Source of the DNA: a bacterium
GTDB taxonomy: Bacteria > JADJOY01
Reading direction: 5' to 3'
Assembly (NCBI GenBank): GCA_046331705.1
Contig: JAXLQJ010000017.1
Location: forward strand, 62,001 to 126,000
Length of the DNA stretch: 64,000 bases
Part shown: in pieces, positions 1-64,000 of the stretch
How the letters are laid out: every line of letters starts with the position of its first letter
Position numbering within the stretch: the stretch's first letter is position 1
The notes under the pieces: generated by a model
Database searches by the model: none
Told to the model about the DNA's origin: nothing
The model's input: only the letters and a program-made list of their open reading frames with translations
Made by a program: the position numbers and the translations under genes

Positions 1-687
1 GTACTTCGCTTGCTCGTACCAGCGCGCGGCGTTCGCCATGATCGCACCGGTGGCGAAGCTCTCGATCATTCCGGTGGTGAGCGAGGTCATCATGTCGGTG
101 GACGAGAGCACCACCGGCTGGAACCCCGACGCCTTCCAGGCCTCGACGGCGTTGGGATCACCGGCCCACGCGAAGATCTTCACGCCCTCGGCGTCGGCCG
201 GCTTGTGGAGCGCCTTCTTCGCGAAGAAGTGGATCCAGCCGGTATCGCCCCACGACAGCACCACGTAGCCCTTCTCGAGGAGGCGCTTCTCCCAGACGGG
301 CTCCATCTTCTCGACCACGTAGTTGAACTCGGCGTCGGTGGTGAGCAGACCCGGCACGCCGGCCGCCTGCGGAGCCGGGTCGATGTTGCGCATGCCGACG
401 ATCGTGATCGCCGCCGCCTGCACCTGACCGACGCCCATCTTGGTGACGGTGTCGCCCTCGTTGCCCGTGACGCCGCCCGAGTAGACCTTGAGCTCGACGT
501 CGCCGTTCGACTGCTCCTTCCACTTCTCCGCCAGCTCGAGCAGCAGATTCTCCCAGGCCGATCCCTGGGGCGCGAGTGTCGCGAGCTTGATCTTCACCTT
601 GCCGGCGTGAGCCGTTTCCGGCGTCGCGACGAACAACGCCGCCACCGTCACCACACCCGCGAGCCAGGCACGAATCGCGCGCTGCAT
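1..687 (-). CDS. dctP: TRAP transporter substrate-binding protein DctP (partial, runs off left edge)
   Basis: Read manually (not in ORF track). ATG at 687 with GGAGG upstream; MQRAIRAWLAGVVTVAALFVATPETAHA signal peptide, then KIKLATLAPQGSAW...VELKVYSGGVTGNEGD, typical of the DctP N-terminus. Confidence 0.85.
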   Translation of the reverse strand, partial: MQRAIRAWLAGVVTVAALFVATPETAHAGKVKIKLATLAPQGSAWENLLLELAEKWKEQSNGDVELKVYSGGVTGNEGDTVTKMGVGQVQAAAITIVGMRNIDPAPQAAGVPGLLTTDAEFNYVVEKMEPVWEKRLLEKGYVVLSWGDTGWIHFFAKKALHKPADAEGVKIFAWAGDPNAVEAWKASGFQPVVLSSTDMMTSLTTGMIESFATGAIMANAARWYEQAKY

Positions 688-701
688 CGACGACCTCCAC
701 G

Positions 702-718
702 CACTCGAAAATCGAGTG
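702..718. promoter_or_regulatory. Perfect inverted repeat CACTCGA-AAA-TCGAGTG in the dctP/CSLREA divergent region
   Basis: 7-bp arms, 3-nt spacer, about 15 nt upstream of the dctP start; possible operator or 5'-UTR hairpin. Confidence 0.4.
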
Positions 719-791
719 AGAAAGCCCGGAGGGTAGGCGCGCGCCTCTCCACCGTCAACCGAGCGGCGCGACACACCGCGCCACGCGGGCA

Positions 792-821
792 GCGGCATTT
801 CCCTGCGGCATTTCCCTTGCG
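792..821 (+). promoter_or_regulatory. Candidate sigma-54 (-24/-12) promoter within a 13-bp tandem repeat
   Basis: GCGGCATTTCCCT occurs twice (792-804, 805-817). CGGCAT-TTCCC-TTGCG gives GG(807-808)-N10-GC(819-820), about 55 nt before the ATG at 875. Confidence 0.5.
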
Positions 822-874
822 TGCGAGCGAGCTGGATGCGTACCGTGGGGCGAGAGCGAGACGAGGGAGCCCAC

Positions 875-2830
875 ATGAAACGCGTCGACGCCGCCGTGAT
901 CGCGCTGCTGGTCGGCGGGTCGCCGATCACCGTCCGGAGTGCGGTCGCCGCGACGATCGTCGTGACGAGCACCGCGGACGATCTCGCATCCGGTCCAAAC
1001 GGCGACTGCACGCTGCGTGAAGCCGTGCTCGCGGCCAACGGAGACGTCGCCGTGGATGCCTGCCCCGCCGGCAGCGGCGCGGACGTGATCGAGATCCCCG
1101 CAGGCACCTACACCCTCACGCTCGCGGGCGCGGGAGAGGACGGTGGGCTCACCGGCGATCTCGACGTCACAGGCGATCTCGTCATCGCCGGCGCGGGCCG
1201 CGCGAGCACGGTCATCCGCGCCGGCGTCCCTGGATGGGTCTCGGTCGACCGCGCGATCCACGTCCACGGCGTCGGCAGCGTCGAGATCCGCGACCTCACC
1301 GTTCGCGACAGCGGCGTGACCACCGGCACCGTCGGTCCTGGCGGCGGCATCCTCAACGACGGTGCATCGCTCACCGTGCGCCGCGCGGCGCTGGTTTCCA
1401 ACTTCTGCAGCGCGACGGTGTGGTGGGAGGCGTCGAGCGACGCGGGCGGTGGACTGGCGCAGACCGCCGGCTCGCTGTTGCTCACCGAATCCACCGTGGA
1501 TCAGAACCTCTGCACCCGCGGCGGCGGAATCGGCATCCTCGGCGGCACGTTCACGATCGAGCACTCGGTGTTGCGCCGGAACGTCGCGAGCCCCGCGGGC
1601 GGTGGCCTGCTGCTCGCCGCCGCGGTGACTGGCACGATCGATCACAGCGCCGTCGTGCAGAACGCGGCACGCGCGAGCGACGGTCCGGGCAGCTTCTGGC
1701 CCGGCGGCCAAGGTGGCGGCGTCTTCAACGCCGGCGGCCTCACGATCACCAACTCGACGGTGGCGGGCAACGCGGTGACCTCCGGCTATCCCGACACGAG
1801 CGCAGGAGACGGCATCTACAACGCCGGCACGCTCACCCTCGCCTACGCGACCGTTGCTCGCAACGGCTTCCCGACGCCCTTCGGCGGTGCACCCGCGTAC
1901 CGCGCCATCGAGAATCTCGGCGAAGCGGCAACGACGACGATGCACGGCACGCTGATCCACGAGCATTGCGTCGGCACGGGCTTCGTGAGCACCGGCTTCA
2001 ATCTCGAGCCGCACGCCACCTGCAATCTCGACGACTCGTCCGACTTGTCCAACGCAACCGCGGCCGTGGGCGCCACCCCACAGCCATGGCTCGGAACGTA
2101 CGTGCTGCCGCTGCTCGCGGGATCGGCGGCGCTGGAGAGCGCCGGCGACGATCCCACGTGCCCCGCGGACGACCAGGCGGGCACACCGCGTCCGCTCGAC
2201 GGCGACGGCACGGGCGACGCGAGCTGCGATCGCGGCGCGCTCGAGATGCCTTTCGGGCTCGACGGCGATGGCGACGGCTATCCGGACGAGCTCGACGATT
2301 GCCCCGGCATCGCCGACCCCAATCAGACCGACTACGACTTCGATGGCATCGGCGACGCCTGCGACCTCTGCCCGGACTTGGACGGTGACGGCTACGGGAA
2401 TCGAGCCGATGCGTCATGCCCGAAGATCGGCGTGGACTGCGACGACAGCCGCGCGTACGTGAATCCGGCGATGACGGAGATCCTGGACAACGGGCGGGAC
2501 GACGACTGCAACCCCGCGACCGCCGACTGCACCGACGCCGATGGGGACGGGTATCCCGCCACGAGCTGCCCGTACCCTCCCGTCGACTACGACTGCGACG
2601 ACGGCAACGCCGCGATTCATCCCGGTGCCACCGAGATGCCGCGCAACGGCGTCGACGACGACTGCAACCCGGCGACGCCGGGCGCGTGCACGCCCCAGCT
2701 TGCCGAGGCGGCGGTGGGTGGTGGCGCGGCGCGGGGGCCGTCGGCGACGCCACCGCTGGGCACGGTGCTCGTGGGTGCCATCGCGTTGCGCTCACTGCGG
2801 CGCGCGCGACGCGTGCGGCTCAGATCCTGA
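875..2830 (+). CDS. Secreted CSLREA-domain / beta-helix protein with choice-of-anchor-Q-like region, Asp/Cys-rich Ca/metal-binding repeats and C-terminal anchor
   Basis: ATG 875 after GAGGGAG; signal peptide; VTSTADD...DCTLREAVLAAN; GGGI repeats; DQAGTPRPLDGDG...CDRGALE; TSP3-like DGDGDGYPDELDDCP; two DCDD..P...E...NG.DDDCNPAT repeats; hydrophobic plus Arg-rich tail. Confidence 0.85.
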   Translation: MKRVDAAVIALLVGGSPITVRSAVAATIVVTSTADDLASGPNGDCTLREAVLAANGDVAVDACPAGSGADVIEIPAGTYTLTLAGAGEDGGLTGDLDVTGDLVIAGAGRASTVIRAGVPGWVSVDRAIHVHGVGSVEIRDLTVRDSGVTTGTVGPGGGILNDGASLTVRRAALVSNFCSATVWWEASSDAGGGLAQTAGSLLLTESTVDQNLCTRGGGIGILGGTFTIEHSVLRRNVASPAGGGLLLAAAVTGTIDHSAVVQNAARASDGPGSFWPGGQGGGVFNAGGLTITNSTVAGNAVTSGYPDTSAGDGIYNAGTLTLAYATVARNGFPTPFGGAPAYRAIENLGEAATTTMHGTLIHEHCVGTGFVSTGFNLEPHATCNLDDSSDLSNATAAVGATPQPWLGTYVLPLLAGSAALESAGDDPTCPADDQAGTPRPLDGDGTGDASCDRGALEMPFGLDGDGDGYPDELDDCPGIADPNQTDYDFDGIGDACDLCPDLDGDGYGNRADASCPKIGVDCDDSRAYVNPAMTEILDNGRDDDCNPATADCTDADGDGYPATSCPYPPVDYDCDDGNAAIHPGATEMPRNGVDDDCNPATPGACTPQLAEAAVGGGAARGPSATPPLGTVLVGAIALRSLRRARRVRLRS

Positions 2831-5800
2831 GCGCCACCCCTGGTGTGAGGAAGCAGAGCCACGACTCGACCACGGGGCGGCGGAAGATCTCGGTGACGGC
2901 ACGCGCGTAAAGCGCCATCTGGCCGCGATAGCGCTCGGCAGCGCCTGCAACCTCCGCCGCCGTCACGCGATCGGTCTTGTAGTCGAGCAGCAGGAACCCG
3001 CTTCCGTCCTCGACCTCGGCGAGCAGGTCGATCACGCCTTGCACGACGATACGATCATCCGCACCGGGCCGTCCCGCGATCGCGGGATGGACCTCGCCGG
3101 CGGGGATCCCGAGCGTGAACGGCAGCTCGCGGCGTAGCGCGTGCGGCCGCGCCGCGAGCCTGCAACCGAGATCGGAAGCGCCGAAGGAGACGATCGCGTC
3201 GAGGCCGAGCGCCGCTGCCTGCTCCTCCGTCAGCACCCGTCGCTCGACCAGCGCAGCGACCGCCGCGGCCGTCGCTGCTCGATCCGACCACACCGCGGGG
3301 TCGAGGTGCAGCAGCGCTGCGTGGGTGGCGATCCCCACGTCCACGCCGCCGCGCGCACCGCGCGACGCATCCAGGAAGCGCGGGCGCTCGGCCATCGCTT
3401 CGGCCGACCCGGCCCGTCGCGCCTCGCCGCGGGCGCCGCGGGCGCGCGCGGCCCCGCCGCGCGAGCGCTTCACCACCGGCCACTCGATGCGCGAGGCCGC
3501 CACTGCCGCGGCATCCTCGTCCTCGGGTGCGCCCGGCGCGAAGCGCGACTTGAGCTCGGTCACGCTCATCTTCGCGAATCGAGCCGCCACGGCGGCACGC
3601 GGATAGGTCCAGGCGAAGCGACGCGCGAGCCCTGCGCGCTCCGCCTCGTCCGCGTCGCTCGCGGCCTCGCCGAAGGCGCTCGGATCGAGCGCCGCCACGC
3701 GGGCCCAATCGATCGGTTCATCGCCGGTGGTGGACACGGAGGCGCTCGGGACGACGCGCGCGAGCTCGCTTCTCGACCAGCAGCGGACGGCCCAGCGCGA
3801 CGGCTCCTCGGATCGTGGCGCCACCCGCGCGCCCGCGACGCCGTCATCCGCGAGCAGCGCCCCGTCGGGATGGCGAGCCAGCGCCGGGGCGATCCAGTCG
3901 AGCGGACGGTTGGCGCTGGCGACCAAGGCCTCCGGAAGGCGGGCGCCCGCTCGGCCGGCGCTCGCCGCCCAGCGCGCGCGCTCGTTGGCCACCCCCCGCA
4001 CCGACCCGATCAAGATCAAGCGTTCGCGCGCACGCGTCAGCGCCACGTAGAGGATGCGCATCTCCTCGGCGCGCAGGCTCACCGCCCCGGCAGCGCGCAC
4101 CGCGTGATGCGCCAGCGACGCGAAGCGAGCCTTGAGCTCGCGATCGACGACACGCAGCCCGAGACCGAGATCGCGATGAAAGAGCACGTCGCCCTCGAGC
4201 TCCTGGTCGTTCCACTCGCTGCCCAAGCCACCCACGATCACGAACGGAAACTCGAGGCCCTTCGATTGGTGCACGGTGAGCACGCGCACCACGTCCTCGC
4301 CGGCACCGAGGGTCGCCGCGGCGCCCAGCTCCTCGTCGCGTTCGCGGAGCTTGGCGATGAACGCCAGGAAGCGGGCGAGCCCCTGGCGCGCGAAATGATC
4401 GAACTCGCGCGCGCGGTCGAAGAGGGCCAGCAGGTTGGCGCGGCGCTGCTCGCCACCCGGCATCGCCCCCGCGACGTCCACGAAGCGCGTCTCGCCGTAG
4501 ATCCGCCACACCAAGCGCGAGAGCGGGCCACGCCGCGCGGCGGTGCGCCATTCCTCGATCCGCGCGAGCAGCGTCGCGAGCTTGGCGCGGCTCGATTCGT
4601 CGAGCCCGCCGGCGCCCCCCGCCGCGGCGCGCGCCGCGTCGAGGAAATCGCCCGCGCGATCGGCGAGGCGCATGCGCGCCAGATCGGCGGCGCGAAACCC
4701 GCCGATCGGCGACAGCAGCACCGCCGCGAGCGGGATGTCCTGACGCGGGTTCTCGAGAGTCGCGAGCAGCGCCAGCAGGATCTCGATCTCGGTCGCCGCG
4801 AACCAACCGGTGCCGACGTCCGCGTGGACGGGCACGTGGAACGAGCGAAACACGCTCACGAACGAGGGCGCGCGATGGCGAATCGAGCGCAGCAGCACCA
4901 CCACGTCGCCGTAACGCGCGGGTCGGCTCGCCCACTCGCCGCCCTCGCGCTCCCAGACCTGGGCGGGCGCGACGTTCGCCGCGGCATCGCCCTCGACGAG
5001 GGCACGAGCACGCGCAGCGGCGATGACCGCCTCGCGCTCGGCGGCATTCGCCTCGGCGAGCCAGCGATCGAGCTCGCCGCGCGGCTCTTCCACCGCGCCG
5101 CCGACCTCGACGCCGCTCTCGGCCTCGTCGGCGGCGTCGAGGGGTGCGTCACCGCGCTCCACCAGGTGAAGCTCGACGGGGTGCTCCGCGTCGCGCGCGT
5201 CCGGGCTCCCATCGGCGGGATCCGGATAACCGGCGCCGTAGCGCAGCGCGGCCTCCTCGTCGTACGGGATCGCGCCGACGGCCTCGCTCATGACCTGCCG
5301 GAACAAGAAGTTCACCGCGGCGACGATCGCTCGGCGACTGCGGAAGTTGGCGCTCAGCGCGATCGCCCGCCCCGAGCGATCCCGACGGTAGGCCGCCAAG
5401 CGACTCAGGAAGAGGCCCGGATCGGTGTGTCGGAACCCGTAGATCGACTGCTTCACGTCGCCGACGACGAAGCGATTGCCGGCGACGGACGCATCCGCGC
5501 GCGACGCCTCGCGCGGGTCGCGCGACACCAACGACAGCAGCGCTTCCTGGACTCCGTTCACGTCCTGGTACTCGTCGACGAGCACCTCCTCGAAGCGCGC
5601 GCGCAGCTCGTGGGCGACGTCGCTGGGGCGGAACGCGGCGCGCTCCGGGTCCCACACCCCGAGGATCGCGAGCGCCGCGTGCTCGAGATCGTCGAAGTCG
5701 CCCGCCGCGCGGCGCTTCTTGAGCAGCCGGTAGCCACGCTCGAGCGATTCCACCAACGCGACGAGCGCGCGGGCATGCGGCACCAGCGTCGCCAGGTCCG

Positions 5801-6812
5801 CGAGCCATTCCGACTCCGCGGGCCCGGCGAGCTTGCCGGTCAACGCCGTCACCCGCGCCTTCACCCAGTTCCGGCGCTTCTGGACGAAGTCCTTGAGCGT
5901 CGCGTCCACCTCCGAGCGCACCGGGCTGAGCTTGCCGAACGAGATCGCCGCCAGCGTCGCCACGAGGGACGGCCAGTCCGCGGCGCTCGCGAGCTCCGCC
6001 GCGGCGGCGTCGAGCGTCTCGCCGTCGGCGGCGAGTCGCGCGGCGTAGGCCGCCGGGCCGCCGGGCCGCGCCGACGCCACCTGCAAGCCGGCGAGCTCAG
6101 CGCGTAGCCGCGCCAGCTCACGCGCGACCCACGCGCGAATCGGCGCCCAGTAAGGCGTCTCGTGGACGCCGCCCGCGCGCGCAGCGTTGGCGAGGCGCTC
6201 CACCGCCTCGCTCAGCCACTCCTCGGGGCGCGCCAGGCTCCGCGTGTACGCGTGCAGCGCCGTGACCAACGCCTTCACCGCGACCGGCGCTTCGCCGCCG
6301 CCATAGCTCGTCACCAACGCCAGGAACCCGGGATCCTCGCTGCCATGCGCGTCCTCGAACGCGGCCTCGAGGGCTTCCGCGCGCGTCAGCCGCGCCTCGT
6401 GCTCGTCGAGCACCGCGGCGCGTGGATCGAGCCCGAGGCGGTGGAAATGCTCACGGACCAGCCGCCAGCAAAACGCGTGGATCGTGGAGATGGAGGCGCG
6501 CGGCAGGAGCGCGAGCTGCTCGCGCACGGCGCGATCCTCGCCGCGCTCGCCGAGCACGCGCTCGAGGCGCGCGGCGATTCGCTGGCGCATCTCCGCCGCC
6601 GCGGCTTCCGTGAAGGTCACCACCAGCATCCGGTCGACGGGCACCGGCGCATCCGGATCGAGCAATCGCTGGATCACGCGCTCGACCAGCACGGACGTCT
6701 TGCCCGAGCCCGCGGCGGCGCTGACCAGCACGTCGACGTCGCGGGTGACGATCGCCTCGCGCTGCTCCGGCGTGAAACGCGCCAGGCTCGGGTCGCCCGG
6801 GCGCGCGCTCAC
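2820..6812 (-). CDS. addA: Helicase-exonuclease AddAB subunit A
   Basis: GTG 6812 overlaps addB stop (GTGA). FTPEQREAI, VSAAAGSGKT, VTFTEAAAAEM, VDEYQD, VGDVKQSIYGFR, NFRS, TVHQSKGLEFP, EEMRILYVALTRA, nuclease QGVIDL...DYKTD. Confidence 0.95.
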   Translation of the reverse strand: MSARPGDPSLARFTPEQREAIVTRDVDVLVSAAAGSGKTSVLVERVIQRLLDPDAPVPVDRMLVVTFTEAAAAEMRQRIAARLERVLGERGEDRAVREQLALLPRASISTIHAFCWRLVREHFHRLGLDPRAAVLDEHEARLTRAEALEAAFEDAHGSEDPGFLALVTSYGGGEAPVAVKALVTALHAYTRSLARPEEWLSEAVERLANAARAGGVHETPYWAPIRAWVARELARLRAELAGLQVASARPGGPAAYAARLAADGETLDAAAAELASAADWPSLVATLAAISFGKLSPVRSEVDATLKDFVQKRRNWVKARVTALTGKLAGPAESEWLADLATLVPHARALVALVESLERGYRLLKKRRAAGDFDDLEHAALAILGVWDPERAAFRPSDVAHELRARFEEVLVDEYQDVNGVQEALLSLVSRDPREASRADASVAGNRFVVGDVKQSIYGFRHTDPGLFLSRLAAYRRDRSGRAIALSANFRSRRAIVAAVNFLFRQVMSEAVGAIPYDEEAALRYGAGYPDPADGSPDARDAEHPVELHLVERGDAPLDAADEAESGVEVGGAVEEPRGELDRWLAEANAAEREAVIAAARARALVEGDAAANVAPAQVWEREGGEWASRPARYGDVVVLLRSIRHRAPSFVSVFRSFHVPVHADVGTGWFAATEIEILLALLATLENPRQDIPLAAVLLSPIGGFRAADLARMRLADRAGDFLDAARAAAGGAGGLDESSRAKLATLLARIEEWRTAARRGPLSRLVWRIYGETRFVDVAGAMPGGEQRRANLLALFDRAREFDHFARQGLARFLAFIAKLRERDEELGAAATLGAGEDVVRVLTVHQSKGLEFPFVIVGGLGSEWNDQELEGDVLFHRDLGLGLRVVDRELKARFASLAHHAVRAAGAVSLRAEEMRILYVALTRARERLILIGSVRGVANERARWAASAGRAGARLPEALVASANRPLDWIAPALARHPDGALLADDGVAGARVAPRSEEPSRWAVRCWSRSELARVVPSASVSTTGDEPIDWARVAALDPSAFGEAASDADEAERAGLARRFAWTYPRAAVAARFAKMSVTELKSRFAPGAPEDEDAAAVAASRIEWPVVKRSRGGAARARGARGEARRAGSAEAMAERPRFLDASRGARGGVDVGIATHAALLHLDPAVWSDRAATAAAVAALVERRVLTEEQAAALGLDAIVSFGASDLGCRLAARPHALRRELPFTLGIPAGEVHPAIAGRPGADDRIVVQGVIDLLAEVEDGSGFLLLDYKTDRVTAAEVAGAAERYRGQMALYARAVTEIFRRPVVESWLCFLTPGVALRI

Positions 6813-9800
6813 GGTGCGTGCTCCACGAGGCGTTCGAGAAGCTCGCCGCGCGCCAGCGGCGTCAGCTCGACGTAGCCCTGCCCGCTCACCGCCGGATCGA
6901 ATTGGCAGACGGGCTTCATCGAGCAATAGCCGCACGGCGTACGGTCGCGCCCGAGCTTGTAGGGGCGCGCGGCGATCTCGCCCTTCAGGATGCGCACGCT
7001 GGCCTCGCTCGCGCGCCGCTCGACGTGCGCGAGCAAGCGCGCGAGGTCGGCCGGGCTCGCCACGCTCCCGCGCTTCGAGGTCGAGCCGTCCTTCTTGATC
7101 TCCACCGGCAAGAGATCGGAGGCGCCTTCGGGCTCGGCGCCCATCGCCACCAGCACCGCGGGATCGTCGACCACCACGCCCCGCATGCGGCTCTCCCGCC
7201 GCCACTTGCGTGCGGCCACCTCGCGCGGCGGACGCGCCTCGTGGAGCGGCAACGGATCGTGCACCGGGAAGTAGAGCGCGCCCGCCGGCACGAGCGGACC
7301 ACGCCCGAGACGCGTGCCGTGGGCGGTGACGACCAGCAGATACGCGAGCAGCTGCAGGTCGAGGCCGTGGAACACCCGCGAATCCTCGAGCGCGCGCGGG
7401 CGGCGCTTGTAGTCGATCACTCGCGCCCAGGCGGTGCCGCCCTCGTCGACGTACACGTCCACGCGGTCGATCCGGCCGCGCAGCACCGTGGGCAGCGTGC
7501 CGGCCGGCACGGGGACCTCGAGGCCGGGCAGCACCCATCCGGGCTCGCCGCCGCCACCGGTGCCGAACGGAAGCTCGACGGCGAGCGGCGCGAAACGGCC
7601 ACGGCGCGCATGCTCGCCGAGGAGGCCCACGCTTCCCTCCAGCACTCGCTCCACGGCACCGACCAGATAGCGGTGCTGCGGATCGTCGAGCACCAGCTCG
7701 TTGCGCAGCCGCGGCGCCAACTCCGCGACGAGACGCGCCACGCGCCCGCGAGCATCGGCGTCCGAGACGTCCGCCCACGTCCGACCCTCGGCGGCGAAGC
7801 TCCGCACCAGGCGGCTCAAGACGGCGTGATTGAGCGCCCCCAGATCACTCGGCAAGAGCGCCGCGCTGGGGCGCTCGGCGAGGGCCAGGCCGTGGTTCGC
7901 GAAATGCTGGAAGGGACAGGCGGTGAACGACTCCAGCCGGCTGACGCTGGAGCGCAATCGCTCACGATCGGCGAACAGCGCCAGCGCCAGCTCGTCGCCG
8001 AGCGGCGCCATGCGACGCACGAGCTCGCCTTCGTGATCGAGGGCGGCGAACGGAGCCTGCGCTTCCGCGCGCCACCCCGGATCCGCCGCGATCCAGCGCG
8101 CCAGGCGGCGAGTCCGTGCGTCCGGCGCCACGCCGGCGTCGCGCGCGGCGCGCAACGAGCGGGCCACCGACGCGGCGAGCTCGCGCGGGCGGCTCGGATC
8201 TCGCATCGCCACCGCCGAGGACGGCTCGGGTGCGCGGCGCGCCGCGGGAAAGGCCGCGAGCAAGCGCCGCACGTCGGCGGCGGGCTCGAAGGCTCGGCCA
8301 TCGTCGTCGGCCAAGGGATGGCTGACCCAAAGCCAGTCGGAGGCGCGCGTCAGCGTGAGGTACGCGAAATAGGAGTCGTGGAGCAGGCGCTCGCGCGCCG
8401 TCGCGCCGAGCGCGAGCCCGCGGGCGGCGAGCAGCTCGCGGTCGGCGTCGGTGAAGATCGGATCCTCGCTCGGCACCGGCGGGTAAGCCCCGTCGATCGC
8501 GCCCAGCACGAACGCGGCGCGCGTGCCCAGGTGCCGCGAGCGCTCGATCGTGCCGACCACCACCTGATCGAGCCCGGGCGGGATCATCCCGAGATCGAGC
8601 GATTCGAGGCCCGCCTCGAGGATCGCGAGGAAGCCGTCGAGTGTCTGCGGCTGATCGCCGAGCGCATCGACCAGCTCGTCGAGCAGCGCCACCACGCCGC
8701 GCCACGCCTGCTGATGCTCGCGGGCCTGCTCGGGCTGGCCAGCCGCGACCGCCTCCTGCGCCCAGCGCCCGAGCGTGGTGGCGACGTCGAGCGATTCGAG
8801 CAATCCCCACACCGCCTCGGCGAGCACGCGCGTGTCGAGGCGCGCGACCGCCGCGAGCCGCGCGCGCATCGTCGCGAGCGCCTCGACGGCACGGCGACGA
8901 TCGCGATCGAGGCGCGCCAGCTCCGCCTGTGTCGCCCGATCCAGCGGGCGATCCTCCTCGAGCGAGAGCTGGCGGACGAACCGCCACGGCGCATCTCCGT
9001 ACCAGGCCTCTGCGCGGATGCCATGGGCGAGCGCGTAGCTCTCCAGACGGTCGACGACGTCGCGCTCGACCGCCACCAGGTCGGTGCGCAGGTAACGGAA
9101 CACGGCCTCGTGGCGCCAATCGTGGGTCAGCACCTCGAGCGCGGCGCGCACGAGCTCCACCAGCGGGTGGTGCGGAATCGGACGGCGACGATCGACGAAG
9201 ACCGGTACGCCGTGCTCCGGGAAGATCGCCTCGACGAGATCGGCGTACGCGTCCAGATCTCGCAGCACCACCGCCATGTGGCGGTAGCGAATGCCCTCCT
9301 CGCGGGCGAGACGCAGAATCTCGCGTGCTGCGGCCTCGACCTCGTCGCGCCGCCGCTTGAGCGGCGCCACGGTGATCCGCCGCACGTCCCCCCCGAACGC
9401 CGCCACGGGCGTCGTCTCGAAGAAGCTCGCCTCCAGGTGGGCCAGGTCCGGTGCCGCGTCGAAGCGAAACGGCGGGCGGCCGGCGCGATCGAGCAGCACG
9501 GGCGCCTCGAGCACGACACCGCGCCGCTTGGCGAGCGCTTGCAGCGCGACACTGGTCTCGAGCGAGGGATGAAAGAGATAGGTCGAATCGGAGAGCGTGG
9601 TCGGATCGGGTTCGCGTCGCGAATCGAGGAGCAGCGTCACGCTCACCCGGTCGGCCACCGCCAGCAGCTCACCGACCACCTCCAGCTCCTCGGGCGTGAA
9701 ACCCGCGAAGCCGTCGATCCACACCGACGCGCCGCGCAGCTGGGCGGAACGACCGAGGCCCGCCACCAGCAGACCCAACTGGACGTCGGGATCGGTGAAG

Positions 9801-10333
9801 CGATCCGCACAGTGATCCTCGAGCGCCTCGGTCAGCAGCGCCAGATCGCGCGCCTTGAGCGACAGCGTGCTCGGCCCTCCGCGCTCCGCCTCGAGCGCTG
9901 CGGCGCGCTCGCGCAGCGCCACCGCCGTCACGCCTTGCGCCCGAAGCTCGCGGATCGAGCCCGCGAGCCGCGGCGGCAGGCCGACGCGGTCGGCGAGGCG
10001 CCCGAAGACGAACAGCTCATCGCGATGCCGATCGAGCAACGCCGCGAGCACCATGCGCTTGCCGAGGTCACCCAGCACCGGGCGCGCCGCGCCACCGATC
10101 TCCTGCAGCACACGCCACGCGAGCCGCCGAAAGCTCAAGACCTGGGCACGCGCGAAACCGCGCAACGGCTCGCTCGCGAGCAGCGCCTGCTCGGTCTGGA
10201 ACGTCGCCTGCTCCGGGACCAGCACCACCAGCGGCGGTCCCGCGGGCCGACGCGCGAGCTCGGCCGCCACCTCGTCGAGACAGCGGCGGGTCTTCCCGGT
10301 CCCGGTTCGTCCATAAATGAAACGAAGTGTCAT
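6809..10333 (-). CDS. addB: Helicase-exonuclease AddAB subunit B (Fe-S staple)
   Basis: MTLRFIYGRTGTGKT Walker A, LVPEQATFQTE, LSFRRLA, IDGFAGFT, SVSRLESFTACPF, LRGRIDRVD...IDYK, C-terminal CGYCSMKPVC. Confidence 0.95.
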   Translation of the reverse strand: MTLRFIYGRTGTGKTRRCLDEVAAELARRPAGPPLVVLVPEQATFQTEQALLASEPLRGFARAQVLSFRRLAWRVLQEIGGAARPVLGDLGKRMVLAALLDRHRDELFVFGRLADRVGLPPRLAGSIRELRAQGVTAVALRERAAALEAERGGPSTLSLKARDLALLTEALEDHCADRFTDPDVQLGLLVAGLGRSAQLRGASVWIDGFAGFTPEELEVVGELLAVADRVSVTLLLDSRREPDPTTLSDSTYLFHPSLETSVALQALAKRRGVVLEAPVLLDRAGRPPFRFDAAPDLAHLEASFFETTPVAAFGGDVRRITVAPLKRRRDEVEAAAREILRLAREEGIRYRHMAVVLRDLDAYADLVEAIFPEHGVPVFVDRRRPIPHHPLVELVRAALEVLTHDWRHEAVFRYLRTDLVAVERDVVDRLESYALAHGIRAEAWYGDAPWRFVRQLSLEEDRPLDRATQAELARLDRDRRRAVEALATMRARLAAVARLDTRVLAEAVWGLLESLDVATTLGRWAQEAVAAGQPEQAREHQQAWRGVVALLDELVDALGDQPQTLDGFLAILEAGLESLDLGMIPPGLDQVVVGTIERSRHLGTRAAFVLGAIDGAYPPVPSEDPIFTDADRELLAARGLALGATARERLLHDSYFAYLTLTRASDWLWVSHPLADDDGRAFEPAADVRRLLAAFPAARRAPEPSSAVAMRDPSRPRELAASVARSLRAARDAGVAPDARTRRLARWIAADPGWRAEAQAPFAALDHEGELVRRMAPLGDELALALFADRERLRSSVSRLESFTACPFQHFANHGLALAERPSAALLPSDLGALNHAVLSRLVRSFAAEGRTWADVSDADARGRVARLVAELAPRLRNELVLDDPQHRYLVGAVERVLEGSVGLLGEHARRGRFAPLAVELPFGTGGGGEPGWVLPGLEVPVPAGTLPTVLRGRIDRVDVYVDEGGTAWARVIDYKRRPRALEDSRVFHGLDLQLLAYLLVVTAHGTRLGRGPLVPAGALYFPVHDPLPLHEARPPREVAARKWRRESRMRGVVVDDPAVLVAMGAEPEGASDLLPVEIKKDGSTSKRGSVASPADLARLLAHVERRASEASVRILKGEIAARPYKLGRDRTPCGYCSMKPVCQFDPAVSGQGYVELTPLARGELLERLVEHAP

Positions 10334-10415
10334 GCAGGCGAGTTTTCCACGCGCGGGCCATGCGATGATACTCGCAGTGGACGCACGATCGAGCGACGAC
10401 GATCCTCGCCGTGAC

Positions 10416-12296
10416 ATGCGCGGCGGGACGCCGGCGTCGAGCAGGGCCCCTTGGCTCGGCATGGCGCTCTTCGCTCTCGGCTACTTCGCGTCGGCCGAGA
10501 TCGGCCACCTGCTCTCGATTCATGGCGACGAGCTCGGACAGTCGTTCGCCACGCTCTGGCCGCCGAGCGGCCTCTACGTCGCCGCGCTGCTGCTCGCCGA
10601 GCGGCGCCACTGGCCCGCGCTGGCGCTGGTCGCGCTGCTCGCCAACTCGGGATCCGACGTTCTCGTCCACGCACAAACGCCGCGATTGAGCCTCGCATTT
10701 TGGTGCGCGAACACCGTCGAGGCCGCCGTCGGCGCGAGCCTGGTGCGACGTTTCTTCGGCGCCCCGTTCATCGAATGGGGCGTGCGGCACGTGCTGGGGT
10801 TCGCCGCGCTCTCGGTGGGACTGGGGGCCGCGGCTGCGGCGCTCCTCGGCGCCACGGCGCTGGTGCGGACGCTCGGCGGCGATCTCGGAACCGCCTTCGC
10901 GGTGTGGTGGTCGAGCGCCGCGATCGGGCAGCTGGTGGTGGCGCCGGCGGTGCTCGCGTTCCACTCCCGCGTGCAAAAGCTCGCCACCACCACGATCCCG
11001 CCGCTGCGCGTCGTGGAGGGCTGTGTGCTCGCGGTGGTGCTGGCGCTCCTGGCGGAGCTCGTCTTCGGCCAGCAGTCGCGCCCCATCGCCTTCGCCGTGT
11101 TTCCGGTGATGATGCTCGCGGCGCTGCGCTTCGAGATCGCCGGAGTCGCCTTCTCCACCACCATCCTCGCGAGCATCTGCATCGTGAACACCGGCGCTGG
11201 GCGCGGGCCGTTCGCCGCGGCCACCGCATCGATCCCGGAGCGCGTGGTGCTCGCCCAGAGCTTGCTCAGCCTGGCGGCCTTCTCGTCGTTGGTGCTGGCC
11301 GCCGCGGTCCGCGAACGGCGCCGCGCCGAGGCCGCTAGCCGCGCCGACGAGGCGCGCTATCGCGACCTGTTCGAGAACATGCGCGAGCTGGTGCAGATCG
11401 TGCGCCGCGATGGCTCGCTGGTGCAGGTCAACCATGCGTGGCAGCGCGTGCTCGGCTACGGCGACGCCGAGCTCGGGCGGCTCGACGTCTTCGACGTGAT
11501 CCATCCGGAGGACCGGGACCACTGTGCCAAGCTGCTCGAGCGCGTGCTCGCGGGCGAGGACGTGGGGCGCATCCAGGCGCGCTTCGTCGCCAAGGACGGG
11601 CGCGTCGTCGAGGTGGACGGCACGAGCCGGCGCCACCTGCACGGCGATCTGGAGGCGCTCAGCCAGGCGGTCTTCCGCGACGTCACCGAGGAGCGCGCCC
11701 GCAGTCGCGAGCTCGAGCGAGCCCAGCAGGACCTCGAGCGCGCCAATCACGAGCTACGGCGGCTGGCGGCGACCGACGCGCTCACCGGCCTCAACAACCG
11801 CGGTGCGTTCGAGGAGCATCTGCCGCGCGAGATCAACCGCGCCTTCCGCTACGCGACCGCGCTGTCGCTGGTGATCCTCGACGTCGACCACTTCAAGCTC
11901 TTCAACGACCGTTTCGGACACTCGGCGGGCGACGACGTGCTTCGCACCGTGGCGCGCATCGTGCGCGCGACTGCACGGGCGACCGACTTCGTCGCGCGTT
12001 ACGGCGGCGAGGAGCTCGTCGCCATCCTGCCTCACACCGACGAGGTGGGGGCGCTGGCACAAGCGGAGCGCTTCCGCGAGGCGGTCGCGGGCTGGGCATG
12101 GACGCTTCGGCCGATCACGGTGAGCGTCGGCGTGGCGACCCTCGCGACCGACCCGATGGAACCCGGGCTGCTCGTGGCGCTCGCGGATCAAGCGCTCTAC
12201 CGCGCCAAGCAAGCGGGGCGAAATCGCGTCGAGAGCGCGGGGCGCGCCTCGCAGCTGGCGAGCCCGTTCAACGCCGCGACGCCCGATCGCCCCTGA
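10416..12296 (+). CDS. MASE1-PAS-GGDEF diguanylate cyclase
   Basis: TLWPPSGL plus multiple TM helices (MASE1); PAS (YRDLFEN...IHPEDR); DALTGLNNR, DVDHFKLFNDRFGH, RATD I-site, GGEEL. Start uncertain (10416 or 10461). Confidence 0.9.
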   Translation: MRGGTPASSRAPWLGMALFALGYFASAEIGHLLSIHGDELGQSFATLWPPSGLYVAALLLAERRHWPALALVALLANSGSDVLVHAQTPRLSLAFWCANTVEAAVGASLVRRFFGAPFIEWGVRHVLGFAALSVGLGAAAAALLGATALVRTLGGDLGTAFAVWWSSAAIGQLVVAPAVLAFHSRVQKLATTTIPPLRVVEGCVLAVVLALLAELVFGQQSRPIAFAVFPVMMLAALRFEIAGVAFSTTILASICIVNTGAGRGPFAAATASIPERVVLAQSLLSLAAFSSLVLAAAVRERRRAEAASRADEARYRDLFENMRELVQIVRRDGSLVQVNHAWQRVLGYGDAELGRLDVFDVIHPEDRDHCAKLLERVLAGEDVGRIQARFVAKDGRVVEVDGTSRRHLHGDLEALSQAVFRDVTEERARSRELERAQQDLERANHELRRLAATDALTGLNNRGAFEEHLPREINRAFRYATALSLVILDVDHFKLFNDRFGHSAGDDVLRTVARIVRATARATDFVARYGGEELVAILPHTDEVGALAQAERFREAVAGWAWTLRPITVSVGVATLATDPMEPGLLVALADQALYRAKQAGRNRVESAGRASQLASPFNAATPDRP

Positions 12297-12320
12297 GCAC
12301 CCGCCGCGAGGTGGCGGCGT

Positions 12321-13301
12321 TCACGCGCGCGGCGGCGCGTTCGCGGCCGGTGCCGCGACCACCCGATTGCGCTGCTCGCCCAGGTCGAGCCGGCCATCGG
12401 GCGTCCGGATGCGGCTCGTCACGACGTCCCCGGGGCGGAGGTAGCGCGCGCTGCGCTCCTGGGAGCGCACGAACAGCTTCCACCGCAACGGCTCGGGCAG
12501 CAGATTCGCCACCCACCGCGACGCGGCCCCGGGGATCGCGAGCGCGACTCCGCCCGGGGTGCCGGTGGCGATCACGTCCCCGGGTGCGAAGTCCTGCAAG
12601 CCCGAGAGCTCGGTCAACGTCGCCGCCGGACCGAACAGCAGGTCCGCGACCCGACCGTGCTGGCGGGTCTCGCCGTTGACCGCGAGCGAGAGCTCGAGGT
12701 CGCCGAGGCACGCGAAATCCTCGCGATCGAGCAGCGTGAGCCAGGGCCCGGTGGGCGCGAAGCTGCGGTAGCTCTTGCCCTTGTAGAACTGCGATTGCGG
12801 GATCTGGACGTCGCGCGCGGAGACGTCGTTGAGGATCGCCACCGCGGCCACCAGCTCCGGCAGGCGCTCCGCGGTGACGTCGAGCGGGCCGTCGATCGCG
12901 CGGCCGACGACGAGCGCGAGCTCGATCTCGTAGTCGAGAAGCCGCACGTGCGGCGGCCGCACGATGTCCGCGCTCGCCGCGCTCAACGAAGACGACGCCT
13001 TGCGGAAGAACATGTTGAAGGTCTGCCGGCGCGGGTCTTGGCCGATCTCGGCCAGGTGGCTCCGATAGTTCATCCCCTGACAGACGAGCTGCTGGTTGGA
13101 GGTGATCGGGCAGAGCACCTCCACGTCACCGAGCGGATGAACGGCGGGCGCGCCGGCCAAGGCACGGGCCCGCTCGGCGCCTCGCAGGATGAAGTCCCCA
13201 GTGGTCGCGAAATCGCCGGGAACGGGCACGATGCCGTCGCCGCGGACGACGCCGAATCCGACGACGTCGCCCCGTCGATAGCGCACGGTGTTGATCGCCA
13301 T
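12321..13301 (-). CDS. Fumarylacetoacetate hydrolase family protein
   Basis: CQGMNYRSH, FFRK, LDYEIEL, NDVSARDVQ, GKSY, PTGP, DVIATGTPGG. Confidence 0.9.
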   Translation of the reverse strand: MAINTVRYRRGDVVGFGVVRGDGIVPVPGDFATTGDFILRGAERARALAGAPAVHPLGDVEVLCPITSNQQLVCQGMNYRSHLAEIGQDPRRQTFNMFFRKASSSLSAASADIVRPPHVRLLDYEIELALVVGRAIDGPLDVTAERLPELVAAVAILNDVSARDVQIPQSQFYKGKSYRSFAPTGPWLTLLDREDFACLGDLELSLAVNGETRQHGRVADLLFGPAATLTELSGLQDFAPGDVIATGTPGGVALAIPGAASRWVANLLPEPLRWKLFVRSQERSARYLRPGDVVTSRIRTPDGRLDLGEQRNRVVAAPAANAPPRA

Positions 13302-13316
13302 GGTCTCCTCGCCGTC

Positions 13317-15002
13317 TCAGCCGAGCACGCGCTCGAGGGCTTGCCGGATCGCCGCGCGCGGGTCGGCGACCGACGAGCGGCTGCGCCACGCCACGTGCCC
13401 GTCGGGACGGACCAGGATGGCGCCGTCGCGCTCGATCTCGCGCACCCGCTCCCAGTGACCGTCCGGGTCCCGGATGTCCCCGCCGATCGCGACCGACGTG
13501 AGCCACGCATGCCCGAGGGCGGCGACCGCTTCCGACCAGGCAGGGGCGGACGCATCGCTGACCAGCGTGAATCGATCGTAGCCGAGCAAGTCGAGGCTCG
13601 AGATCCGTCGGCCATCGCGCTCGAGCCAGGCATGGGGCAGGCGCGCGCCTGGCCGCGTCGTGGGCACGAAGTCGCGCACCGGGCTCGCGCCCATCGGTCT
13701 CGCCGAGCCATCGGGAACGACGGCGCCGCGCTCGTACGAGAAGCCGATCTGCAACGCCAGCATGTCGAAGTGGTCTTGCTGGCTCGCCAGGCTCGCGGCG
13801 AGCCGCTCGCGATCCGGCCCGGGCGCGCGCAGCGCCGCGACGCGCTCCCCGTCGTGCTTGGGCTCGCCGTTCAAGCCGGCAGCCTCCACCACGTCCATCA
13901 GCTTCACGGCGTTCGTGAAGCTCTGCTCGGCGTTGCGCTCCGCCACCGGACGGCGTTCGGCCTCGTAGGTGTCGAGCAACGCGGGCGCGGCGCGGCCTTC
14001 CTCCACCGCGCGGATCTTCCAGACCAGGTTGTGCGCGTCCTGGACGCCGGTGTTGAGGCCGAGCCCGCCGCTCGGCGGGAAGCGGTGCGCTGCATCCCCC
14101 AGCAAGAACACGCGGCCGGAGCGATAGCGCTCCGCGACCTGCGCGGTCATGGTCCAGGTGCTGACCGTCTTCACCTCGAGCGGCACGTCGTCGCGGCCGA
14201 GCGCGCGCCACACGATCGCGCGGCAGCGCGCCTCACCGAAGTCGGCCAGCGTCTCGGCGTCGGGATCGTACGGGTGCATGAACACCCAGGTGCGGTCGAT
14301 CTCGTGCGCCACGAACGCGCCGGTGGCGGTGGGATCGAGCACCCAGTAGAGGATCGCGGGTCGCTCGGCGACCAGCGGGCGCAGCGCGGCCTCGAAGTGG
14401 ATCATCACGAAGCTCTGGATCCGCTCCGGTCCCATCAGCTCGATGCCGTGCCGGGCGCGGACGCGACTGCCCGCGCCGTCGCAGGCGAGGAGGTACTTCG
14501 AGCGGATCGAGTACGTGACGTCGCGCGCCAGGTCTCGCACCGTGGAGGTCACGCCGCCCTCGTCGGGCTCGCATCCCTCCCATTGGTGGAGTCGGTGCAA
14601 GCGCGCGCGGCTCTCGCGCCGAAGCCGTTCGAGCAGGATGGGCTCGAAGAGATGCTGCGAGAGGTTGGCGATGGGCGTCGGCGTCACGTCGAGGACTCCG
14701 TCGTCCTGACGCTCGTAGGGGAGGCTGCCGAGCTCGTGACCGGCGAGCGTCGTCACCCAGCGCACGCGTCCGCCGTCCGCTGCCGGCGTGGCGCGCGCGC
14801 GGATGGCGTCCATGTCCACGCCCAGCGCGCGACAGATCTCGAGGGTGCGCGGATTCACGACGTGGGCTTGCGGTGCCTGGTGCGGCCCGTCGCGCCGCTC
14901 CACGATCCACGCGTCGATGCCCTGCTGGGCGAGCAGGATCCCAGCGGCGAGCCCGACCGGGCCCGCGCCCACGATCAGCACGGAAACGTCGATCTCTCGC
15001 AT
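13317..15002 (-). CDS. FAD-dependent aromatic monooxygenase (PheA/TfdB-like)
   Basis: ATG 15002; VLIVGAGPVG, ACDGAGSRVR, LLGDAAHRFPPSGGLGLNTG, PGARLPHAWL, LVRPDGHVAWR. Confidence 0.9.
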   Translation of the reverse strand: MREIDVSVLIVGAGPVGLAAGILLAQQGIDAWIVERRDGPHQAPQAHVVNPRTLEICRALGVDMDAIRARATPAADGGRVRWVTTLAGHELGSLPYERQDDGVLDVTPTPIANLSQHLFEPILLERLRRESRARLHRLHQWEGCEPDEGGVTSTVRDLARDVTYSIRSKYLLACDGAGSRVRARHGIELMGPERIQSFVMIHFEAALRPLVAERPAILYWVLDPTATGAFVAHEIDRTWVFMHPYDPDAETLADFGEARCRAIVWRALGRDDVPLEVKTVSTWTMTAQVAERYRSGRVFLLGDAAHRFPPSGGLGLNTGVQDAHNLVWKIRAVEEGRAAPALLDTYEAERRPVAERNAEQSFTNAVKLMDVVEAAGLNGEPKHDGERVAALRAPGPDRERLAASLASQQDHFDMLALQIGFSYERGAVVPDGSARPMGASPVRDFVPTTRPGARLPHAWLERDGRRISSLDLLGYDRFTLVSDASAPAWSEAVAALGHAWLTSVAIGGDIRDPDGHWERVREIERDGAILVRPDGHVAWRSRSSVADPRAAIRQALERVLG

Positions 15003-15013
15003 GACCCGCCCCC

Positions 15014-15454
15014 TCACGCCTGCCCGCGGCGAGCGCGGATCAGCAGGGCGATGGCGGCGCCGATCATGGCGGTGAAGATCGAGAACCCGAACACGTTCTC
15101 GTCCCAGCCGAAGATCTTCACGTGGATGCCCGGCACCGCGATCACGCCGACGTAGAGGGGGCACAGGAAGAACGCGATCCAGAACCCCGCGAGGTTGCAG
15201 CACTGCAGCGCCGCCGCGAGGTGGACGTCCCGCACGTCGCGGGGCCGGCGCAGCCACAGCAGGTAGAGATTCACCAGCCCGGAGGTGCCCATGAAGCCCA
15301 TCAGCCACACCAGGTGAACGCGGGCGTGGCCATCCCAGAACGGGTTCATGAGATGGCTCACACCCGAGTCCCGAACGATGGGCCCGAAGAACTCGAGCGC
15401 GGTGAGCGTGAGCAAGACCCTCGCGATCCCCACCGGATCGCGTCCAGACAGCAT
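15014..15454 (-). CDS. Small membrane protein (DUF6640-like)
   Basis: GGAGG upstream; about 4 TM helices; HLMNPFWDGHARVH motif; first gene of the operon. Confidence 0.65.
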   Translation of the reverse strand: MLSGRDPVGIARVLLTLTALEFFGPIVRDSGVSHLMNPFWDGHARVHLVWLMGFMGTSGLVNLYLLWLRRPRDVRDVHLAAALQCCNLAGFWIAFFLCPLYVGVIAVPGIHVKIFGWDENVFGFSIFTAMIGAAIALLIRARRGQA

Positions 15455-15505
15455 TCCCACGGTTCCTCCGTCGTGCGGGCGGCAGTGCATGCGCCCCGCG
15501 TTGAG

Positions 15506-15521
15506 TTATTCACATGAATAA
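15506..15521. promoter_or_regulatory. TetR operator candidate TTATTCA-CA-TGAATAA
   Basis: Perfect palindrome in an AT-rich divergent region; degenerate second copy CTTGTCAAGTGAATAA at 15556-15571. Confidence 0.7.
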
Positions 15522-15594
15522 TTAAGCGCATCAGCAATACCGCCGCCGGAAGCAACTTGTCAAGTGAATAAGATTGACCTACGCTCGGATCGTC

Positions 15595-16323
15595 ATGGCC
15601 CCGCGCGTCCGTTCGAGAGCCACGGCCCGCGCGCGTGCGGGCGCGGCGGCGCCCGCGTTCGACCGCGGCGAGGAGACGCGCGGCCGCATCGTTTCCGCGG
15701 CACTCCACTCGTTCGCGGAGCGCGGCTTCGATGGCGCCTCCACCCGCGAGATCTCCGGCCTGGCGGGCGTGAACCAGGGGCTCATCACCTACCACTTCCG
15801 CAGCAAGGAAAGCCTGTGGAAAGCGGCCGTCGACTCGATGTTCGCGGAGCTGGCCCAGGAATTCGGCGAGCTCGCCAGCGAGATCAGCGCCGTCGACGTC
15901 CGCGAGCAGCTCCGCGAGCTGGTCGTCCGCTGGGTGCGCTTCGCCGCTCGTCACCCCGAGCAGATGCGGATCATGGTCCAGGAGGGCAAGGCCGACGGAC
16001 CGCGCCTGCGCTGGCTGGTGTCACGCCACCTGAAGGGCTTCTACGCGCTCTTCGAGGCGCTGGTCGCGCGCGCCCGAGCCGCCGGTCTCGTCGCCGTGGA
16101 CCTGCCCACCGCCCACCTCTATTACATCGTGATCGGCGCGGCCTCGACGATCTTCACGGCCGCCCCCGAGTGCAGACGACTCACGGGCCACGACCCCGAG
16201 AGCGAGGAGGCGATCGAGGCGCACGGCCGCGCCTTGGTCACGCTCTTGTTGGGCGCGCGACCCGAATCTACGGCGCCCGGTCGCTCCACGCTGCCGTCGA
16301 GCGCTGCTCGACGCCGTCGTTGA
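15595..16323 (+). CDS. TetR/AcrR family regulator
   Basis: [51 protein letters not shown]; divergent from the catabolic operon. Confidence 0.9.
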
Positions 16324-17428
16324 AGATCGGCGTGGGCGGACGCTCGACGGAGGCCTCGACCGCCCCGACGTCGCAAAAGGCGCCCGGAATCCCGTCTCCG
16401 TCCACCGGTCGAGCGAGCCCCCGCTGATCCTTCGCGAGACAGGCGGGTGTGATGCCCTGATCCCGCGCCGCGCTGGATGGCGATGGCACCCGGGTGCGCG
16501 TCGGTCCACCGTGATCCGCGAGGGAGCCGAGCCCCAACGAGATCGACGACACTCCCGGATGATCGCTGGCCAGACCGAAGCCGCAGGTGTCTCCGGCCGA
16601 CTCGATGTTGCCTCCCTCGCTGTCGACGACGGCAGCGTTGAACGCGACACAGCTTCCCGCCACGATCGAGTTGGCGAACGCAACGGAGGTGCCGTCGCCC
16701 GTCGCGAACACGGCCGTGTCGTCGCCGCTCGCTCGCACGGTGCACTGCTGGCACGTGACCACGCTGCCACCGACGGCCTCGATCTCGTCGGCGTTCAGAT
16801 TCGAGTCGAGCGTCACGTTCTCGAGCGTCGCCGTGGACTGGACGATCGCCAGGCCGCCCCCGTCGTTGTCGGCGATCGTCGACTCGTGGACGATCAACGC
16901 GCCGAAGGCGGCGACCTGCACGCCGCCGGGCGGCACCCCCATCGGCGCGACGTTGCCCCGCACCTCGGAGCGCTCGAGCGTGAGCGTGCCGCCGCTGACG
17001 TTGATCCCCGCGGGGGCGGTCCCCGCTCCACCCCGAATGGTGACACCGTCGATTCGCACCGAGGTTCCGTCGCCCAGGATCTCGATCACCCGGTCGAGGC
17101 CCGCCGCATCGATGACGGTCATCGTGGCGCCTTGGCCGATGATCTCGAGGTCGTTCGTGATGTCCAGATCGCCGGTCAGCGCGGCGTTCTCGCTCGCACC
17201 GGCGCGGGCGAGCGTGTAGGTACCCGCGGACAAGAGGATGCGGTCCAACGAGCCGCCCTGGTTCGCGGCCCGGACGGCCTCGCGCAGCGAGCAGTCGATC
17301 GTCACGCAGAAATCGGGCGCGGGGTCCGAGTACGTGGTCACCCAGTAGTCCGTGGCTCGCGCGAGACCGGCGAACGACGGCCACGCCGCCAAGAGAACGA
17401 TCGCGGTGGCCCGCGAAATCCGATGCAT
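16268..17428 (-). CDS. Secreted CSLREA-domain / choice-of-anchor-Q protein
   Basis: ATG 17428 after GAGGGGG; signal peptide; [33 protein letters not shown]...CDVGAVE; C-terminal IFNDGVE...AAWS. Confidence 0.85.
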
Positions 17429-17611
17429 GGCGCCCCCTCGCGGCCGCGAGCCTCGATTCGTGCCGCGCCGCTCGTCCGACGATACGCACACGGCCAAGCC
17501 GGCCCCAAACCGAGGGAATCCGCCGCTGGCCACGAACCGGACCGCGGCGTAGCCTGTGCGTCTCGCGTCGGGAACGGACGCGAGCGCCATCCACCGTCCG
17601 CGGCCACGATC

Positions 17612-18034
17612 GTGAAATCGCTCACCCGCTACCTCACGTTCCGGGTCCCGGAGCGGATGGACTTCGTGAACGTCACCCCCGACGTCGAGCAAGCCGTCGC
17701 CGAGAGCCAGATCGCGGAAGGCCTCTGTCTGGTGAACGCGATGCACATCACCGCGAGCGTCTTCATCAACGACGACGAGCCGGGGCTGCATCGGGACTAC
17801 AAGCGCTGGCTCGAGTGGCTGGCCCCCTTCGACCCCAGCCCCGAGCGCTACCAGCACAATCGCACCGGCGAGGACAACGGCGACGCCCACCACAAGCGTC
17901 AGATCATGGGCCGCGAGGTGGTGGTGGCGATCACCAAGGGCAAGCTCGACCTCGGACCGTGGGAGCAGATCTTCTACGGCGAATTCGACGGCAAGCGCCC
18001 CAAGCGCGTGCTGATCAAGATCATCGGCGAATAG
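17612..18034 (+). CDS. yjbQ: YjbQ family (secondary thiamine-phosphate synthase, UPF0047)
   Basis: GTG 17612; [39 protein letters not shown]. Confidence 0.9.
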
Positions 18035-18059
18035 CCGCGCGCCGCGCGAGGCAGACCCC

Positions 18060-19265
18060 ATGACCTTCCAAGGTGTCGATTTCTACGACGTCGACTCGCT
18101 TCTCACCGACGACGAGCGCCAGGTGCGCGACACCGTCCGCCGCTTCGTCGACGACGAGGTGATGCCGATCATCGCCGCCCACTACCTCGAAGGGCGCTTC
18201 CCGAAGCAGCTCGTGCCGCGCATGGGCGAGCTCGGCGTGCTCGGCGCGAACCTGCCCACCGAGCACGGCTGCGCCGGGCTCGGCAACGTGGCCTACGGCC
18301 TCATCATGCAAGAGCTCGAGCGCGGGGACAGCGCGGTGCGCTCGTTCGCGTCCGTGCAAGGCGCGCTCGTGATGTACCCGATCCACGCGTTCGGCAGCGA
18401 GGCACAGAAGAAGGAATGGTTGCCCAGGCTCGCGCGCGGCGAGGCGGTGGGCTGCTTCGGGCTGACCGAGCCGGACTTCGGCTCGAATCCCGCCGGCATG
18501 ATCACCCGCGCCGAGCGCATCGCCAGCGGTTGGAAGCTCAATGGCACGAAGATGTGGATCACCAACGGGTCCACCGCGGACGTCGCCGTGGTGTGGGCCA
18601 AGACGGGCGCGCTCGACGACGCCAAGTCCATCCGCGGATTCGTCGTCCCCACCCGCACCCCTGGCTTCTCGGCGCGCGACCAGAAGGGAAAGCTCTCGCT
18701 GCGGGCGAGCGACACCAGCGAGATCCACCTCGAGGACGTGGTGCTACCCGAAGACGCGGTGTTGCCGAAGAGCGGCGGGCTCAAGAGCCCGCTCCAATGC
18801 CTGACCCAGGCTCGCTACGGCATCTCGTGGGGTGCTCTCGGCTCCGCGCTCGCGTGCTTCGACGAGGCGCGCGGATACGCCACCACGCGCGTGGCCTTCG
18901 ACCGGCCGATCGGTGCGTTCCAGCTCCAGCAGGCACGCCTCGCCGAGATGCTCACCGAGATCACCAAGGCGCAGCTCCTCTGCGTGCAGCTCGGCCGGCT
19001 CAAGGACCGCGGCACGATGACGCCGCAGCAAGTCAGCCTGGCCAAGCGCAACAACGTCGCGATGGCCACCGAGGTCGCCCGCGAGACCCGGCGGCTGCTC
19101 GGCGCGAACGGCATCCTGGTCGAGTACCAGGCCATGCGGCACCTGGCCAACCTGGAAAGTGTCTACACCTACGAAGGCACGCACGACGTGCACACGCTGA
19201 TCCTGGGCCAAGCCGTCACCGGTCTCGATGCGTTCGGCGCGAGCGTGGCTCCCGAGCGCCGATGA
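18060..19265 (+). CDS. Acyl-CoA dehydrogenase (glutaryl-CoA dehydrogenase-like)
   Basis: CFGLTEPDFGS, LNGTKMWITNG, KLSLRASDT, LESVYTYEGTHDVH. Confidence 0.9.
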   Translation: MTFQGVDFYDVDSLLTDDERQVRDTVRRFVDDEVMPIIAAHYLEGRFPKQLVPRMGELGVLGANLPTEHGCAGLGNVAYGLIMQELERGDSAVRSFASVQGALVMYPIHAFGSEAQKKEWLPRLARGEAVGCFGLTEPDFGSNPAGMITRAERIASGWKLNGTKMWITNGSTADVAVVWAKTGALDDAKSIRGFVVPTRTPGFSARDQKGKLSLRASDTSEIHLEDVVLPEDAVLPKSGGLKSPLQCLTQARYGISWGALGSALACFDEARGYATTRVAFDRPIGAFQLQQARLAEMLTEITKAQLLCVQLGRLKDRGTMTPQQVSLAKRNNVAMATEVARETRRLLGANGILVEYQAMRHLANLESVYTYEGTHDVHTLILGQAVTGLDAFGASVAPERR

Positions 19266-20863
19266 TCGATCCCAAGAAGTTCAAGCCGCTCCGATCCGTC
19301 GCGCTGTTGTCGCGCGAGGGCACGTCGAAGGCGGCGGAAGTCGTCGGCGTGAGCCGCGGTGAGCTGCTCGTCGAAGGCGTCGACGGCCTGCTCGAGGGGA
19401 CGCTCCTCAAGCTCCAGTTCAAGCTGCCCCACGTCCGCCAGGAGATGGTGGTGGACGTGCGCGTCATCGGCGAGATCGGCGACGGCACGCCCGCGGCGCC
19501 GCTGCTCACCCGGGTGCGGCTGGCCCGGGCCACCGAGGACGTGATGCGCGAGATCGACCGGTTCCTGGCGCGCGCGCCGGAATCGGCGGGCGCACCCGCC
19601 GCTCCCGCGCAGCCCCCGCCCGCCGCGGCGCCGGGCACGCACACCGGCGCGGGCGACGGGCCCAAGACGCTCGGCATCGGTGCGGTGGTGGGTGGGCGCT
19701 ACCAGATCACGGCGCAGCTCACGCCGGACTCGGCGTTTCTCGACTTCGAGGGCGTCGACCGCAGCACGGGCAACCCGGTGCTGTTGCGCGCGCTGCGCCC
19801 CGACCACCTGACCGACGAGGCCTGGCTCGAGCGTTTCCGTGAGCTCAACCTCGCCGCGCGCGCCATTCAGCACCCGCACGTGCTCCGGATCTTCGACTAC
19901 GTGTCCGAGTCCGGTCGCGAGGTCGTGATCACCGAGCACGCGCGTGGTCCGCGCCTGACCCAGCTGCTCAAGACCCGAGGGCCCTTCGCGCTCGAATCGC
20001 TGGGGCGACTGGCGAGCCAGGTGCTCGCGGGCCTCGCCGCCGTACGCGCCAAGAACCTGCCGTACGGGTGCATCCATCCGGGACGGGTGCGAATCGCCTC
20101 GGGCTTCAACGCGCGCGTCTCGGACCTCGCCGTGGCGCAGATGCTGCCCCTCGCGTGCATCGCCGCCGACGACGACGCGCTCGCCTACCTGCCGCCGGAG
20201 GCGCGCTTGGGCGCGGTTCCGACCGAGCGCGCCGAGGTGTTCTCGGTCGGCATGCTGCTCTACGCCGTGGCCATCGGCCGCACGCCCTTCAGCGCCGACG
20301 AGCGCGCTGGGCTCGAGATCCAGCCGGACCTGGAGCCCACGCCGCCGGGCGAATCGGACCCACCCGTTCCCGAGGTGCTGGTGTCGATCATCGAGCGCGC
20401 GATCGCGGTCGATCCGCTGGCGCGCTTTCCCACCCTCGGCGACCTCGCCGCCGAGCTGACGCCGCTCTTCGAGGACGCGCCGCAAGCCCGTCCCGCGCAG
20501 AGCCGCATCCTGGTCGTCGAGGACGATCCGAGCCTGCGCTATCTGATCGTCACGCTGCTGCGTTCGGCGGGCTACGACGTGCTGGTCGCCGAGAACGGCA
20601 TCGACGCGCTCGAGATCGCGTTCCGCGAGCCCCTCGATCTCATCTGCCTCGACATCCGCATGCCCCGCATGGACGGGTTCGAGGTCTGCATGGTGCTACG
20701 CTCGGACGAGCGCACCAAGAAGATCCGGATTCTGGTGATCAGCGTGGTGACCTCGCAGGATTCGGTGACGCTCATGGAGAGCCTGGGTGCGAGCGATTTC
20801 CTGCCCAAGCCCTTCGAGGAAGCGGACCTGTTGACCCGCGTCTCCACGCTCCTCGCGCGCTGA
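19262..20863 (+). CDS. Degenerate PilZ-like + Ser/Thr pseudokinase + receiver domain protein
   Basis: ATG overlaps upstream stop. PilZ-like barrel (GVSRGE, LKLQFKLP, REIDRFL); kinase fold with YLPPE and EVFSVGMLLY but no catalytic motifs; intact REC (VEDD, LDIRMP, KPF). Confidence 0.75.
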   Translation: MIDPKKFKPLRSVALLSREGTSKAAEVVGVSRGELLVEGVDGLLEGTLLKLQFKLPHVRQEMVVDVRVIGEIGDGTPAAPLLTRVRLARATEDVMREIDRFLARAPESAGAPAAPAQPPPAAAPGTHTGAGDGPKTLGIGAVVGGRYQITAQLTPDSAFLDFEGVDRSTGNPVLLRALRPDHLTDEAWLERFRELNLAARAIQHPHVLRIFDYVSESGREVVITEHARGPRLTQLLKTRGPFALESLGRLASQVLAGLAAVRAKNLPYGCIHPGRVRIASGFNARVSDLAVAQMLPLACIAADDDALAYLPPEARLGAVPTERAEVFSVGMLLYAVAIGRTPFSADERAGLEIQPDLEPTPPGESDPPVPEVLVSIIERAIAVDPLARFPTLGDLAAELTPLFEDAPQARPAQSRILVVEDDPSLRYLIVTLLRSAGYDVLVAENGIDALEIAFREPLDLICLDIRMPRMDGFEVCMVLRSDERTKKIRILVISVVTSQDSVTLMESLGASDFLPKPFEEADLLTRVSTLLAR

Positions 20864-20905
20864 GCCGCGCACCGGGCCCAACGAGAGCACGAAAGGTCGT
20901 CACCG

Positions 20906-21700
20906 ATGATTCCGTATTTCGTCCAGCCGAGCCTCCACCTCTTCGGCCCGTTCACCATCCACGGCTGGGGCGTGGCGGTGTGCACGGGGATCCTCCTCGG
21001 CACGTACGTGGCCGCCAAGCGCGCCGAGACCCTCGGCCTCGACCCCGACGTCGTGAACGACTACGGCGTGTGGGCCGTCGTCTCCGGCTTCATCGGCGCC
21101 CACATCGTCGAGACCGTCTTCTACGAGACCGACGCCTTCCTCAAGAACCCGCTCGAGATCCTCAAGATCTGGCAGGGGTTCTCGTCGTACGGCGGCTTCA
21201 TTGGCACCTTCGTCGGGACGCTGATCTTCCGGCGGGTGCGCAAGATCCGCTTTCTCGACTACGCCGACTCGATCGCCCTCGGCATGGCTCCCGCGTGGAT
21301 GTTCGGGCGCATCGGCTGCTTCATGGCGCACGATCACCTGGGCATCCACTCGAACTCGTTCCTGGCGGTGAAGTTCCCCGATGGCGGCCGCTTCGATCTC
21401 GGCCTTCTCGAAGCGCTGCTCTCCGCGGGCCTCACGCTGCTCATGATGTCGATGCGGAACGTCAAGGGGCGTGGCGTCTCCGCCGGCACGCTGATGTTCG
21501 CGTACTCGCTGGCGCGCTTCTTCCTCGACTTCCTTCGCATCGGCGACACCACCTATTTCGGCCTCACGCCCGCCCAGTACGGAACGTTCCTGATCGGCGG
21601 CCTCGGCGTGTGGATGGTGGTGCGCGCCCGCCGCGAGCTCGTGAACGACCCCGAAGCCGCCAAGCTGCGGACCCTGCCCGCCCCCGCATCGGCGGCGTAG
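20906..21700 (+). CDS. lgt: Prolipoprotein diacylglyceryl transferase
   Basis: GPFTIHGWG, IWQGFSSYGG, GRIGCF, ARFFLDFLR, GLTPAQY; multiple TM helices. Confidence 0.85.
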   Translation: MIPYFVQPSLHLFGPFTIHGWGVAVCTGILLGTYVAAKRAETLGLDPDVVNDYGVWAVVSGFIGAHIVETVFYETDAFLKNPLEILKIWQGFSSYGGFIGTFVGTLIFRRVRKIRFLDYADSIALGMAPAWMFGRIGCFMAHDHLGIHSNSFLAVKFPDGGRFDLGLLEALLSAGLTLLMMSMRNVKGRGVSAGTLMFAYSLARFFLDFLRIGDTTYFGLTPAQYGTFLIGGLGVWMVVRARRELVNDPEAAKLRTLPAPASAA

Positions 21701-21736
21701 CGCGCGACCCGTCGCGGTCGCGCGCCATGGAGAGCG

Positions 21737-21767
21737 AACGGGCCCAGGGATCACCCCTGGGCCCGTT
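21737..21767. terminator. Hairpin between convergent genes
   Basis: AACGGGCCCAGGG-ATCAC-CCCTGGGCCCGTT, perfect 13-bp stem. Confidence 0.6.
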
Positions 21768-21808
21768 GCTGCGTTCGAGGCGCCAACGCGCGCGACGGCG
21801 CGCGCGGC

Positions 21809-22261
21809 TCAGCGTGCGCCGGGTTGGCGGCCGAGCTCTTGGATCTTCGTGAGGTAGCGCTGCAGGACTTGAGTCTGTTCGTTCGCCCACGCCACACAGC
21901 TTCCCATGTGCTTGCGGGCCTCCGAGCCTTCCTTGCACTCCTTGGCGGCTCGCGAGAAATCTCGCTCGGCACCCTGGGTGAGCGCCAGCGCCTGGCCGGT
22001 GTTGCTCTGGGCGAGCGGCGCCGCGTCCTCCGCCTTCTTGAGCCCCTCGTCGTAGAGGTCGCGGCCCTTCTGCGAGCAATCCTGGCCGACGGTGGTCGCG
22101 GCCTGGGAGCAGCCCTTCTGCAGCTCGATCTGTTGCTGGATGTGGTTCACCGGCTCGGCGGACGCGCTGCCGACGCCGACCGCGAGCCCGGAGGCCATCG
22201 CCAGCCCGATCGCAAGCGCCTCCGCTCGCCTTCCCGCCGACCGCGACGATCGCCGTGCCAT
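21809..22261 (-). CDS. Small secreted helical protein with 4 Cys
   Basis: GGAGG SD then ATG 22261; MARRSSRSAGRR...GVGSASA signal peptide; Gln/Lys/Glu-rich mature part; directly downstream of the pilC-like gene. Confidence 0.7.
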   Translation of the reverse strand: MARRSSRSAGRRAEALAIGLAMASGLAVGVGSASAEPVNHIQQQIELQKGCSQAATTVGQDCSQKGRDLYDEGLKKAEDAAPLAQSNTGQALALTQGAERDFSRAAKECKEGSEARKHMGSCVAWANEQTQVLQRYLTKIQELGRQPGAR

Positions 22262-22281
22262 GTCGATCCTCCGTCCGCGTC

Positions 22282-23571
22282 TCACTGCACGACCTGGATC
22301 AGTCGGAAGTACGGCAGGAACATCGAGAGCGCCACGAACAGCACGACGACGCCCATGAAGCCGAGCAAGAGCGGCTCGACCAGCGTGCCCACGACCGCGG
22401 TCTGGTAGTCGACCTCGCGCTGGTGATGGCTCGCCACCGCCGCCATCGCCTCGGGCATGCGCCCCGACTCCTCGCCGACGGCGACCATGTCGAGCACCAG
22501 GCTGGGCAGGAAGCGAAACGGCAGGAAGCTCTCGTGGAGCGTCCGGCCGCGCTCGACGTTGCCGCGGATGTAGCGGAACGCGTCCTGGAACAGGATGTTC
22601 GGGATCGCCTCGCCCACCAGATCGAGGGTCTTGAGCAGCGGCACGCCGGCCTGGAGCAGGATCGACATCATCGTCGAGAACTGCACCGTGTAGATGTTGG
22701 TGAGGATGGGCCCGAAGATGGGCAGGTGCACCTCGATGCGGTGCAGGAGCGGCTTGAACCCGCCGCGCTTGCGCGCCTGCAAGAACACGAGATACGCGAC
22801 CAGCAGCGAGAGCACGATCCACGCCCAAGCATTCGTCACGGCGTTCGAGAAGCCGAACACGATCCGGGTGATCGTGGGCAGGTCGGCGCTGTTCATCTCG
22901 AGCTGATCCTTGAAGACCGGGATCACGAAGACCAGCAGCACCAGCACCACGGCAATGGCGAGGACGAACACGATGAGCGGATAGGTGACCGCCTTCGAGA
23001 GCGTGCGCTTGGTGTCGGACTCGCGATCGCGGTAATTGGCGAGGTAGTCGATCACCTTCACGAGCGAACCCGACTCCTCACCGGTGCGGATCACGCTGAC
23101 GATCATGTTGTTGAACCAGCGCGGGTGCTTGGCGAGCGCCGCCCACAGCTGGATTCCGCGCTCGACGTCGGTCATCACCTCCGTCAGCGAGGCGCGGAAC
23201 TCGGCGCTCTCGCTACGCGTGCTCAGGATCTGAAGCGCCCGCATCAACGGGATGCCCGCGCTCAAGAGCACCGAGAGCTGCCGCAGGAAGACGTTCACCA
23301 CCTCGGGATCGGGCTTGCGCGAGCTGCGCGCGAACGGATTCGACGGTGCGGCGTTGCTGCTCGCGGCACTCGGCGGCGGCGGTGGCGGCGGCGCGGCGGA
23401 GGAAGCGCCGCCGACTCCCGCACCCGGCAGCTCGTCGGCGGTCTTGGCCGCGAGGGTCTGGCGGATCGAGTCGGCAACCGATCCGCTCGCGGCTGCCGGC
23501 GCGGGCGCCGGTGCGGCAGCGGACGACGCCGCCGCCTTGCTGGACTTCGACTGCTTCTTGGTTTCGGCCAT
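22282..23571 (-). CDS. Type II secretion F / PilC family platform protein
   Basis: FLRQLSVLLSAGIPL, GEESGSL, AVTYP, FVIPVF, LPTITR, second GEESG, LVEP, SMFLP; Pro/Ala-rich N-terminal extension. Confidence 0.9.
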   Translation of the reverse strand: MAETKKQSKSSKAAASSAAAPAPAPAAASGSVADSIRQTLAAKTADELPGAGVGGASSAAPPPPPPPSAASSNAAPSNPFARSSRKPDPEVVNVFLRQLSVLLSAGIPLMRALQILSTRSESAEFRASLTEVMTDVERGIQLWAALAKHPRWFNNMIVSVIRTGEESGSLVKVIDYLANYRDRESDTKRTLSKAVTYPLIVFVLAIAVVLVLLVFVIPVFKDQLEMNSADLPTITRIVFGFSNAVTNAWAWIVLSLLVAYLVFLQARKRGGFKPLLHRIEVHLPIFGPILTNIYTVQFSTMMSILLQAGVPLLKTLDLVGEAIPNILFQDAFRYIRGNVERGRTLHESFLPFRFLPSLVLDMVAVGEESGRMPEAMAAVASHHQREVDYQTAVVGTLVEPLLLGFMGVVVLFVALSMFLPYFRLIQVVQ

Positions 23572-23666
23572 TGGGGGGACCCCTTCGAACGAGAGCGGGT
23601 TGGAGGAACTCCCCTCGACCATCGCGCCCAGCGCGCGGAGCGCCCGATCCGCGCGGCAGGCGATCG

Positions 23667-24902
23667 TCAGCCGAGGACGCGCACGTACTCCTCGATCGTC
23701 GTCAGCCCTTCACGGACCTTGGCGAGCCCCGAATCGCGCAGGGTTCGCAGTCCGTCGTCCAGGGCTTGCTTGCGAATCTGCTCTTCGGTGGCGCCCGACA
23801 TGATGAGGCTGCGCACCTTGTTGGTCACGTTGAAGATCTCGAAGATGCCGAGTCGGCCGCGATAGCCCGTGTTGAAGCACGCCTCGCAACCCGCGCCGCG
23901 CACCAGGTTGTAGCCGCTCATGTCCTTCGCCGAGAGGTGGAGCGCCTCGGCGGCGGCCTTCTTGTTGCGGATCGGCTCGGCGCAGTGGCTGCAGACCTTG
24001 CGCACCAACCGCTGCGCCAGCGAGCCCACCAGCGCGTTCGCGATCAGGAAGCGGTTGATGTTGAAGTTCGTGAGCGTGGTCACCGAGCCCACGGCCTCGT
24101 TGGCGTGCAGCGTCGAGAACACCAACATGCCGGTGAGCCCGGCGCGGATGGCGATCTTCGCCGTCTCCTCGTCGCGGATCTCGCCGACCAGGATCACGTT
24201 GGGGTCCTGACGCAAGATGGCGCGCAAGCCGTACACGAAGTCGAACGCGACCTTGTAGTTGACCTCGATCTGGTTCGCCCCGGGGATCACGTACTCGATC
24301 GGATCCTCGATGGTCATCACGTTGAGGCCGGCCTTGTCGATCTTGTTGATGCAGGAATAGAGCGTGGTGGTCTTGCCGCTGCCGACGGGGCCGGTGGCGA
24401 GCACGATCCCGTGCGGCTTGGCGATGAAGCCGTCGACGATCGCGACTTCCTCGGCGGCCATGCCGAGATCCTCGAGCGAGGTGAACAGGCGCCCGCCCTC
24501 GGCGAGCCGGATGCCCATGCGCTCGCCGAAGTTGGTGGGCACCGTCGCGATGCGCATGTCGTACTCGGACGCCTCGGTGGAGAACCGGTAGTGCCCGTCC
24601 TGCGGCAGGCGCCGCTCGGTGATGTCCATGTCCGCGAGGATCTTGATGCGCGAGATGATCTCGCGGCCGGTCGTGTGATCGACGCGCCCCACCTCGTAGA
24701 GGAAGCCATCGACGCGGTAGCGGATGTTGAAGCCGTCGCGTCGGGGCTCGATGTGGATGTCGGTGGCGCGCGAGCCCACCGCCTTCTCGATCAGCGTGGC
24801 GACGGTCTCGACGGCGGAGTTCGTGTTGATGGGCAGCGGCTCACCCGCGAAGCGCAGGTTGGCACCGCGCGAGGCCACCGAGCTGGAAGCGAGCTCCGCC
24901 AT
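23667..24902 (-). CDS. GspE/PilB family assembly ATPase (short, no N-terminal MshEN-like domain)
   Basis: ATDIHIEP, RLPQDG, GPVGSGKTTT, TIEDPIEY, LRQDPNVILVGEIRD, STLH, CxxC...CxxC. Confidence 0.9.
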   Translation of the reverse strand: MAELASSSVASRGANLRFAGEPLPINTNSAVETVATLIEKAVGSRATDIHIEPRRDGFNIRYRVDGFLYEVGRVDHTTGREIISRIKILADMDITERRLPQDGHYRFSTEASEYDMRIATVPTNFGERMGIRLAEGGRLFTSLEDLGMAAEEVAIVDGFIAKPHGIVLATGPVGSGKTTTLYSCINKIDKAGLNVMTIEDPIEYVIPGANQIEVNYKVAFDFVYGLRAILRQDPNVILVGEIRDEETAKIAIRAGLTGMLVFSTLHANEAVGSVTTLTNFNINRFLIANALVGSLAQRLVRKVCSHCAEPIRNKKAAAEALHLSAKDMSGYNLVRGAGCEACFNTGYRGRLGIFEIFNVTNKVRSLIMSGATEEQIRKQALDDGLRTLRDSGLAKVREGLTTIEEYVRVLG

Positions 24903-25165
24903 CGAACACTCCTCTCACGCAGTCCCGTGACCGGGAATGCACACACCCCTGTTGTGGCCTGCCGTCGCCTCGTCGAGGCACCGAGCTCGCTCCGGGGAAC
25001 GCCCCGAATCCCCGCGCTCGGCTCGTCGCTCGGTCTCGATGCTCGGCGGCGCCCATCGCGCGCGGGCCCGAGGTTCCGAACGAGCGGCGCGATGCTACAT
25101 CGGCCTTTCGTCGGGCCGCAACCAAATCGCGGTGATCTTCGAGCGGGACGCCCGCCACACGAGCG

Positions 25166-25642
25166 TCACGCCGTCGTTTTGATCGGCCAGCTCGCGTCGC
25201 CGAATCTCGCCCTCGCTGGCACGCGCTCGGAGTCGACGTGACGCAGCGCGAAGTCGAGCCACGCGTGCCGCCCGAAGCGGGCGGCGAAGCCGCCGTCGAC
25301 GTCGCCGTAGAGGAACGCGTCGCCACGCATCCGCAAGGTATCGAGCGCCAGGCGACGCTCGAGCCCGCCCTGACAGGTCACGGGGAGGTGGGCGGGACGG
25401 TCCGGGGATGGCGCGTCGGCGAAGCTCGCGATCACGTAGAGCGCGTCCGCCGGCGCGAGCTCGTTGCGCTCACCCGCGCAGAGCGAGTAGTACCCGCCGG
25501 CTTCGTCGCGACGAACGACCGCGAGCAGCTGACGAATCACCGCCGCGTCGGCGATCTCCGTCCCGGCGTGGAAGACGCGGCCCTCGAAGTCGATCGAATA
25601 GCGATACGTCCGCCGCGGTCTCGATGCCGGCGAGGGCCCCAC
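25166..25642 (-). CDS. Hypothetical protein, C8orf82/DUF4505-like
   Basis: RTYRYSIDFEGRVF...YYSLCAGERNEL...DALYVI resembles my recollection of the C8orf82 pattern; follows the WS/DGAT gene by 4 nt. Confidence 0.55.
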   Translation of the reverse strand: MGPSPASRPRRTYRYSIDFEGRVFHAGTEIADAAVIRQLLAVVRRDEAGGYYSLCAGERNELAPADALYVIASFADAPSPDRPAHLPVTCQGGLERRLALDTLRMRGDAFLYGDVDGGFAARFGRHAWLDFALRHVDSERVPARARFGDASWPIKTTA

Positions 25643-25646
25643 GTCG

Positions 25647-27140
25647 TCACGTCCGCCGGCGCGGTGCCGCGCGCCGTGGCGCGGCGCGGACCGAGCGTGA
25701 TGCGCGGCGCGCGGCGGGCCGGGGCCGACCGGCCGCGCCGGCGAGCGACTCGAGCTCGGCGAACGCAGCGTCGAGCTCGGCGCCGAAGCGCTCGAGGTCC
25801 GCCATCGCGTCCCAGTCGCCCATCAGCCCGAAGCACAGCGCGCCGGCGTAACTCACCACGGCGACGCTCATCGTCAGGTTGGGCGCCAGCGGAACGCACG
25901 GAAAGACCTCGCGCAAGCGCGCTCCCGCGAAGTAGAGCGGGAATTGTGGCCCCGGCACGTTCGTCACGACCAGGTTCACGAACCGCTGCGCCCACTGGAG
26001 CCGCACGGCTTGCTGGAGCAGCGTCGCCGGCGCGAATCCCGAGAAGCTGGTGAGCATCTGCGCACCCACCATCTCGTGCGAGCGCTTGAGCTCGGCGGTG
26101 CGCGCGACCAGCGTCGCGTGACGGCGGCGCGGATCGGCCTCGCCCACCGGCAACCCCACCACGAGCGCGGACACGCGATTGCCGAGCGCGCCCGCCTGCG
26201 CGGCATCGCGCACGCTCACCGGCACCAAGGCGTGCAGCTCCAAGCCGCGCACCGCCTCACGGCGTTCGAGGAGCAACGCGCGCAGCGCTCCGGCGACTGC
26301 CGCGAGCACGACGTCGTTCACGGTGCCGCCGAGGGCGTTCTTGACCGCCTTGGCTCGGGCCAGCGCGACGGTTCGCCCCACGAAGCGCCGGTGCGGGCCG
26401 ATCGGGCGGTTGAGCGAGGTCCGCGGCGCGAAGCCACCACCGACCAGCGAGACCATGCCTTCTCGGAGGTCGTCGAGCCTGGCGAGCGTCTCGCGGGGCG
26501 TGCGCAGCGCCTCGCGCAGCGTGCGGCCGCGCGCGGAATCGAGCGTCGCGCGCTCGATCCAGGCATCGACGAGCCGCAGCGCTTCGCTCGGCGCGGGGCG
26601 CGCGACGAAGGGCGCGGGCGGCGGCGGCTCGGGCGTATCGTCGTCGGCGTCGAAGAGATGGGCGGCGAGCTCCATCCCTGCGACGCCGTCGACCATGCCG
26701 TGATGGGTCTTCCACACCAGCGCCACCCGATCGCCAGCGAGCCCATCCACGACGTCGAGCTCCCAGAGCGGTCGGTGCCGGTCGAGCTGTTGCGACATCA
26801 AGCGCCCGACCAGCGCGGCGAGCGAGGCGTCGTCGCCCGGCGCCGGCAGCGCGCTCATGCGGACGTGGTAGCGGATGTTGAAGTGGGAGTCGTCGACCCA
26901 CAGCGGCCGGCCCTGGCCGAGAGGAACGAACGCGAGCTTCTGGCGAAAGCGCGGCACGCGATCGAGGCGCGCCTCGATGCGTCGGATGAGCCGCGGTTGA
27001 TCGAGCCAGCCGCGTGAATCCCTGAGCCGCGCGCCTTCGAAGATCGACACCGCCCCGACGTGCATCGGGGTCGAGGGGCCCTCCAGGTGCAGAAAGGCCG
27101 CGTCGAGCGCGCTCAGGCGATCGGCATTCGCTGGATCCAT
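25647..27140 (-). CDS. Wax ester synthase / diacylglycerol acyltransferase (WS/DGAT)
   Basis: RLSALDAAFLHLE..TPMHVG, LDRHRPLWE, HHGMVDG catalytic motif, TVNDVVLA, NLVVTNVPGP. Alternative start 27158. Confidence 0.93.
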   Translation of the reverse strand: MDPANADRLSALDAAFLHLEGPSTPMHVGAVSIFEGARLRDSRGWLDQPRLIRRIEARLDRVPRFRQKLAFVPLGQGRPLWVDDSHFNIRYHVRMSALPAPGDDASLAALVGRLMSQQLDRHRPLWELDVVDGLAGDRVALVWKTHHGMVDGVAGMELAAHLFDADDDTPEPPPPAPFVARPAPSEALRLVDAWIERATLDSARGRTLREALRTPRETLARLDDLREGMVSLVGGGFAPRTSLNRPIGPHRRFVGRTVALARAKAVKNALGGTVNDVVLAAVAGALRALLLERREAVRGLELHALVPVSVRDAAQAGALGNRVSALVVGLPVGEADPRRRHATLVARTAELKRSHEMVGAQMLTSFSGFAPATLLQQAVRLQWAQRFVNLVVTNVPGPQFPLYFAGARLREVFPCVPLAPNLTMSVAVVSYAGALCFGLMGDWDAMADLERFGAELDAAFAELESLAGAAGRPRPAARRASRSVRAAPRRAAPRRRT

Positions 27141-27185
27141 CGCCCGCGCCGCCGCCATCTCACACGCGCCGTGTCGCGCCGTGCG

Positions 27186-28469
27186 TCAGGGCTTGCGCTG
27201 CTTGCCCGTCTTGCCGGCGCTGCTCGGCTTGCTCTGCGCCGGTGGACTCGCCCGCGGCGCTGGCGGGCTCGGCGGCGCGGGCGGCGCCACGGCGGGCGCC
27301 ACGGGTGCAACCGGTGCCGGCTCCGTGGACGGCGGCGCGATGCTGCTGGGCAAGACGTCGTCGGAGATCGAGCGCGGCTCGTTGGCCGCCCCTGGCGGCG
27401 AGCCGAGATCGCCCAGCTCGAACACCAGCACGTCGTCGAAGCCCACGGCGATCCGCTCGCCGGAATGCGACCACGCCAGATCGCTGGCACGATCCTGGCC
27501 CGTGGGCGAGCCGCCCACCTCTTCCCACGAGCGGGTGTTCCACACCGCGATGCGGTAGCTCGGACGCGCGTTGGCGGGTGCGCCCTTGGGCAGCGGTTCG
27601 CGCACGAACGCGGCCAGCACCGGCGCGTCGACGCGCGGATTCCACGTGAGCTCGAGCGCGCATCGTCCAGGCTGCGGAATGGTCTTGAAGACCGTCCACG
27701 TGGTGGCGTCGAAGATCACCAGCTCGCTGGTCGATGCATCGACCTCGCAGCCCTTGTCGCCCTCGACCCACACCGCGAGCCAGGCTCCGTTCGGGCTCCA
27801 CGCCACCTGACCGATCCTCCCCGTGGGGCGGCGCAGCGACTTGATCTGCTCCCACGCCCGCGAATCCCAGACCGAGATCAGGTTCCACGACACGATCCCG
27901 AGCTGGCGGCCGTCGCCGCGCCACACGATCCCGCCCCAATCGTCGAATCGCCCGATGAAGTTGAGCGCTTGGTCGTAGATGAGGACTTGGCTGGTGGGCT
28001 TGGCGCCGAAATCCTTCAGGTTCGCCGCGAGGTACGCCCCGTCCGGGCTGAAACGCACGCTGGTGAAATGCCCCTTCGGCTCCTTGAGGCGGCGTCCCGC
28101 CACGCGATCCGCGATGCGCAGGGTGCGGATCTCGGGATCGAGGCCGGCGCAATCCGCGCCGATCTTGCCGGCCTGCGTGTAAGCCAGCGTGTTGCCGTCC
28201 GGGCTGAGATCGAAGTCGAGCGCGCCCGCGCCCGGGACCTCGACGAGCGTCGTGGTCGAGGTGCCGTCGAGCTTCATCCACTCGATGCCACGCCCCTTGT
28301 TGTAGATCAGCCCGCTGTCGTCGGCGGTCCAGACGATCCGCCGCCGGTCGCCGGTGGGGACGGCGCACGCGCCGGCACGCGCGGCGCGCGCGTCGACCGC
28401 CACCGAGGCCATCGCCAGCGCCACGACCACGCAGATCCGCACCCGGGACGTCGCCGCTCGTTCGCTCAT
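27186..28469 (-). CDS. Secreted WD40/beta-propeller protein with Pro-rich tail
   Basis: Signal peptide; repeats LSPDG, FSPDG, WRGDG, WSPNG, WSHSG. Confidence 0.75.
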   Translation of the reverse strand: MSERAATSRVRICVVVALAMASVAVDARAARAGACAVPTGDRRRIVWTADDSGLIYNKGRGIEWMKLDGTSTTTLVEVPGAGALDFDLSPDGNTLAYTQAGKIGADCAGLDPEIRTLRIADRVAGRRLKEPKGHFTSVRFSPDGAYLAANLKDFGAKPTSQVLIYDQALNFIGRFDDWGGIVWRGDGRQLGIVSWNLISVWDSRAWEQIKSLRRPTGRIGQVAWSPNGAWLAVWVEGDKGCEVDASTSELVIFDATTWTVFKTIPQPGRCALELTWNPRVDAPVLAAFVREPLPKGAPANARPSYRIAVWNTRSWEEVGGSPTGQDRASDLAWSHSGERIAVGFDDVLVFELGDLGSPPGAANEPRSISDDVLPSSIAPPSTEPAPVAPVAPAVAPPAPPSPPAPRASPPAQSKPSSAGKTGKQRKP

Positions 28470-28485
28470 CGCTCGCGCTCCTCGA

Positions 28486-28845
28486 TCACGCCATGCGTTC
28501 GCGCTGGACAGGGCTCGCGCCGTGCAGGCGCTCGACTTCCCGTGTCATGCGCGCCTGAAGGCCGAGCGCCAGCATGCGGAAATCGGCGCGCAGCGACCAC
28601 GAAGGGTAGGTCCAGCTGGCCGGTCGGTTTCCCTCCACCAGGAGATGACCGACCCAGGCCGGCCCGTACCCGAGCACCGGGGCCAGCAGCACGAACCCCG
28701 GCGAGAGCGTGAGCACGCCGAGCACGAGGCCCAACACCCCGCACGAGGTCCCCACGTAGTGGAGCAGGCGATTGATGGGGTCGCGGTGCTCGCCGACGTA
28801 ATGAGGCCAGAACTCCTCGTAGGAGGTGAACACCGGAGCGGTCAT
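28486..28845 (-). CDS. DUF962 (Mpo1-like) membrane protein
   Basis: FWPHYVGEH..PINRLLHYVG, GYGPAWVGH..VEGNRPA. Confidence 0.85.
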   Translation of the reverse strand: MTAPVFTSYEEFWPHYVGEHRDPINRLLHYVGTSCGVLGLVLGVLTLSPGFVLLAPVLGYGPAWVGHLLVEGNRPASWTYPSWSLRADFRMLALGLQARMTREVERLHGASPVQRERMA

Positions 28846-28896
28846 GGTGCTCCTCTCGCCGCGGCAACGCGCCGAAGGCGGTCGCCGCGCGCCGGC

Positions 28897-29778
28897 TCAG
28901 GTCCGCACCGCCAGCCGATCGAGGGCCTCGCGGTACTTCGCCGCGGTCTGGTTCACGATGTCGTCGGGAAGCACGGGCGCCGGCGGCTTGTGGTCCCAAC
29001 CCAAACCGTTGAGGTAATCGCGGACGAATTGCTTGTCGAAGGAGGGCTGCGAGGCGCCCGCCACGTAGCGGTCCTTCGGCCAGAAACGCGACGAGTCGGG
29101 AGTGAGCGCTTCGTCGATCCACACGAGCTCGCCGTCGCGGATGCCGAACTCGAACTTGGTGTCGGCGAGGATGATGCCGCGCGGCTCGGCCCAGGCCGCG
29201 GCGCGCTGGTAGATCTCGATGCTCACGTCGCGGACGCGGCGGGCGAGGTCGCCGCCCAGGATCTCCGCGGCCTGCTCGAAGGTGATGTTTTCGTCGTGCT
29301 GGCCGGCGGGCGCCTTGGTCGATGGCGTGAAGATCGGCTCGGGCAACCGCGCCGACTCGGTCAGCCCGGCGGGTAACCGAATGCCGCAGACGGTGCCTTG
29401 CTTCTTGTACTCGGCCCAGCCCGAGCCCGCGAGATAGCCGCGCACGATCGCCTCGACCTTGAGCGGCTCCGTCTTCTGAACGAGCACGGCGCGCCCCTCG
29501 ATGGAGGCGAGCACCGCCGGGTCCTTGACCACGTCGCCGAGCGGCCGACCCGTGAGATGGTTCGGGACGATGCCGTCGAGATGGGCGAACCAGAAGTTCG
29601 AGAGCTGCGTCAGCACCCAGCCCTTGCCGGGAATGGGTGTCGGCAGAACGACGTCGAACGCGGAGATCCGATCGGTGGCCACGATCAGCAGCCGGTCGCC
29701 GAGATCGTAGACGTCGCGAACCTTTCCGCGGAACTTGATCGTCAGCTCCGGGATGTTGGATTGAACGAGCGCTTCCAT
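28897..29778 (-). CDS. purC: SAICAR synthetase
   Basis: RGKVRDVY, ATDRISAFD, VRGYLAGSGW, FTPSTK, ADTKFEFG, DEALTPDSSRFW, DKQFVRD. Confidence 0.97.
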   Translation of the reverse strand: MEALVQSNIPELTIKFRGKVRDVYDLGDRLLIVATDRISAFDVVLPTPIPGKGWVLTQLSNFWFAHLDGIVPNHLTGRPLGDVVKDPAVLASIEGRAVLVQKTEPLKVEAIVRGYLAGSGWAEYKKQGTVCGIRLPAGLTESARLPEPIFTPSTKAPAGQHDENITFEQAAEILGGDLARRVRDVSIEIYQRAAAWAEPRGIILADTKFEFGIRDGELVWIDEALTPDSSRFWPKDRYVAGASQPSFDKQFVRDYLNGLGWDHKPPAPVLPDDIVNQTAAKYREALDRLAVRT

Positions 29779-30037
29779 GTGCTCCTCGCCTCACGGCTTC
29801 ACGAGAAGCACGAGAGCTTAGCAGGCGCTCCGGGGCTTGCGGTGCGCGCTCGTCGTTCGCGACACGCGGACGCCTGCCCGGTGGGCGCCCGACGGCTGGC
29901 GACGGCGATGCGCACCGAGAGGCGCGGTCGATCGTCCTGCCGCGCCACCGTGCGGTCGGCCGCGCCGGATCGCGCGCGCTCGTCTAGAGTGGCGCCGCCC
30001 CTCCCCACCGCAGTCGAGGAATCCGAGCGCCCCCTCC

Positions 30038-30892
30038 ATGGCCGACCGACATCAGCGCATCGCGCCCACCGCGCACTTCACGGCGTACACGTGGTACCGG
30101 CTGCGGCTGCCGTACGCGCAGCTCTTCGCCACCGCTCGCGGTGCCGCGCTCTTCTGGACCCTGAGGCTGACGATGGAATGGGCCGTGATGGTGCGCGGCC
30201 GCGTGCCCACGATGGCGCAGTACTTGGGCCAGCGCCACCGCGTGATCGATTGGGTGCTCGGGGAGCACGCGCCGGATCGCGTCGTCGAGCTCGGCGCCGG
30301 GCTCTCGCGGCGCGGCACGACCTGGGCCGCGGACCGCGGCACGCGCTACACGGAGATCGACCTGCCGCACATGATCGCGGCCAAGCGAGCGCTGCTCGCG
30401 GCGCGCGCTCCCGAGACGCTGCGCGCGACGCTCGCCGAGCGCCTCGAGCACCGCTCGCTCGACGTGGTGTCGCCCGACTTCGGCGGGCGCCTGGCCGAGC
30501 TGCTCGCCGGCGCCGCACGCCCGGTGGTGGTGGCCGAGGGGCTGCTCGGCTACCTCACGCTCGAGCAACGTCTGCGGCTCTTGGGCGCGATTCGCGAGGC
30601 GCTCGCGAGCGCCGGCGGCGGCACGTTCGTCCACGACGCGCACCTGAGCGAATCGCAGGCACGCGTGGGCGCGGCCAGCCGGGTGCTGCGCTCGCTGATC
30701 GGCGTGGTCACGCGCGGCCAGGGCGTGCGCGATCCGTTCCCCGACGCCGCCGCGGCGGAGGCGGCGTACCGCGAGGCGGGCTACACGCGAATCGAGCGAT
30801 TCCAGCCGCTCGCGTTGCTCGATCGCGTCCCCGGCCTCGCGCGCGTCTACGCGCCCGTCAACATCTACGCCCTCGGCGTGGAGCGGCGCTGA
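30038..30892 (+). CDS. Class I SAM-dependent methyltransferase (LCM-like)
   Basis: IAPTAHFTA, VVELGAGLS, EIDLP, VVAEGLLGYL. Confidence 0.8.
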   Translation: MADRHQRIAPTAHFTAYTWYRLRLPYAQLFATARGAALFWTLRLTMEWAVMVRGRVPTMAQYLGQRHRVIDWVLGEHAPDRVVELGAGLSRRGTTWAADRGTRYTEIDLPHMIAAKRALLAARAPETLRATLAERLEHRSLDVVSPDFGGRLAELLAGAARPVVVAEGLLGYLTLEQRLRLLGAIREALASAGGGTFVHDAHLSESQARVGAASRVLRSLIGVVTRGQGVRDPFPDAAAAEAAYREAGYTRIERFQPLALLDRVPGLARVYAPVNIYALGVERR

Positions 30893-31776
30893 GCGGCATT
30901 CCTCGACGTCGTGCCGATCGTCGCGCCGCCAGCGCGCTGCTTCTGGACGCGACGCTGCGCCGAGAGTCCCTTGCGGCGGAGCAAGGGCTTCACGCGATCG
31001 GCGATCTGCGGAAACGCGTTCACGACCTTCGCGAGCGACGCCCGGCCGATCGGGATCAGCACCTCCATCGGACGCTCGTCGAGCGCGCGCAGGATCGCCT
31101 GCGCCACGTCCTCCACCGTCAGCACCCGATCGCCCGAGAACGTGAGCGCTGCCTCTTCGTAGTCGACCTGCAGGTCGAGCATGGGCGTCTGGACGGCGTC
31201 CGGGCACACGGTGGTCACGGCGACTCCGAAGCGCGCGAGCTCCTGCGAGACCGCGAGCGAGAACCCGCGCACGGCGAACTTCGACGCGCTGTAGAGGCAG
31301 AGCCCGGGCACCGGCGCGATCGCCGCCAACGACGCGATGTTGACGATGTGCCCCTCGCCCCTCGGCACCATCATGCGTGCCGCGGCGCGGGTGCCGAAGA
31401 TCACACCCTTGGTGTTGACGTCGATGTGCCGATCGACGTCGCTCGCCTCGGTCTCGTGGATGTAGCCCGGACGCAGATAGCCCGCCACGTTGAGCACCAC
31501 GTCGACGCTGCCGAGCTTCGCGACGGCGAGCTCCACGGCGCGCTCCCATTGCGCCGCATTGCGCACGTCGAGCGCCATGAGCATCACGCGATCGGGCTGC
31601 CACGCGTCCGCCTTGGCGGCCGCCTTGAGCTTCTTGAGCTCGAGATCCGTGGCGACCACTCGATGCCCGTGCGCGACGAGCACCCCCACCAGATGCCGCC
31701 CGATGCCGCTCGCGCACCCCGTCACCAGACACACCCGCGCGGGCTCGTTCCTCGCCCTGCTGGATCGCTTCGCCAT
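30865..31776 (-). CDS. SDR family oxidoreductase
   Basis: ATG 31776 after GAGGAG; TGCASGIG, NVAG, NIAS, YSASK. Confidence 0.9.
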   Translation of the reverse strand: MAKRSSRARNEPARVCLVTGCASGIGRHLVGVLVAHGHRVVATDLELKKLKAAAKADAWQPDRVMLMALDVRNAAQWERAVELAVAKLGSVDVVLNVAGYLRPGYIHETEASDVDRHIDVNTKGVIFGTRAAARMMVPRGEGHIVNIASLAAIAPVPGLCLYSASKFAVRGFSLAVSQELARFGVAVTTVCPDAVQTPMLDLQVDYEEAALTFSGDRVLTVEDVAQAILRALDERPMEVLIPIGRASLAKVVNAFPQIADRVKPLLRRKGLSAQRRVQKQRAGGATIGTTSRNAAQRRSTPRA

Positions 31777-31810
31777 CGCCCGCTCCTCGTTCGCCGGTTG
31801 GAGTCGCTGC

Positions 31811-31831
31811 GCCACGGTATGGCCACGGTAT
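31811..31831. promoter_or_regulatory. Direct repeat GCCACGGTAT x2 with 11-bp period
   Basis: Copies at 31811-31820 and 31822-31831 in the divergent SDR/DUF4139 intergenic region. Confidence 0.35.
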
Positions 31832-31887
31832 AGCTCGCGCACCGTACACGGACGTGCGATCATCGCGCCGCCTTCCGCGAGCCCAGC

Positions 31888-34230
31888 ATGCCAAAGCGCG
31901 CGCTTCTCGCCTCGCTCGCGACCGTCGTGCTTCTCGCGACGAACGCTCCCACGTCGCGAGCGGCGCAGCTGGTGCCGAGCGCGATCTCCGGCGTGGTGGT
32001 GCACCCCAACGGCGCCGTCGTCACGCGCTCCGGCACCGTCGATCTCGCCGCCGGCACCCAGACGCTGGTGTTCGCGGAGCTGCCCGCCGCGACGGCGAGC
32101 GACGCCCTGCGCGTGCGGCTCGGCGACGATCCGTCGCTGGCGGAGGTCCTCGGAGTCACCGTGGAGACGATCATCCGCAAGCCCGAGCGCGACGAGGTGT
32201 TCCGGGCCGCCGAGAAGGAGGTGTTCGAGCTCAGGGATCGCCTCGCCGCCGTCGACGTGCGACTCGACGATGCCCAAGGCACGCGCGACACGCTTCGCGG
32301 CTTGCCGATCGACGAGCCGACGATCCGCAAGCCGGAATCCGTGAAGCTCGAGCCCGCGGCGTGGATCGCAGCGTTCGCCCAGATCCGCAACGGCCTCGTC
32401 GACGCCGCGCGAGCGACGGCCGACCTCGAGCGCGATCGTCGCCACCTCCTCGACCGCCTGCGCGATGCCGAGGCGCGGCTCGTGGAGGTGGGCGCCATCC
32501 GCACCGCCAGCCACAAACGAGCCTCGCTCGACGTGCGGGCGAACCACGCCGCGCGCGTGACGCTCGAGCTCTCGTATTTCGTGCCAGGCGCCTCGTGGAC
32601 ACCCGCCTACACCGTCCGCGTGGACCGCGCGGACAGCGTGACGCTGCTGCGGCGTGCTCGCGTCGTGCAGCGCACCGGTGAGGACTGGAGCAAAGTGCCA
32701 CTCTCGTTGAGCACCACCGACCCGTCGTTTCGAGCGGGCCCCGAAGCGCTGCGCTCGTGGCGCATTCGCGAGCGGCCAGCGCCTCCCGAGATCGCGCGGC
32801 CCGCGTTCGCGAAGAGCGTCGCCAGCGGCGCCGACTTGCTGGATGCCGACTCGGGCAACTCGCTCACCGGTTTCTTCCAGCCACCCACGAAATACGTCGG
32901 CGAGAAGATCTCGCTCGACGTGAAGGACGCGCCGATTCGCGACGTGCTCTCGGAGATCGCGAGCCTCACCGGCACCAACCTGGTGCTGGCGGAGGACGTT
33001 CACGGGCGCGTGACCCTGCGGCTCACGGAGGTGCCCTGGGATCAAGTGTTGGAAGAGGTGTTGCGTTCCCGTGGCCTCGCGAAGGTGCGCGAAGGAAATC
33101 TGATCCGCGTTGCGACGCGCGAGTCGCTGGATCGCGAGCAGGAAGCACGGCTCCGCACCCAGGCGCGTTCGAGCAAGCTCGAGCCGGTGCTGCTCAAGAT
33201 CATCCCGGTCCAGTACGCCGTCGCCCGCGCGCTCCTGCCCCAGCTTCGCCGCGTCGCGAGCCACCGCGACGACGCGTCGATCGACGTGGACGACCGCACC
33301 AATTCGCTCATCGTCAAGGACACCGATCGGGCCATCGAGGTCATGACCGATCTCGTGCATTCCCTCGACACGCGCATCTACCCCGACGAGCCTCCGTTCT
33401 GGATGGTGCACGATCTGGCGCCAGCGCTCCTCGCCGACGAGCCATCCGAACGCGCACGCGGATGGCGCGAGCGATTCGACGCGGCGCTCGCCGGTCGCGA
33501 TGCCGGCGCACCGGCTCCAGCACCGCTCTTCCCCGCCGATGCGCCGGAACCGGAGGCGCCGCTCACCGCGCGCGATCGCCGCGTGCCGCAGTTCGTCTTC
33601 GGGCCGACCGCTCCCGTGAGCGTCCCGTCCGACGCACGCGCCCACGAGCTCGTTCTCGGCACCACCACGCTGACGGCGGAGCTCGACTACGAGGTGGCGC
33701 CGCTCGCTCGCGCGGACGCCATCCTCGCCGCGCGCGTGACTCCAACCGAGCAGCCATTCGTCTCCGGCCCCGCCGAGTCGTTCATCGCCGGCGATTACGC
33801 GGGGCGCACCACGTTGCCGGACGCCGTGAGCGGCGAGACCGTGCGGGTTGCCCTCGGCCCCGACCCGCGCCTCGTGGTGCGGCGCATCGAGCGCAAGAGC
33901 CAGGCGGACACCGGCTTCGCGAGCGCCCAGGTCACCGAGACCAGCGACGTCCGGATCGAGATCGAGAACCACGCCGGGACACCGGCTGCAGTGCACCTCG
34001 TCGACCGAGTCCCCTTCACGCTCGACACGCGGCTCGCCATCGACGTGAGCGGTCTCGAGCCGACGCCGCGCGACGACGGCCCGAGCGATCGCGCCCGCGG
34101 CCTGCTCGCCTGGGACCTGCCCGTGCCGTCGGGCGCGACGGCGCGCGCGAGCTATCGGCTCACGATCGAACGACCGCGCGACGGCGCGATCACGCTCACG
34201 CCACAGTCGCCGCGCGAGCCCGCGCCGTGA
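31888..34230 (+). CDS. Secreted DUF4140/DUF4139 (MuiA-like) protein with inserted PilQ-like secretin N0-N1 domains
   Basis: Signal peptide; ISGVVVHPNGAVVTR; coiled coil; ASWTPAY, QRTGEDWSKVPLSLST; insert YVGEKISLDVKDA...VPWDQVL...IIPVQYA...VDDRTNSLIVKD; C-terminal LGPDP...LLAWDL. Confidence 0.85.
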   Translation: MPKRALLASLATVVLLATNAPTSRAAQLVPSAISGVVVHPNGAVVTRSGTVDLAAGTQTLVFAELPAATASDALRVRLGDDPSLAEVLGVTVETIIRKPERDEVFRAAEKEVFELRDRLAAVDVRLDDAQGTRDTLRGLPIDEPTIRKPESVKLEPAAWIAAFAQIRNGLVDAARATADLERDRRHLLDRLRDAEARLVEVGAIRTASHKRASLDVRANHAARVTLELSYFVPGASWTPAYTVRVDRADSVTLLRRARVVQRTGEDWSKVPLSLSTTDPSFRAGPEALRSWRIRERPAPPEIARPAFAKSVASGADLLDADSGNSLTGFFQPPTKYVGEKISLDVKDAPIRDVLSEIASLTGTNLVLAEDVHGRVTLRLTEVPWDQVLEEVLRSRGLAKVREGNLIRVATRESLDREQEARLRTQARSSKLEPVLLKIIPVQYAVARALLPQLRRVASHRDDASIDVDDRTNSLIVKDTDRAIEVMTDLVHSLDTRIYPDEPPFWMVHDLAPALLADEPSERARGWRERFDAALAGRDAGAPAPAPLFPADAPEPEAPLTARDRRVPQFVFGPTAPVSVPSDARAHELVLGTTTLTAELDYEVAPLARADAILAARVTPTEQPFVSGPAESFIAGDYAGRTTLPDAVSGETVRVALGPDPRLVVRRIERKSQADTGFASAQVTETSDVRIEIENHAGTPAAVHLVDRVPFTLDTRLAIDVSGLEPTPRDDGPSDRARGLLAWDLPVPSGATARASYRLTIERPRDGAITLTPQSPREPAP

Positions 34231-35897
34231 GCGCCGCACCGTCCGTCCAGCGACTCGCCGTCGCGTTCGCGCTTGCCCTCGCCCCCGCGCCACGCGCGCT
34301 CGCCGCGCAGCTCGCGTCCCACGCCATCGAGGCCGTGACGGTGCTCGAGGATCGCGCGCTGGTGACACGTTCCGTCGCGACCGCCGTCGAGGCCGGCGCG
34401 AGCACGGTCGAGATCGGCGCGCTGGAGGCTGGGATCGATCCGCTCTCGATCGACGTCTCGAGCGGCGACCGCGAGGTGGCGATCGTCGCCGTCGACCTCG
34501 ATTCGGCCAGCCGCGAGCCGGACGGCGCGGCCAGCGACGAGGCCCGCGCCATCCGCGACGAGGCCGATCGCCTGCTGGAGCGGATCGAACGCCTCGACGC
34601 CGAGCGCAGCGCCCTCGACGACGCGAGCGCCGTGCTGGCACGCTACGAGACGCTCGTCGCGAGCGCGCTCGCCAACGCTGGCAGCGGTTCGGTCGCGATG
34701 GACGCGACGGCGTGGCAGCAGGCGACGCGCTTCCTGAGCGAGCAACGCCAGGCGCTCGCGGGCTCACGTCACCAGCTCGAACGCGACACGAGTGAGCTGC
34801 GCGACCAGTGGAGCCTGAAGCTGGCGGCGGCATTGGAGCGCGGCCGCGCGGCGAGCCGCGAGCACGGCACACGGATCCGCGTCGCCGTCGCCACCGACCG
34901 GGCGCGCACGGTGACGCTCGGGCTGCGCTACGCCGTCGGCGATGCCGGCTGGCGGCCGAGCTACGACGCGCGCGTCACGCCGAGTGGCGCGGTGACGCTG
35001 ACGCAGCGGGCGCTGGTGGCGCAGCGCTCGGGCGTCGATTGGGTGGACGTCGATCTCACGCTCGCGACCCGGCGCGCCGACCGGGACGTCCGGCTCCCGG
35101 CGCTGAGCGCTCTTCGCGCCGACTTCGCGGAACGCGACGAGCCCGAGCGACGGGCGGTCACCTCCACCTCCGAGGCAGTCGTCCCGGATGCGCAGGCGGA
35201 CCACATCCTGGACGCACCGCCCGCGGAGATCACGACGACCGCGCTCGCGGCTCCGTCGGCGCCGAGCGCCGCGGCGGCGCCGCTCGCCTTTCGTCTCGAT
35301 CGACGCGTGACGATTCCCGCGGACGGCTCGCCGCACTCGGTGGTGATCCGCGAGAGCCCGCTCGCGGGCGAGACGCGCCTCTACGCTGCACCCGAGCAGA
35401 GCCTGCTCGCGTACGCCCGTCTCGAGACCCGCAACCCGTTCGCCGAGTCGCTCCTCGACGGTCCGCTGCAGGTGGTGGGCCGCGCGGGTCAGGCGGCTCG
35501 CACCCGCATGCCCGTGCGAGCGCCGGGCGAGGATCTGGAGCTATTCCTCGGAGCCGACGACGCAGTGCGCATCACCCGCACCGAGATCGAGCGCGGCCAG
35601 ACCGTCGCGAACGCGTTGATCGGCGGACGCAAGCGGCTGCGATTCGCGTACCGCGTGAGCGTGCGAAACGTCGGGCGCGACCCGCGCGCCGTGACGATCG
35701 CCGAACGCATCCCGGTCTCCGAGCTCGACGAGATCGAGGTTGCGCTCGAGCCGACCGATCCCGCGACCACCCGCGCCAGCAAGGACGGCATTCTGGAATG
35801 GGATCTCGACCTTTCGCCGGGCGCCACGCGGTCCATCGAGCTGCGCTACACGGTGACGGTTCCCGGCGATTTCGACTGGGACGCGCTGCGTCCTTGA
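34227..35897 (+). CDS. Secreted DUF4140/DUF4139 (MuiA-like) protein
   Basis: GTG overlaps upstream stop; IEAVTVLEDRALVTR, AGWRPSYD, QRSGVDW..V.LTLAT, TIPADG, ERIPVS, GILEW. Confidence 0.85.
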   Translation: MSAAPSVQRLAVAFALALAPAPRALAAQLASHAIEAVTVLEDRALVTRSVATAVEAGASTVEIGALEAGIDPLSIDVSSGDREVAIVAVDLDSASREPDGAASDEARAIRDEADRLLERIERLDAERSALDDASAVLARYETLVASALANAGSGSVAMDATAWQQATRFLSEQRQALAGSRHQLERDTSELRDQWSLKLAAALERGRAASREHGTRIRVAVATDRARTVTLGLRYAVGDAGWRPSYDARVTPSGAVTLTQRALVAQRSGVDWVDVDLTLATRRADRDVRLPALSALRADFAERDEPERRAVTSTSEAVVPDAQADHILDAPPAEITTTALAAPSAPSAAAAPLAFRLDRRVTIPADGSPHSVVIRESPLAGETRLYAAPEQSLLAYARLETRNPFAESLLDGPLQVVGRAGQAARTRMPVRAPGEDLELFLGADDAVRITRTEIERGQTVANALIGGRKRLRFAYRVSVRNVGRDPRAVTIAERIPVSELDEIEVALEPTDPATTRASKDGILEWDLDLSPGATRSIELRYTVTVPGDFDWDALRP

Positions 35898-36092
35898 GCC
35901 GATCCGGCAACGCGTCTCGCCGCTCGCAACCCGCGACGCCGCCGGCGACCGCGCCCTGGCGCGGCTCGAGCGGGCCCGAGCCTCGGCGGACTCGCGGACG
36001 CGATCCATGGCGCGTCGCGTCGGGCGCATGCTAGCGTCGATGAGCGTTCACTCACCGCACGTGATCGAGCCCTCTTCGACGCGGAGCTCCGC

Positions 36093-38078
36093 ATGCCGAC
36101 TCGCCTTCGTTTCCCCACCCTGCGCTCGCTCGCCTTCCTCGTCGCTGGCGCGATCTCCGCGCTGACGGGCTGCAATCCGATCACTCCCGGTGAATGGAGC
36201 ACGAGCGGCGTCGACGCCGAGCTCGGCGCCTTCACCGGACGCCTCGAGATTCGCGACCTGGGCGGCGGCAATCTCGCGGTGGTGCGGCTCGCGACGCTCG
36301 CCGACGTCGCCCACACCGATGGACGCGCCGTGGACGTCGCCTGGACGGGCAAGGCCGTGGCCTCCGAGTCCGGCCAACCGCTGCTGCAGTTCACGCTCAC
36401 GCGCGCGGACTTCATCCCAGCGATCGGCAGCGTGGTGCGCGGCGAGGCGGACAAGACCCCACTCGCCGTCACCGGCACGGTGACCCTCGGCGCCGGCAAC
36501 GCGCTCACCATCCACTACGCCGCCGACGACGACCCGTCGTTCTCGATCGACGAGAGCGCCACCTACGTGGGTGCGCCCGCCGCCGAGCCGATCTTCACCG
36601 ATGCCCGCGTCGTCGCCGAGAGCCACGCGGAGCCGCCCGCGTTTCTCCACGACTTCCTCTTCCAGCTCTTCGCGACCTACTACGAGCTGCCGGCGGTCCA
36701 GCCCTGGACCACGAACCCGGATTTTCAGCGCGCCGTGCACTACATGGTCCACCAGCAGACGGATCTCGCGTACTACCGCGACAACCCGGATCGCTTGCGC
36801 GTGGTGAACAAGATCGTCGATGCGGTGAGCCTCGCCGAGACCGAGATTCGCGCCAACGCGTTCCGCGCCACGTTCCACGAGAAGGCCGACTACTACCAAG
36901 CGATCACCAGCGATCGCTTCCTCACGCCGTTCGGCATGATCGAGAACCGGACCGCGAGCGGTGATCCCCAGCCCGATGGCGACGCGGCGCTCTGGACGGG
37001 CGAATACGGCTGGACGCAGGCGCAGCGCTACAAGGCGACGGGCGACGCCGCCGCGCTCGCCGACCTACGCGCCGTGGTGCGGGCGATGATGACGCTCATG
37101 GACATCACCGGCGATCCCCAGAACTTCGCGCGCACGTTGCGCGCCGCTGGCCCGCCGCTCGGCAACTGGGTGCGCGGCACGGGCGAGTTCGCCGGCCTCG
37201 ACTGGCTGCCCGGCGGCAACAACGACATGGGTCACGGCCTCATCCTGGGGCTCATCGCGGGATGGGACGCGTTGCCCGACGACGATCCACTGCGCCCCGA
37301 GATCGCCGCCCACGCGCTCGGATTGCTCGACCTCTGCGAGTTCGCGAATCCGCGGCCCACGGTGGGCTGCGGCGACCCCGACAACCCGCCCATCTTCCCC
37401 GACGGCGACCCCGGCGAAGCGCTCATCTTCGCCGGCATCGCCAACGACGATCCCGGCAAGATCGACGCCGGTCTCGCGATCCTCAACGATCCGCTGCTCA
37501 CGCTCTACGCCAACGTCGGCGGCGGCCCGATCTACATCTACGGGATCAGCGACTGGAGCGGGAACAACCTCACGCTGGTGGGGCACATCACCCAGCAATG
37601 GCTCCTCGAGCGCACGGCCGACGTGAATCTTCTCGGCATCTGGCGGAATGCCTCCGGCCAGGCGTGGCGCACCTTGCGGACGCTCGAGATGCCCGTGCAC
37701 GCGGCGCTCGCCGCGGGACTGGGCGTGCTCACCCCGGGCGCCGAGCAGGAGGAAGCCACCGAGCAGGCGTTGTGGGGGCTGCGCTCGTTCCCCTTCCCCA
37801 AGCACAGCTACCCCGTCGATTACCGCATCCGCGGCGACTGGGTGCTCTCGCCCTTCCCGTCGCTGCCCTGGAAGCTCGACTGGACCACCGACCCCGGCCG
37901 CATGCAGGGTCTCTTCGGGCACGGTCTCGTCGAGACCTCCGTCGACGCGTACCGCTGGAATGCCGGCCCGCTCGACATCGCCGCCGGCCCGGTGCCGCCG
38001 GACACCACGCCGGGCGTCGACTACCTCTTTCTCTATTGGCTCGCCCGAAGCGGCGGCCTCATCGGATCCGCGGATTGA
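36093..38078 (+). CDS. Uncharacterised lipoprotein, probable alpha-helical toroid C-terminal domain
   Basis: Lipobox LTG-C; beta-rich N-terminal region then helical region (GDAALWTGEY, DITGDPQNFAR, GVDYLFLYWLAR). Confidence 0.75.
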   Translation: MPTRLRFPTLRSLAFLVAGAISALTGCNPITPGEWSTSGVDAELGAFTGRLEIRDLGGGNLAVVRLATLADVAHTDGRAVDVAWTGKAVASESGQPLLQFTLTRADFIPAIGSVVRGEADKTPLAVTGTVTLGAGNALTIHYAADDDPSFSIDESATYVGAPAAEPIFTDARVVAESHAEPPAFLHDFLFQLFATYYELPAVQPWTTNPDFQRAVHYMVHQQTDLAYYRDNPDRLRVVNKIVDAVSLAETEIRANAFRATFHEKADYYQAITSDRFLTPFGMIENRTASGDPQPDGDAALWTGEYGWTQAQRYKATGDAAALADLRAVVRAMMTLMDITGDPQNFARTLRAAGPPLGNWVRGTGEFAGLDWLPGGNNDMGHGLILGLIAGWDALPDDDPLRPEIAAHALGLLDLCEFANPRPTVGCGDPDNPPIFPDGDPGEALIFAGIANDDPGKIDAGLAILNDPLLTLYANVGGGPIYIYGISDWSGNNLTLVGHITQQWLLERTADVNLLGIWRNASGQAWRTLRTLEMPVHAALAAGLGVLTPGAEQEEATEQALWGLRSFPFPKHSYPVDYRIRGDWVLSPFPSLPWKLDWTTDPGRMQGLFGHGLVETSVDAYRWNAGPLDIAAGPVPPDTTPGVDYLFLYWLARSGGLIGSAD

Positions 38079-38300
38079 GCGGCGGGCGAGCCCGGCACGA
38101 ACGTAAGCGCTCACCCTGACGTGGGCCTGACATCGGGGTGCCAGCCTGCGCGGAGCGCGCGCGGGTGGGTGGGCCGCGCGCCGAGCGACGGCTCGAAACG
38201 GCGAGATTCGCGGCCGTATGCTACCCTGGCGCAATTCCCTTCCGTGACCGTGCACCCGACGTCGCGCGCTCGTGCGTGCCGCCGATTCCAAGGAGAAACC

Positions 38301-38726
38301 ATGAAAGTCGGCAGCGAGATCGAAGCGGCGTGCGATGCGTGCAAGAACACCACGCACACGGTCACGTCGGTGACGCACGGCACCACGGCGTCGGTGATGT
38401 GCAACTCCTGTGGCGCGACGCGTCGTTATCTCGCGAGCGTCGACGCGGCGGAGCCGAAGAAGATCGTGGCCGGCGCGGCGAAGCAGACGACGAAGCGCGC
38501 CAAGAAAGCGGAGACCCTGTGGTCGCCGGACAAGAGCCACGTGGATGCGGTCATGTCCCGACCGGTTCGCCCGTACCGGCTGTCGGACTCCTACCGCCTG
38601 GGCGATCGCGTCGAGCACACGACCTTCGGTGTCGGCATCGTCGACGAGATCCTCGGTCCCAACAAGGTCCAGATCTTCTTCCAAACCGGCCATCGCAAGA
38701 TGGCGCAGGGCGCGCCTGTGGCCTGA
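38301..38726 (+). CDS. Zinc-ribbon + PcrA/UvrD-CTD (Tudor-like) domain protein
   Basis: AAGGAG SD; CDAC...CNSC; C-terminal YRLGDRVEHTTFGVGIV...VQIFF. Confidence 0.75.
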   Translation: MKVGSEIEAACDACKNTTHTVTSVTHGTTASVMCNSCGATRRYLASVDAAEPKKIVAGAAKQTTKRAKKAETLWSPDKSHVDAVMSRPVRPYRLSDSYRLGDRVEHTTFGVGIVDEILGPNKVQIFFQTGHRKMAQGAPVA

Positions 38727-38851
38727 ACGGCGGCCGACCTCGCGACGTCGAATCGGCATCGATCGGCGTCACGACCGCGACAGCGGCGGTCGCTCGGCTC
38801 GGCACGCATCCTCGAGAGATCGAGAAAACTCGTCGCAAAAGGAGAAGCGTC

Positions 38852-39256
38852 ATTACCACCAAGGTATTCGTAGGCAATCTCGACTTCCACGCAACCCAAG
38901 CCGACATCACGGCGCTGTTCTCCGAGGCCGGCAGCGTCGTCGACGTCTTTCTGCCGACCGACCGACTCACGGGCAAGCCGCGCGGGTTCGCGTTCGTGGA
39001 ATTCGCGAGCGAGGCGGAGGCGCAAGAAGCCATCCGTCGTTTCAATCAGCACGAGCTCAACGGGCGAAGGCTCAACGTGAACCCGGCCGAAGCCCGCGCC
39101 GCTCGTCCTGGCGGCGGTGGCGGCGGACCGCCGCGCCGCGGCCCGCCAGGCGGCCGGCCGTCGTCTGGGTTCGGACCGCCGCCGAGTCGCGAGCGCGTCC
39201 CCAAGAGCAAGGGCAGCCGCCGCGGCCTGCGCGGCAAGGTCCGCAGCCTGAACTGA
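38852..39256 (+). CDS. RRM RNA-binding protein with Gly/Arg-rich tail (probable ATT start)
   Basis: KVFVGNL (RNP2), RGFAFVEF (RNP1). SD AAAGGAG 7 nt before ATT 38852; no in-frame ATG/GTG/TTG after the upstream gene. Confidence 0.9.
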   Translation: MTTKVFVGNLDFHATQADITALFSEAGSVVDVFLPTDRLTGKPRGFAFVEFASEAEAQEAIRRFNQHELNGRRLNVNPAEARAARPGGGGGGPPRRGPPGGRPSSGFGPPPSRERVPKSKGSRRGLRGKVRSLN

Positions 39257-39265
39257 CGCTCGCCG

Positions 39266-39299
39266 TCTCCCGACCGCGTCGCTCGACGCGGTCGGGAGA
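39266..39299. terminator. Long perfect hairpin between convergent genes
   Basis: TCTCCCGACCGCGTCG-CT-CGACGCGGTCGGGAGA, starting 10 nt after the RRM stop. Confidence 0.65.
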
Positions 39300-39334
39300 T
39301 CACGAACGATCGTAACCCGCCGCTGAAGCGACGC

Positions 39335-39622
39335 TCAGCGGCCCGCCGTCCGACGACCTGGCCCCGAGCCGATCTCGGCCTCGAGCCCGAACAGCGCCAG
39401 GTACTTGGCGACCCGCTCGTCCAGCGTCGGCGCGTCGATCGCCTCGCAGATCTCGTCCACCTTGTGGTCGCGACAGATCTGCGGGCGGCTCTCGTAGACG
39501 GCGCACAGGTTGTCCGCCATCAGATGCGGACACCGCACCCCCACCGCCTTCCCCAGCGCCGAGATGTCCGGCGCCACGCAGCAAGCCCCACACTTCGAGC
39601 ACTCCCGCTGGACGAGGGTCAT
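39335..39622 (-). CDS. YkgJ family CxxCxxCC cysteine-cluster protein
   Basis: CSKCGACC, CPHL, CAVYESRPQICR; ATGA overlap with upstream stop. Confidence 0.85.
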   Translation of the reverse strand: MTLVQRECSKCGACCVAPDISALGKAVGVRCPHLMADNLCAVYESRPQICRDHKVDEICEAIDAPTLDERVAKYLALFGLEAEIGSGPGRRTAGR

Positions 39623-40212
39623 GAGGTCCACGCATCGAACGTGCGGGTGAGGTGCCCGCGCCCACGGACTCTCCGGGCGATCGCCTGCCATCCGCGCGGG
39701 CAGCTGCCGTGTCCTGACATGCCCAAGGATTGAACCCGCTCGCCCCACCGAAACGGACGGCGGTTCCGCACCAGGGAATCGGCGGCCGGCCGAAACCACA
39801 CCTCGCCCACACGTCCGAGATCTCGCGTGCCGACGAGCACGTCGTCCGCATCCCGCACCGTGATCGTCGGGCCTGACGTGCGCCCGCGCCATTCGAGCGC
39901 GTGCTCGTGCGCCACGATCGTCACGTCGCGATCACCGCGTCGGTCGGCCTCGAAGGCGAACTCGTCCTGAAACAGCGCGAGCGGGAATCTCCGATGGGCG
40001 ACGAGCGCCCGAGCCGAGCCGTGCTCACCGTGATGCCAAACGAGCGGCGGCGGCCGGCGCGGCAGCGTGGGTGGTCGCTCGACCGATAGCGCCTCCACCA
40101 CCAGCGCGTCCGCGCCAACGGCCGGCACGAGACTGGCGAGCATCGCCAGCAGGATCCGCGATCGCCGACGAGCCCGCCGGACTTCGAGGTGCGCGGGGGC
40201 GATGGTGGTCAT
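39619..40212 (-). CDS. Hypothetical protein with N-terminal hydrophobic segment
   Basis: Fills the gap exactly, with ATGA overlaps at both ends; no family recognised. Confidence 0.55.
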   Translation of the reverse strand: MTTIAPAHLEVRRARRRSRILLAMLASLVPAVGADALVVEALSVERPPTLPRRPPPLVWHHGEHGSARALVAHRRFPLALFQDEFAFEADRRGDRDVTIVAHEHALEWRGRTSGPTITVRDADDVLVGTRDLGRVGEVWFRPAADSLVRNRRPFRWGERVQSLGMSGHGSCPRGWQAIARRVRGRGHLTRTFDAWTS

Positions 40213-40634
40213 GGACTGGGAGCGTCTCCCGTCTCTCGCAACCGTTCCAGGATCAGGCCGTAGAAGACGGAGCCGGCGCTGGATCGGTAGCGCCAGCCGA
40301 GCTGCACGCCGCAACGGGCGCACGAAGCGACCGTCCACGCGAAGCTGCGAAACCACGTGTAGGCCGACGTCTCCTCGCCGAGAAGGACGACCCCCGGCGC
40401 GGCGGCGAAACACCCGATCTCGAAGCGGATGCCCTCGGGGTTGGCGAACACGTGCGCGTGCGAGCCGAAGCGCTCGGTACGCGCCGCGGCGGTGGTGATG
40501 GCGTGGCCGCACGCGACGCACACCAGCGCCGCGGGATGGGCGGGAGCGTGCTCGCGCTCCCGGATCGGGACGAGCGCGCCCGTGGGCTCGCGCCGCACGC
40601 CGCGATCGAACACCTGGAAGGGAAACTGAAACAC
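40209..40634 (-). CDS. Cereblon family (CULT / thalidomide-binding domain) protein
   Basis: CVAC...FANPEG..F...YTWFRSFAW...CARCGVQLGWRY...FYGL: two Zn CxxC pairs and three cage Trp. Confidence 0.9.
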   Translation of the reverse strand: MFQFPFQVFDRGVRREPTGALVPIREREHAPAHPAALVCVACGHAITTAAARTERFGSHAHVFANPEGIRFEIGCFAAAPGVVLLGEETSAYTWFRSFAWTVASCARCGVQLGWRYRSSAGSVFYGLILERLRETGDAPSP

Positions 40635-40784
40635 GTTTCAGCGCCTTGCTCGGGGGGAAGGCTCGACGTAGCCTAGCGCGCGAGTCACAACCTCCTGCAG
40701 CCTCGCGGTTCGTGGCACGGCGATCCGGGCGGCTCGTCGCCGGGGTGAGCTCGCCCCACGGCCTTGCCCCGAGGAGATCGTCCC

Positions 40785-42173
40785 ATGTCGCTCAAGCTTC
40801 CCACCCCACGGGATCCCGAATACTGGGATCGCGGCAAGCTGGTCGCCGAGGAGAAGCGGGTCTTCGAGATCTGCAACGGCTGCCGGCTCTGCTTCAACCT
40901 CTGCCCTTCTTTTCCGGCGCTGTTCAAGGCCGTCGACGCGCTCGACGTGAGCGACGAGTCGCACGCGTCGGGTCACTCCGCGCAGTCGCAGGGTGATGGC
41001 GGTCACGGCCAGCATCACGTCGCCGAGGTACGAGCGGACGTCAAGGGCCAAGTCGAGGCACTGGAGCGGCTGCCCCCGAGCGTGACGCAGGAAGTCGTCG
41101 ATCTCTGCTACCAGTGCAAGCTCTGCGACCCGATCTGCCCGTATCAGCCGCCTCACGAGTTCGCGGTGGACTTCCCGCGACTCATGCTCCGCCACAAGGC
41201 GATCGATGCCAAGCAGCACGGGGTCAAGCTCGCCGATCGCCTGCTGGGCGATCCCGATCTGGTGGGTCGCATCGGCACCCTCACCCCCGCGCTCGCGAAC
41301 CTGGGCTCCAAGCTCGCGCTGGGGCGGTTCGGCATGGAGAAGGTGCTGGGCGTGCACCGCAATCGGAAGCTCCCCGAGTTCGCGTCCGAGACCTTCCTCG
41401 CGTGGTTCCGCAAGCGGCATCCCACTCGACCGCGTCCCGAGGACGTGTCCGGCCCCAAGGTCGTGCTCTTTTACACGTGCTCGGTCCAGTGGAACGTCCC
41501 GAAGGTCGGACGAGCCGCGGTCGAGGTGCTGGAGCGAAACGGCATCACCGTGTTCGCGCCCGAGCTCAAATGCTGCGGCATGCCGGCCCTCGACGGCGGC
41601 GACGTGCCGCGCGCCACGTCCTGGGCGGAGCACAACATCGCGACGCTGCTGCCCTACGTCGAGGCCGGCTGCGACGTTCTCTCACCGGGCCCCACGTGCT
41701 CCTTCATGATGAAGAAGGAGTGGCCGGAATACGTGGGCAGCGAGGCGGCCGAGAAGGTCGCCAAGCGCTCGTTCGACCTCATGGAGTACCTCTTCCTGCT
41801 GCGCAAGGACGGCAAGCTGAAGGAGGACTGGAGCGTCGACGTGGGCACGATCGGCTACCACGTGCCCTGCCATCTCAAGATCCAGAAGATCGGCTTTCGC
41901 AGCCGCGACGTCATGAAGCGCCTGCCCGGCGCCGAGATCACGCTGGTCGACAAGTGCTCGTGCATGGACGGCACCTGGGGGATGAAGACCGAGTACTACG
42001 AGCTCTCGAAGAAGGGCGCGGCGCCGCTGCTCCAGCAGCTGACCGAGAGCCAGCCGAAGACGCTCGCGTCGGATTGTCTCATCGCCAAGCTGCAGATCGA
42101 GGAGGGCACCGGCCAAGAGGTGCTCCACCCGATCGAGATCGTGTGGAAGGCGTACGGCGGCAGCGTCGAATGA
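40785..42173 (+). CDS. Fe-S oxidoreductase (GlpC/HdrD-like; rubrerythrin-associated RFO type)
   Basis: GAGGAG SD; CNGCRLCFNLC, CYQCKLCDPICPY, CCGMP, HVPCH, CSCMDGTWG. Confidence 0.88.
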   Translation: MSLKLPTPRDPEYWDRGKLVAEEKRVFEICNGCRLCFNLCPSFPALFKAVDALDVSDESHASGHSAQSQGDGGHGQHHVAEVRADVKGQVEALERLPPSVTQEVVDLCYQCKLCDPICPYQPPHEFAVDFPRLMLRHKAIDAKQHGVKLADRLLGDPDLVGRIGTLTPALANLGSKLALGRFGMEKVLGVHRNRKLPEFASETFLAWFRKRHPTRPRPEDVSGPKVVLFYTCSVQWNVPKVGRAAVEVLERNGITVFAPELKCCGMPALDGGDVPRATSWAEHNIATLLPYVEAGCDVLSPGPTCSFMMKKEWPEYVGSEAAEKVAKRSFDLMEYLFLLRKDGKLKEDWSVDVGTIGYHVPCHLKIQKIGFRSRDVMKRLPGAEITLVDKCSCMDGTWGMKTEYYELSKKGAAPLLQQLTESQPKTLASDCLIAKLQIEEGTGQEVLHPIEIVWKAYGGSVE

Positions 42174-42217
42174 GGCCGCGCCGCGCGGGATCGCACTGAA
42201 TCGAGGGATCGCACCGT

Positions 42218-42811
42218 ATGAGCCGCATCAGCATGGACGACATCCTGCCGCTCGAGCGCTTCGTCGCCGAGCGGCCCAAGCACCTGGCGGAGATCACGCG
42301 CATCAAGGCCGACCGGCGGCTAGCGCTCGGCCCGATCATCACGCTGCTCTTCGAGAACCGCGCGACGGTGCTGTGGCAGATCCACGAGATGTGCCGGGTC
42401 GAGAACATCCGCGAGCTGGGCGCGGTCAAGCACGAGGTCGAGACCTACGGCGCGCTGCTGCCGGGAGAGCGCGAGCTCTCCACCACGCTCATGGTCGAGG
42501 TCGAGGACCCCGGCGAGCGCGCCGAGTGGCTCTCCAAGCTCTACGGCCTGCACCAGCACGTGCGCCTCGAGATCGACTCGGAGCCGTCGGTCGCCGGCCG
42601 CTTCGAGCTGGGCCGCGAGGAAGAAGCAGGACGCCGCATCTCGGCCGTCCAGTTCGTGCGCTTCCAGCTCAGCGAAGCGCAGATGATGGCCATCCTGAAC
42701 CTCACCCGCCGCGCGGAGCTGGTGGTGGATCATCCGAGCTATCACGCGCGCGCCGAGCTGACCGGCGCCCTGCGCGAGGCGCTGGTCGACGATCTGCTGG
42801 AAAGCGAATGA
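42218..42811 (+). CDS. DUF3501 family protein
   Basis: LLFENRATVLWQIHEMCRVE, SAVQFVRF, VDHPSY; usual position after RFO. Confidence 0.85.
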   Translation: MSRISMDDILPLERFVAERPKHLAEITRIKADRRLALGPIITLLFENRATVLWQIHEMCRVENIRELGAVKHEVETYGALLPGERELSTTLMVEVEDPGERAEWLSKLYGLHQHVRLEIDSEPSVAGRFELGREEEAGRRISAVQFVRFQLSEAQMMAILNLTRRAELVVDHPSYHARAELTGALREALVDDLLESE

Positions 42812-42817
42812 CGCGCC

Positions 42818-45214
42818 ATGCGTGAGCAGCGCGAGAGCACGATCCTCCGGCGCTTCGTGGCGCTGGTCACGGGCTACCCGAAGGCGACCATCGCCGGCGT
42901 GTTGCTGGTCACCGCGCTGCTCGGCGCCGGGCTACCCAAGGTCTACCTCTCGAACGAGCGGCGCTTGCTGCTGCCCTCGAACGATCCGCTCATCGCCATC
43001 GACAACCGGATCCTGGAGATCTACGGCGGCGGCAAGTGGACGCTGATCGGCATCGCGCCCAAGGAAGGCGACGTGTTCCAGCCGTGGGTGCTGGAACGGA
43101 TCCGCGACATCACCAAGGACCTGGGGACGATCCCGCACGTCGACGCCGACAAGGTCGTGAGCATCACCGCACGGAAGGTGAAGGCCATCGAGGCCGGCGC
43201 CGAGGGCGAGCTGGTGGTCAGCCGACTGGTCGACGCGATCCCCGAGACGCCCGAGCAGGTGGAGTCGGTGCGCCGCCACGTGATGGCGCAGCGGCTCGTG
43301 GTCGGCTCGCTGGTCTCGGTCGACGCCAAGGTCGCCGCGATCATCGCCGACATCGACGATCTCGACCCCAGCCCCGAGCTTCGCAACCTGATCCTCGACC
43401 ACCGCATTCGCGAGGTCATCGCGCGCCACGCCGATCCGCGGATGAACGTCTATCTCTCCGGGCTGCCGATCTGGAACGCCCAGATGGATCGCTACACCGA
43501 GCGCGTCATGATGCTGCTCGGCCTCGCGGTGCTGGTGATCGGCGTGGTCCATTTCGAGGCGTTCCGCACGCTGCAGGCGATGTTCCTGCCGCTGGTCACG
43601 GCCGTCATGAGCGTGGCGTGGGCGATCGGCATGCTCGGCCACCTGGGCGTGCCCATGGACGGCTGGAACTCGCTCGCGCCGTTCCTGATCCTGGCGGTCG
43701 CGGCAGGCCACGCGGTCCAGATCCTCAAACGCTACTACGAGGAGTTCCGCCGACTCGGCGACAGCCGCGCGGCGGTGGTGGAGGCCACCACCCGCGTGGG
43801 TGGCGTGATGCTCACCGCCGGACTGATCGCGTCGGCCGGCTTCCTGACGCTGACGCTCTTTCCCATCCGCAGCGTCCAGGCATTCGGCATGGTCGCGTCG
43901 TTCGGGATCGTGAGCGCGCTGATCATCGAGATGACGTTCATCCCCGCGTGCCGAATGCTGCTGCCCGCCCCCAAGTCGGGCGAGGTCCAGGCCGAGCAGC
44001 ACAGCGGATTGCTCGAGCGGGTGCTGGAACGTCTCGCGCACGCGCTCGTGAAGGCGCCCGCGCGCGTGCTGGTGATCTCGCTCGCCTTGCTGGCGTGCGT
44101 GGTGTGGGGGGCGTTTCGGGTGGAGGTCGAGAACTCCTACCGCGAGGCATACCCCGTCGACGACCCGGTGCGGATCGACGACCTGCGCCTCGACGCCCTG
44201 TTCGGCGGGCTCAACACGTTCAACGTGCTGGTCACGGCCCCGGAGCGGGACGGCCTCTACGATCCCACGCTGCTGCGCTCGATCGACGAGCTGCAGCAGT
44301 ACATCCAGCGCCTGCCTGGAGTGGGTCGCACACAGTCGATCGTCGACTACGTGAAGCAGATGAACGTGGCGCTGAACGGCGGCGACGAATCCTTCCGCGT
44401 CATCCCCGACTCGCGCGAGGCGGTCGCGCAGCTGTTCTTGCTCTACTCGGGCGACCCCGACGACTTCGACGCCGTCGTCGACCATCCCTACCAGCGCGCG
44501 GTGGTCCGGGCGTTCGCCAAGGACGATCACGCGAAGTATTGCGATCAGATCTTCAACGCCACCAAGACGTACGCCGAGAATCACTTCCCGCCGACCGTGA
44601 AGGTGGACGTGGCGGGCGGGGTCCTCGCCATCGGCAAGGCGGTCAACGACCTGGTGATCCGCGAGAAGATCCGCAACGCCGCCGTGATCTGCGGCATCAT
44701 CTGGTTGCTGGCCTCGCTGGTGCTGCGCTCGCCGATCGCGGGAGTGCTGGTGCTGATCCCCTCGGTGGTGGCGGCGCTCGGCAACGTGGGCGTGATGGGC
44801 ATCATCGGTTCCTGGCTCAACCTCGCCACCGCGACCATCACCGCGCTGACGGTGAGCATCGGCGCCGATTACTCGATCTACTTCATCTTTCGCTATCGCG
44901 AGGAGCACCGGCGGCAGCCCGACGTGCGCAAGGCCACGCTCAACACGATGCTCACCGCCGGCAAGGCGATCTTCTTCGTGGCGTCGGCCATCGCCTCCGG
45001 CTCGGCGGTGATCTGCCTGTCGCGGCTCGCGTATCACCGCCAGCTCGGCGGCTACGTCGGCCTCAGCATGGTGACCTCGGCGCTCGCCGCCGTCACGATC
45101 GTCCCCGCGCTCATCATCCTCATCCGGCCGCGCTTCCTGGAGCGCGAGGCAGCCCGTGCGCGCGCGGCGGCGGGCGACCTGAACGCAAACGACGTGGAGC
45201 GCGAGGTCGCCTGA
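42818..45214 (+). CDS. MMPL/RND family transporter
   Basis: Duplicated layout of TM + periplasmic loop + 5 TM; SIGADYSIY, TAGKAI. Confidence 0.88.
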   Translation: MREQRESTILRRFVALVTGYPKATIAGVLLVTALLGAGLPKVYLSNERRLLLPSNDPLIAIDNRILEIYGGGKWTLIGIAPKEGDVFQPWVLERIRDITKDLGTIPHVDADKVVSITARKVKAIEAGAEGELVVSRLVDAIPETPEQVESVRRHVMAQRLVVGSLVSVDAKVAAIIADIDDLDPSPELRNLILDHRIREVIARHADPRMNVYLSGLPIWNAQMDRYTERVMMLLGLAVLVIGVVHFEAFRTLQAMFLPLVTAVMSVAWAIGMLGHLGVPMDGWNSLAPFLILAVAAGHAVQILKRYYEEFRRLGDSRAAVVEATTRVGGVMLTAGLIASAGFLTLTLFPIRSVQAFGMVASFGIVSALIIEMTFIPACRMLLPAPKSGEVQAEQHSGLLERVLERLAHALVKAPARVLVISLALLACVVWGAFRVEVENSYREAYPVDDPVRIDDLRLDALFGGLNTFNVLVTAPERDGLYDPTLLRSIDELQQYIQRLPGVGRTQSIVDYVKQMNVALNGGDESFRVIPDSREAVAQLFLLYSGDPDDFDAVVDHPYQRAVVRAFAKDDHAKYCDQIFNATKTYAENHFPPTVKVDVAGGVLAIGKAVNDLVIREKIRNAAVICGIIWLLASLVLRSPIAGVLVLIPSVVAALGNVGVMGIIGSWLNLATATITALTVSIGADYSIYFIFRYREEHRRQPDVRKATLNTMLTAGKAIFFVASAIASGSAVICLSRLAYHRQLGGYVGLSMVTSALAAVTIVPALIILIRPRFLEREAARARAAAGDLNANDVEREVA

Positions 45215-45242
45215 GACGGCGAGCGGCCAGCGGAGGCGAATC

Positions 45243-45617
45243 GTGGATCGAACCTTCGTGGGGCTCGGCGCAATCCTCGGATGCTTGGGCGTGGGGCTCG
45301 GCGCCTTCGCCGCGCACGGCCTCAAGCAGCGCTTGCCGATCGAGATGCTGATCGTCTTCGAGACCGGCGTCCGCTACCACATGTATCACGCGCTCGCGCT
45401 CGTCGCCGTCGGCCTCGCGTGGAGCCGCTGGCCGGTAGCGCCGCTCGCGCTGGCCGGCTGGCTGTTCGTGGCCGGCGTGGCGATCTTCTCGGGCAGCCTC
45501 TACGCGCTCGCCACCTCGGGCGTGCGGGTGCTCGGTGCCATCACCCCGATCGGCGGCCTCGCGTTCCTGGGCGGCTGGATCGCCTTCGCCTACGGTGTGC
45601 TGAGCAGCGGCCGCTGA
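45243..45617 (+). CDS. DUF423 membrane protein
   Basis: GAFAAHGL, YHMYHALAL, FSGSLY, GAITPIGG. Confidence 0.9.
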   Translation: MDRTFVGLGAILGCLGVGLGAFAAHGLKQRLPIEMLIVFETGVRYHMYHALALVAVGLAWSRWPVAPLALAGWLFVAGVAIFSGSLYALATSGVRVLGAITPIGGLAFLGGWIAFAYGVLSSGR

Positions 45618-45629
45618 GGCGAACGCCCC

Positions 45630-46709
45630 ATGCGCATCCAGCGTGGTCGACTGTTCGGCCTCTTCGCGTTCGACATCGGGTGGGAGATCGACCTCGGCCG
45701 GCTGCGCGCGAGCCTGGGGCAGTCGCCGGACGCGGCGCAGCGACGTAGCGGTCCGGCGCTGGTCCAGTTCCACGCGCCGCCCGCCGTGGTCGAGCTTCCC
45801 CCGCAACGACTCGAGCTCGGCGGACGCCAGGTCGAGGCTCGCACCAGCCTGCGCGCCCACGCCTTCGGCGCGGCAACCGTGGTGTTCGAGGCCGCGCTCG
45901 CCGACCTCGGGCTCGACGAGCTCACGGCGATCACCGCCGAGCTCACCGGCACGAATCCGTGGGAACCGCTGGCGCGCGGCTGCTTGCGGCTCGCCCTCGA
46001 GCGCCTCGCCCCCTTCGTCGAGCGGCTGAACCCGAGCGGGCAAGGGCTGGTCGAGGACTACTACGTCGTGCAGATCGCCGCGCTCGACACCAACGAGACG
46101 GCGGCGACGTTGCTCGCGAGCGAGCGGGACCGGCTCGCGCGGATCGTTCACGGCGAGCCGAGCCCACTTTCCGCCTCGGAGATCGACGAGGTGCTGCGCA
46201 CCGCGGTCACGTACACGCCCTCCGACCTCGTCGTCACCGACTGGAACGTGGCGCTCCTCATCGACGAGGACTACGTGGATGCGGTCGCGGTCCTCGAGCT
46301 GCTGAACGTCCAGCTCCTCGAGCTGCGGTACGTGGACGCGATGCTCGATCACCGCCTGAACGCGCTCTACGAGGAGGCGGCGCGCCCGCAGCGCTTGCTC
46401 TCGTACCGGCGCGAGGCCGCGTGGGTGCGCGAGCTCACCGAGCTCCGCCTCGATGCCGTCAGCCTGCGCGAGCGCACCGCCAATGCCCTCAAGCTCACGG
46501 GCGATCTCTACCTCACCAAGATCCACGCTCGCACCGCGGAGCGGCTCCATCTGCCGACCTGGCAACGCACCGTCGACGGCAAGCTCGAGCTGCTCGAGCG
46601 CCTCACCGACGTGTTCCGCAATCGCGCCACGACCGCGCGCGCCGAGGCGCTCGAGCTCGCGATCCTGCTCTTGATCGCGCTCGAGATCGTGCTCGCGATC
46701 GCGCGTTGA
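45630..46709 (+). CDS. Hypothetical protein (RMD1/DUF155-like)
   Basis: FDIGWEIDL, DWNVAL, ELLNVQLLELRY.D..LD, GDLYL, C-terminal TM LELAILLLIALEI. Confidence 0.7.
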   Translation: MRIQRGRLFGLFAFDIGWEIDLGRLRASLGQSPDAAQRRSGPALVQFHAPPAVVELPPQRLELGGRQVEARTSLRAHAFGAATVVFEAALADLGLDELTAITAELTGTNPWEPLARGCLRLALERLAPFVERLNPSGQGLVEDYYVVQIAALDTNETAATLLASERDRLARIVHGEPSPLSASEIDEVLRTAVTYTPSDLVVTDWNVALLIDEDYVDAVAVLELLNVQLLELRYVDAMLDHRLNALYEEAARPQRLLSYRREAAWVRELTELRLDAVSLRERTANALKLTGDLYLTKIHARTAERLHLPTWQRTVDGKLELLERLTDVFRNRATTARAEALELAILLLIALEIVLAIAR

Positions 46710-46802
46710 GCGGCTCGCGGCGGCCTGACGCAACGCGTTATCGAGCGCGATCCCAAGCGCAAAACCTTCGTTGTGCCGGGCATGGCTATCGCTTATCATG
46801 AA

Positions 46803-46816
46803 GTGAATCCATTCAC
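46803..46816. promoter_or_regulatory. Palindrome GTGAAT-CC-ATTCAC upstream of the MerR-family gene
   Basis: Perfect 6-bp arms, AT-rich, about 40 nt before the ATG; a weak GG-N10-GC (46779-46792) lies just upstream. Confidence 0.45.
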
Positions 46817-46857
46817 GACAACCCAGGCAGTGCAACCGGCTGTGAAGGAGGCGAGCC

Positions 46858-47388
46858 ATGCCGAAGCGTCGCGCGAGGCTGACGGTGGGCGCTCGTAACC
46901 CCCGGCAATCCATCGACAAAAGCGGGTTCAGCGCGGGCGAGGCCGCGCGTTTGGCGGGGCTCAAGTACGCCACCCTCGCCTATTGGGACCGGAGCGGCTT
47001 CCTGAGACCGAGCGTCGCCGAGGCCCGCGGCGCGGGGAAAGGCCGCGGTCGCGTTTACTCCTTTCGCGATCTGGTGGCGCTGCGAACCGCCACGGAGCTG
47101 CGCAAGCAAGGCATCTCGCTGCAGAGCATTCGCGCCGTGGTTCGCTACCTCCAGGGGCACGGCATGGAGTCGCCGCTGGCGGAAGCCAAGCTGATCGTTC
47201 CGCCGAAATCCCGCGAGGTGCTGGTGGTTCGCGATCCCGAGCGTCTGTGGAGCGCGCTGCGCGAACCGGGCCAGGGCGTCATGCGGATGGTCGTCGAGAT
47301 CGGCATGGTGGAACGCGAGCTCCGCCGGGACCTTTCGAAGGATCTGCGCGCCGCGGAAGGCCGCGACACGCGCCGCTCGGTCGCCTGA
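46858..47388 (+). CDS. MerR-family HTH regulator (Rv1830-like)
   Basis: AAGGAGG SD; FSAGEAARLAGLKYATLAYWDRSGFLRPS...RVYSFRDLVAL...GISLQSIR. Confidence 0.85.
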   Translation: MPKRRARLTVGARNPRQSIDKSGFSAGEAARLAGLKYATLAYWDRSGFLRPSVAEARGAGKGRGRVYSFRDLVALRTATELRKQGISLQSIRAVVRYLQGHGMESPLAEAKLIVPPKSREVLVVRDPERLWSALREPGQGVMRMVVEIGMVERELRRDLSKDLRAAEGRDTRRSVA

Positions 47389-47488
47389 GCGGTGCGAGCC
47401 CACCGGGGCAAATGGTACGATTTTCGGGTTGTGTCGCACGACGCCCGGGGGGGTGCCGACGTGCGGCGCCGGGAGTCGAATCCACCCC

Positions 47489-48298
47489 ATGCCCCAGAGC
47501 GTCCGGGAACTTCTCGAGCTCGAACGTCAGCGTCGAGCCCGCATCGATCGTGCGCTGGGCGGCGTCGCGGAGGCGGTGCGCTCGATCGCGACGGCCAGCG
47601 CGCGGCTCGATCAAACGCTGCGCGATTGGTTCTCGGGCTCACCCGCTGCTGACGTCCCTGCGGCGCCCGCGAGCTCCCGCGCGGGCGCGGGCGAACCAAA
47701 CGCGGACGTGCCGGCGCGCGACGACACCGCCTGGGACGAGGCGCTCCGCAAGCTCGATGAGCTCTCCGAGGAATCGAACACGATGGCCACGCGCTTGCTC
47801 AGCGTCGTGGACATCGCCGATCAGCTCGACCGTCGGCTCGGTGCCGCCCGCGAGATCGCGGAACGCATCGACCTGCTGGCTCTGAATGCCGCGCTCGAGG
47901 CGACCCGATCGGACCCCGCGGCGCGCGGCGCCGCGCGCTCGGCGTCCGAGATTCGCGACCAGGTCGTGCGCTGGATTCGCGCCAGCCAGGAGCTCGGGCC
48001 GCTCGCGAACGAGATCCGCGAGGAGCTGGGACGTGCGGTGCTCGCCGCCGACGCCGCCCAGCGCCGCGCCACCGCGGCGCGCCAGTACGCGGCCACGGTC
48101 GAGCCGCCGCGCAGGGCCGTCGCCGGCGTGGTCCCGCACCCGAGCGCCCGCGGCGAACCCGCGCCATTCGCGTCCGCGCCGTCCGCCGCCAGCCCCGCCG
48201 ACGCGACCGACCTCACGCTCGAGCAGGCGGAGCGGATCACCACTGCGCTGGCGAACCTCGGCAGCCAGCTCGACGAGCTGCTCGGCACGCGTTCCTGA
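47489..48298 (+). CDS. Soluble, degenerate methyl-accepting chemotaxis-like protein
   Basis: IAERIDLLALNAALEATR resembles the MCP hairpin tip; coiled coil; no TM or sensor domain. Confidence 0.7.
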   Translation: MPQSVRELLELERQRRARIDRALGGVAEAVRSIATASARLDQTLRDWFSGSPAADVPAAPASSRAGAGEPNADVPARDDTAWDEALRKLDELSEESNTMATRLLSVVDIADQLDRRLGAAREIAERIDLLALNAALEATRSDPAARGAARSASEIRDQVVRWIRASQELGPLANEIREELGRAVLAADAAQRRATAARQYAATVEPPRRAVAGVVPHPSARGEPAPFASAPSAASPADATDLTLEQAERITTALANLGSQLDELLGTRS

Positions 48299-48337
48299 CG
48301 GGAGGCGCCTCTCGATGGCTGCTCGGGAGCACGCGCG

Positions 48338-50284
48338 ATGAGCTCGGCGCGGGTGAACGCGCGCCTCATGGGCACGTATCTGGCCGAGATGGCCGAGCAC
48401 GTCCTCACCTGCAATCGCGAGCTGGCGGCCATCGAGCGCGGCAGCGCGAGCGCCGACCACGGCGCGCGCTTCGACACGCTGTGCCGCACCACGCACAGCC
48501 TCAAGGGCGCGTCCCAGGCGGTGCAGCTCGGCACCATCGAGACCGCGTGCCATCTGTTCGAGGAGGCGCTGCTCGCGGCGCGCGGCACGAGCGGCGCGGA
48601 TCGTGGCGGCCTGTTCCATCTCCTCTACGACACCGTCGATGCGCTGGCCGACGCCCATTCCCGACTGACGCAAGGCGCCAGCCTCACCGGCGCTCCCATC
48701 GAGCGAATCATCACCCGGCTCGCCCAGATGACTCGCGCGCAGCGCCTCGCCGCCGATGCCGCGACGGAGCCCGAGCCAGCGCCCCGCCCAGCGGCGCGCA
48801 CTCCGCCGCCCGCTGCACGCTCGACTCAGGCCGCCGAAGACTCGCCGCGAGCACCGGCGCGCATCCAGGAGGAGCCGCCGCAGCCCGCGCTCGGAGTCTC
48901 GTTTCGCGAGCTCTGCGATGGCTTCGAGAAGATGGCCCACGACCTGGCGGACGCGACGGGCAAGGCGCTGAGCCTGGAGATCGAAGGCGGCGAGCAACGC
49001 CTCGATCCGACGCTCGCGAGCGCGCTCAAGGACCCGTTGCGCCACCTGATCCGCAACGCGATCGACCATGGCACCGAGGCCCCTGCCGAGCGGCGCCACG
49101 CCGGCAAGCCCTCGCCGGCGCGAATCGTCACCGCATGCCAGGTCGACGACACACAGATCACCGTGTCCGTGATGGACGACGGCCGCGGCATCGATACCGC
49201 CGCCGTGCAAGCAGCGGCGCAGCGCCTCGGCCTGCCCGCGCCGACGAGCACCGACGAGCTGCTCCGGCTCCTCTGCCGTCCCGGGTTCACGACCGCGGCG
49301 CGCGTGAGCACGCTCTCGGGACGCGGCACCGGCCTGGACGCGGTGCGCTCCCGGCTGGACGAGCTCGACGGCGCGCTCACGCTTTCCCATCGGCCAGGCC
49401 TGGGCACGCGATTCGAGATTCGCGTGCCGCATCCCGGGCTTCGTCAGGGCGTGCTGCGCGTGATCGCGGGTGGGACGGCGTACGCGCTGCCGATTCGCGC
49501 GGTCGAGTCCGTGATCCCGCTGCGCGCATCCGAGCTGCGGACGCTGGGTGGCCGCGCGTATCGCCTGGTGGGTGAGCGCTCACTGCCGGTGGCGGTGCTC
49601 GACCTGCTGGTGGCGCCAGGCACCCGCGTGAGCGACGTCCCCGTGACGGCGCGGCCGCGCGGGATCGTGGTCGAGAGCGAGGCGAGCCAGGCCGTGGTGG
49701 CGGTCGACTCCGTCGGCGCGCTCGAGCGCGTCGTCATCGCCAAGAGCGACGCTGCGCTCGAGCCTCGCAGCCCACGCGTCGGCAGCTTCGTCGACGGCGA
49801 GGGCGTCACCGTGACGGTGCTCGACCCCGCCGAGGTCGTGGCACGCGCTCGCCACGCCACCTGGTCCGAGGTCCGCGACGCCGCGAGCAGTGCTCCCGGC
49901 GACGAGACGGACGCGCCGCGCATCCTGGTCGCCGCGTCGGGCACGTGGACGCGCGAGCTGCTGCGCCGGGTGCTGGAACGCGCCGCCTACCGGGTCTCGC
50001 TGGCGACGACCACCTCCGAGGCCGCGCGCATCGTCGCGGAAGGCGGCGCATCGCTGCTGGTCGCCGAGGGTCGGCACCCGGACGGACCCACCATCGACTG
50101 GGACGCGGTGCGCCGGGCGAACGGCGGGAGCGAATCGCCGATGCCCGTGGTGATCCTGGCCCAGCAATCGGCGGCCGAGCCCGACGAGTCGAGCGCGTGG
50201 CTCTCGACCGAGACCTTCCGTCCCTGCGACCTCACCGAAACCGTGAAGCGGTTGCTCGGCCGCTTCCCAGCGCGAGCCGCATGA
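48338..50284 (+). CDS. cheA: CheA/WspE-like hybrid kinase (Hpt-HATPase-CheW-pseudo-REC)
   Basis: HSLKG; HLIRNAIDHG, DDGRGID, PGFTT, SGRGTGLD; CheW-like domain; REC lacking canonical acidic residues. Confidence 0.85.
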   Translation: MSSARVNARLMGTYLAEMAEHVLTCNRELAAIERGSASADHGARFDTLCRTTHSLKGASQAVQLGTIETACHLFEEALLAARGTSGADRGGLFHLLYDTVDALADAHSRLTQGASLTGAPIERIITRLAQMTRAQRLAADAATEPEPAPRPAARTPPPAARSTQAAEDSPRAPARIQEEPPQPALGVSFRELCDGFEKMAHDLADATGKALSLEIEGGEQRLDPTLASALKDPLRHLIRNAIDHGTEAPAERRHAGKPSPARIVTACQVDDTQITVSVMDDGRGIDTAAVQAAAQRLGLPAPTSTDELLRLLCRPGFTTAARVSTLSGRGTGLDAVRSRLDELDGALTLSHRPGLGTRFEIRVPHPGLRQGVLRVIAGGTAYALPIRAVESVIPLRASELRTLGGRAYRLVGERSLPVAVLDLLVAPGTRVSDVPVTARPRGIVVESEASQAVVAVDSVGALERVVIAKSDAALEPRSPRVGSFVDGEGVTVTVLDPAEVVARARHATWSEVRDAASSAPGDETDAPRILVAASGTWTRELLRRVLERAAYRVSLATTTSEAARIVAEGGASLLVAEGRHPDGPTIDWDAVRRANGGSESPMPVVILAQQSAAEPDESSAWLSTETFRPCDLTETVKRLLGRFPARAA

Positions 50285-50414
50285 GCCCGCGACGACGATC
50301 CATGCACCTGCCGCGCGCGCACGCGCGGGTGGCAAAGGGTTGCTCGACGATCCCCGTTTCGTTCGATAATGCGCGACCCCCGTCGCCCCCGGGGATCCGA
50401 AACCGGAGGAGTGG

Positions 50415-52241
50415 ATGACCCGTGTCCTGATCGCCGAAGACAGCCCCACGCAGGCCGAGCAGCTTCGGATGATCCTCGAGCACGAGGGCTTCCAGGTCGA
50501 CCACGCGGCCGACGGCGAGCGCGCGTGGGCTCTGTTCAGCGCGTCCCGCGAGCCCTACGACATGGTGCTCAGCGACGTGCTGATGCCCGGCATGACCGGT
50601 TACGAGCTGTGCCGCGCCATCAAGGAGCGCGGCGCGAATCCCTCGACCCCGGTCATCCTCCTGACCGTGCTGCACGACGCCGGCGACATCATCCGCGGCC
50701 TCGAATGCGGCGCCGACAACTTCATCACCAAACCGTACGAGGCCACGTACCTGGTCCGGCGGATTCGTCACATCCTGACCAGCCGCGGCGTCCGCGAGGA
50801 ATCGAGCCACAAGGTCGGCATCGATCTGGTCTTCATGGGCCGGCGCTTCACGATCTCCGCCCACAAGGAACAGATCCTCGACTTCCTGGTGTCCACCTTC
50901 GAGGAGTTCGTGCGCGCCAAGCAGCGCGAGCTCGAGACGCGGGTCGGTGAGGAGAAGCGACGGCTGATCGAGCTCGAGGCGCTCACCGTCCAGCTCGAGA
51001 CCGCCAACGCGCGCCTGGAACGCCTGGCGAACCTCGACCCGCTCACCGAGCTGCTCAACCGACGCGGGCTGGAGCGGGTGCTGGCGAGCGAGGTCAATCG
51101 CGCCCAGCGCACCGGCGCGCCGCTGGTCGCGGCGCTGCTCGACTGCGACGACTTCAAGCGCGTCAACGATCGGCTCGGCCACGCGGTGGGCGACGTGGTG
51201 CTCACCGAGGTGTCGAAGCGCCTGGAAGCGAGCCTGCGTCCGTCCGATCACGTCGCCCGTGTCGGTGGCGACGAGTTTCTGATCCTGCTGCCCGAGACCC
51301 GCTGGGCGGAGGCGCTCAAGGTCGCGGAGCGCGTGCGGCTCGCGGTCTCGGAGGACCCGCTGGTGGTCTTCTCCGAGCCGATCCGCGTCACCGCGAGCCT
51401 GGGAGTCGCGCGCCTCCCGTACGAGATCTGCTCGATCGAGGAAGTGCTCACCCTCACCCGGCTCGCGATCCGCGACAGCAAGCTCGCCGGCAAGAACCGC
51501 GTGTCGACCGCCGAGGTCGCGCGGGGCGGCGGCAACGGCGGCCATTGCGCCGACGTCCGCGAGCTCTTGCGGCAGGAGGACTGTTTCCGCGCCGTCTCGC
51601 AACCGATCTTCCACCTCGGCGACGGAAGCCTGGCCGGCTACGAGTTCCTGACGCGCGGCCCCACGGGTCCGTTCGAGATGCCCGGCGACTTCTTCCGCGT
51701 CTGCCTCGAGAGCAACATCCTCACGCTCGTCGATCTGCGTTGCCTCAAGACCTGCATCGCGGCCACCCGCGATCTCGATCGCAAGCTGCGCTTCCACGTG
51801 AATCTGTTCCCGTCGACGCTGCTCGACACCCCGCCCGAGCGCTTGCTCACGCTCTTCCCCACCACCGCCGATCGCTACTCGTTCTGCGTCGAGATCAGCG
51901 AGCAGCAGTTCATCGCCGACCCCGCCGTGCTGCGCGCCCAGGTGCAGCAGTTCCGCAGCGCGGGCATCAAGGTCGCGATGGACGACGTGGGCTTCGGACG
52001 CAGCTCCCTCGAAGCGCTGCTGCTGCTCGAGCCCGACGTGGTGAAGATCGACCCGAAGTACGTGACGGGCATCGCTCACGACACCGGCAAGGAGCGCTCG
52101 CTGCGGCGCCTCGTCAAAGCGGTGGACGCCCTGGGAGCCGAGTTGGTCGCCGAAGGCATCGAGCACGAGCAGGATCTGATGCTGCTGCGCGACGTCGGCA
52201 TCCCGTACGGCCAGGGCTTTCTCTGGGGTCGGCCGAGCTGA
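50415..52241 (+). CDS. REC-GGDEF-EAL c-di-GMP enzyme
   Basis: GGAGGAG SD; AEDS, SDVLMP, TKP; DPLTELLNR, RPSD, GGDEF; EFL, VNL, DDVGFG, KID, EGIE, QGF. Confidence 0.93.
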   Translation: MTRVLIAEDSPTQAEQLRMILEHEGFQVDHAADGERAWALFSASREPYDMVLSDVLMPGMTGYELCRAIKERGANPSTPVILLTVLHDAGDIIRGLECGADNFITKPYEATYLVRRIRHILTSRGVREESSHKVGIDLVFMGRRFTISAHKEQILDFLVSTFEEFVRAKQRELETRVGEEKRRLIELEALTVQLETANARLERLANLDPLTELLNRRGLERVLASEVNRAQRTGAPLVAALLDCDDFKRVNDRLGHAVGDVVLTEVSKRLEASLRPSDHVARVGGDEFLILLPETRWAEALKVAERVRLAVSEDPLVVFSEPIRVTASLGVARLPYEICSIEEVLTLTRLAIRDSKLAGKNRVSTAEVARGGGNGGHCADVRELLRQEDCFRAVSQPIFHLGDGSLAGYEFLTRGPTGPFEMPGDFFRVCLESNILTLVDLRCLKTCIAATRDLDRKLRFHVNLFPSTLLDTPPERLLTLFPTTADRYSFCVEISEQQFIADPAVLRAQVQQFRSAGIKVAMDDVGFGRSSLEALLLLEPDVVKIDPKYVTGIAHDTGKERSLRRLVKAVDALGAELVAEGIEHEQDLMLLRDVGIPYGQGFLWGRPS

Positions 52242-52275
52242 GCGGCCCGAGGGCGCGTCGAACCCTCCGCTCGCT

Positions 52276-52304
52276 CGTCGCGGCGGCGAAGCCGCGCCGC
52301 GACG
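52276..52304. terminator. GC-rich hairpin between convergent genes
   Basis: CGTCGCGGCG ... CGCCGCGACG, 10-bp arms. Confidence 0.4.
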
Positions 52305-52326
52305 CACGACCGACGCTAAGCGGCGA

Positions 52327-53019
52327 TCACGAGCCGACTCGTCCGGTCACCATCGCGAGCATCGACTCGATCAGCAGGGGATTGAAGTCGGCGACCTCGA
52401 ACGACTTGAGCAAGATCAGGATGTGGTAGTTGCCGATGAACGCCCAGGACGCGGCGCTCTCGTCGACCGACGCCGGGATCTCGCCTTGGCGCTTCGCTTC
52501 CTTGAGCAGCTCCGCGATCGCGTCGTGGAGCTGCAGGAAGATCTTCTTGAAGAATCGCAGCGGTTCCTTGAGACCAGCGATCCCTTCGGCGCTGTTGGCG
52601 GCGACCTGGTAGAGAATCGCCGCGAACTCGGGATGCGCATCGAGGTGCTGGTAGTAGAAGTGCGCGATCTTGCGCAGCGTCGCGAGCGGCGACGCACCCT
52701 CGCCGACCACCTCGGTGATGCGCTCCACGAAGAACAACGCCACCCGCTGGAACACCTCGCGGAAGAGCGCTTCCTTGCTCTCGAAATGCTTGTAGATGAG
52801 CGGCTCGGTGACGCCCAGCTCGGCGGCGATGCCGTTGACGGTGGTGTTGGCGTAGCCCGAACGCGCGAACTGGCGCGTCGCGCACTCCAGGATCGCCTGA
52901 CGACGCTGGTCGCGACTCATGCGCACTCGCGCCGGACCGGACCCTCCGGTGCCAGCAGCGGACGCTGGCGCGGTTGCGTCCGACGACGCGGGCCGCTTCG
53001 GGTTCGTCTCCAGCTTCAT
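52327..53019 (-). CDS. TetR/AcrR family regulator
   Basis: RRQAILECATRQFARSGYANTTVNGIAAELGVTEPLIYKHFESKEALF; ATGA overlap with the DUF721 gene. Confidence 0.88.
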   Translation of the reverse strand: MKLETNPKRPASSDATAPASAAGTGGSGPARVRMSRDQRRQAILECATRQFARSGYANTTVNGIAAELGVTEPLIYKHFESKEALFREVFQRVALFFVERITEVVGEGASPLATLRKIAHFYYQHLDAHPEFAAILYQVAANSAEGIAGLKEPLRFFKKIFLQLHDAIAELLKEAKRQGEIPASVDESAASWAFIGNYHILILLKSFEVADFNPLLIESMLAMVTGRVGS

Positions 53020-53366
53020 CGACGCCCTCCTGAGCGCGACGGGGCAGCACCCGAGCTCGCGCGCCCGGCGACGGCGAACTTGAGCTCGCGTGCATCGACC
53101 GCCGCCTTCACCCGCAACGCGTCCAGCACGCGCCGCTCCTCGAGCTTGAGATCTTGGCTCACGACCGGGTGGTCCACCTCGATCACGACGGCGCCGTCGC
53201 GCCACGCGATCGGACGACTGTGCGCCGCGAGCGTCGCGCCCGCGGCATCGGGCCACGCGCTGCGCAGCCTGAGCAAGACGCCGCCCGCGCCGAGATCTCC
53301 GCCAGCGAACATCCCGGCGAGGACATCCCCCAACGTTTCCGGTCGTGCGGTGCGTCGCTCGCTCAT
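53016..53366 (-). CDS. dciA: DUF721 / DciA family protein
   Basis: LGDVL...LRSAWPDAAG..LAAHSRP......VVIEV......QDL pattern. Confidence 0.75.
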   Translation of the reverse strand: MSERRTARPETLGDVLAGMFAGGDLGAGGVLLRLRSAWPDAAGATLAAHSRPIAWRDGAVVIEVDHPVVSQDLKLEERRVLDALRVKAAVDARELKFAVAGRASSGAAPSRSGGRR

Positions 53367-53498
53367 CGGTGGCCAGTCGACCGTGGCGGCCACGGCTGCG
53401 GCAGAGTAGCGCTCGGGATCGCCCCAGCACAAGAAATCTTCGCGTCCGCGCCACATCCGCGAGAACCCTTCTTCGCTTGCCTGTTAGGATTCGCGCCC

Positions 53499-54586
53499 AT
53501 GGACGCTCCACTCGCGGGCGTGGCCGCGCTGGCGGCGGCACTGGGCCTGGCGGCGGCGGGGATCCAGCGCGGCGCGATCCGCCGAGAGCGTGCGCTCGCC
53601 GCGCGGATCGACGAGCTCTCGCGCGAGCTCGCCTCGGCGCGCGACCAGCTGGCGGCGCGGCGCGCGGCGAGCGCCGAGTCGCAGGCCCTCGAGGAACGAG
53701 CGCGCGCGATCGACGCACGCAAGCTCGAGGTGGATCGAGCGATCGACGGCATCGCCCGCGCGCAGCGCCAGCTGGTGCAATCCGAGAAGCTCGCGTCCCT
53801 GGGCCGGATGGCGGCGGGCGTCGCGCACGAGTTCAACAACCCCGCGCAGCATCTCATCATCAACCTGCCGTTCCTGCGCCGCGCCATCGATCGGCTGCGC
53901 CGCGTCCTCGACGTCGCGCTCGCGCTGCCGCCCGCCGATGCGGCCGCCGCCGAGCGGCTCGCGAAGGCGATGGAGGACGCGAAGCTGGCGCGCACCAACG
54001 CGGACCTCGACGAGATCCTCGAGGGCCTCGAGGAGGGCGCGACCCGCATCGGCGAGCTGGTGCGCGACCTCACGACCTTCTCGCGCATGGACACCGGCGA
54101 CCTCAAGCAGGTCGACGTCCACGAGGGCCTCGATGCCACCATTCGGCTGCTCGGCTATCGCTTGAAGGACCGCATCGAGATCCATCGCGACTACCAGAAG
54201 CTGCCCTCCATCCGCTGTCACGCCGGACAGATCAACCACGTCTTCATGAACCTGTTCGCGAACGCCGCGGACGCCATCTCGGGACGCGGCAACGTGTGGG
54301 TGAAGACCGAGCCCGTGGGCGGAAACCGGATCCGCGTCCGCATCAGCGACGACGGCTCGGGCATGAGCGCCGAGACCCTGGCCCGCGTCTTCGATCCGTT
54401 CTTCACCACCAAGGAGCCCGGGCGCGGAACCGGCCTGGGCCTTGCTACGAGCTACGACATCGTGACTCGACACGGCGGAAGCATCTCGGCACAAAGCGAT
54501 CCCGGCATCGGCACGGTCTTCACCGTGGAGCTTCCGCTCGAGCCCGAGTTCGTGGAAAAGCCCGCGTCCGCGGGGAGATCCGGCGA

Positions 54587-54590
<4 letters not shown>
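53499..54590 (+). CDS. Sensor histidine kinase (NtrB-like, minimal input region)
   Basis: [52 protein letters not shown]. Confidence 0.92.
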
Positions 54591-56103
<1,513 letters not shown>

Positions 56104-56107
<4 letters not shown>

Positions 56108-57312
56108 CCGCTGCGGCAGACGGCGACCGGCCCGTTCGCATCGCGGTTCTCGGGCTCGGGGCCGAGCTCGCGACGCGACTCGAACGCGATCTCGCCGCGG
56201 CGAACCAGGCCGCCGAGATCGTGAGGATCGACGAGACCGGAACGAGCGAGCTCTCGCGGTTCGGCGAGCTCGACCTGGTCGTCGTCGACCCCAAGAGCGG
56301 CAGTCACCCGACCGTCGAGCTCCTGACGCAGCTACGTGCCGCCGTCCCCGGCGCCGGCTTGATCGTGCTCACGCGTCACGCCGACACCGACGACCTCTAT
56401 CAGGTGGTGCGGCTGGGCGGGATCGAGCGCTACTGGATCCTGCCCTGGTCGCACGTCCACGCCGCCGAGCTGGCGCAGCTGGTCGCCGAGCGCAGGCTCG
56501 CCAACGAACGCGCCGCGCGTGAGCGCCGGCTGGCCGCGGAGTGTCGGGAGCTCGCCGCCGAGAACCGGCTGCTGCGCAGCGGCGCGAGCGGTGCCCGTCC
56601 GTGGAGCTGGTTTCCTCAGCTCAGCGAGGCGATGCAATCGTGCCTTCGCGCCGCCCGCGCGCTCGCCGCCGGCACCGAGGACGTGTGCATCGTCGGCGAG
56701 CCCGGCTCGGGGCGAGCCACCCTGGCGCTCGCGCTGCACACCCACGGCCCACGCGGCGCGGAGCCGTTCGTGCGCCTACCGGCGGCGCTGCTGCGGCGCG
56801 GGACGCTCGACGCAGGCGCCGCGGCACCAACCGAGACCGGCGAGCTGCACGGCGCGCTGCGCGTCGCCTCGAAGTGGGAAGCGGCGCGCGGCGGCACGCT
56901 CTTCGTCGCCGACATCGAGGATCTCGACGACGTGGCCCAGGCGGTGCTCGCGGGACTCGTCACCGGCGACCTGGCGGGCGGCCGCGAGACGCCTCGCCTC
57001 GTGGTGAGCGCCTCGGCGCATCCCCGCGAGCTCGGCGCCGAGGGCTCACTCCACCCGCGGCTCGCCGAGCGCCTCGCCCCCCACGTGATCGCCGTGCCGT
57101 CGCTCCGCGAGCGCGCGGCCGACCTCGCGCCGCTCGCGACCCAGCTCCTCGAGGAGTGGTCGGAGCGCGTGAAGCGCCCCGCCCCGGTGCTCGATCACCA
57201 GGCGCTGGCGGCGCTCGCGCGCCGCTCGTTCGAAGGCAACGTGCGCGAGCTGCGCGAGCTCCTCGAGCACGCCGCGTTCCTGAGCGGCAGCGGTCGCTTG
57301 GCCATCCACTGA
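56104..57312 (+). CDS. Degenerate (pseudo) sigma-54 enhancer-binding protein, no HTH
   Basis: REC-like region; Walker A GEPGSGRA (K>R); no GAFTGA; Walker B FVADIEDL; PSLRER, GNVREL; ends before an HTH. Confidence 0.78.
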
Positions 57313-57541
57313 ACCGGCCGCAGCGGACCCGTCCCGCCGCCGAAGCGTTGACGGTGGTGGAGGCGCCGCTGACGGCTTGCTGTCGGCGAACGTCGCGAAT
57401 TGCACGCGTGCGAACGCATCCCGCGCCGGCGGTCACGCGGGCGGCGCGAGCAACGCGGCGCTCCCACGAATCGGGGGGCGCCGAGGGGTTTCGATCGCGC
57501 CATCAATTCGAGACAGTTCCGCACGCTTTCCCGAGCCACGC

Positions 57542-57557
57542 TGGCATGGGCGTTGCT
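57542..57557 (+). promoter_or_regulatory. Sigma-54 -24/-12 promoter
   Basis: TGGCAT-GGGCG-TTGCT, GG(57543-44)-N10-GC(57555-56), immediately downstream of the bEBP genes and upstream of the next operon. Confidence 0.8.
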
Positions 57558-57595
57558 GATTCCCGCGCTCGTTCGACGAAGCGATCCCCAGCGCC

Positions 57596-58075
57596 ATGCG
57601 AGCCAGCGTCGCCGCCCCCCGGAATCCGACGAGCGCACGATCGTCGCGGAACGCGCTGGCGCTCGTGCTCGCCGTCGCCGGCGCCGGCGGGTGCTCCGCC
57701 CGCGCGCTCGAGCCGCGACTCGCCGACCACGCGTTCGCCAGCGCCTGGGCCAGCCCGCTGGAGGGACCTGCCGTACGCGACACGCGCTTCGGCGTCGACA
57801 CCGAGGGCGTGACGCTCTGGCTCGCGTTCGCCGACGTCCTCGACACCCACACCGTTCGAGTCCGCTGGCGCGATCCCTCGGGACGCATCCAGCGCGACAG
57901 CGGACCCATCGCGATCAATCGCGAAGGCGGATACCGTCCGCGCGCCGGCTTCAGCGCGCGCCTGCCGGTGCGCGACGCACCGGCCTCGTTGTGGCCAGGC
58001 GAGTGGATCGCGGAGGTCTCGTGGGACGAGCGACCGCTCCTCGCCCGCACCTTCGTGCTGACGGAGGCTCGATGA
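57596..58075 (+). CDS. Lipoprotein with Ig-like beta domain
   Basis: ALALVLAVAGAGG-C lipobox; VRWRDPSG, WPGEWIAEV. Start uncertain. Confidence 0.65.
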   Translation: MRASVAAPRNPTSARSSRNALALVLAVAGAGGCSARALEPRLADHAFASAWASPLEGPAVRDTRFGVDTEGVTLWLAFADVLDTHTVRVRWRDPSGRIQRDSGPIAINREGGYRPRAGFSARLPVRDAPASLWPGEWIAEVSWDERPLLARTFVLTEAR

Positions 58076-59049
58076 ATCTCGCCGCCCCCTCGCCAGCGCC
58101 GCTCAGCGCCGCCGCCTCGTTCGTCCACGGCTACCCGTTCGAGGCGTGGTTGGCCGATCGCGGCCGCGCCACGCCGGCCGAGGCCGCGGCGCTGGTCGCG
58201 AGCCTGGCGGCGCAGCTCGAGGCCGCCCGCGCGGTGGGCGTGACGCCCGGGCTGGCGGTGCCGCGGCTGGTTCGCATCGACGCCACGGGCGCCCCGACCC
58301 TCGACGTCTGGGCCGCGACTCGACAGCAGACCCATCCCGAGGATGCGAGCGCCGCGCGGATGAGGTTCGGCCCGCCACCTGGCGAGACGCTCGACGAGCG
58401 CTCGGACGTCTACGTGCTCGGCGTGGTGCTCTACCACCTGCTCACCGGGCGCTTCCCGTGCACGGGCTCGAATCCGGTGGAGCTGGCGCTCGCGCACCGT
58501 CACCACGAGGTCGAAGCGCCCTCACGCATCGTGCCGGGACTGCCGGAGGCGCTCGACGCGCTCACGCTGAGCTGCCTCGCGAAGGACCCCAGCGCCCGTC
58601 CCACGTCGCTCGCCCTGCTCGCCGACAAGCTCACCGGCAAGCTGCCCGAGCCGCTTCGCGAGCCGCCGCCGCCGGCGAATCCCGCTTCGCCGCTGCCGAA
58701 CGTGCGCAGCGCCACGCTTCCGAGCGCCGCTCTGCCACCCGCGCTCGCGGCGCCCGCACCCAGTCGGCGCGGCGGCGCCTGGCCGATCGCGCTCGCGGTG
58801 CTCGCGGCCGCCGCCGGCGGATGGCAGCTCGCGTCCCGATCGACGGCGGGCCGAGACGTCACGATCGCGGCGCCGCTGGCGACCCCCGCGGTCCCCGCAG
58901 CGCCGATGCCGCGCATCGCCGCCGAGCCCACCGCCTCGGCGCCAACGGCGTCGCCCGCAGCGGCGGCCCCCGAGCCCGCGACCCGCGCGGCGACCGCTGC
59001 GCCGGTGACGGCGCCCCCGACGGAGCCCCCGACGCGGCCCACGCCGTAG
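58072..59049 (+). CDS. C-lobe-only Ser/Thr pseudokinase + TM + Pro-rich linker (5' part of gene split by in-frame TAG)
   Basis: GGAGG SD, ATGA overlap; DERSDVYVLGVVLYHLLTGRFP, CLAKDPSARP; no N-lobe, HRD or DFG; TM WPIALAVLAAAAGGW. Confidence 0.75.
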   Translation: MNLAAPSPAPLSAAASFVHGYPFEAWLADRGRATPAEAAALVASLAAQLEAARAVGVTPGLAVPRLVRIDATGAPTLDVWAATRQQTHPEDASAARMRFGPPPGETLDERSDVYVLGVVLYHLLTGRFPCTGSNPVELALAHRHHEVEAPSRIVPGLPEALDALTLSCLAKDPSARPTSLALLADKLTGKLPEPLREPPPPANPASPLPNVRSATLPSAALPPALAAPAPSRRGGAWPIALAVLAAAAGGWQLASRSTAGRDVTIAAPLATPAVPAAPMPRIAAEPTASAPTASPAAAAPEPATRAATAAPVTAPPTEPPTRPTP

Positions 59050-59178
59050 CGATCGCACCCCGAGACGCCGAGCGCGAGACCACGCACCCAACCCGTCCGC
59101 GCCGCTGCGCCGGCACCGGCGAGCGCGTCCGTCGTCGCGCCGCCCAGTCCGGCGCCAGCCACGACGGTCACGCCCGCC

Positions 59179-59733
59179 GTGCCCGCCGCGCACGGCGATC
59201 ACGAGGCGGAGGTGATGCGATTGCTCGCCGAGGGCGACGCGCTGCTGCGACAGAAGAAGTATCTCGGCGGCAGCGAGCCCGGCGCGCTCGATCGCTATCG
59301 CGCGGTGCTCGAGCTCGCGCCCCAGCACGCCGAGGCGGGCGCCAAGGTCCACCTCATCCGGACGACGTACCTCACCCTCGCCCGCGAGCGTCGCGACGGC
59401 GGCGATTTCGAGGCCGCGCACCGCTACCTGAGCGGCCTCGATCGCGCGTTCCCGGGAGACGCGGAGATCACCCGCGAGCTGCTGGCCGTCGACGCGGCGC
59501 GGGCCGACGCGAGCCGCACCGGCGAGCTCACGATCGAGGTGCGCCCGTGGGGCAACGTGTTCGTGGACGGGAAGTTCGTGGATCAGACGCCGATGCCGCC
59601 GCTCGCCCTGGGCGCCGGTGCCCACAAGATCGAGGTCGAGGGCGAGCGCGGCCGTCGCAAGAGCGTCGACGTGACCGTCCACGGCGGCGAGCACCGACGT
59701 GTCGCGATCGATCTGGAGAGCGGTGATGGCTGA
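59179..59733 (+). CDS. TPR-like + PEGA domain (3' part, same frame as 58072-59049)
   Basis: ALDRYRAVLELAP..AEA; GELTIEVRPWGNVFVDG...TP...L..GAHKIEV PEGA motif; frame continuous across the TAG at 59047. Confidence 0.65.
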   Translation: MPAAHGDHEAEVMRLLAEGDALLRQKKYLGGSEPGALDRYRAVLELAPQHAEAGAKVHLIRTTYLTLARERRDGGDFEAAHRYLSGLDRAFPGDAEITRELLAVDAARADASRTGELTIEVRPWGNVFVDGKFVDQTPMPPLALGAGAHKIEVEGERGRRKSVDVTVHGGEHRRVAIDLESGDG

Positions 59734-60709
59734 CACGTCCGCACGAGCACGCCGCGGGCGATGGCTTCTCGTCGCGACCCTCGCGCTGGCGCCGTTCGCG
59801 CTCGCCGCGACCGCCCGCGCCGTCCCCGTGGCGATCGACGATCCCGAGATCGTCGCGGGCATGGACGCGCTCGGCGCCGGCGACGGCGAGCGCGCGCGGA
59901 CCATCCTGGAACGCGTCGCGCCGCGCCTCACCGCCGAGTGCAGCGCGCTACGCGAGAGCCTGGACGGCGACGATGCGCGACTCGTGAGCGCGTGCCACGG
60001 CGCCGCGAGCGCCTGGATCCACCTCGGTCTCGCGCGCGGGCTCGGCAGCGACGGCGCGCTCGCGCACCAGGCTTTCACGCGTGGTCTCGCGCTCGAGCCG
60101 GCGGCGCTGCCGCGCGCAGCGCTCACTCCCCCCAAGCTGCGCAAGCTCTTCGAGGCCGCGCGTCAGGCGGCGCTCGGCCGCGAGCAGGCGGCGGACCCCG
60201 GCGGCATCGCCGGGATCGAGCATCACCCACCGCTCGTCGCCACCCGCGGCCAGCCGCTCCCGCTCGACGTGCGCGTCCACGGCGCGTGGACGAAGGGCGG
60301 TTCGATCGACGTCGTCTACGTCGTCGCGGGATTCGACCAACCGCCGGTGCGCGCCCGGCTTCGCCCCGACGGCGCGCTCGCCAGCACGGAGATCCCCGCG
60401 GGCGTGCTGCTCGCGAGTCGCGTTCTTCACTACCGCTTCGACGCCGTCGATTCCGAGGGACGCGTGCACCGCAGCCGCTGGTACCCGGTGTACGTCGTCG
60501 AATCGCTCGCCGACGTCGAGCGAGGCATTCGGGACCGGCTCGCCGACGAGATCGATGGGCCCGCGCTGGCGTCGATCGACCAGCTGCGCGTCGCCAGCGA
60601 GCTCGCTTCCGCTACGGCCCTCCCCGATGGCGTGAGTCCCGTCGCGCGCCGCCCGGAGTCGCCGGATCGCAGCGTCGCCGGCGAGGTCGCCGCCGCGATC
60701 TTCCGCTGA
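59726..60709 (+). CDS. Secreted TPR-like + Ig-like hypothetical protein
   Basis: Signal peptide WLLVATLALAPFALAATARA; helical repeat ...ALALEP...PPKLRKLFEAAR; IEHHPP...LHYRFDAVD beta domain. Confidence 0.7.
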   Translation: MADTSARARRGRWLLVATLALAPFALAATARAVPVAIDDPEIVAGMDALGAGDGERARTILERVAPRLTAECSALRESLDGDDARLVSACHGAASAWIHLGLARGLGSDGALAHQAFTRGLALEPAALPRAALTPPKLRKLFEAARQAALGREQAADPGGIAGIEHHPPLVATRGQPLPLDVRVHGAWTKGGSIDVVYVVAGFDQPPVRARLRPDGALASTEIPAGVLLASRVLHYRFDAVDSEGRVHRSRWYPVYVVESLADVERGIRDRLADEIDGPALASIDQLRVASELASATALPDGVSPVARRPESPDRSVAGEVAAAIFR

Positions 60710-60716
60710 TCCGGGG

Positions 60717-62447
60717 CTACGGCCAGGGCCCGGACTTGGCGCCGTCGCTGTCGAGGGTGAGCGGCGGATCCTCGGAGGCCGGCGGACGCACGCCTGCGGC
60801 GCTGATCGTGTACTTGTCGCAGAGCCCGTCGTCGTCCGTGTCGGTGACCGTGATCGTGTACCAGTAGTCGCTACCGTCCAGCGCGACGCCGAGGTCGGGA
60901 AGCTGCGTGCCGGAGTCACTGTAGGTCTTGGATCCCGGGCAATTGCCCGAGCCGTCGTCGTACGAGAACGAGCCTCCCGAGAAGAGACGCTCGAGGCCGC
61001 TGGCGATGGCTTCGACGTTCCGCCGCGCCTGCGCGCGTGCGTCTGCGATCGGCAACCCCACCGGCGATCCCGGCAAGACGTCGCCATACCCGAGGCGAAT
61101 CAAGAGGGGCCGCAGAAACACCCGCCAGCCCATGCCCGCGGAACCCACCGCCAGCAGCGTCAGCGCGAGCCACCAGGCCCAGCTGCTGGAGCGCGACGCA
61201 CGTCCGCGCCCCGCGCCCGAACGATCCGAGGCGCTCGAGTCCCCGTCCTCGAACGGAAGCGGCGACGGCGGCGTGAGGTGGTTCGGCGCGATTCGCTGCG
61301 GCGGCGCTCCCGCGTGCGAAGCGCTCTCGGGTGGCGGCACGAACGGCGTGCGCTGCTCGAAGAACCGCGACTTGCCCCGCAGATCGCTGGCGATCTGGCG
61401 GGCGTCCGCGTACCGATCGTCCCGATCCTTCGCGAGCGCCTTGAGGATCACGCGCTCGATGCGCTCGGGCAGGTCGGGGCGGTGAGCACGCGGCGGGTCC
61501 GGCTGCTCGTTCACGTGCATGAGCGCCGTCTCGAGCGGCGTCGCTCCCTGGAACGGCACGTCGCCGGTGAACATCTGGTAGAGGACGACGCCGAACGAGT
61601 AGAGATCGGCGCGGTGGTCGAGCGGGACGCCACGCTTCGGGTTCGCTTGCTCCGGCGAGATGTAGACCGGCGTGCCGACCATCTGCCCGCTGGCGCTGAG
61701 CTGGGTGGTGTCGATCGCCTTGGCGAGACCGAAATCGAGGATCTTGACGACCCAGCGGGACTCGGGAGCGTCGGGGTCGAGCAACACCGAGCCGAAGCGC
61801 GTCGCGGGATCGACCAGAAAGATGTTGTGCGGCTTGACGTCGCGATGGATGACACCGCTCGCGTGGGCGTACGCGAGCCCTTGGGCCACCTGGCAGGCGA
61901 CGTCGATGCCATCGGCGATCGAGAGCGGACCGTGCACCTGGATCTGGGTCTTGAGGTCGGTCCCCTCCAGGAACTCCATCGACAGGTAGAACACGTCGCC
62001 CACGTTTCCGAGGTCGAAGACCTTCAGGATGTTCGGGTGCGACAGACGTCGTGCGACGCGGGTCTCGTGCTTGAAGCGCTCGACGATGGTCTCGTCGGCG
62101 GGGATCAGGCTCGGGTGGATGATCTTGAGCGCGACGGTCTCGTCCAGGTCGCGATCGTGGGCGCGGTACACGACCCCCATGCCGCCGCGGCCGATCTTCT
62201 CGACGATGTCGTAGCGCCCCGCCACCAAGGCCCCGGGCCGAAAGAGCGAGGCCCCGAAGTCGGCGCCTGCTTCGGTGGGATACGTGGCCCCCGAACCGGA
62301 CCCCGACCCGGCCGCCGCCGCCGCAGCGGCCGCCGGGTCGCGCGTCGTCACCGCGTTGCCCGCCGCCACCGGCGCGAGCGCCATGCCGCAGCACGTGCAG
62401 ACGGCGGCAGCGCCATCGAGCGCGGTATGACAGCGGGGACAATCCAT
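60717..62447 (-). CDS. Membrane Ser/Thr protein kinase with N-terminal zinc ribbon and C-terminal type IV pilin-like domain
   Basis: CPRC...CTCC; GRGGMGVVY, VALK, HRDVKPHN, DFG, GTPVYISPEQ, DLYSFG; TM WAWWLALTLLAVG; C-terminal ADARAQARRNVEAIASGLERLF...YTIT...YTISAAG...LTLDSDGAK. Confidence 0.92.
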   Translation of the reverse strand: MDCPRCHTALDGAAAVCTCCGMALAPVAAGNAVTTRDPAAAAAAAAGSGSGSGATYPTEAGADFGASLFRPGALVAGRYDIVEKIGRGGMGVVYRAHDRDLDETVALKIIHPSLIPADETIVERFKHETRVARRLSHPNILKVFDLGNVGDVFYLSMEFLEGTDLKTQIQVHGPLSIADGIDVACQVAQGLAYAHASGVIHRDVKPHNIFLVDPATRFGSVLLDPDAPESRWVVKILDFGLAKAIDTTQLSASGQMVGTPVYISPEQANPKRGVPLDHRADLYSFGVVLYQMFTGDVPFQGATPLETALMHVNEQPDPPRAHRPDLPERIERVILKALAKDRDDRYADARQIASDLRGKSRFFEQRTPFVPPPESASHAGAPPQRIAPNHLTPPSPLPFEDGDSSASDRSGAGRGRASRSSSWAWWLALTLLAVGSAGMGWRVFLRPLLIRLGYGDVLPGSPVGLPIADARAQARRNVEAIASGLERLFSGGSFSYDDGSGNCPGSKTYSDSGTQLPDLGVALDGSDYWYTITVTDTDDDGLCDKYTISAAGVRPPASEDPPLTLDSDGAKSGPWP

Positions 62448-62716
62448 GGCGGGTCGGCGGGCGGGAGGAATCGGCTAGCGTGATACAAGCCCGCCCCCAA
62501 GCAAAGCCACCGCGACGCACGACCGGGCTCGGTGCCTACCGACGGGCACGCGGCCTGCCGCGCGGCGTGCCGGGCGACTCGAGACGGCCGCCCCACTGGC
62601 GAGCGCGAAGAAGCGCGTCTCACCTCGCCTTTACGGTGCGTTTCACTCGGTGGTAGATCCCGAGCCCTTCCCTGCCCTTCGTCTCCCAGCACGCGATTGC
62701 CCGCTCGTCCCTCGCG

Positions 62717-63874
62717 ATGGACATCGCCCCCCGCGCGGTCGCCACGATCGATCTCGACCGGCTGGCGCGCAACCTGGCGCGCATCCGAGAGCGGGTCGGC
62801 CCGGCGGTGCGCGTGCTGGGTGTGGTGAAGGCGGACGCGTACGGCCACGGCATGGCGCCGATCGCGCGGCGGCTGGTCGCCGAGGGCGTGTGGGGGCTCG
62901 GCGTGTCCTCGCCGAGCGAAGGGCAGTACCTGCGCGGCCTCGGTCTCGCTTGCCCGATCGTGGTGCTCGCGGGCGCGCGTCCCAACGAGGCGCGCGCCGT
63001 GGTCGAAGAGCGGCTGACGCCGATGATCGACGACGCCAGCGACGCGCGCGCGCTCGCCGAGGCCGCGAATGCGCTCGGCCGCACGGTGCGCGTCCACGTC
63101 AAGGTCGACACCGGCATGGGACGGCTCGGGATCGCGCCCGACGAGCTGGTGCCGTTCCTCCGCTTCATCCGATCGCTCGGCGGGCTCGAGGTCGAGGGGC
63201 TGATGTCCCATCTCTCGGTGGCCGAGGACCCCAGCCTCGACGCGCGCCGCTTCACGGCGCGTCAGCTCGCCCTCTTCGACGAGAAGATCGACGAGGCGAC
63301 GCACGCGGGCTTTCGCGTCTCGATGACGCACATCGCCAACAGCGGCGGCACGCTCCACCACGCGGTGGGTCGCCACAACTTGGTGCGACCGGGGCTCGCG
63401 CTCTACGGTGTCGATCCCGATCCCGCCGCCGCCAGCGCGCTCGAACCCGTCATGGAGGTGCGCGGCACCGTGCTCAAGGTGCGCGAGGTCCCGACAGGCA
63501 CGCCGGTGAGCTACCGTCGCCTCTTCGTCACCGAGCGCCCCACGCGCATCGCCGTGCTCGCCTTCGGTTACGCCGACGGCGTTCCCGTGGCACTCTCCAA
63601 CCGTGGCCAGGTGGCGATCGGCGGCAAGCGGCATGCGATCCGGGGCGCGGTGACGATGGACATGACGCTCGTCGACGTGACCGACTCACCCGAGGTTCGC
63701 GCCGGCGACGAAGCGGTGCTCTTCGGCCATGGCGCGGGCAGTCCCGCGGTCGCGGAGGTCGCGTCCCTCGCCGGCACCATTCCCTACGAGATCCTGTGCT
63801 CGGTCGGCCCACGGGTGAAGCGCGTGGTGGTCGCGAGCGACACGCCCCGGCGCGAAGCAGCCCATGGCCGCTGA
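62717..63874 (+). CDS. alr: Alanine racemase
   Basis: VVKADAYGHG, HVKVDTGMGRLG, HIANSG, VRPGLALYG, GYADG, GTIPYEI. Confidence 0.97.
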   Translation: MDIAPRAVATIDLDRLARNLARIRERVGPAVRVLGVVKADAYGHGMAPIARRLVAEGVWGLGVSSPSEGQYLRGLGLACPIVVLAGARPNEARAVVEERLTPMIDDASDARALAEAANALGRTVRVHVKVDTGMGRLGIAPDELVPFLRFIRSLGGLEVEGLMSHLSVAEDPSLDARRFTARQLALFDEKIDEATHAGFRVSMTHIANSGGTLHHAVGRHNLVRPGLALYGVDPDPAAASALEPVMEVRGTVLKVREVPTGTPVSYRRLFVTERPTRIAVLAFGYADGVPVALSNRGQVAIGGKRHAIRGAVTMDMTLVDVTDSPEVRAGDEAVLFGHGAGSPAVAEVASLAGTIPYEILCSVGPRVKRVVVASDTPRREAAHGR

Positions 63875-64000
63875 CGAGATACCGCGGCTGCTCCGCCCGG
63901 TTCGCGCGCTGGGCGAGCGGATCGTCGCCTTCGTCACCGAGGTCGGCGGTGTCGCGTTGCTCTTCGTGCGCGCGCTGCAGTGGATCCCGCGCCGGCCGTT
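63864..64000 (+). CDS. mlaE: Probable MlaE family ABC permease (partial, runs off right edge)
   Basis: MAADEIPRLLRPVRALGERIVAFVTEVGGVALLFVRALQWIPRRP resembles an MlaE N-terminus; overlaps the alr stop; alr-mlaE adjacency is known in Deltaproteobacteria. Confidence 0.65.
   Translation, partial: MAADEIPRLLRPVRALGERIVAFVTEVGGVALLFVRALQWIPRRP

Follow-up and report, generated by a model that had tools for sequence, protein, structure and literature searches.

A gene of the MuiA (DUF4140/DUF4139) family in the 64,000-nucleotide stretch of bacterial DNA analysed here (the window) encodes a long protein, P0001, with a secretin N0-N1 module set into its DUF4139 domain. Sequence comparison strongly supports the view that this insert is a copy of the N0-N1 region of PilQ, the type IVa pilus secretin of the same lineage. 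The architecture is real and new, a rare but genuine domain capture, and we have very high confidence in both the architecture and its origin. The reading of its function that we favour, at a probability of about 0.4, is that the captured N0-N1 acts as a docking module of a MuiA-type protein pair toward a PilP- or GspC-like partner.

The gene pair and its features

There is strong support for region 31888-35897 of the window being a true unit of two genes, the stop of the first overlapping the start of the second, whose MuiA-family products diverged long ago. ORF1 (31888-34230, forward strand) encodes P0001 (780 aa) and ORF2 (34227-35897, forward strand) encodes P0002 (556 aa); ORF2 begins with the GTG at 34227, which shares letters with the TGA that ends ORF1 (34228-34230). 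The features of the unit are listed below; P0004 is an orthologue of P0001 from another assembly.

31888-34230, + strand: long MuiA-family protein gene with insert (ORF, Pfam, NCBIfam; AF2 mean pLDDT 76.2)
31888-31965, + strand: putative Sec signal peptide, residues 1 to about 26 (read by eye: basic n-region, hydrophobic core, SRA-AQ)
31993-32286, + strand: DUF4140 N-terminal beta-sandwich, residues 36-133 (Pfam PF13600, 53.1 bits; model strands 32-95)
32194-32496, + strand: long alpha-helical hairpin, helices 103-137 and 156-203 (AF2 model; also present in P0002)
32512-32733, + strand: DUF4139 first part, strands 209-275 (PF13598 from residue 226; model; 80% identity to P0004)
32734-32874, + strand: low-confidence linker upstream of the insert, residues 283-329 (pLDDT <50 at 283-303 and 313-337)
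32875-33117, + strand: PilQ-derived pre-N0 stretch and N0 (STN), residues 330-410 (Pfam GspD_N0, STN)
33118-33186, + strand: N0-N1 connecting helix, residues 411-433 (model helix 411-429; 74% identity to own PilQ)
33187-33375, + strand: N1 (Secretin_N), residues 434-496 (Pfam PF03958, 37.8 bits; 74% identity to own PilQ N1)
33376-33468, + strand: motif and helix conserved after the insert, residues 497-~527 (498-513 identical in P0004)
33643-34176, + strand: DUF4139 second part, beta-sandwiches, residues 586-763 (PF13598 to residue 763; model; 72% identity to P0004)
34227-34230, + strand: GTGA overlap, gene 2 start and gene 1 stop (sequence read)
34227-35897, + strand: short, insert-free MuiA-family paralogue gene, P0002 (TIGR02231 285.4 bits; model pLDDT 80.2; low-confidence linker 298-349)

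Domain architecture of the long protein

Five Pfam matches were found in P0001, every one above its gathering cut-off. DUF4139 is matched as one stretch at residues 226-763 (profile positions 1-204 of 205, 142.6 bits) and so spans the insert, within which lie GspD_N0 (PF21305; 343-408, 31.8 bits, cut-off 27), STN (PF07660; 365-408, 37.0 bits, cut-off 28.4) and Secretin_N (PF03958; 437-496, 37.8 bits, cut-off 28.2). Family membership is clear for P0001 (TIGR02231 192.3 bits against a cut-off of 112.6, PF13600 53.1 against 27, PF13598 142.6 against 31.8) and for P0002, which passes the same cut-offs with 285.4, 50.3 and 166.7 bits respectively. The original prediction of a tandem DUF4140/DUF4139 pair, translationally coupled through a GTGA overlap and with the insert missing from the second member, is borne out by these scores, by the overlap itself and by the Pfam and NCBIfam results for ORF2.

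The same prediction had placed PilQ-like N0 and N1 domains at about 32890-33380, using PilQ motif strings; here the similarity was tested by profile models instead. Both N0 (STN) and N1 (Secretin_N) of secretins are present in P0001, as is the N0 fold, and the module (residues ~330-496) interrupts DUF4139 as had been claimed. The stretch beginning KYVGEK starts at residue 335, nucleotide 32890, and the module ends at about nucleotide 33375, so that the coordinates also agree. The PilQ model TIGR02515 aligns with residues 338-496 at positions 1-168 of 428 only (139.5 bits, E 1.5e-40), under the PilQ family cut-off of 284.35, and the barrel and gate of a secretin were accordingly not found. The Pfam scan gave no match of P0001 to PF00263 (Secretin) at E<=1 while PF13598 continues to residue 763, in agreement with the proposal that the barrel is missing and that DUF4139 resumes after the insert.

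Both AF2 models show the same domain order: an N-terminal beta-sandwich, a helical hairpin and a beta-domain split by a variable linker. The insert forms a block of pLDDT ~71-93 flanked by segments below 50, and its hydrophobic core and every secondary structure element are predicted with confidence. Foldseek matches its fold to secretin N-domains (top match 6w6m_A, E 1.5e-8, then 4av2_A, 3e-7). No clear solved relative of the DUF4139 core was found in structure searches by Foldseek and VIA-align, and VIA-align matches to the hairpin were limited to generic coiled coils. The P0001 and P0002 models contain no membrane segment besides the signal-like N-terminus, which in P0001 has pLDDT <50 at residues 3-23. 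The putative signal-like N-termini of both proteins and of their orthologues, read by eye, fit the periplasmic location that had been proposed, and a heteromer of the long and short proteins, the other part of that proposal, is plausible.

Authenticity of the junctions

The genome is a draft of 118 contigs, and a fusion of pilQ to a DUF4139 gene by misassembly or faulty gene calling was therefore considered. Both junctions of the insert are spanned by contigs of four runs, one from each of four studies, as the original prediction required of a true architecture: the span is 31888-34120 for X1 record 1 and 32481-34137 for X4 record 10, and four further records, 18 and 19 of X5 and 24 and 25 of X8, run over a single junction apiece. 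These pieces hold at most one differing letter each and no indels, although one of the four runs may be the source sample. This coverage rules out a chimera, short of one error common to all four. The stretch was also found in 20 runs of 12 studies. Further points against an artefact are that the insert has just 63.3% protein identity (over 166 aa) and 68% DNA identity to the resident pilQ on contig C11, that the separate orthologue P0004 has the same architecture at 67% identity, and that the reading frame of P0001 is continuous with a GC3 of 0.87. We consider the chance of an artefact to be negligible.

Origin and divergence of the insert

A tree built from 24 N0-N1 modules unites the inserts of P0001 and P0004 in one clade (support 100/98). 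Its sister group is the PilQ clade of family f1 (92/86), the two together being supported at 100/100. The copy ends exactly at the boundary where PilQ passes into its barrel domain, beyond which the PilQ sequences differ, and the pre-N0 stretch is also common to the insert and PilQ. The post-insert stretch (~497-527) aligns loosely with a linker motif of other members of the long DUF4139 subfamily and is native to that subfamily.

There is strong support for retention of the complete insert in at least two species-level lineages, even as the surface of its N0 was reshaped. Between P0001 and P0004 the insert shows 74.4% identity with no gaps, comparable to the 72-80% of DUF4139, whereas the adjacent linker (residues 301-329) has fallen to a mere 28%. 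Identity to PilQ is 71-74% for N1 and 46-54% for N0 (46% for residues 340-410 of P0001 against its own PilQ N0). Seventeen derived changes in N0 are common to both inserts, and because both orthologues have them they appear to have been fixed and then conserved. Helix alpha1 of N0 (350-361) is changed at 8 of its 12 residues, while the first beta-strand is nearly unchanged (3 of 4 residues the same). Comparison of insert and PilQ gave a dN of 0.30-0.35 and a dS of 0.8-1.3, an overall dN/dS of 0.25-0.44; among PilQ genes dN is 0.013-0.05 and dS 0.7-1.25. The amino acid sequence of the insert has thus evolved at 6-20 times the dN of PilQ at similar dS, mostly in helix alpha1 of N0.

Genomic context and distribution

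No pilus genes are linked to the pair, pilOPQ being on another contig (C11). GspE/GspF-like genes at 22282-24902 are 7 kb away on the opposite strand, with five unrelated genes between. The pair was not found in the five other genomes of the phylum that were searched (completeness 74-100%), all of which carry, wholly or partly, a pilQ-type N0-N1, and it is therefore dispensable for pili. Neither the linkage to nor the co-occurrence with pil genes that would mark a component of the pilus machine was found; the pair is an accessory element at a variable site of the genome. The rarity of the architecture was to be judged by counting its occurrences, and among 1.84 billion representative proteins its own cluster was the only one to give a full-length match. 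The two genes have been conserved together, each protein at 67% identity: the short-gene orthologue P0255 has 67% identity to P0002, and the contig figures for P0255 and P0004 are identical (2 contigs, longest 6812).

Comparison with known N0-containing proteins

The insert matches PilQ (TIGR02515; solved structures 4AV2/4AR0 from N. meningitidis and 6W6M from V. cholerae) in N0, linker helix and N1. PilQ has in addition a secretin barrel, gate and upstream beta-domain that the insert is without, and P0001 differs further in that the module is internal to another protein, the surface of N0 helix alpha1 is remodelled and the gene is outside the pil cluster. The N0 of GspD, which binds the HR domain of GspC in type II secretion, has the same fold and a partner of the same type as in PilP-PilQ (PMC3169554, PMC3441751). 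The GspD model scores the insert lower (69.4 bits) than the PilQ model does (139.5 bits), and it is from PilQ that the insert derives.

Secretin N-domains free of a barrel, as in P0001, also occur elsewhere. Non-secretin STN/N0 architectures include a TPR with four STN, four STN alone, N0 with FecR_C, three STN with FGE-sulfatase and a BlaR1-type peptidase with STN, and the same genome encodes a stand-alone N0-N1 protein of 182 aa. In these proteins the modules are free-standing or terminal, whereas that of P0001 is nested within a domain and has a source traceable to the resident pilQ.

Possible docking onto PilP and alternative explanations

Two reports describe binding of PilP to PilQ N0 in N. 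meningitidis, mapped to the first strand and first helix of N0 (PMC3441751), and of GspC-HR to GspD N0 (PMC3169554). The present genome encodes pilO-pilP-pilQ on contig C11, its PilP being a weak match to a GspC model. A predicted complex of the insert (330-500) with this PilP (88-183) scored 0.56, in the weak band, against 0.00 for the best of three controls; the runs agreed in at least 98% of contacts and the partner pLDDT was at least 83. Among solved complexes 116 of 157 attain the mark for this score, as do 2 of 215 mismatched pairs; 18 of those 157 and both of the passing mismatched pairs score 0.60 or less. Structures of homologous complexes exist, and the predictor may owe the pass to having memorised them. 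Both inserts depart from PilQ at 11 of the 21 residues that correspond to the PilP-binding stretch of Neisseria, and at 33 of the 145 other residues (Fisher p 0.007, a post hoc comparison of residues that are not independent). This concentration of change suggests that specificity may have left PilP. Of the functions originally proposed, docking onto PilP thus has a weak in silico score in its favour and the alteration of the mapped part of N0 against it, and on the models we hold docking on a PilP-like partner to be tentative. A simple decoy of unchanged specificity is not favoured, because it is the mapped PilP-binding part of N0 that is most altered.

The course of events that we think best explains these observations is as follows. 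The disordered linker that splits DUF4139 of the long protein has taken up a copy of PilQ N0-N1, a step that is strongly supported. The long protein would be a periplasmic scaffold of beta-sandwiches and a ~50-residue helical hairpin, working together with the short paralogue and holding out the module on two flexible tethers for docking. Most likely the module would dock PilP, or a PilP/GspC-like domain, at altered affinity, and would either recruit the MuiA-type pair to the platform of pilus assembly or put it in competition with PilQ; pilus assembly could be modulated in either case.

It is also conceivable, though somewhat less likely, that after capture N0 acquired a new surface suited to some partner besides PilP. 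Candidates are the short paralogue, a further periplasmic domain of HR-like or FecR-like type, and the module itself; N0-N1 would then chiefly serve the pair for tethering or for oligomerisation into rings, independently of pili. The greater divergence of N0 than of N1, the 17 shared changes and the remodelled helix alpha1, the raised dN and the occurrence of STN/N0 in several non-secretin architectures, including the stand-alone protein, would all fit. Against this, 3 of 4 residues are kept in the first beta-strand, the element through which PilP and GspC are contacted edge-on in their complexes, and the PilP complex model did reach the mark, if weakly. The module could instead be a tolerated passenger, self-folding and functionless in a permissive disordered linker, its removal not favoured. 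The linker of the family is indeed disordered and highly variable and takes other domains, the architecture is very rare and amino acid constraint is relaxed relative to PilQ. We nevertheless regard a passenger as improbable, since the insert has been conserved without indels as well as the host domains while the neighbouring linker decayed, its overall dN/dS against PilQ is still 0.25-0.44, its core and secondary structure are confidently predicted, and no variants are listed inside it in the four junction-crossing runs.

N1 is a ring-building fold in secretins, and a pair forming a periplasmic ring or tube through N0-N1 rings could be imagined to act as a new trans-envelope conduit or secretin substitute, as had been suggested. 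The hairpin also bears a loose likeness to periplasmic adaptor proteins (Foldseek, MacA 5nik_D), but with a probability of just 0.14 the resemblance is not significant. With neither a secretin barrel (Pfam, NCBIfam) nor, in the models, a membrane segment past the signal-like N-terminus, and with no ATPase, platform or pilin gene in the unit and no pilus or secretion genes linked to it, a conduit is very improbable.

The MuiA family and its linker

MuiA, which gives the family its name, is the mucoidy inhibitor A of P. aeruginosa and is reported to suppress alginate overproduction. The family is large, with 16,288 representatives matching DUF4139/MuiA at E<=0.001. MuiA belongs to the regulon of an envelope-stress sigma factor, and constitutive activity of that factor inhibits swarming in P. 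aeruginosa (PMC10418997). Both proteins of the pair share the domain order of the family (TIGR02231, DUF4140 and DUF4139) and pass its cut-offs; typical members are ~520-600 aa and without a foreign domain, in contrast to P0001 with its 780 aa and insert. Here a member of the family has borrowed a module of well-understood job, the docking of a secretin onto an inner-membrane lipoprotein. The insert is a modest clue to the function of the MuiA/DUF4139 family, and with an identifiable donor gene and a locatable altered surface that function becomes approachable by binding experiment. The direct biological reach is limited, since the case does not extend beyond a single small phylum, uncultured and living in sludge, in which the pair is dispensable.

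The finding also indicates that secretin N-domains can be reused outside secretins. Of 31 other long family members scanned, 8 have a CarboxypepD_reg-like domain in the same linker (residues ~308-427), which makes the DUF4139 linker a recurrent site of insertion. As in P0001 the foreign domain lies between the two DUF4139 parts, but it is of another fold and source and is common, whereas the N0-N1 form is known only from its one cluster. In the Atlas, one cluster of 110 members has the CarboxypepD_reg-like linker domain, its commonest phylum being Bacteroidota, and in another of 292 members 78% carry a TonB-receptor Plug annotation. CarboxypepD_reg-like and Plug-like modules are of the kind found N-terminally in SusC-type transporters. 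One could speculate, as a long shot, that the long-subfamily proteins are general periplasmic display scaffolds that capture N-terminal modules of outer-membrane machines as mimics for inner-membrane partners: PilQ N0-N1 here, and CarboxypepD_reg-like and possibly Plug-like modules in Bacteroidota. Were this true, PilP/GspC-like and TonB-like partners would be engaged and the machines throttled or re-routed under envelope stress, which would give a mechanism for the whole family and could explain the motility effect of the MuiA regulon.

By sequence comparison the long and short proteins belong to two old MuiA subfamilies. P0001 falls in a long-linker clade of the tree and P0002 in a short clade, and a long and short tandem pair from an unrelated genome (G057) splits between the same two clades. 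In P0112 and P0125 two complete units are fused in a single chain.

The gene pair and its domain architecture

Third-position G+C identified two overlapping open reading frames as the sole sensible genes of their region of this G+C-rich (~70%) window. The two frames and the domains that distinguish the first of them are:

31888-34230, + strand: ORF1, encoding P0001 (780 aa)
34227-35897, + strand: ORF2, encoding P0002 (556 aa)
P0001 residues 343-408: GspD_N0 (Pfam, above gathering cut-off; P0001 only)
P0001 residues 365-408: STN (Pfam, above gathering cut-off; P0001 only)
P0001 residues 437-496: Secretin_N (Pfam, above gathering cut-off; P0001 only)

ORF2 starts with the GTG at 34227, which lies within a GTGA whose TGA is the stop codon of ORF1. 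Both proteins match DUF4140 and DUF4139 in Pfam and are assigned by NCBIfam to TIGR02231, the MuiA family. The PilQ model TIGR02515 matched residues 338-496 of P0001 over model positions 1-168 of 428 only (139.5 bits, E 1.5e-40), and no Pfam match to the Secretin barrel was found in P0001 at E<=1. These matches bear out, coordinates included, the original prediction that secretin N0 and N1 domains lacking the beta-barrel lie inside the first DUF4139 protein and that its overlapping paralogue is free of the insert. Inspection by eye showed signal-like N-termini on both proteins, which may thus be exported to the periplasm. No promoter-like site was found at the pair, and the one terminator-like site, inside gene 2, was at chance level.

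It had been proposed that both insert junctions be checked for a chimeric assembly. Twenty public runs, spread over 12 studies and mostly of activated sludge, contain the 4-kb stretch, and contigs from four of these runs, each from a different study, were aligned to the window (the source sample may be among these runs). Single contigs span 31888-34120 in run X1 and 32481-34137 in run X4, and in each of runs X5 and X8 one contig runs across each junction. The aligned pieces carry at most one differing letter each, with no indels listed, and no chimera was seen. The genome's own pilQ lies on a different contig, adjoining pilO and pilP, and shares only 63% identity in protein and 68% in DNA with the insert, too little for a k-mer assembler to have fused them. 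The insert-bearing gene is genuine and an artefact is ruled out. Among the aligned run contigs, strain variation amounts to two synonymous variants in gene 1 and, in gene 2, eight synonymous and eight non-synonymous ones, numbers too small to weigh.

Origin of the insert

The sequence common to the insert and PilQ runs from the pre-N0 stretch to the last residues of N1; past this point PilQ enters its barrel domain and P0001 has no barrel continuation. A tree was built of 24 N0-N1 modules comprising the two known inserts (those of P0001 and of its orthologue P0004), seven PilQ of this bacterium's taxonomic family and 15 others hand-picked from search matches. In this tree the inserts form a clade (support 100/98) that is sister to the PilQ clade of the taxonomic family (92/86), and the two clades together split off from all remaining rows at 100/100. 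Very short tips (0.005-0.05) mark the PilQ sequences, whereas the insert lineage is long, with a stem of 0.25 followed by ~0.18-0.20. Codon analysis gave a dS between insert and PilQ of 0.8-1.3, similar to the 0.7-1.25 among PilQ genes, and a dN of 0.30-0.35 as compared with 0.013-0.05 among PilQ genes. The tree, the codon divergence and the shared boundaries together indicate that the insert is a cassette copied from a pilQ of this lineage at about the time of the taxonomic family's radiation, and that it has evolved much faster since. In precomputed Pfam lists the PilQ of this taxonomic family (P0005-P0008 and P0267) are without an AMIN domain, unlike most other PilQ recovered with the insert as query.

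Retention and remodelling of the insert

The architecture was found in just one other protein, P0004 (777 aa, encoded in a different assembly), which is 67% identical to P0001 end to end. The insert has been retained without gaps at 74.4% identity, as compared with 80% and 72% for the two DUF4139 parts, 60% for DUF4140 and 28% for the linker immediately upstream of the insert. P0002 also has an orthologue, P0255 (67% identity), so the pair is conserved. P0255 and P0004 share their contig figures (2 contigs, longest 6812), which suggests that their genes lie on one contig.

Change has been concentrated in N0, where identity to the source genome's own PilQ is 46% for the P0001 insert and 54% for that of P0004, the corresponding values for N1 being 74% and 71%. 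Among positions invariant in the seven PilQ, 17 in N0 carried an identical new residue in both inserts and 12 further positions differed in both. Helix alpha1 has changed most (8/12 residues), and the first strand of N0 is nearly unchanged; strand 1 and helix 1 together account for 11/21 changed residues versus 33/145 elsewhere (Fisher p 0.007, in a post hoc comparison of residues that are not independent). In Neisseria meningitidis, N0 is bound by the PilP C-domain through edge-on strand pairing, with the largest NMR shifts near the first helix and strand (PMC3441751), and the GspC-GspD complex resembles this contact (PMC3169554). Set against this mapped contact, the kept strand and altered helix indicate that the insert N0 has preserved the backbone contact element and remodelled the neighbouring surface.

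The MuiA family and its linker

The AF2 model of P0001 (mean pLDDT 76.2, pTM 0.51) comprises, from the N-terminus, a beta-sandwich, a two-helix hairpin (35 + 48 residues), a beta-domain, a low-confidence segment (283-337), a well-predicted N0, helix and N1 (341-493), a second low-confidence segment with one helix (497-566) and the remaining beta-sandwiches; the insert is thus carried on flexible tethers. The P0002 model has the same plan but with a plain disordered linker (298-349). Foldseek recovered the secretin N-domains from the P0001 model, and with the P0002 model neither Foldseek nor VIA-align gave a convincing solved relative of the DUF4139 core. The Foldseek candidates, ribophorin-type 6s7o_E (E 9.7e-4, probability 0.51, TM 0.12) and mu-homology domains (E about 1e-2), were marginal, and coiled-coil hairpins (residues 94-214) made up the wide VIA-align matches.

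A tree of 45 DUF4139 rows, selected from more than 250 available matches, places P0001 and P0004 among 16 long-linker proteins that form one clade (support 97), and P0002 and P0255 in another made up of short proteins (support 95). In the unrelated genome G057 a long protein (723 aa) and a short one (549 aa) are encoded in tandem, one from each of these two clades. Two proteins, P0112 (1186 aa) and P0125 (1146 aa), contain two complete DUF4140-DUF4139 units per chain; their first halves group together, as do their second halves, and all four form one clade. On the basis of the clades, the G057 pair and the two-unit fusions it is plausible that P0001 and P0002 act jointly, the tandem pair being seen in two genomes only.

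The linker of the long subfamily is variable, and a short motif after the insert of P0001 is loosely common to other long members. In eight of the 31 long representatives scanned (P0137, P0153, P0157, P0182, P0195, P0225, P0234 and P0242) a CarboxypepD_reg-like domain is nested in the same linker, at residues about 308-427. Clusters with such linker inserts in the Atlas are mostly from Bacteroidota, one being annotated with a TonB-receptor Plug domain. The presence of other domains in this linker marks it as a recurrent insertion site. MuiA is reported to be controlled by an envelope-stress sigma factor, and constitutive activation of that factor to inhibit swarming (PMC10418997).

Possible functions of the insert

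The reading we favour, with a probability of about 0.35-0.4, is that the insert is a docking module directed toward a PilP-like partner with altered affinity; the two proteins would act together, and contact would be made through N0. In complex prediction the insert with the C-domain of the source genome's PilP scored 0.56 as against 0.00 for the best of three controls, with contact agreement of at least 98% and partner pLDDT of at least 83 in the insert-PilP runs. This reaches a mark attained by 116 of 157 solved complexes and two of 215 mismatches; at scores of 0.60 or below it was reached by just 18 of the 157 solved complexes, plus both passing mismatches. The result is rated as weak support for the PilP docking of the original prediction; like complexes have already been solved, so it shows likeness rather than binding.

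A re-targeted or oligomerising module ranks second and is a tentative possibility. That the insert is a tolerated passenger ranks third and appears improbable. The suggestion that the pair forms a new conduit found no support.

Rarity of the architecture

The domain capture is real, traceable and very rare, a new architecture built from two known parts. Among the matches listed by HMMER from 1.84 billion representatives, P0004 was the single end-to-end match; below it came a PilQ at 240 bits, and by rank 150 the score had dropped to 131 bits, a scope from which a highly divergent fusion totalling less than 131 bits could escape. None of 12 odd-looking HMMER matches scanned joined DUF4139 to N0/N1. 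When the insert alone served as query, a word-based search returned 84 proteins at E<=1e-8, of which 80 have the Secretin barrel, two (P0001 itself and P0004) the DUF4139 and N0-N1 architecture, and two are other non-secretin STN proteins. An Atlas feature search excluding the two family accessions yielded nothing but unnamed clusters at 0.75-0.78, too low to serve as a lead, and our literature search found no published work addressing how the family acts or the architecture described here.

N0-type domains were also seen in other settings. Between one and five STN/N0 domains occur in each of six non-secretin proteins (P0107, P0114, P0169, P0197, P0330 and P0344), accompanied by TPR repeats, FecR_C, an FGE-sulfatase domain or a BlaR1-type peptidase domain. 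Elsewhere in the source genome (locus L003, G000:C35:50949-54665) a stand-alone 182-aa protein (ORF 1486-2034, - strand) consists of a signal-like N-terminus and N0-N1, matching TIGR02515 at positions 2-162 (89 bits). Its gene is directly downstream of that for a 453-aa signal-bearing protein (ORF 2218-3579, - strand) with an aromatic, outer-membrane-protein-like tail at its end and no family match. Small open frames with N0-N1 only are also present in the phylum relatives G001-G005.

Genomic setting

Six genomes of this phylum were compared, the source genome included (one family, two genera; 5.5-8.4 Mb). Searches of the other five (completeness 74-100%) with P0001, P0002 and the family model did not recover the pair. 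Weak, sub-cut-off DUF4139 matches in four of the five (20-26 bits) belong to a different protein family with an orthologue on contig C10 of the source genome (81% identity). The genes around the pair keep a common order: purC, a methyltransferase, a short-chain dehydrogenase, the pair and a 661-aa lipoprotein. When window 31741-36092 was compared with the corresponding loci L032-L035, the gap between dehydrogenase and lipoprotein was 182-230 bp and empty in G002 and G003, and the single genes that occupied it in G004 and G005 resembled, by eye, a radical-SAM enzyme and a cupin-type protein respectively. No pair remnant above 23 bits was found in the syntenic gap of the relatives (tblastn, E<=10), and the flanks of the pair showed no convincing direct or inverted repeats as a trace of a mobile element. 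As the gap is empty or differently filled in relatives, the pair is accessory cargo of a variable spot.

Elsewhere in the window, at 22282-24902 (- strand), a GspE/PilB-like ATPase gene (411 aa, matching GspE positions 111-485, the N-terminal third of the models being absent) is followed by one for a GspF/PilC-like platform protein (446 aa), both under equivalog cut-offs and with no pilin or secretin gene adjacent. Membership of the unit was also considered for the downstream 661-aa lipoprotein gene, but this gene is kept at 78-90% identity in four relatives without the pair and was therefore excluded. Its orthologue in G003 (L030/L035, G003:C4, about 356999-358937) aligns as two segments that lie in different reading frames (query 12-367 and 365-661), owing perhaps to a frameshift or to misassembly.

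What the first reader, a model, noticed from the sequence alone, without database searches (positions are those of the whole stretch)
60717..62447. Receptor Ser/Thr kinase whose extracytoplasmic domain looks like a type IV pilin head
Seen: all catalytic motifs are intact (GRGGMG, VALK, HRDVKPHN, DFG), followed by one TM and a ~110-aa domain (about 60720-61046): ADARAQARRNVEAIASGLERLFSGGSFSY...YWYTITV...KYTISAAGV...LTLDSDGAK..W, with two Cys and a DTDDDG motif. Known: PilE/ComP-type pilins have an alpha1-C helix like 'RADAKAALLE.AQ..ERYY....Y' and end with 'YTL.A.P...LTL...GAK'. There is no prepilin G|F...E site; the kinase TM takes the place of the pilin alpha1-N. Inference: this is a pilin-mimic receptor kinase that may sample the inner-membrane pilin pool or the PilC platform and convert pilus state into phosphorylation. 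I do not know this architecture as described.
Basis: partly seen in the sequence, partly recalled or inferred. Interest (0 to 1): 0.82.

Follow-up and report, generated by a model that had tools for sequence, protein, structure and literature searches.

The report
Ser/Thr kinase with pilin-head sensor
A membrane-spanning protein kinase from an uncultured sludge bacterium carries, on its outer side, a copy of the globular head of the cell's own type IV pilus subunits, which suggests a so far undescribed way of linking pilus biology to phosphorylation signalling.

Summary
Window 60717-62447 (-) encodes a 576-aa Hanks-type Ser/Thr kinase with intact catalytic motifs. After the kinase come one TM helix (423-445), a strongly conserved Pro/Gly-rich connector (446-467) and a 109-aa C-terminal domain (468-576).

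That domain is a true homolog of a type IV pilin head:
- It is 45-47% identical (BLASTP E 1e-26 and 6e-30) to two canonical prepilins (G|FTLVELLVV) encoded at pilus loci in the same genome.
- Profile-profile comparison gives probability 99.9%. The homology starts at mature-pilin residue 29 and does not reach the TM helix.

The kinase has no prepilin cleavage site and no alpha1-N, so it cannot be a pilus subunit.

The fusion is present in 6 of 6 genomes of its small uncultured phylum. It was found nowhere else among 1.84 billion representative proteins or 185,579 species genomes. The head is under purifying selection comparable to the catalytic domain. It is more acidic than the free pilins and has 13 residues of its own.

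What it senses is untested. A pilin mimic that engages pilins or the pilus machinery is my leading reading (about 0.45). A co-opted ligand or Ca2+ sensor is the main rival. Five literature searches found no description of this architecture.

The parts
60717..62447 (-). Whole gene: 576-aa receptor-type Hanks Ser/Thr kinase with a C-terminal pilin head (stop codon at 60717-60719)
   Evidence: ORF list and translation. Orthologs have the same architecture in 6 of 6 genomes of the phylum.
62385..62441 (-). N-terminal CxxC...CxxC zinc-ribbon-like motif (residues 3-21, CPRCHTALDGAAAVCTCCG), cytoplasmic
   Evidence: Read from the sequence. The Pfam DZR hit is weak only (E 0.47). The M[DE]CP start is conserved in all 6 orthologs.
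61392..62213 (-). Protein kinase catalytic domain (residues 79-352) with an intact G-loop, VALK Lys, HRD, DFG and SPE
   Evidence: Pfam PF00069, E 1.7e-48. Motif positions. dN/dS 0.05-0.31.
61182..61391 (-). Pro/Ser/Arg-rich cytoplasmic linker (residues 353-422), poorly conserved
   Evidence: 34-69% identity and dN/dS 0.24-0.77 among orthologs.
61113..61181 (-). Single transmembrane helix (residues 423-445), N-in/C-out
   Evidence: Hydropathy window 427-445. Modelled helix 423-451. Arg-rich segment on the N-terminal side. No homology to pilin alpha1-N.
61047..61112 (-). Juxtamembrane connector RPLLIRLGYGDVLPGSPVGLPI (residues 446-467). It is non-helical in the model and is constrained at least as tightly as the head in most ortholog pairs.
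   Evidence: dN/dS 0.016-0.27 for residues 447-470. Invariant columns in A6. Break between the two helices in the model, pLDDT about 60.
60720..61046 (-). Type IV pilin head domain (residues 468-576): alpha1-C helix followed by a four-strand beta-meander
60819..60941 (-). Conserved Cys pair C503...C543, the presumed periplasmic disulfide bracketing the beta-sheet region
   Evidence: Both Cys are invariant in the 16 lineage sequences, 6 kinases and 10 pilins. Formation of the disulfide is inferred, not shown.
60825..60842 (-). DTDDDG loop (residues 536-541), a DxDxDG-type acidic loop just before C543
   Evidence: D536 and D540 are invariant in all 16 lineage sequences. One subfamily member gives a weak EF-hand Pfam hit, E 0.028. 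Ca2+ binding is an inference from a recalled motif.

Best explanation
SHOWN (about 0.95): the gene encodes a bitopic receptor-type Hanks Ser/Thr kinase. Its cytoplasmic part is a zinc ribbon, a catalytically intact kinase domain and a loose linker. One TM helix follows, then a conserved Pro/Gly connector, then a periplasmic domain that is a paralog of the globular head of the lineage's own type IV pilins. The fusion needs only one origin in this lineage. The head was taken from mature-pilin residue 29 onward. The prepilin leader, the Gly-1/Phe1/Glu5 processing site and the polymerisation helix alpha1-N are absent, so the protein cannot be cleaved, extracted from the membrane or built into a filament. 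The pilin topology (N-in, head out) is kept. INFERRED (about 0.45 for this mechanism): the head acts as a pilin mimic. It is held at the outer face of the inner membrane, where unassembled pilin heads are expected to sit. There it engages something that normally recognises pilin heads: other pilins in the membrane pool, the base of the fibre, or periplasmic parts of the assembly machine. Occupancy changes the oligomeric or conformational state transmitted through the conserved connector and the TM helix, and so sets kinase autophosphorylation and substrate phosphorylation. Pilus or pilin state would thus be reported as Ser/Thr phosphorylation. Possible downstream targets, as speculation only, are the sigma54 activators and other signalling proteins in the conserved neighbourhood.
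For: Architecture and homology:
- Pkinase domain, E 1.7e-48, with the catalytic motifs intact.
- The head is 47% and 45% identical to P0010 and P0011 (E 6e-30 and 1e-26). Both carry N_methyl above threshold.
- 10 of 10 free paralogs in the six genomes have [G/A]|FTLVELLVV.
- These paralogs sit at pilus loci. One follows a HAMP histidine kinase and a sigma54 response regulator. The other lies with two more pilin genes, an A24 prepilin peptidase, minor pilins and PilX_N, with a secretin about 20 kb away.
- hhalign gives probability 99.9%, aligning kinase 467-576 to pilin 43-150.
- The atlas's nearest clusters are ComP_DUS-type and other type IV pilins.

The head is functional rather than a relic:
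- Its dN/dS is 0.085-0.34, against 0.05-0.31 for the kinase domain and 0.24-0.77 for the linker. The connector is at 0.016-0.27.
- 13 residues are invariant in the kinases and never seen in the lineage's pilins. Net charge is -7 to -12, against 0 to -7 for the pilins.

Conservation and origin:
- The fusion is in 6 of 6 genomes of the phylum.
- The six kinase heads fall on one side of one branch in the tree, support 96/87.

Precedent that kinases monitor the membrane pilin pool:
- PilS interacts directly with PilA (PMC6058289, introduction passage).
- In Caulobacter, the PilA reservoir activates PleC-PleD (PMC7196804, abstract).
Against: No result here shows binding of the head to anything.
- The gene is not in a pilus operon. 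It is convergent with a conserved signalling cluster and divergent from alr. The pilin loci are on other contigs.
- The known pilin-pool sensors, PilS and PleC, read the pilin's TM or N-terminal segment. That is exactly the part this kinase lacks.
- The kinase heads have diverged markedly from the free pilins: a long stem branch, an invariant pilin Tyr replaced by Asp527, two small insertions and a much more acidic surface. This would fit a new ligand as well as mimicry.
- Foldseek E-values are modest. The best is 8.7e-3 and none reaches 0.001.
- The fold model was built from an alignment that contains pilins, so it is not independent of the sequence homology.
- All six genomes belong to one family. 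Conservation of the gene and its synteny could therefore partly reflect shared ancestry.
- dS estimates are unreliable at about 90% GC3.
Confidence: 0.45

Rival explanations
1. Co-opted ligand sensor. After duplication the pilin head was recruited purely as a compact, disulfide-stabilised periplasmic binding module. It now senses a soluble or envelope ligand, such as Ca2+ or another cation through the acidic DxDxDG loop, a polysaccharide, or DNA, with no contact to pilins or the pilus machine.
For: The kinase heads are far more acidic (net -7 to -12) than the lineage's pilins (0 to -7, mostly -2). They carry 13 clade-specific invariant residues and two small insertions. The stem branch in the tree is long. 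The D-x-D-x-D-G loop before the second Cys is conserved, and one subfamily member gives a weak EF-hand hit, E 0.028. The nearest Pfam family, ComP_DUS, is named for a ligand-binding (DNA) pilin, although all hits are below threshold. The gene is not linked to pilus genes.
Against: No ligand is indicated by any result. The acidic loop (D536, D540) is also conserved in the free pilins, so it is not a kinase-specific gain. ComP_DUS membership is not met (15.1-15.6 bits against 27.3). That DxDxDG binds Ca2+ is recalled knowledge, not tested here.
Confidence: 0.3
2. Non-sensing module. The head serves only as a dimerisation, stability or localisation domain. For example, it could hold the kinase at sites where pilins accumulate. 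The signal that regulates the kinase would then come from the cytoplasmic side, through the zinc ribbon, the linker or partner proteins of the neighbouring cluster.
For: Activation of receptor Hanks kinases by dimerisation is established knowledge (recalled). The conserved neighbourhood holds other signalling proteins that could supply inputs: a histidine kinase, an NtrC-type activator, a receiver-less sigma54 activator-like protein, a membrane pseudokinase and a TPR protein. The N-terminal zinc ribbon is conserved in 6 of 6 orthologs.
Against: Purifying selection on the head is as strong as on the catalytic domain, and the connector is constrained at least as tightly in most pairs. That is more than a passive spacer usually shows. 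Clade-specific invariant surface changes suggest a specific interaction.
Confidence: 0.15
3. Artefact. Two separate genes, a kinase and a pilin, were merged by mis-assembly, a frameshift or an over-extended ORF call in high-GC DNA. Or the protein is really a processed, assembling pilin.
For: High-GC genomes produce long spurious ORFs (one search lists many). A relative, P0017, looks like a pilin behind a long and possibly mis-called N-terminal extension.
Against: The same continuous frame and domain order occur in 6 of 6 independent assemblies. Codon usage is typical of a real gene along the whole length (GC3 0.89). There is purifying selection in every segment. There is no prepilin motif and no alpha1-N homology. 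About 420 cytoplasmic residues precede the TM helix. Near-identical DNA is held at half or more of the sampled words by 14 runs from 10 studies, one of which may be the source.
Confidence: 0.02

Closest known systems
Type IV pilins of the small ComP/PilE-like class (solved examples matched here: P. aeruginosa minor pilin PilE 4noa, Shewanella oneidensis pilin 4d40, Thermus TTHA1221 4bhr, Neisseria PilV 5v23), and the lineage's own prepilins P0010 and P0011
   Different: The kinase has no leader, no Gly-1|Phe1...Glu5 site and no alpha1-N. About 420 cytoplasmic residues, including a kinase, precede the TM helix. The TM helix and alpha1-C are separated by a Pro/Gly connector instead of forming one continuous helix. 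The protein therefore cannot be a filament subunit.
Receptor-type bacterial Hanks kinases such as the PknB/PrkC/Stk1 PASTA kinases
   Same: The layout is the same: cytoplasmic kinase, linker, one TM helix, extracytoplasmic sensor. The best NCBIfam match is PknB_PASTA_kin, 326 bits over residues 72-441. The logic is also the same: the sensor domain is borrowed from a component of the envelope machinery (PASTA domains also occur in penicillin-binding proteins; recalled knowledge).
   Different: The score is below that family's cut-off (326 against 450) and the match stops before the external domain. The sensor here is a pilin head, not PASTA repeats. No ligand is known.
PilS-PilR autoregulation of pilin in Pseudomonas aeruginosa
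   Same: A membrane kinase whose input is the pilin itself. [quoted passage not shown] Sigma54 activators also neighbour both the free pilin genes and this kinase.
   Different: PilS is a histidine kinase with six TM segments. It contacts the pilin within the membrane (the title of the work cited there, Kilmury and Burrows 2016, which I did not read). This protein is a Ser/Thr kinase with one TM helix that carries a pilin head and lacks the pilin's membrane segment.
Caulobacter crescentus PilA-to-PleC/PleD signalling
   Same: [quoted passage not shown]
   Different: There the signal is a 17-residue TM peptide of PilA sensed by a histidine kinase. Here the kinase itself contains a pilin head, and whether pilins are sensed at all is not shown.
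Membrane-anchored pilin heads without a prepilin site (metagenomic proteins P0015, 160 aa, and P0018, 173 aa)
   Same: They belong to the same head subfamily. P0015 is the sister of the kinase heads in the tree, support 96/87. Both have a hydrophobic N-terminal anchor but no G|F...E motif and no N_methyl hit.
   Different: They have no kinase domain.

Membership tests
Hanks-type (eukaryotic-like) Ser/Thr protein kinase, Pfam PF00069 | Profile match above the curated threshold | tested here: met
   165.8 bits against a cut-off of 31.7, E 1.7e-48, residues 79-352.
Hanks-type (eukaryotic-like) Ser/Thr protein kinase, Pfam PF00069 | Catalytic residues: Gly-rich loop, VAIK lysine, HRD catalytic loop, DFG, APE-like motif | tested here: met
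   GRGGMG at 86, VALK at 105, HRDVKPHN at 201, DFG at 238, SPE at 264. Enzymatic activity itself was not tested.
Stk1/PknB PASTA-domain kinase (NCBIfam NF033483) | Whole-protein score above the cut-off, including extracellular PASTA repeats | tested here: not met
   326.3 bits against a cut-off of 450. The match covers residues 72-441 only, and there is no PASTA hit in Pfam.
Type IV pilin / class III signal peptide protein | Prepilin leader ending in Gly, followed by Phe/Met1 and Glu5 (N_methyl motif, PF07963) | tested here: not met
   No N_methyl hit in the kinase. The paralogs P0010 and P0011 score 27.8 and 28.3 bits against a cut-off of 21.2. The TM sequence WAWWLALTLLAVGSAGMGWRVFL has no Glu.
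Type IV pilin / class III signal peptide protein | Hydrophobic alpha1-N continuous with alpha1-C (the polymerisation helix) | tested here: not met
   hhalign homology starts at pilin residue 43, which is mature residue 29, and does not include the TM helix. The model shows helix 423-451, a non-helical break at 452-466, then helix 467-490. Confidence in the break is low, pLDDT about 60.
Type IV pilin / class III signal peptide protein | Globular head: alpha1-C packed on an antiparallel beta-sheet | tested here: met
Type IV pilin / class III signal peptide protein | Sequence homology of the head to bona fide pilins | tested here: met
   BLASTP E 6e-30 and 1e-26. hhalign probability 99.9%.
Type IV pilin / class III signal peptide protein | Conserved Cys pair forming the C-terminal disulfide | tested here: inconclusive
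   C503 and C543 are invariant in all 16 lineage sequences. Whether they form a disulfide cannot be shown with these tools.
ComP_DUS (Pfam PF16732; DNA-uptake-sequence receptor minor pilin) | Profile match above the gathering threshold of 27.3 bits | tested here: not met
   The kinase tail scores 15.1-15.6 bits, E 0.03-0.04. The free paralogs score 23.7 and 25.2 bits. Of 19 head-only sequences, 9 match at E <= 0.1, the best at 2.9e-5. This is the nearest family, but membership and DNA binding are not claimed.
PilS-type pilin-sensing histidine kinase | Histidine kinase core (HisKA and HATPase_c) with six TM segments | tested here: not met
   No HisKA or HATPase_c hit in the kinase, and a single TM helix. 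It may work like PilS in sensing pilin, but it is not a member.

The most novel reading that the evidence does not exclude
The kinase is a pilin decoy built into a signalling protein. Its head docks where real pilin heads dock, either in the membrane pilin pool or at the periplasmic face of the type IV pilus assembly machine. Extension and retraction of the pilus would then change how much of the kinase is engaged, and this would be read out directly as Ser/Thr phosphorylation. That would be a new principle for sensing pilus state or surface contact: molecular mimicry of the subunit's head, rather than recognition of its transmembrane segment as in PilS and PleC.
Probability: 0.35. Interest if true: 0.85.

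Novelty: new variant of a known kind. Interest (0 to 1): 0.62.

Why it matters
How bacteria know the state of their type IV pili is an open question in surface sensing. That state includes how many subunits lie in the membrane and whether fibres are extending, retracting or under load. The known sensors, PilS and PleC, read the pilin's membrane segment. A kinase that carries a pilin head offers a concrete and testable alternative. Either the cell uses a subunit look-alike to report on the machine, or pilin heads can be recycled as general periplasmic sensor modules. Both outcomes widen the known repertoire of bacterial receptor Ser/Thr kinases, whose extracytoplasmic inputs are mostly unknown.

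The head is small (109 residues), confidently modelled and has close free-standing paralogs. Binding and structural tests are therefore straightforward even though the organism is uncultured. The main limits are that the protein is confined to six species of one uncultured sludge and wastewater lineage, and that no function has been shown.

Tried and rejected
1. Complex prediction of the kinase connector plus head (A4) with the free pilin head (A5): score 0.00 in two runs, controls not run, verdict 'no answer'. This is neither for nor against binding.
2. PDB sequence searches. The tail alone gave nothing significant, best E 0.23. The head-only profile A3 also gave nothing significant, best E 0.037 to an unrelated protein. 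The profile A2 did hit pilins (E 8.2e-10 and weaker), but through the alpha1-N contributed by the free pilins, so this says nothing about the kinase.
3. Scan for sigma54-type promoters upstream of the kinase, the free pilins and alr. Only hits with 2-3 mismatches were found. Hits with two or fewer mismatches occur in 179 of 2000 random 380-nt windows of the genome. No conclusion.
4. Search for other fused forms. A 'longer' search with the head-only profile returned only 6 proteins, all from the same kinase family, among 7,999 scored candidates. The tool itself warns that this is weak evidence of absence.
5. Context of P0015, the sister of the kinase heads. The genome-contig scan matched 185 pattern stretches, none confirmed.
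7. The tool for earlier findings of this scan was not open.
8. RNA evidence. Six RNA runs hold small shares of the gene (0.05-0.19), and I laid four. Zero-mismatch contigs cover 60819-61061 (X15), 60824-61053 (X16), 61295-61541 (X17) and 61787-61948 (X18). One with a single mismatch covers 61611-61817 (X15). The other 9 of 14 laid pieces are 32-43-nt matches with loose ends, probably conserved kinase motifs of other organisms. DNA carry-over cannot be excluded and no contig bridges the kinase and head regions. This is only a weak hint of transcription. Parts without cover mean nothing.
9. Twelve long multi-stretch hits of the exhaustive search (P0022, P0024, P0026, P0027 and P0029-P0036; E 1.4e-9 to 9.3e-4). 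I read only P0026, a tandem-repeat protein with no visible kinase. I treated these as repeat or acidic-loop likeness and left them out of the alignments and the tree.
10. Considered and rejected: that the TM helix is a recognisable degenerate alpha1-N (no profile signal), and that the protein is a processed pilin (no cleavage motif).
Full report
**1. What is in the sequence**

The window is about 72% G+C around the finding. The ORF at 60717-62447 on the minus strand encodes 576 residues, and its codon bias is typical of a real gene (GC3 0.89).

Pfam places a protein kinase domain at residues 79-352 (E 1.7e-48, 165.8 bits against a cut-off of 31.7). The catalytic motifs are all present:
- GRGGMG at 86
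- VALK at 105
- HRDVKPHN at 201
- DFG at 238
- SPE at 264

Residues 3-21 upstream form a CxxC...CxxC zinc-ribbon-like motif. It is conserved at the start of all six orthologs.

Downstream of the kinase domain come four segments:
- A poorly conserved Pro/Ser/Arg-rich linker (353-422).
- One hydrophobic helix (423-445), preceded by arginines.
- A 22-residue connector, RPLLIRLGYGDVLPGSPVGLPI (446-467).
- The 109-residue tail (468-576, window 60720-61046).

**2. The tail is a pilin head by homology**

Pfam gives the tail only a sub-threshold ComP_DUS hit (E 0.043, 15.1 bits against 27.3). The tail alone finds nothing significant among PDB sequences.

The decisive result came from searching the window's own genome with the tail. 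Besides the kinase there are two matches, at 47% and 45% identity, in short open frames on other contigs. Both are canonical type IV prepilins of 149 and 150 residues, with leaders ending in Gly or Ala followed by FTLVELLVV. Both have N_methyl above threshold and ComP_DUS just below it.

BLASTP of the whole kinase against them gives E 6e-30 and 1e-26. The alignments run from kinase residue 471 to 575 and from pilin residue 46/47 to the end.

A profile-profile comparison of the six kinase TM-to-end segments against seven full-length pilins gives probability 99.9% and E 7.5e-37. It aligns kinase 467-576 with pilin 43-150. Pilin residue 43 is mature residue 29, about where the membrane-embedded alpha1-N should give way to the head. 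The alignment does not extend into the TM helix.

**3. The free paralogs are pilus genes**

One paralog lies directly downstream of a HAMP histidine kinase, with an NtrC-type sigma54 response regulator further upstream. That is a pilS/pilR/pilA-like arrangement.

The other lies with two further pilin genes, an A24 prepilin peptidase, another sigma54 response regulator, two large N_methyl proteins and a PilX_N protein. A secretin gene lies about 20 kb further on the same contig.

The genome has 25 T2SSE matches and 3 secretin matches in all.

**4. Fold**

An AlphaFold2 model of the last 125 residues was built from a 20-sequence alignment of kinase tails and pilins. It has mean pLDDT 86.4 and pTM 0.80, and shows a 24-residue helix followed by four strands.

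Foldseek against the PDB finds no match at E <= 0.001. However, ranks 1-8 are all type IV pilins. The best is P. aeruginosa PilE 4noa (E 8.7e-3, probability 1.00, TM 0.52/0.59).

The ESM Atlas's own model and language-model features also point to ComP_DUS-type and other type IV pilin clusters (feature score 0.90, TM 0.63-0.69).

One caveat applies. My model used pilins in its alignment, so the fold result is not independent of the homology.

A second model of residues 415-576 (mean pLDDT 73.9) shows the TM helix (423-451), a non-helical break at 452-466 (pLDDT about 60) and then alpha1-C (467-490). The single continuous alpha1 helix expected of a pilin is therefore not predicted.

**5. Distribution and origin**

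An exhaustive HMMER search of 1.84 billion representative proteins with the tail found only 26 proteins at E <= 0.001. They break down as follows:
- One kinase cluster (P0007).
- One 692-residue protein with a complete pilin module at its C-terminus (P0017).
- Twelve short single-stretch proteins of 98-173 residues. I read all twelve. Five show a clear G|FTLVE-type prepilin start (P0012, P0013, P0014, P0016, P0023). P0021 has a related but atypical start. P0015 and P0018 have non-pilin anchors. Four appear to lack a complete N-terminus (P0019, P0020, P0025, P0028).
- Twelve long multi-stretch repeat proteins, of which I read only one.

The word-based search found seven kinase orthologs at 67-100% tail identity. 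A 'longer' search with a head-only profile found only six proteins, all of that same family.

Among GTDB species genomes:
- 6 of 41 sampled genomes matched. These were the window's genome and all 5 others of its family. The other 35 genomes, from 35 other families, did not match.
- The whole phylum contains just these six genomes, in two genera. All six have one fusion plus one or two free pilins of the subfamily.
- A pattern scan of 185,579 species genomes with the kinase-head alignment returned only the five sister genomes.

All 10 free paralogs in the six genomes carry the prepilin motif.

In a maximum-likelihood tree of 29 head sequences, the six kinase heads fall on one side of a single branch. 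They sit on a long stem (0.55 after 0.30), and the anchored head P0015 is their sister (support 96/87). The lineage's own pilins group elsewhere. The tree is unrooted and many inner branches are weak. A single origin of the fusion is not contradicted, but the donor pilin cannot be named.

An ortholog is publicly named only 'MAG: protein kinase [Deltaproteobacteria bacterium]'.

**6. Selection and divergence**

Nei-Gojobori estimates over seven ortholog pairs give the following dN/dS ranges:

| Segment | dN/dS |
|---|---|
| Head | 0.085-0.34 |
| Kinase domain | 0.05-0.31 |
| Linker | 0.24-0.77 |
| TM helix | 0.26-0.66 |
| Juxtamembrane segment 447-470 | 0.016-0.27 (one pair not computable) |

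At about 90% GC3, dS is unreliable, so only the comparison between segments is meaningful. On that comparison, the head and the connector are as constrained as the catalytic domain.

Eighteen residues are invariant across the six kinases and ten pilins. They include both Cys, D536 and D540.

Thirteen residues are invariant in the kinases and never seen in the lineage's pilins. One example is Asp527, where all ten pilins have Tyr. I dropped a fourteenth column, residue 470, because it was a translation artefact. The kinases also have two small insertions.

Net charge of the head is -7 to -12 in the kinases, against 0 to -7 (mostly -2) in the pilins.

**7. Context**

The kinase gene is monocistronic in appearance. 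It is divergent from alanine racemase and convergent with a plus-strand cluster made up of:
- a histidine kinase
- an NtrC-type sigma54 activator
- a sigma54-activator-like protein without a receiver domain
- a small lipoprotein-like ORF
- a membrane protein with only a kinase C-lobe
- a TPR protein
- an unknown exported protein

This order is conserved in 4 of 4 orthologous loci examined, including the second genus, where the kinase is 62% identical. With only six related genomes, that conservation may be inherited rather than selected. No pilus gene is adjacent. A T2SSE/T2SSF pair lies 36 kb away in the window.

**8. Occurrence and expression**

Near-identical DNA (half or more of the sampled words) is held by 14 runs from 10 studies of activated sludge, wastewater or digester metagenomes. 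One of these may be the source.

In four metatranscriptome runs from three studies, zero-mismatch contigs cover most of the head-coding region (two runs, two studies) and parts of the kinase region. DNA carry-over cannot be excluded, and no contig spans the junction between the two regions.

**9. Mechanism**

What is shown:
- The protein is a bitopic, catalytically competent-looking Hanks kinase.
- Its periplasmic domain is a conserved, diverged paralog of the lineage's pilin heads.
- It lacks everything needed for processing and polymerisation.

What is inferred, and my preferred reading (about 0.45): the head works as a pilin mimic at the outer face of the inner membrane. It engages pilin-recognising partners, which could be the pilin pool, the fibre base or the assembly machine. 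Engagement controls kinase activity through the conserved connector and the TM helix.

Support for this reading is indirect. It rests on the domain's origin, its placement and its conservation, and on precedent that membrane kinases monitor the pilin pool. PilS does so with PilA (PMC6058289, introduction passage). PleC does so with PilA in Caulobacter (PMC7196804, abstract). Against it, those sensors read the pilin's membrane segment, which this kinase lacks. The gene is also not linked to pilus genes.

The main rival (about 0.30) is a co-opted ligand or cation sensor. The strongly acidic, clade-specific surface and the DxDxDG-type loop favour it. That such loops bind Ca2+ is recalled knowledge. 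One weak EF-hand hit (E 0.028) is the only computed hint.

A non-sensing dimerisation or localisation role (about 0.15) is less likely given the constraint on the head. An artefact (about 0.02) is also less likely, given six concordant assemblies.

**10. Novelty**

Five full-text searches found no paper describing the architecture:
- 'pilin-like domain' + 'threonine kinase': 0 papers.
- 'pilin' + 'Hanks-type' + 'extracellular domain' + 'kinase': 1 unrelated review.
- 'pilin fold' + 'sensor domain' + 'kinase': 1 unrelated paper.
- 'pilin-like' + 'eukaryotic-like' + 'kinase' + 'periplasmic domain': 1 unrelated review.
- 'type IV pilin' + 'Thr kinase' + 'C-terminal domain' + 'myxobacteria': 0 papers.

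The library lacks most subscription journals, and I could not query a domain-architecture database. 'Undescribed' is therefore provisional.

I rate it a new variant of a known kind: a bacterial receptor Ser/Thr kinase with a new type of sensor domain.

Noticed in passing
window 22282-24902 (-): An adjacent T2SSE ATPase (411 aa, E 3e-113) and T2SSF platform protein (446 aa, E 3.6e-56) with no pilin or secretin gene seen next to them in my partial gene list. This is one of 25 T2SSE matches in the genome.
   Followed up: partly
window 47429-52241 (+): A Che-like signalling cluster: a protein with an MCP signalling domain, a CheA-like Hpt-HATPase-CheW kinase, and a response regulator fused to GGDEF and EAL domains.
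   Followed up: no
window 58108-59049 (+): A membrane protein that matches only the C-lobe of the kinase profile (positions 174-260 of 263, 27.8 bits, below the cut-off of 31.7), followed by a Pro/Ala-rich tail. It is a likely pseudokinase and is conserved in synteny next to the pilin-head kinase in 4 of 4 loci examined.
   Followed up: partly
window 56104-57312 (+): A sigma54-activator-like AAA+ protein with no receiver domain and no HTH_8 hit. It lies immediately after, and overlaps by 4 bases, a complete NtrC-type activator at 54650-56107. It is conserved in the orthologous loci.
   Followed up: no
protein P0017 (metagenomic, 692 aa): A complete pilin module of the same subfamily (FTLIELLVV, preceded by Arg rather than Gly) sits at the C-terminus, behind about 560 residues with several hydrophobic segments. 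Only a weak N_methyl hit was found. It could be a second kind of non-cleavable pilin fusion or an over-extended ORF call.
   Followed up: partly
proteins P0015 (160 aa, on a 32-kb contig) and P0018 (173 aa): Pilin heads of the same subfamily on hydrophobic N-terminal anchors that lack the G|F...E prepilin motif. P0015 is the sister of the kinase heads in the tree. They may represent the anchored intermediate from which the kinase fusion arose.
   Followed up: partly
L021 5876-7061 (ortholog locus of G001): About 1.2 kb separates the end of the upstream unknown gene's match from the end of the kinase's match. In the window the two genes are only 7 bases apart (60709 and 60717). This may be an insertion or an extra small gene in that genome.
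   Followed up: no
L017 (G000:C4) 10822-12168 (-), between the pilS-like and pilR-like genes: A 448-aa ORF with a signal-peptide-like start and no Pfam match sits between the HAMP histidine kinase and the sigma54 response regulator, upstream of the free pilin P0010.
   Followed up: no
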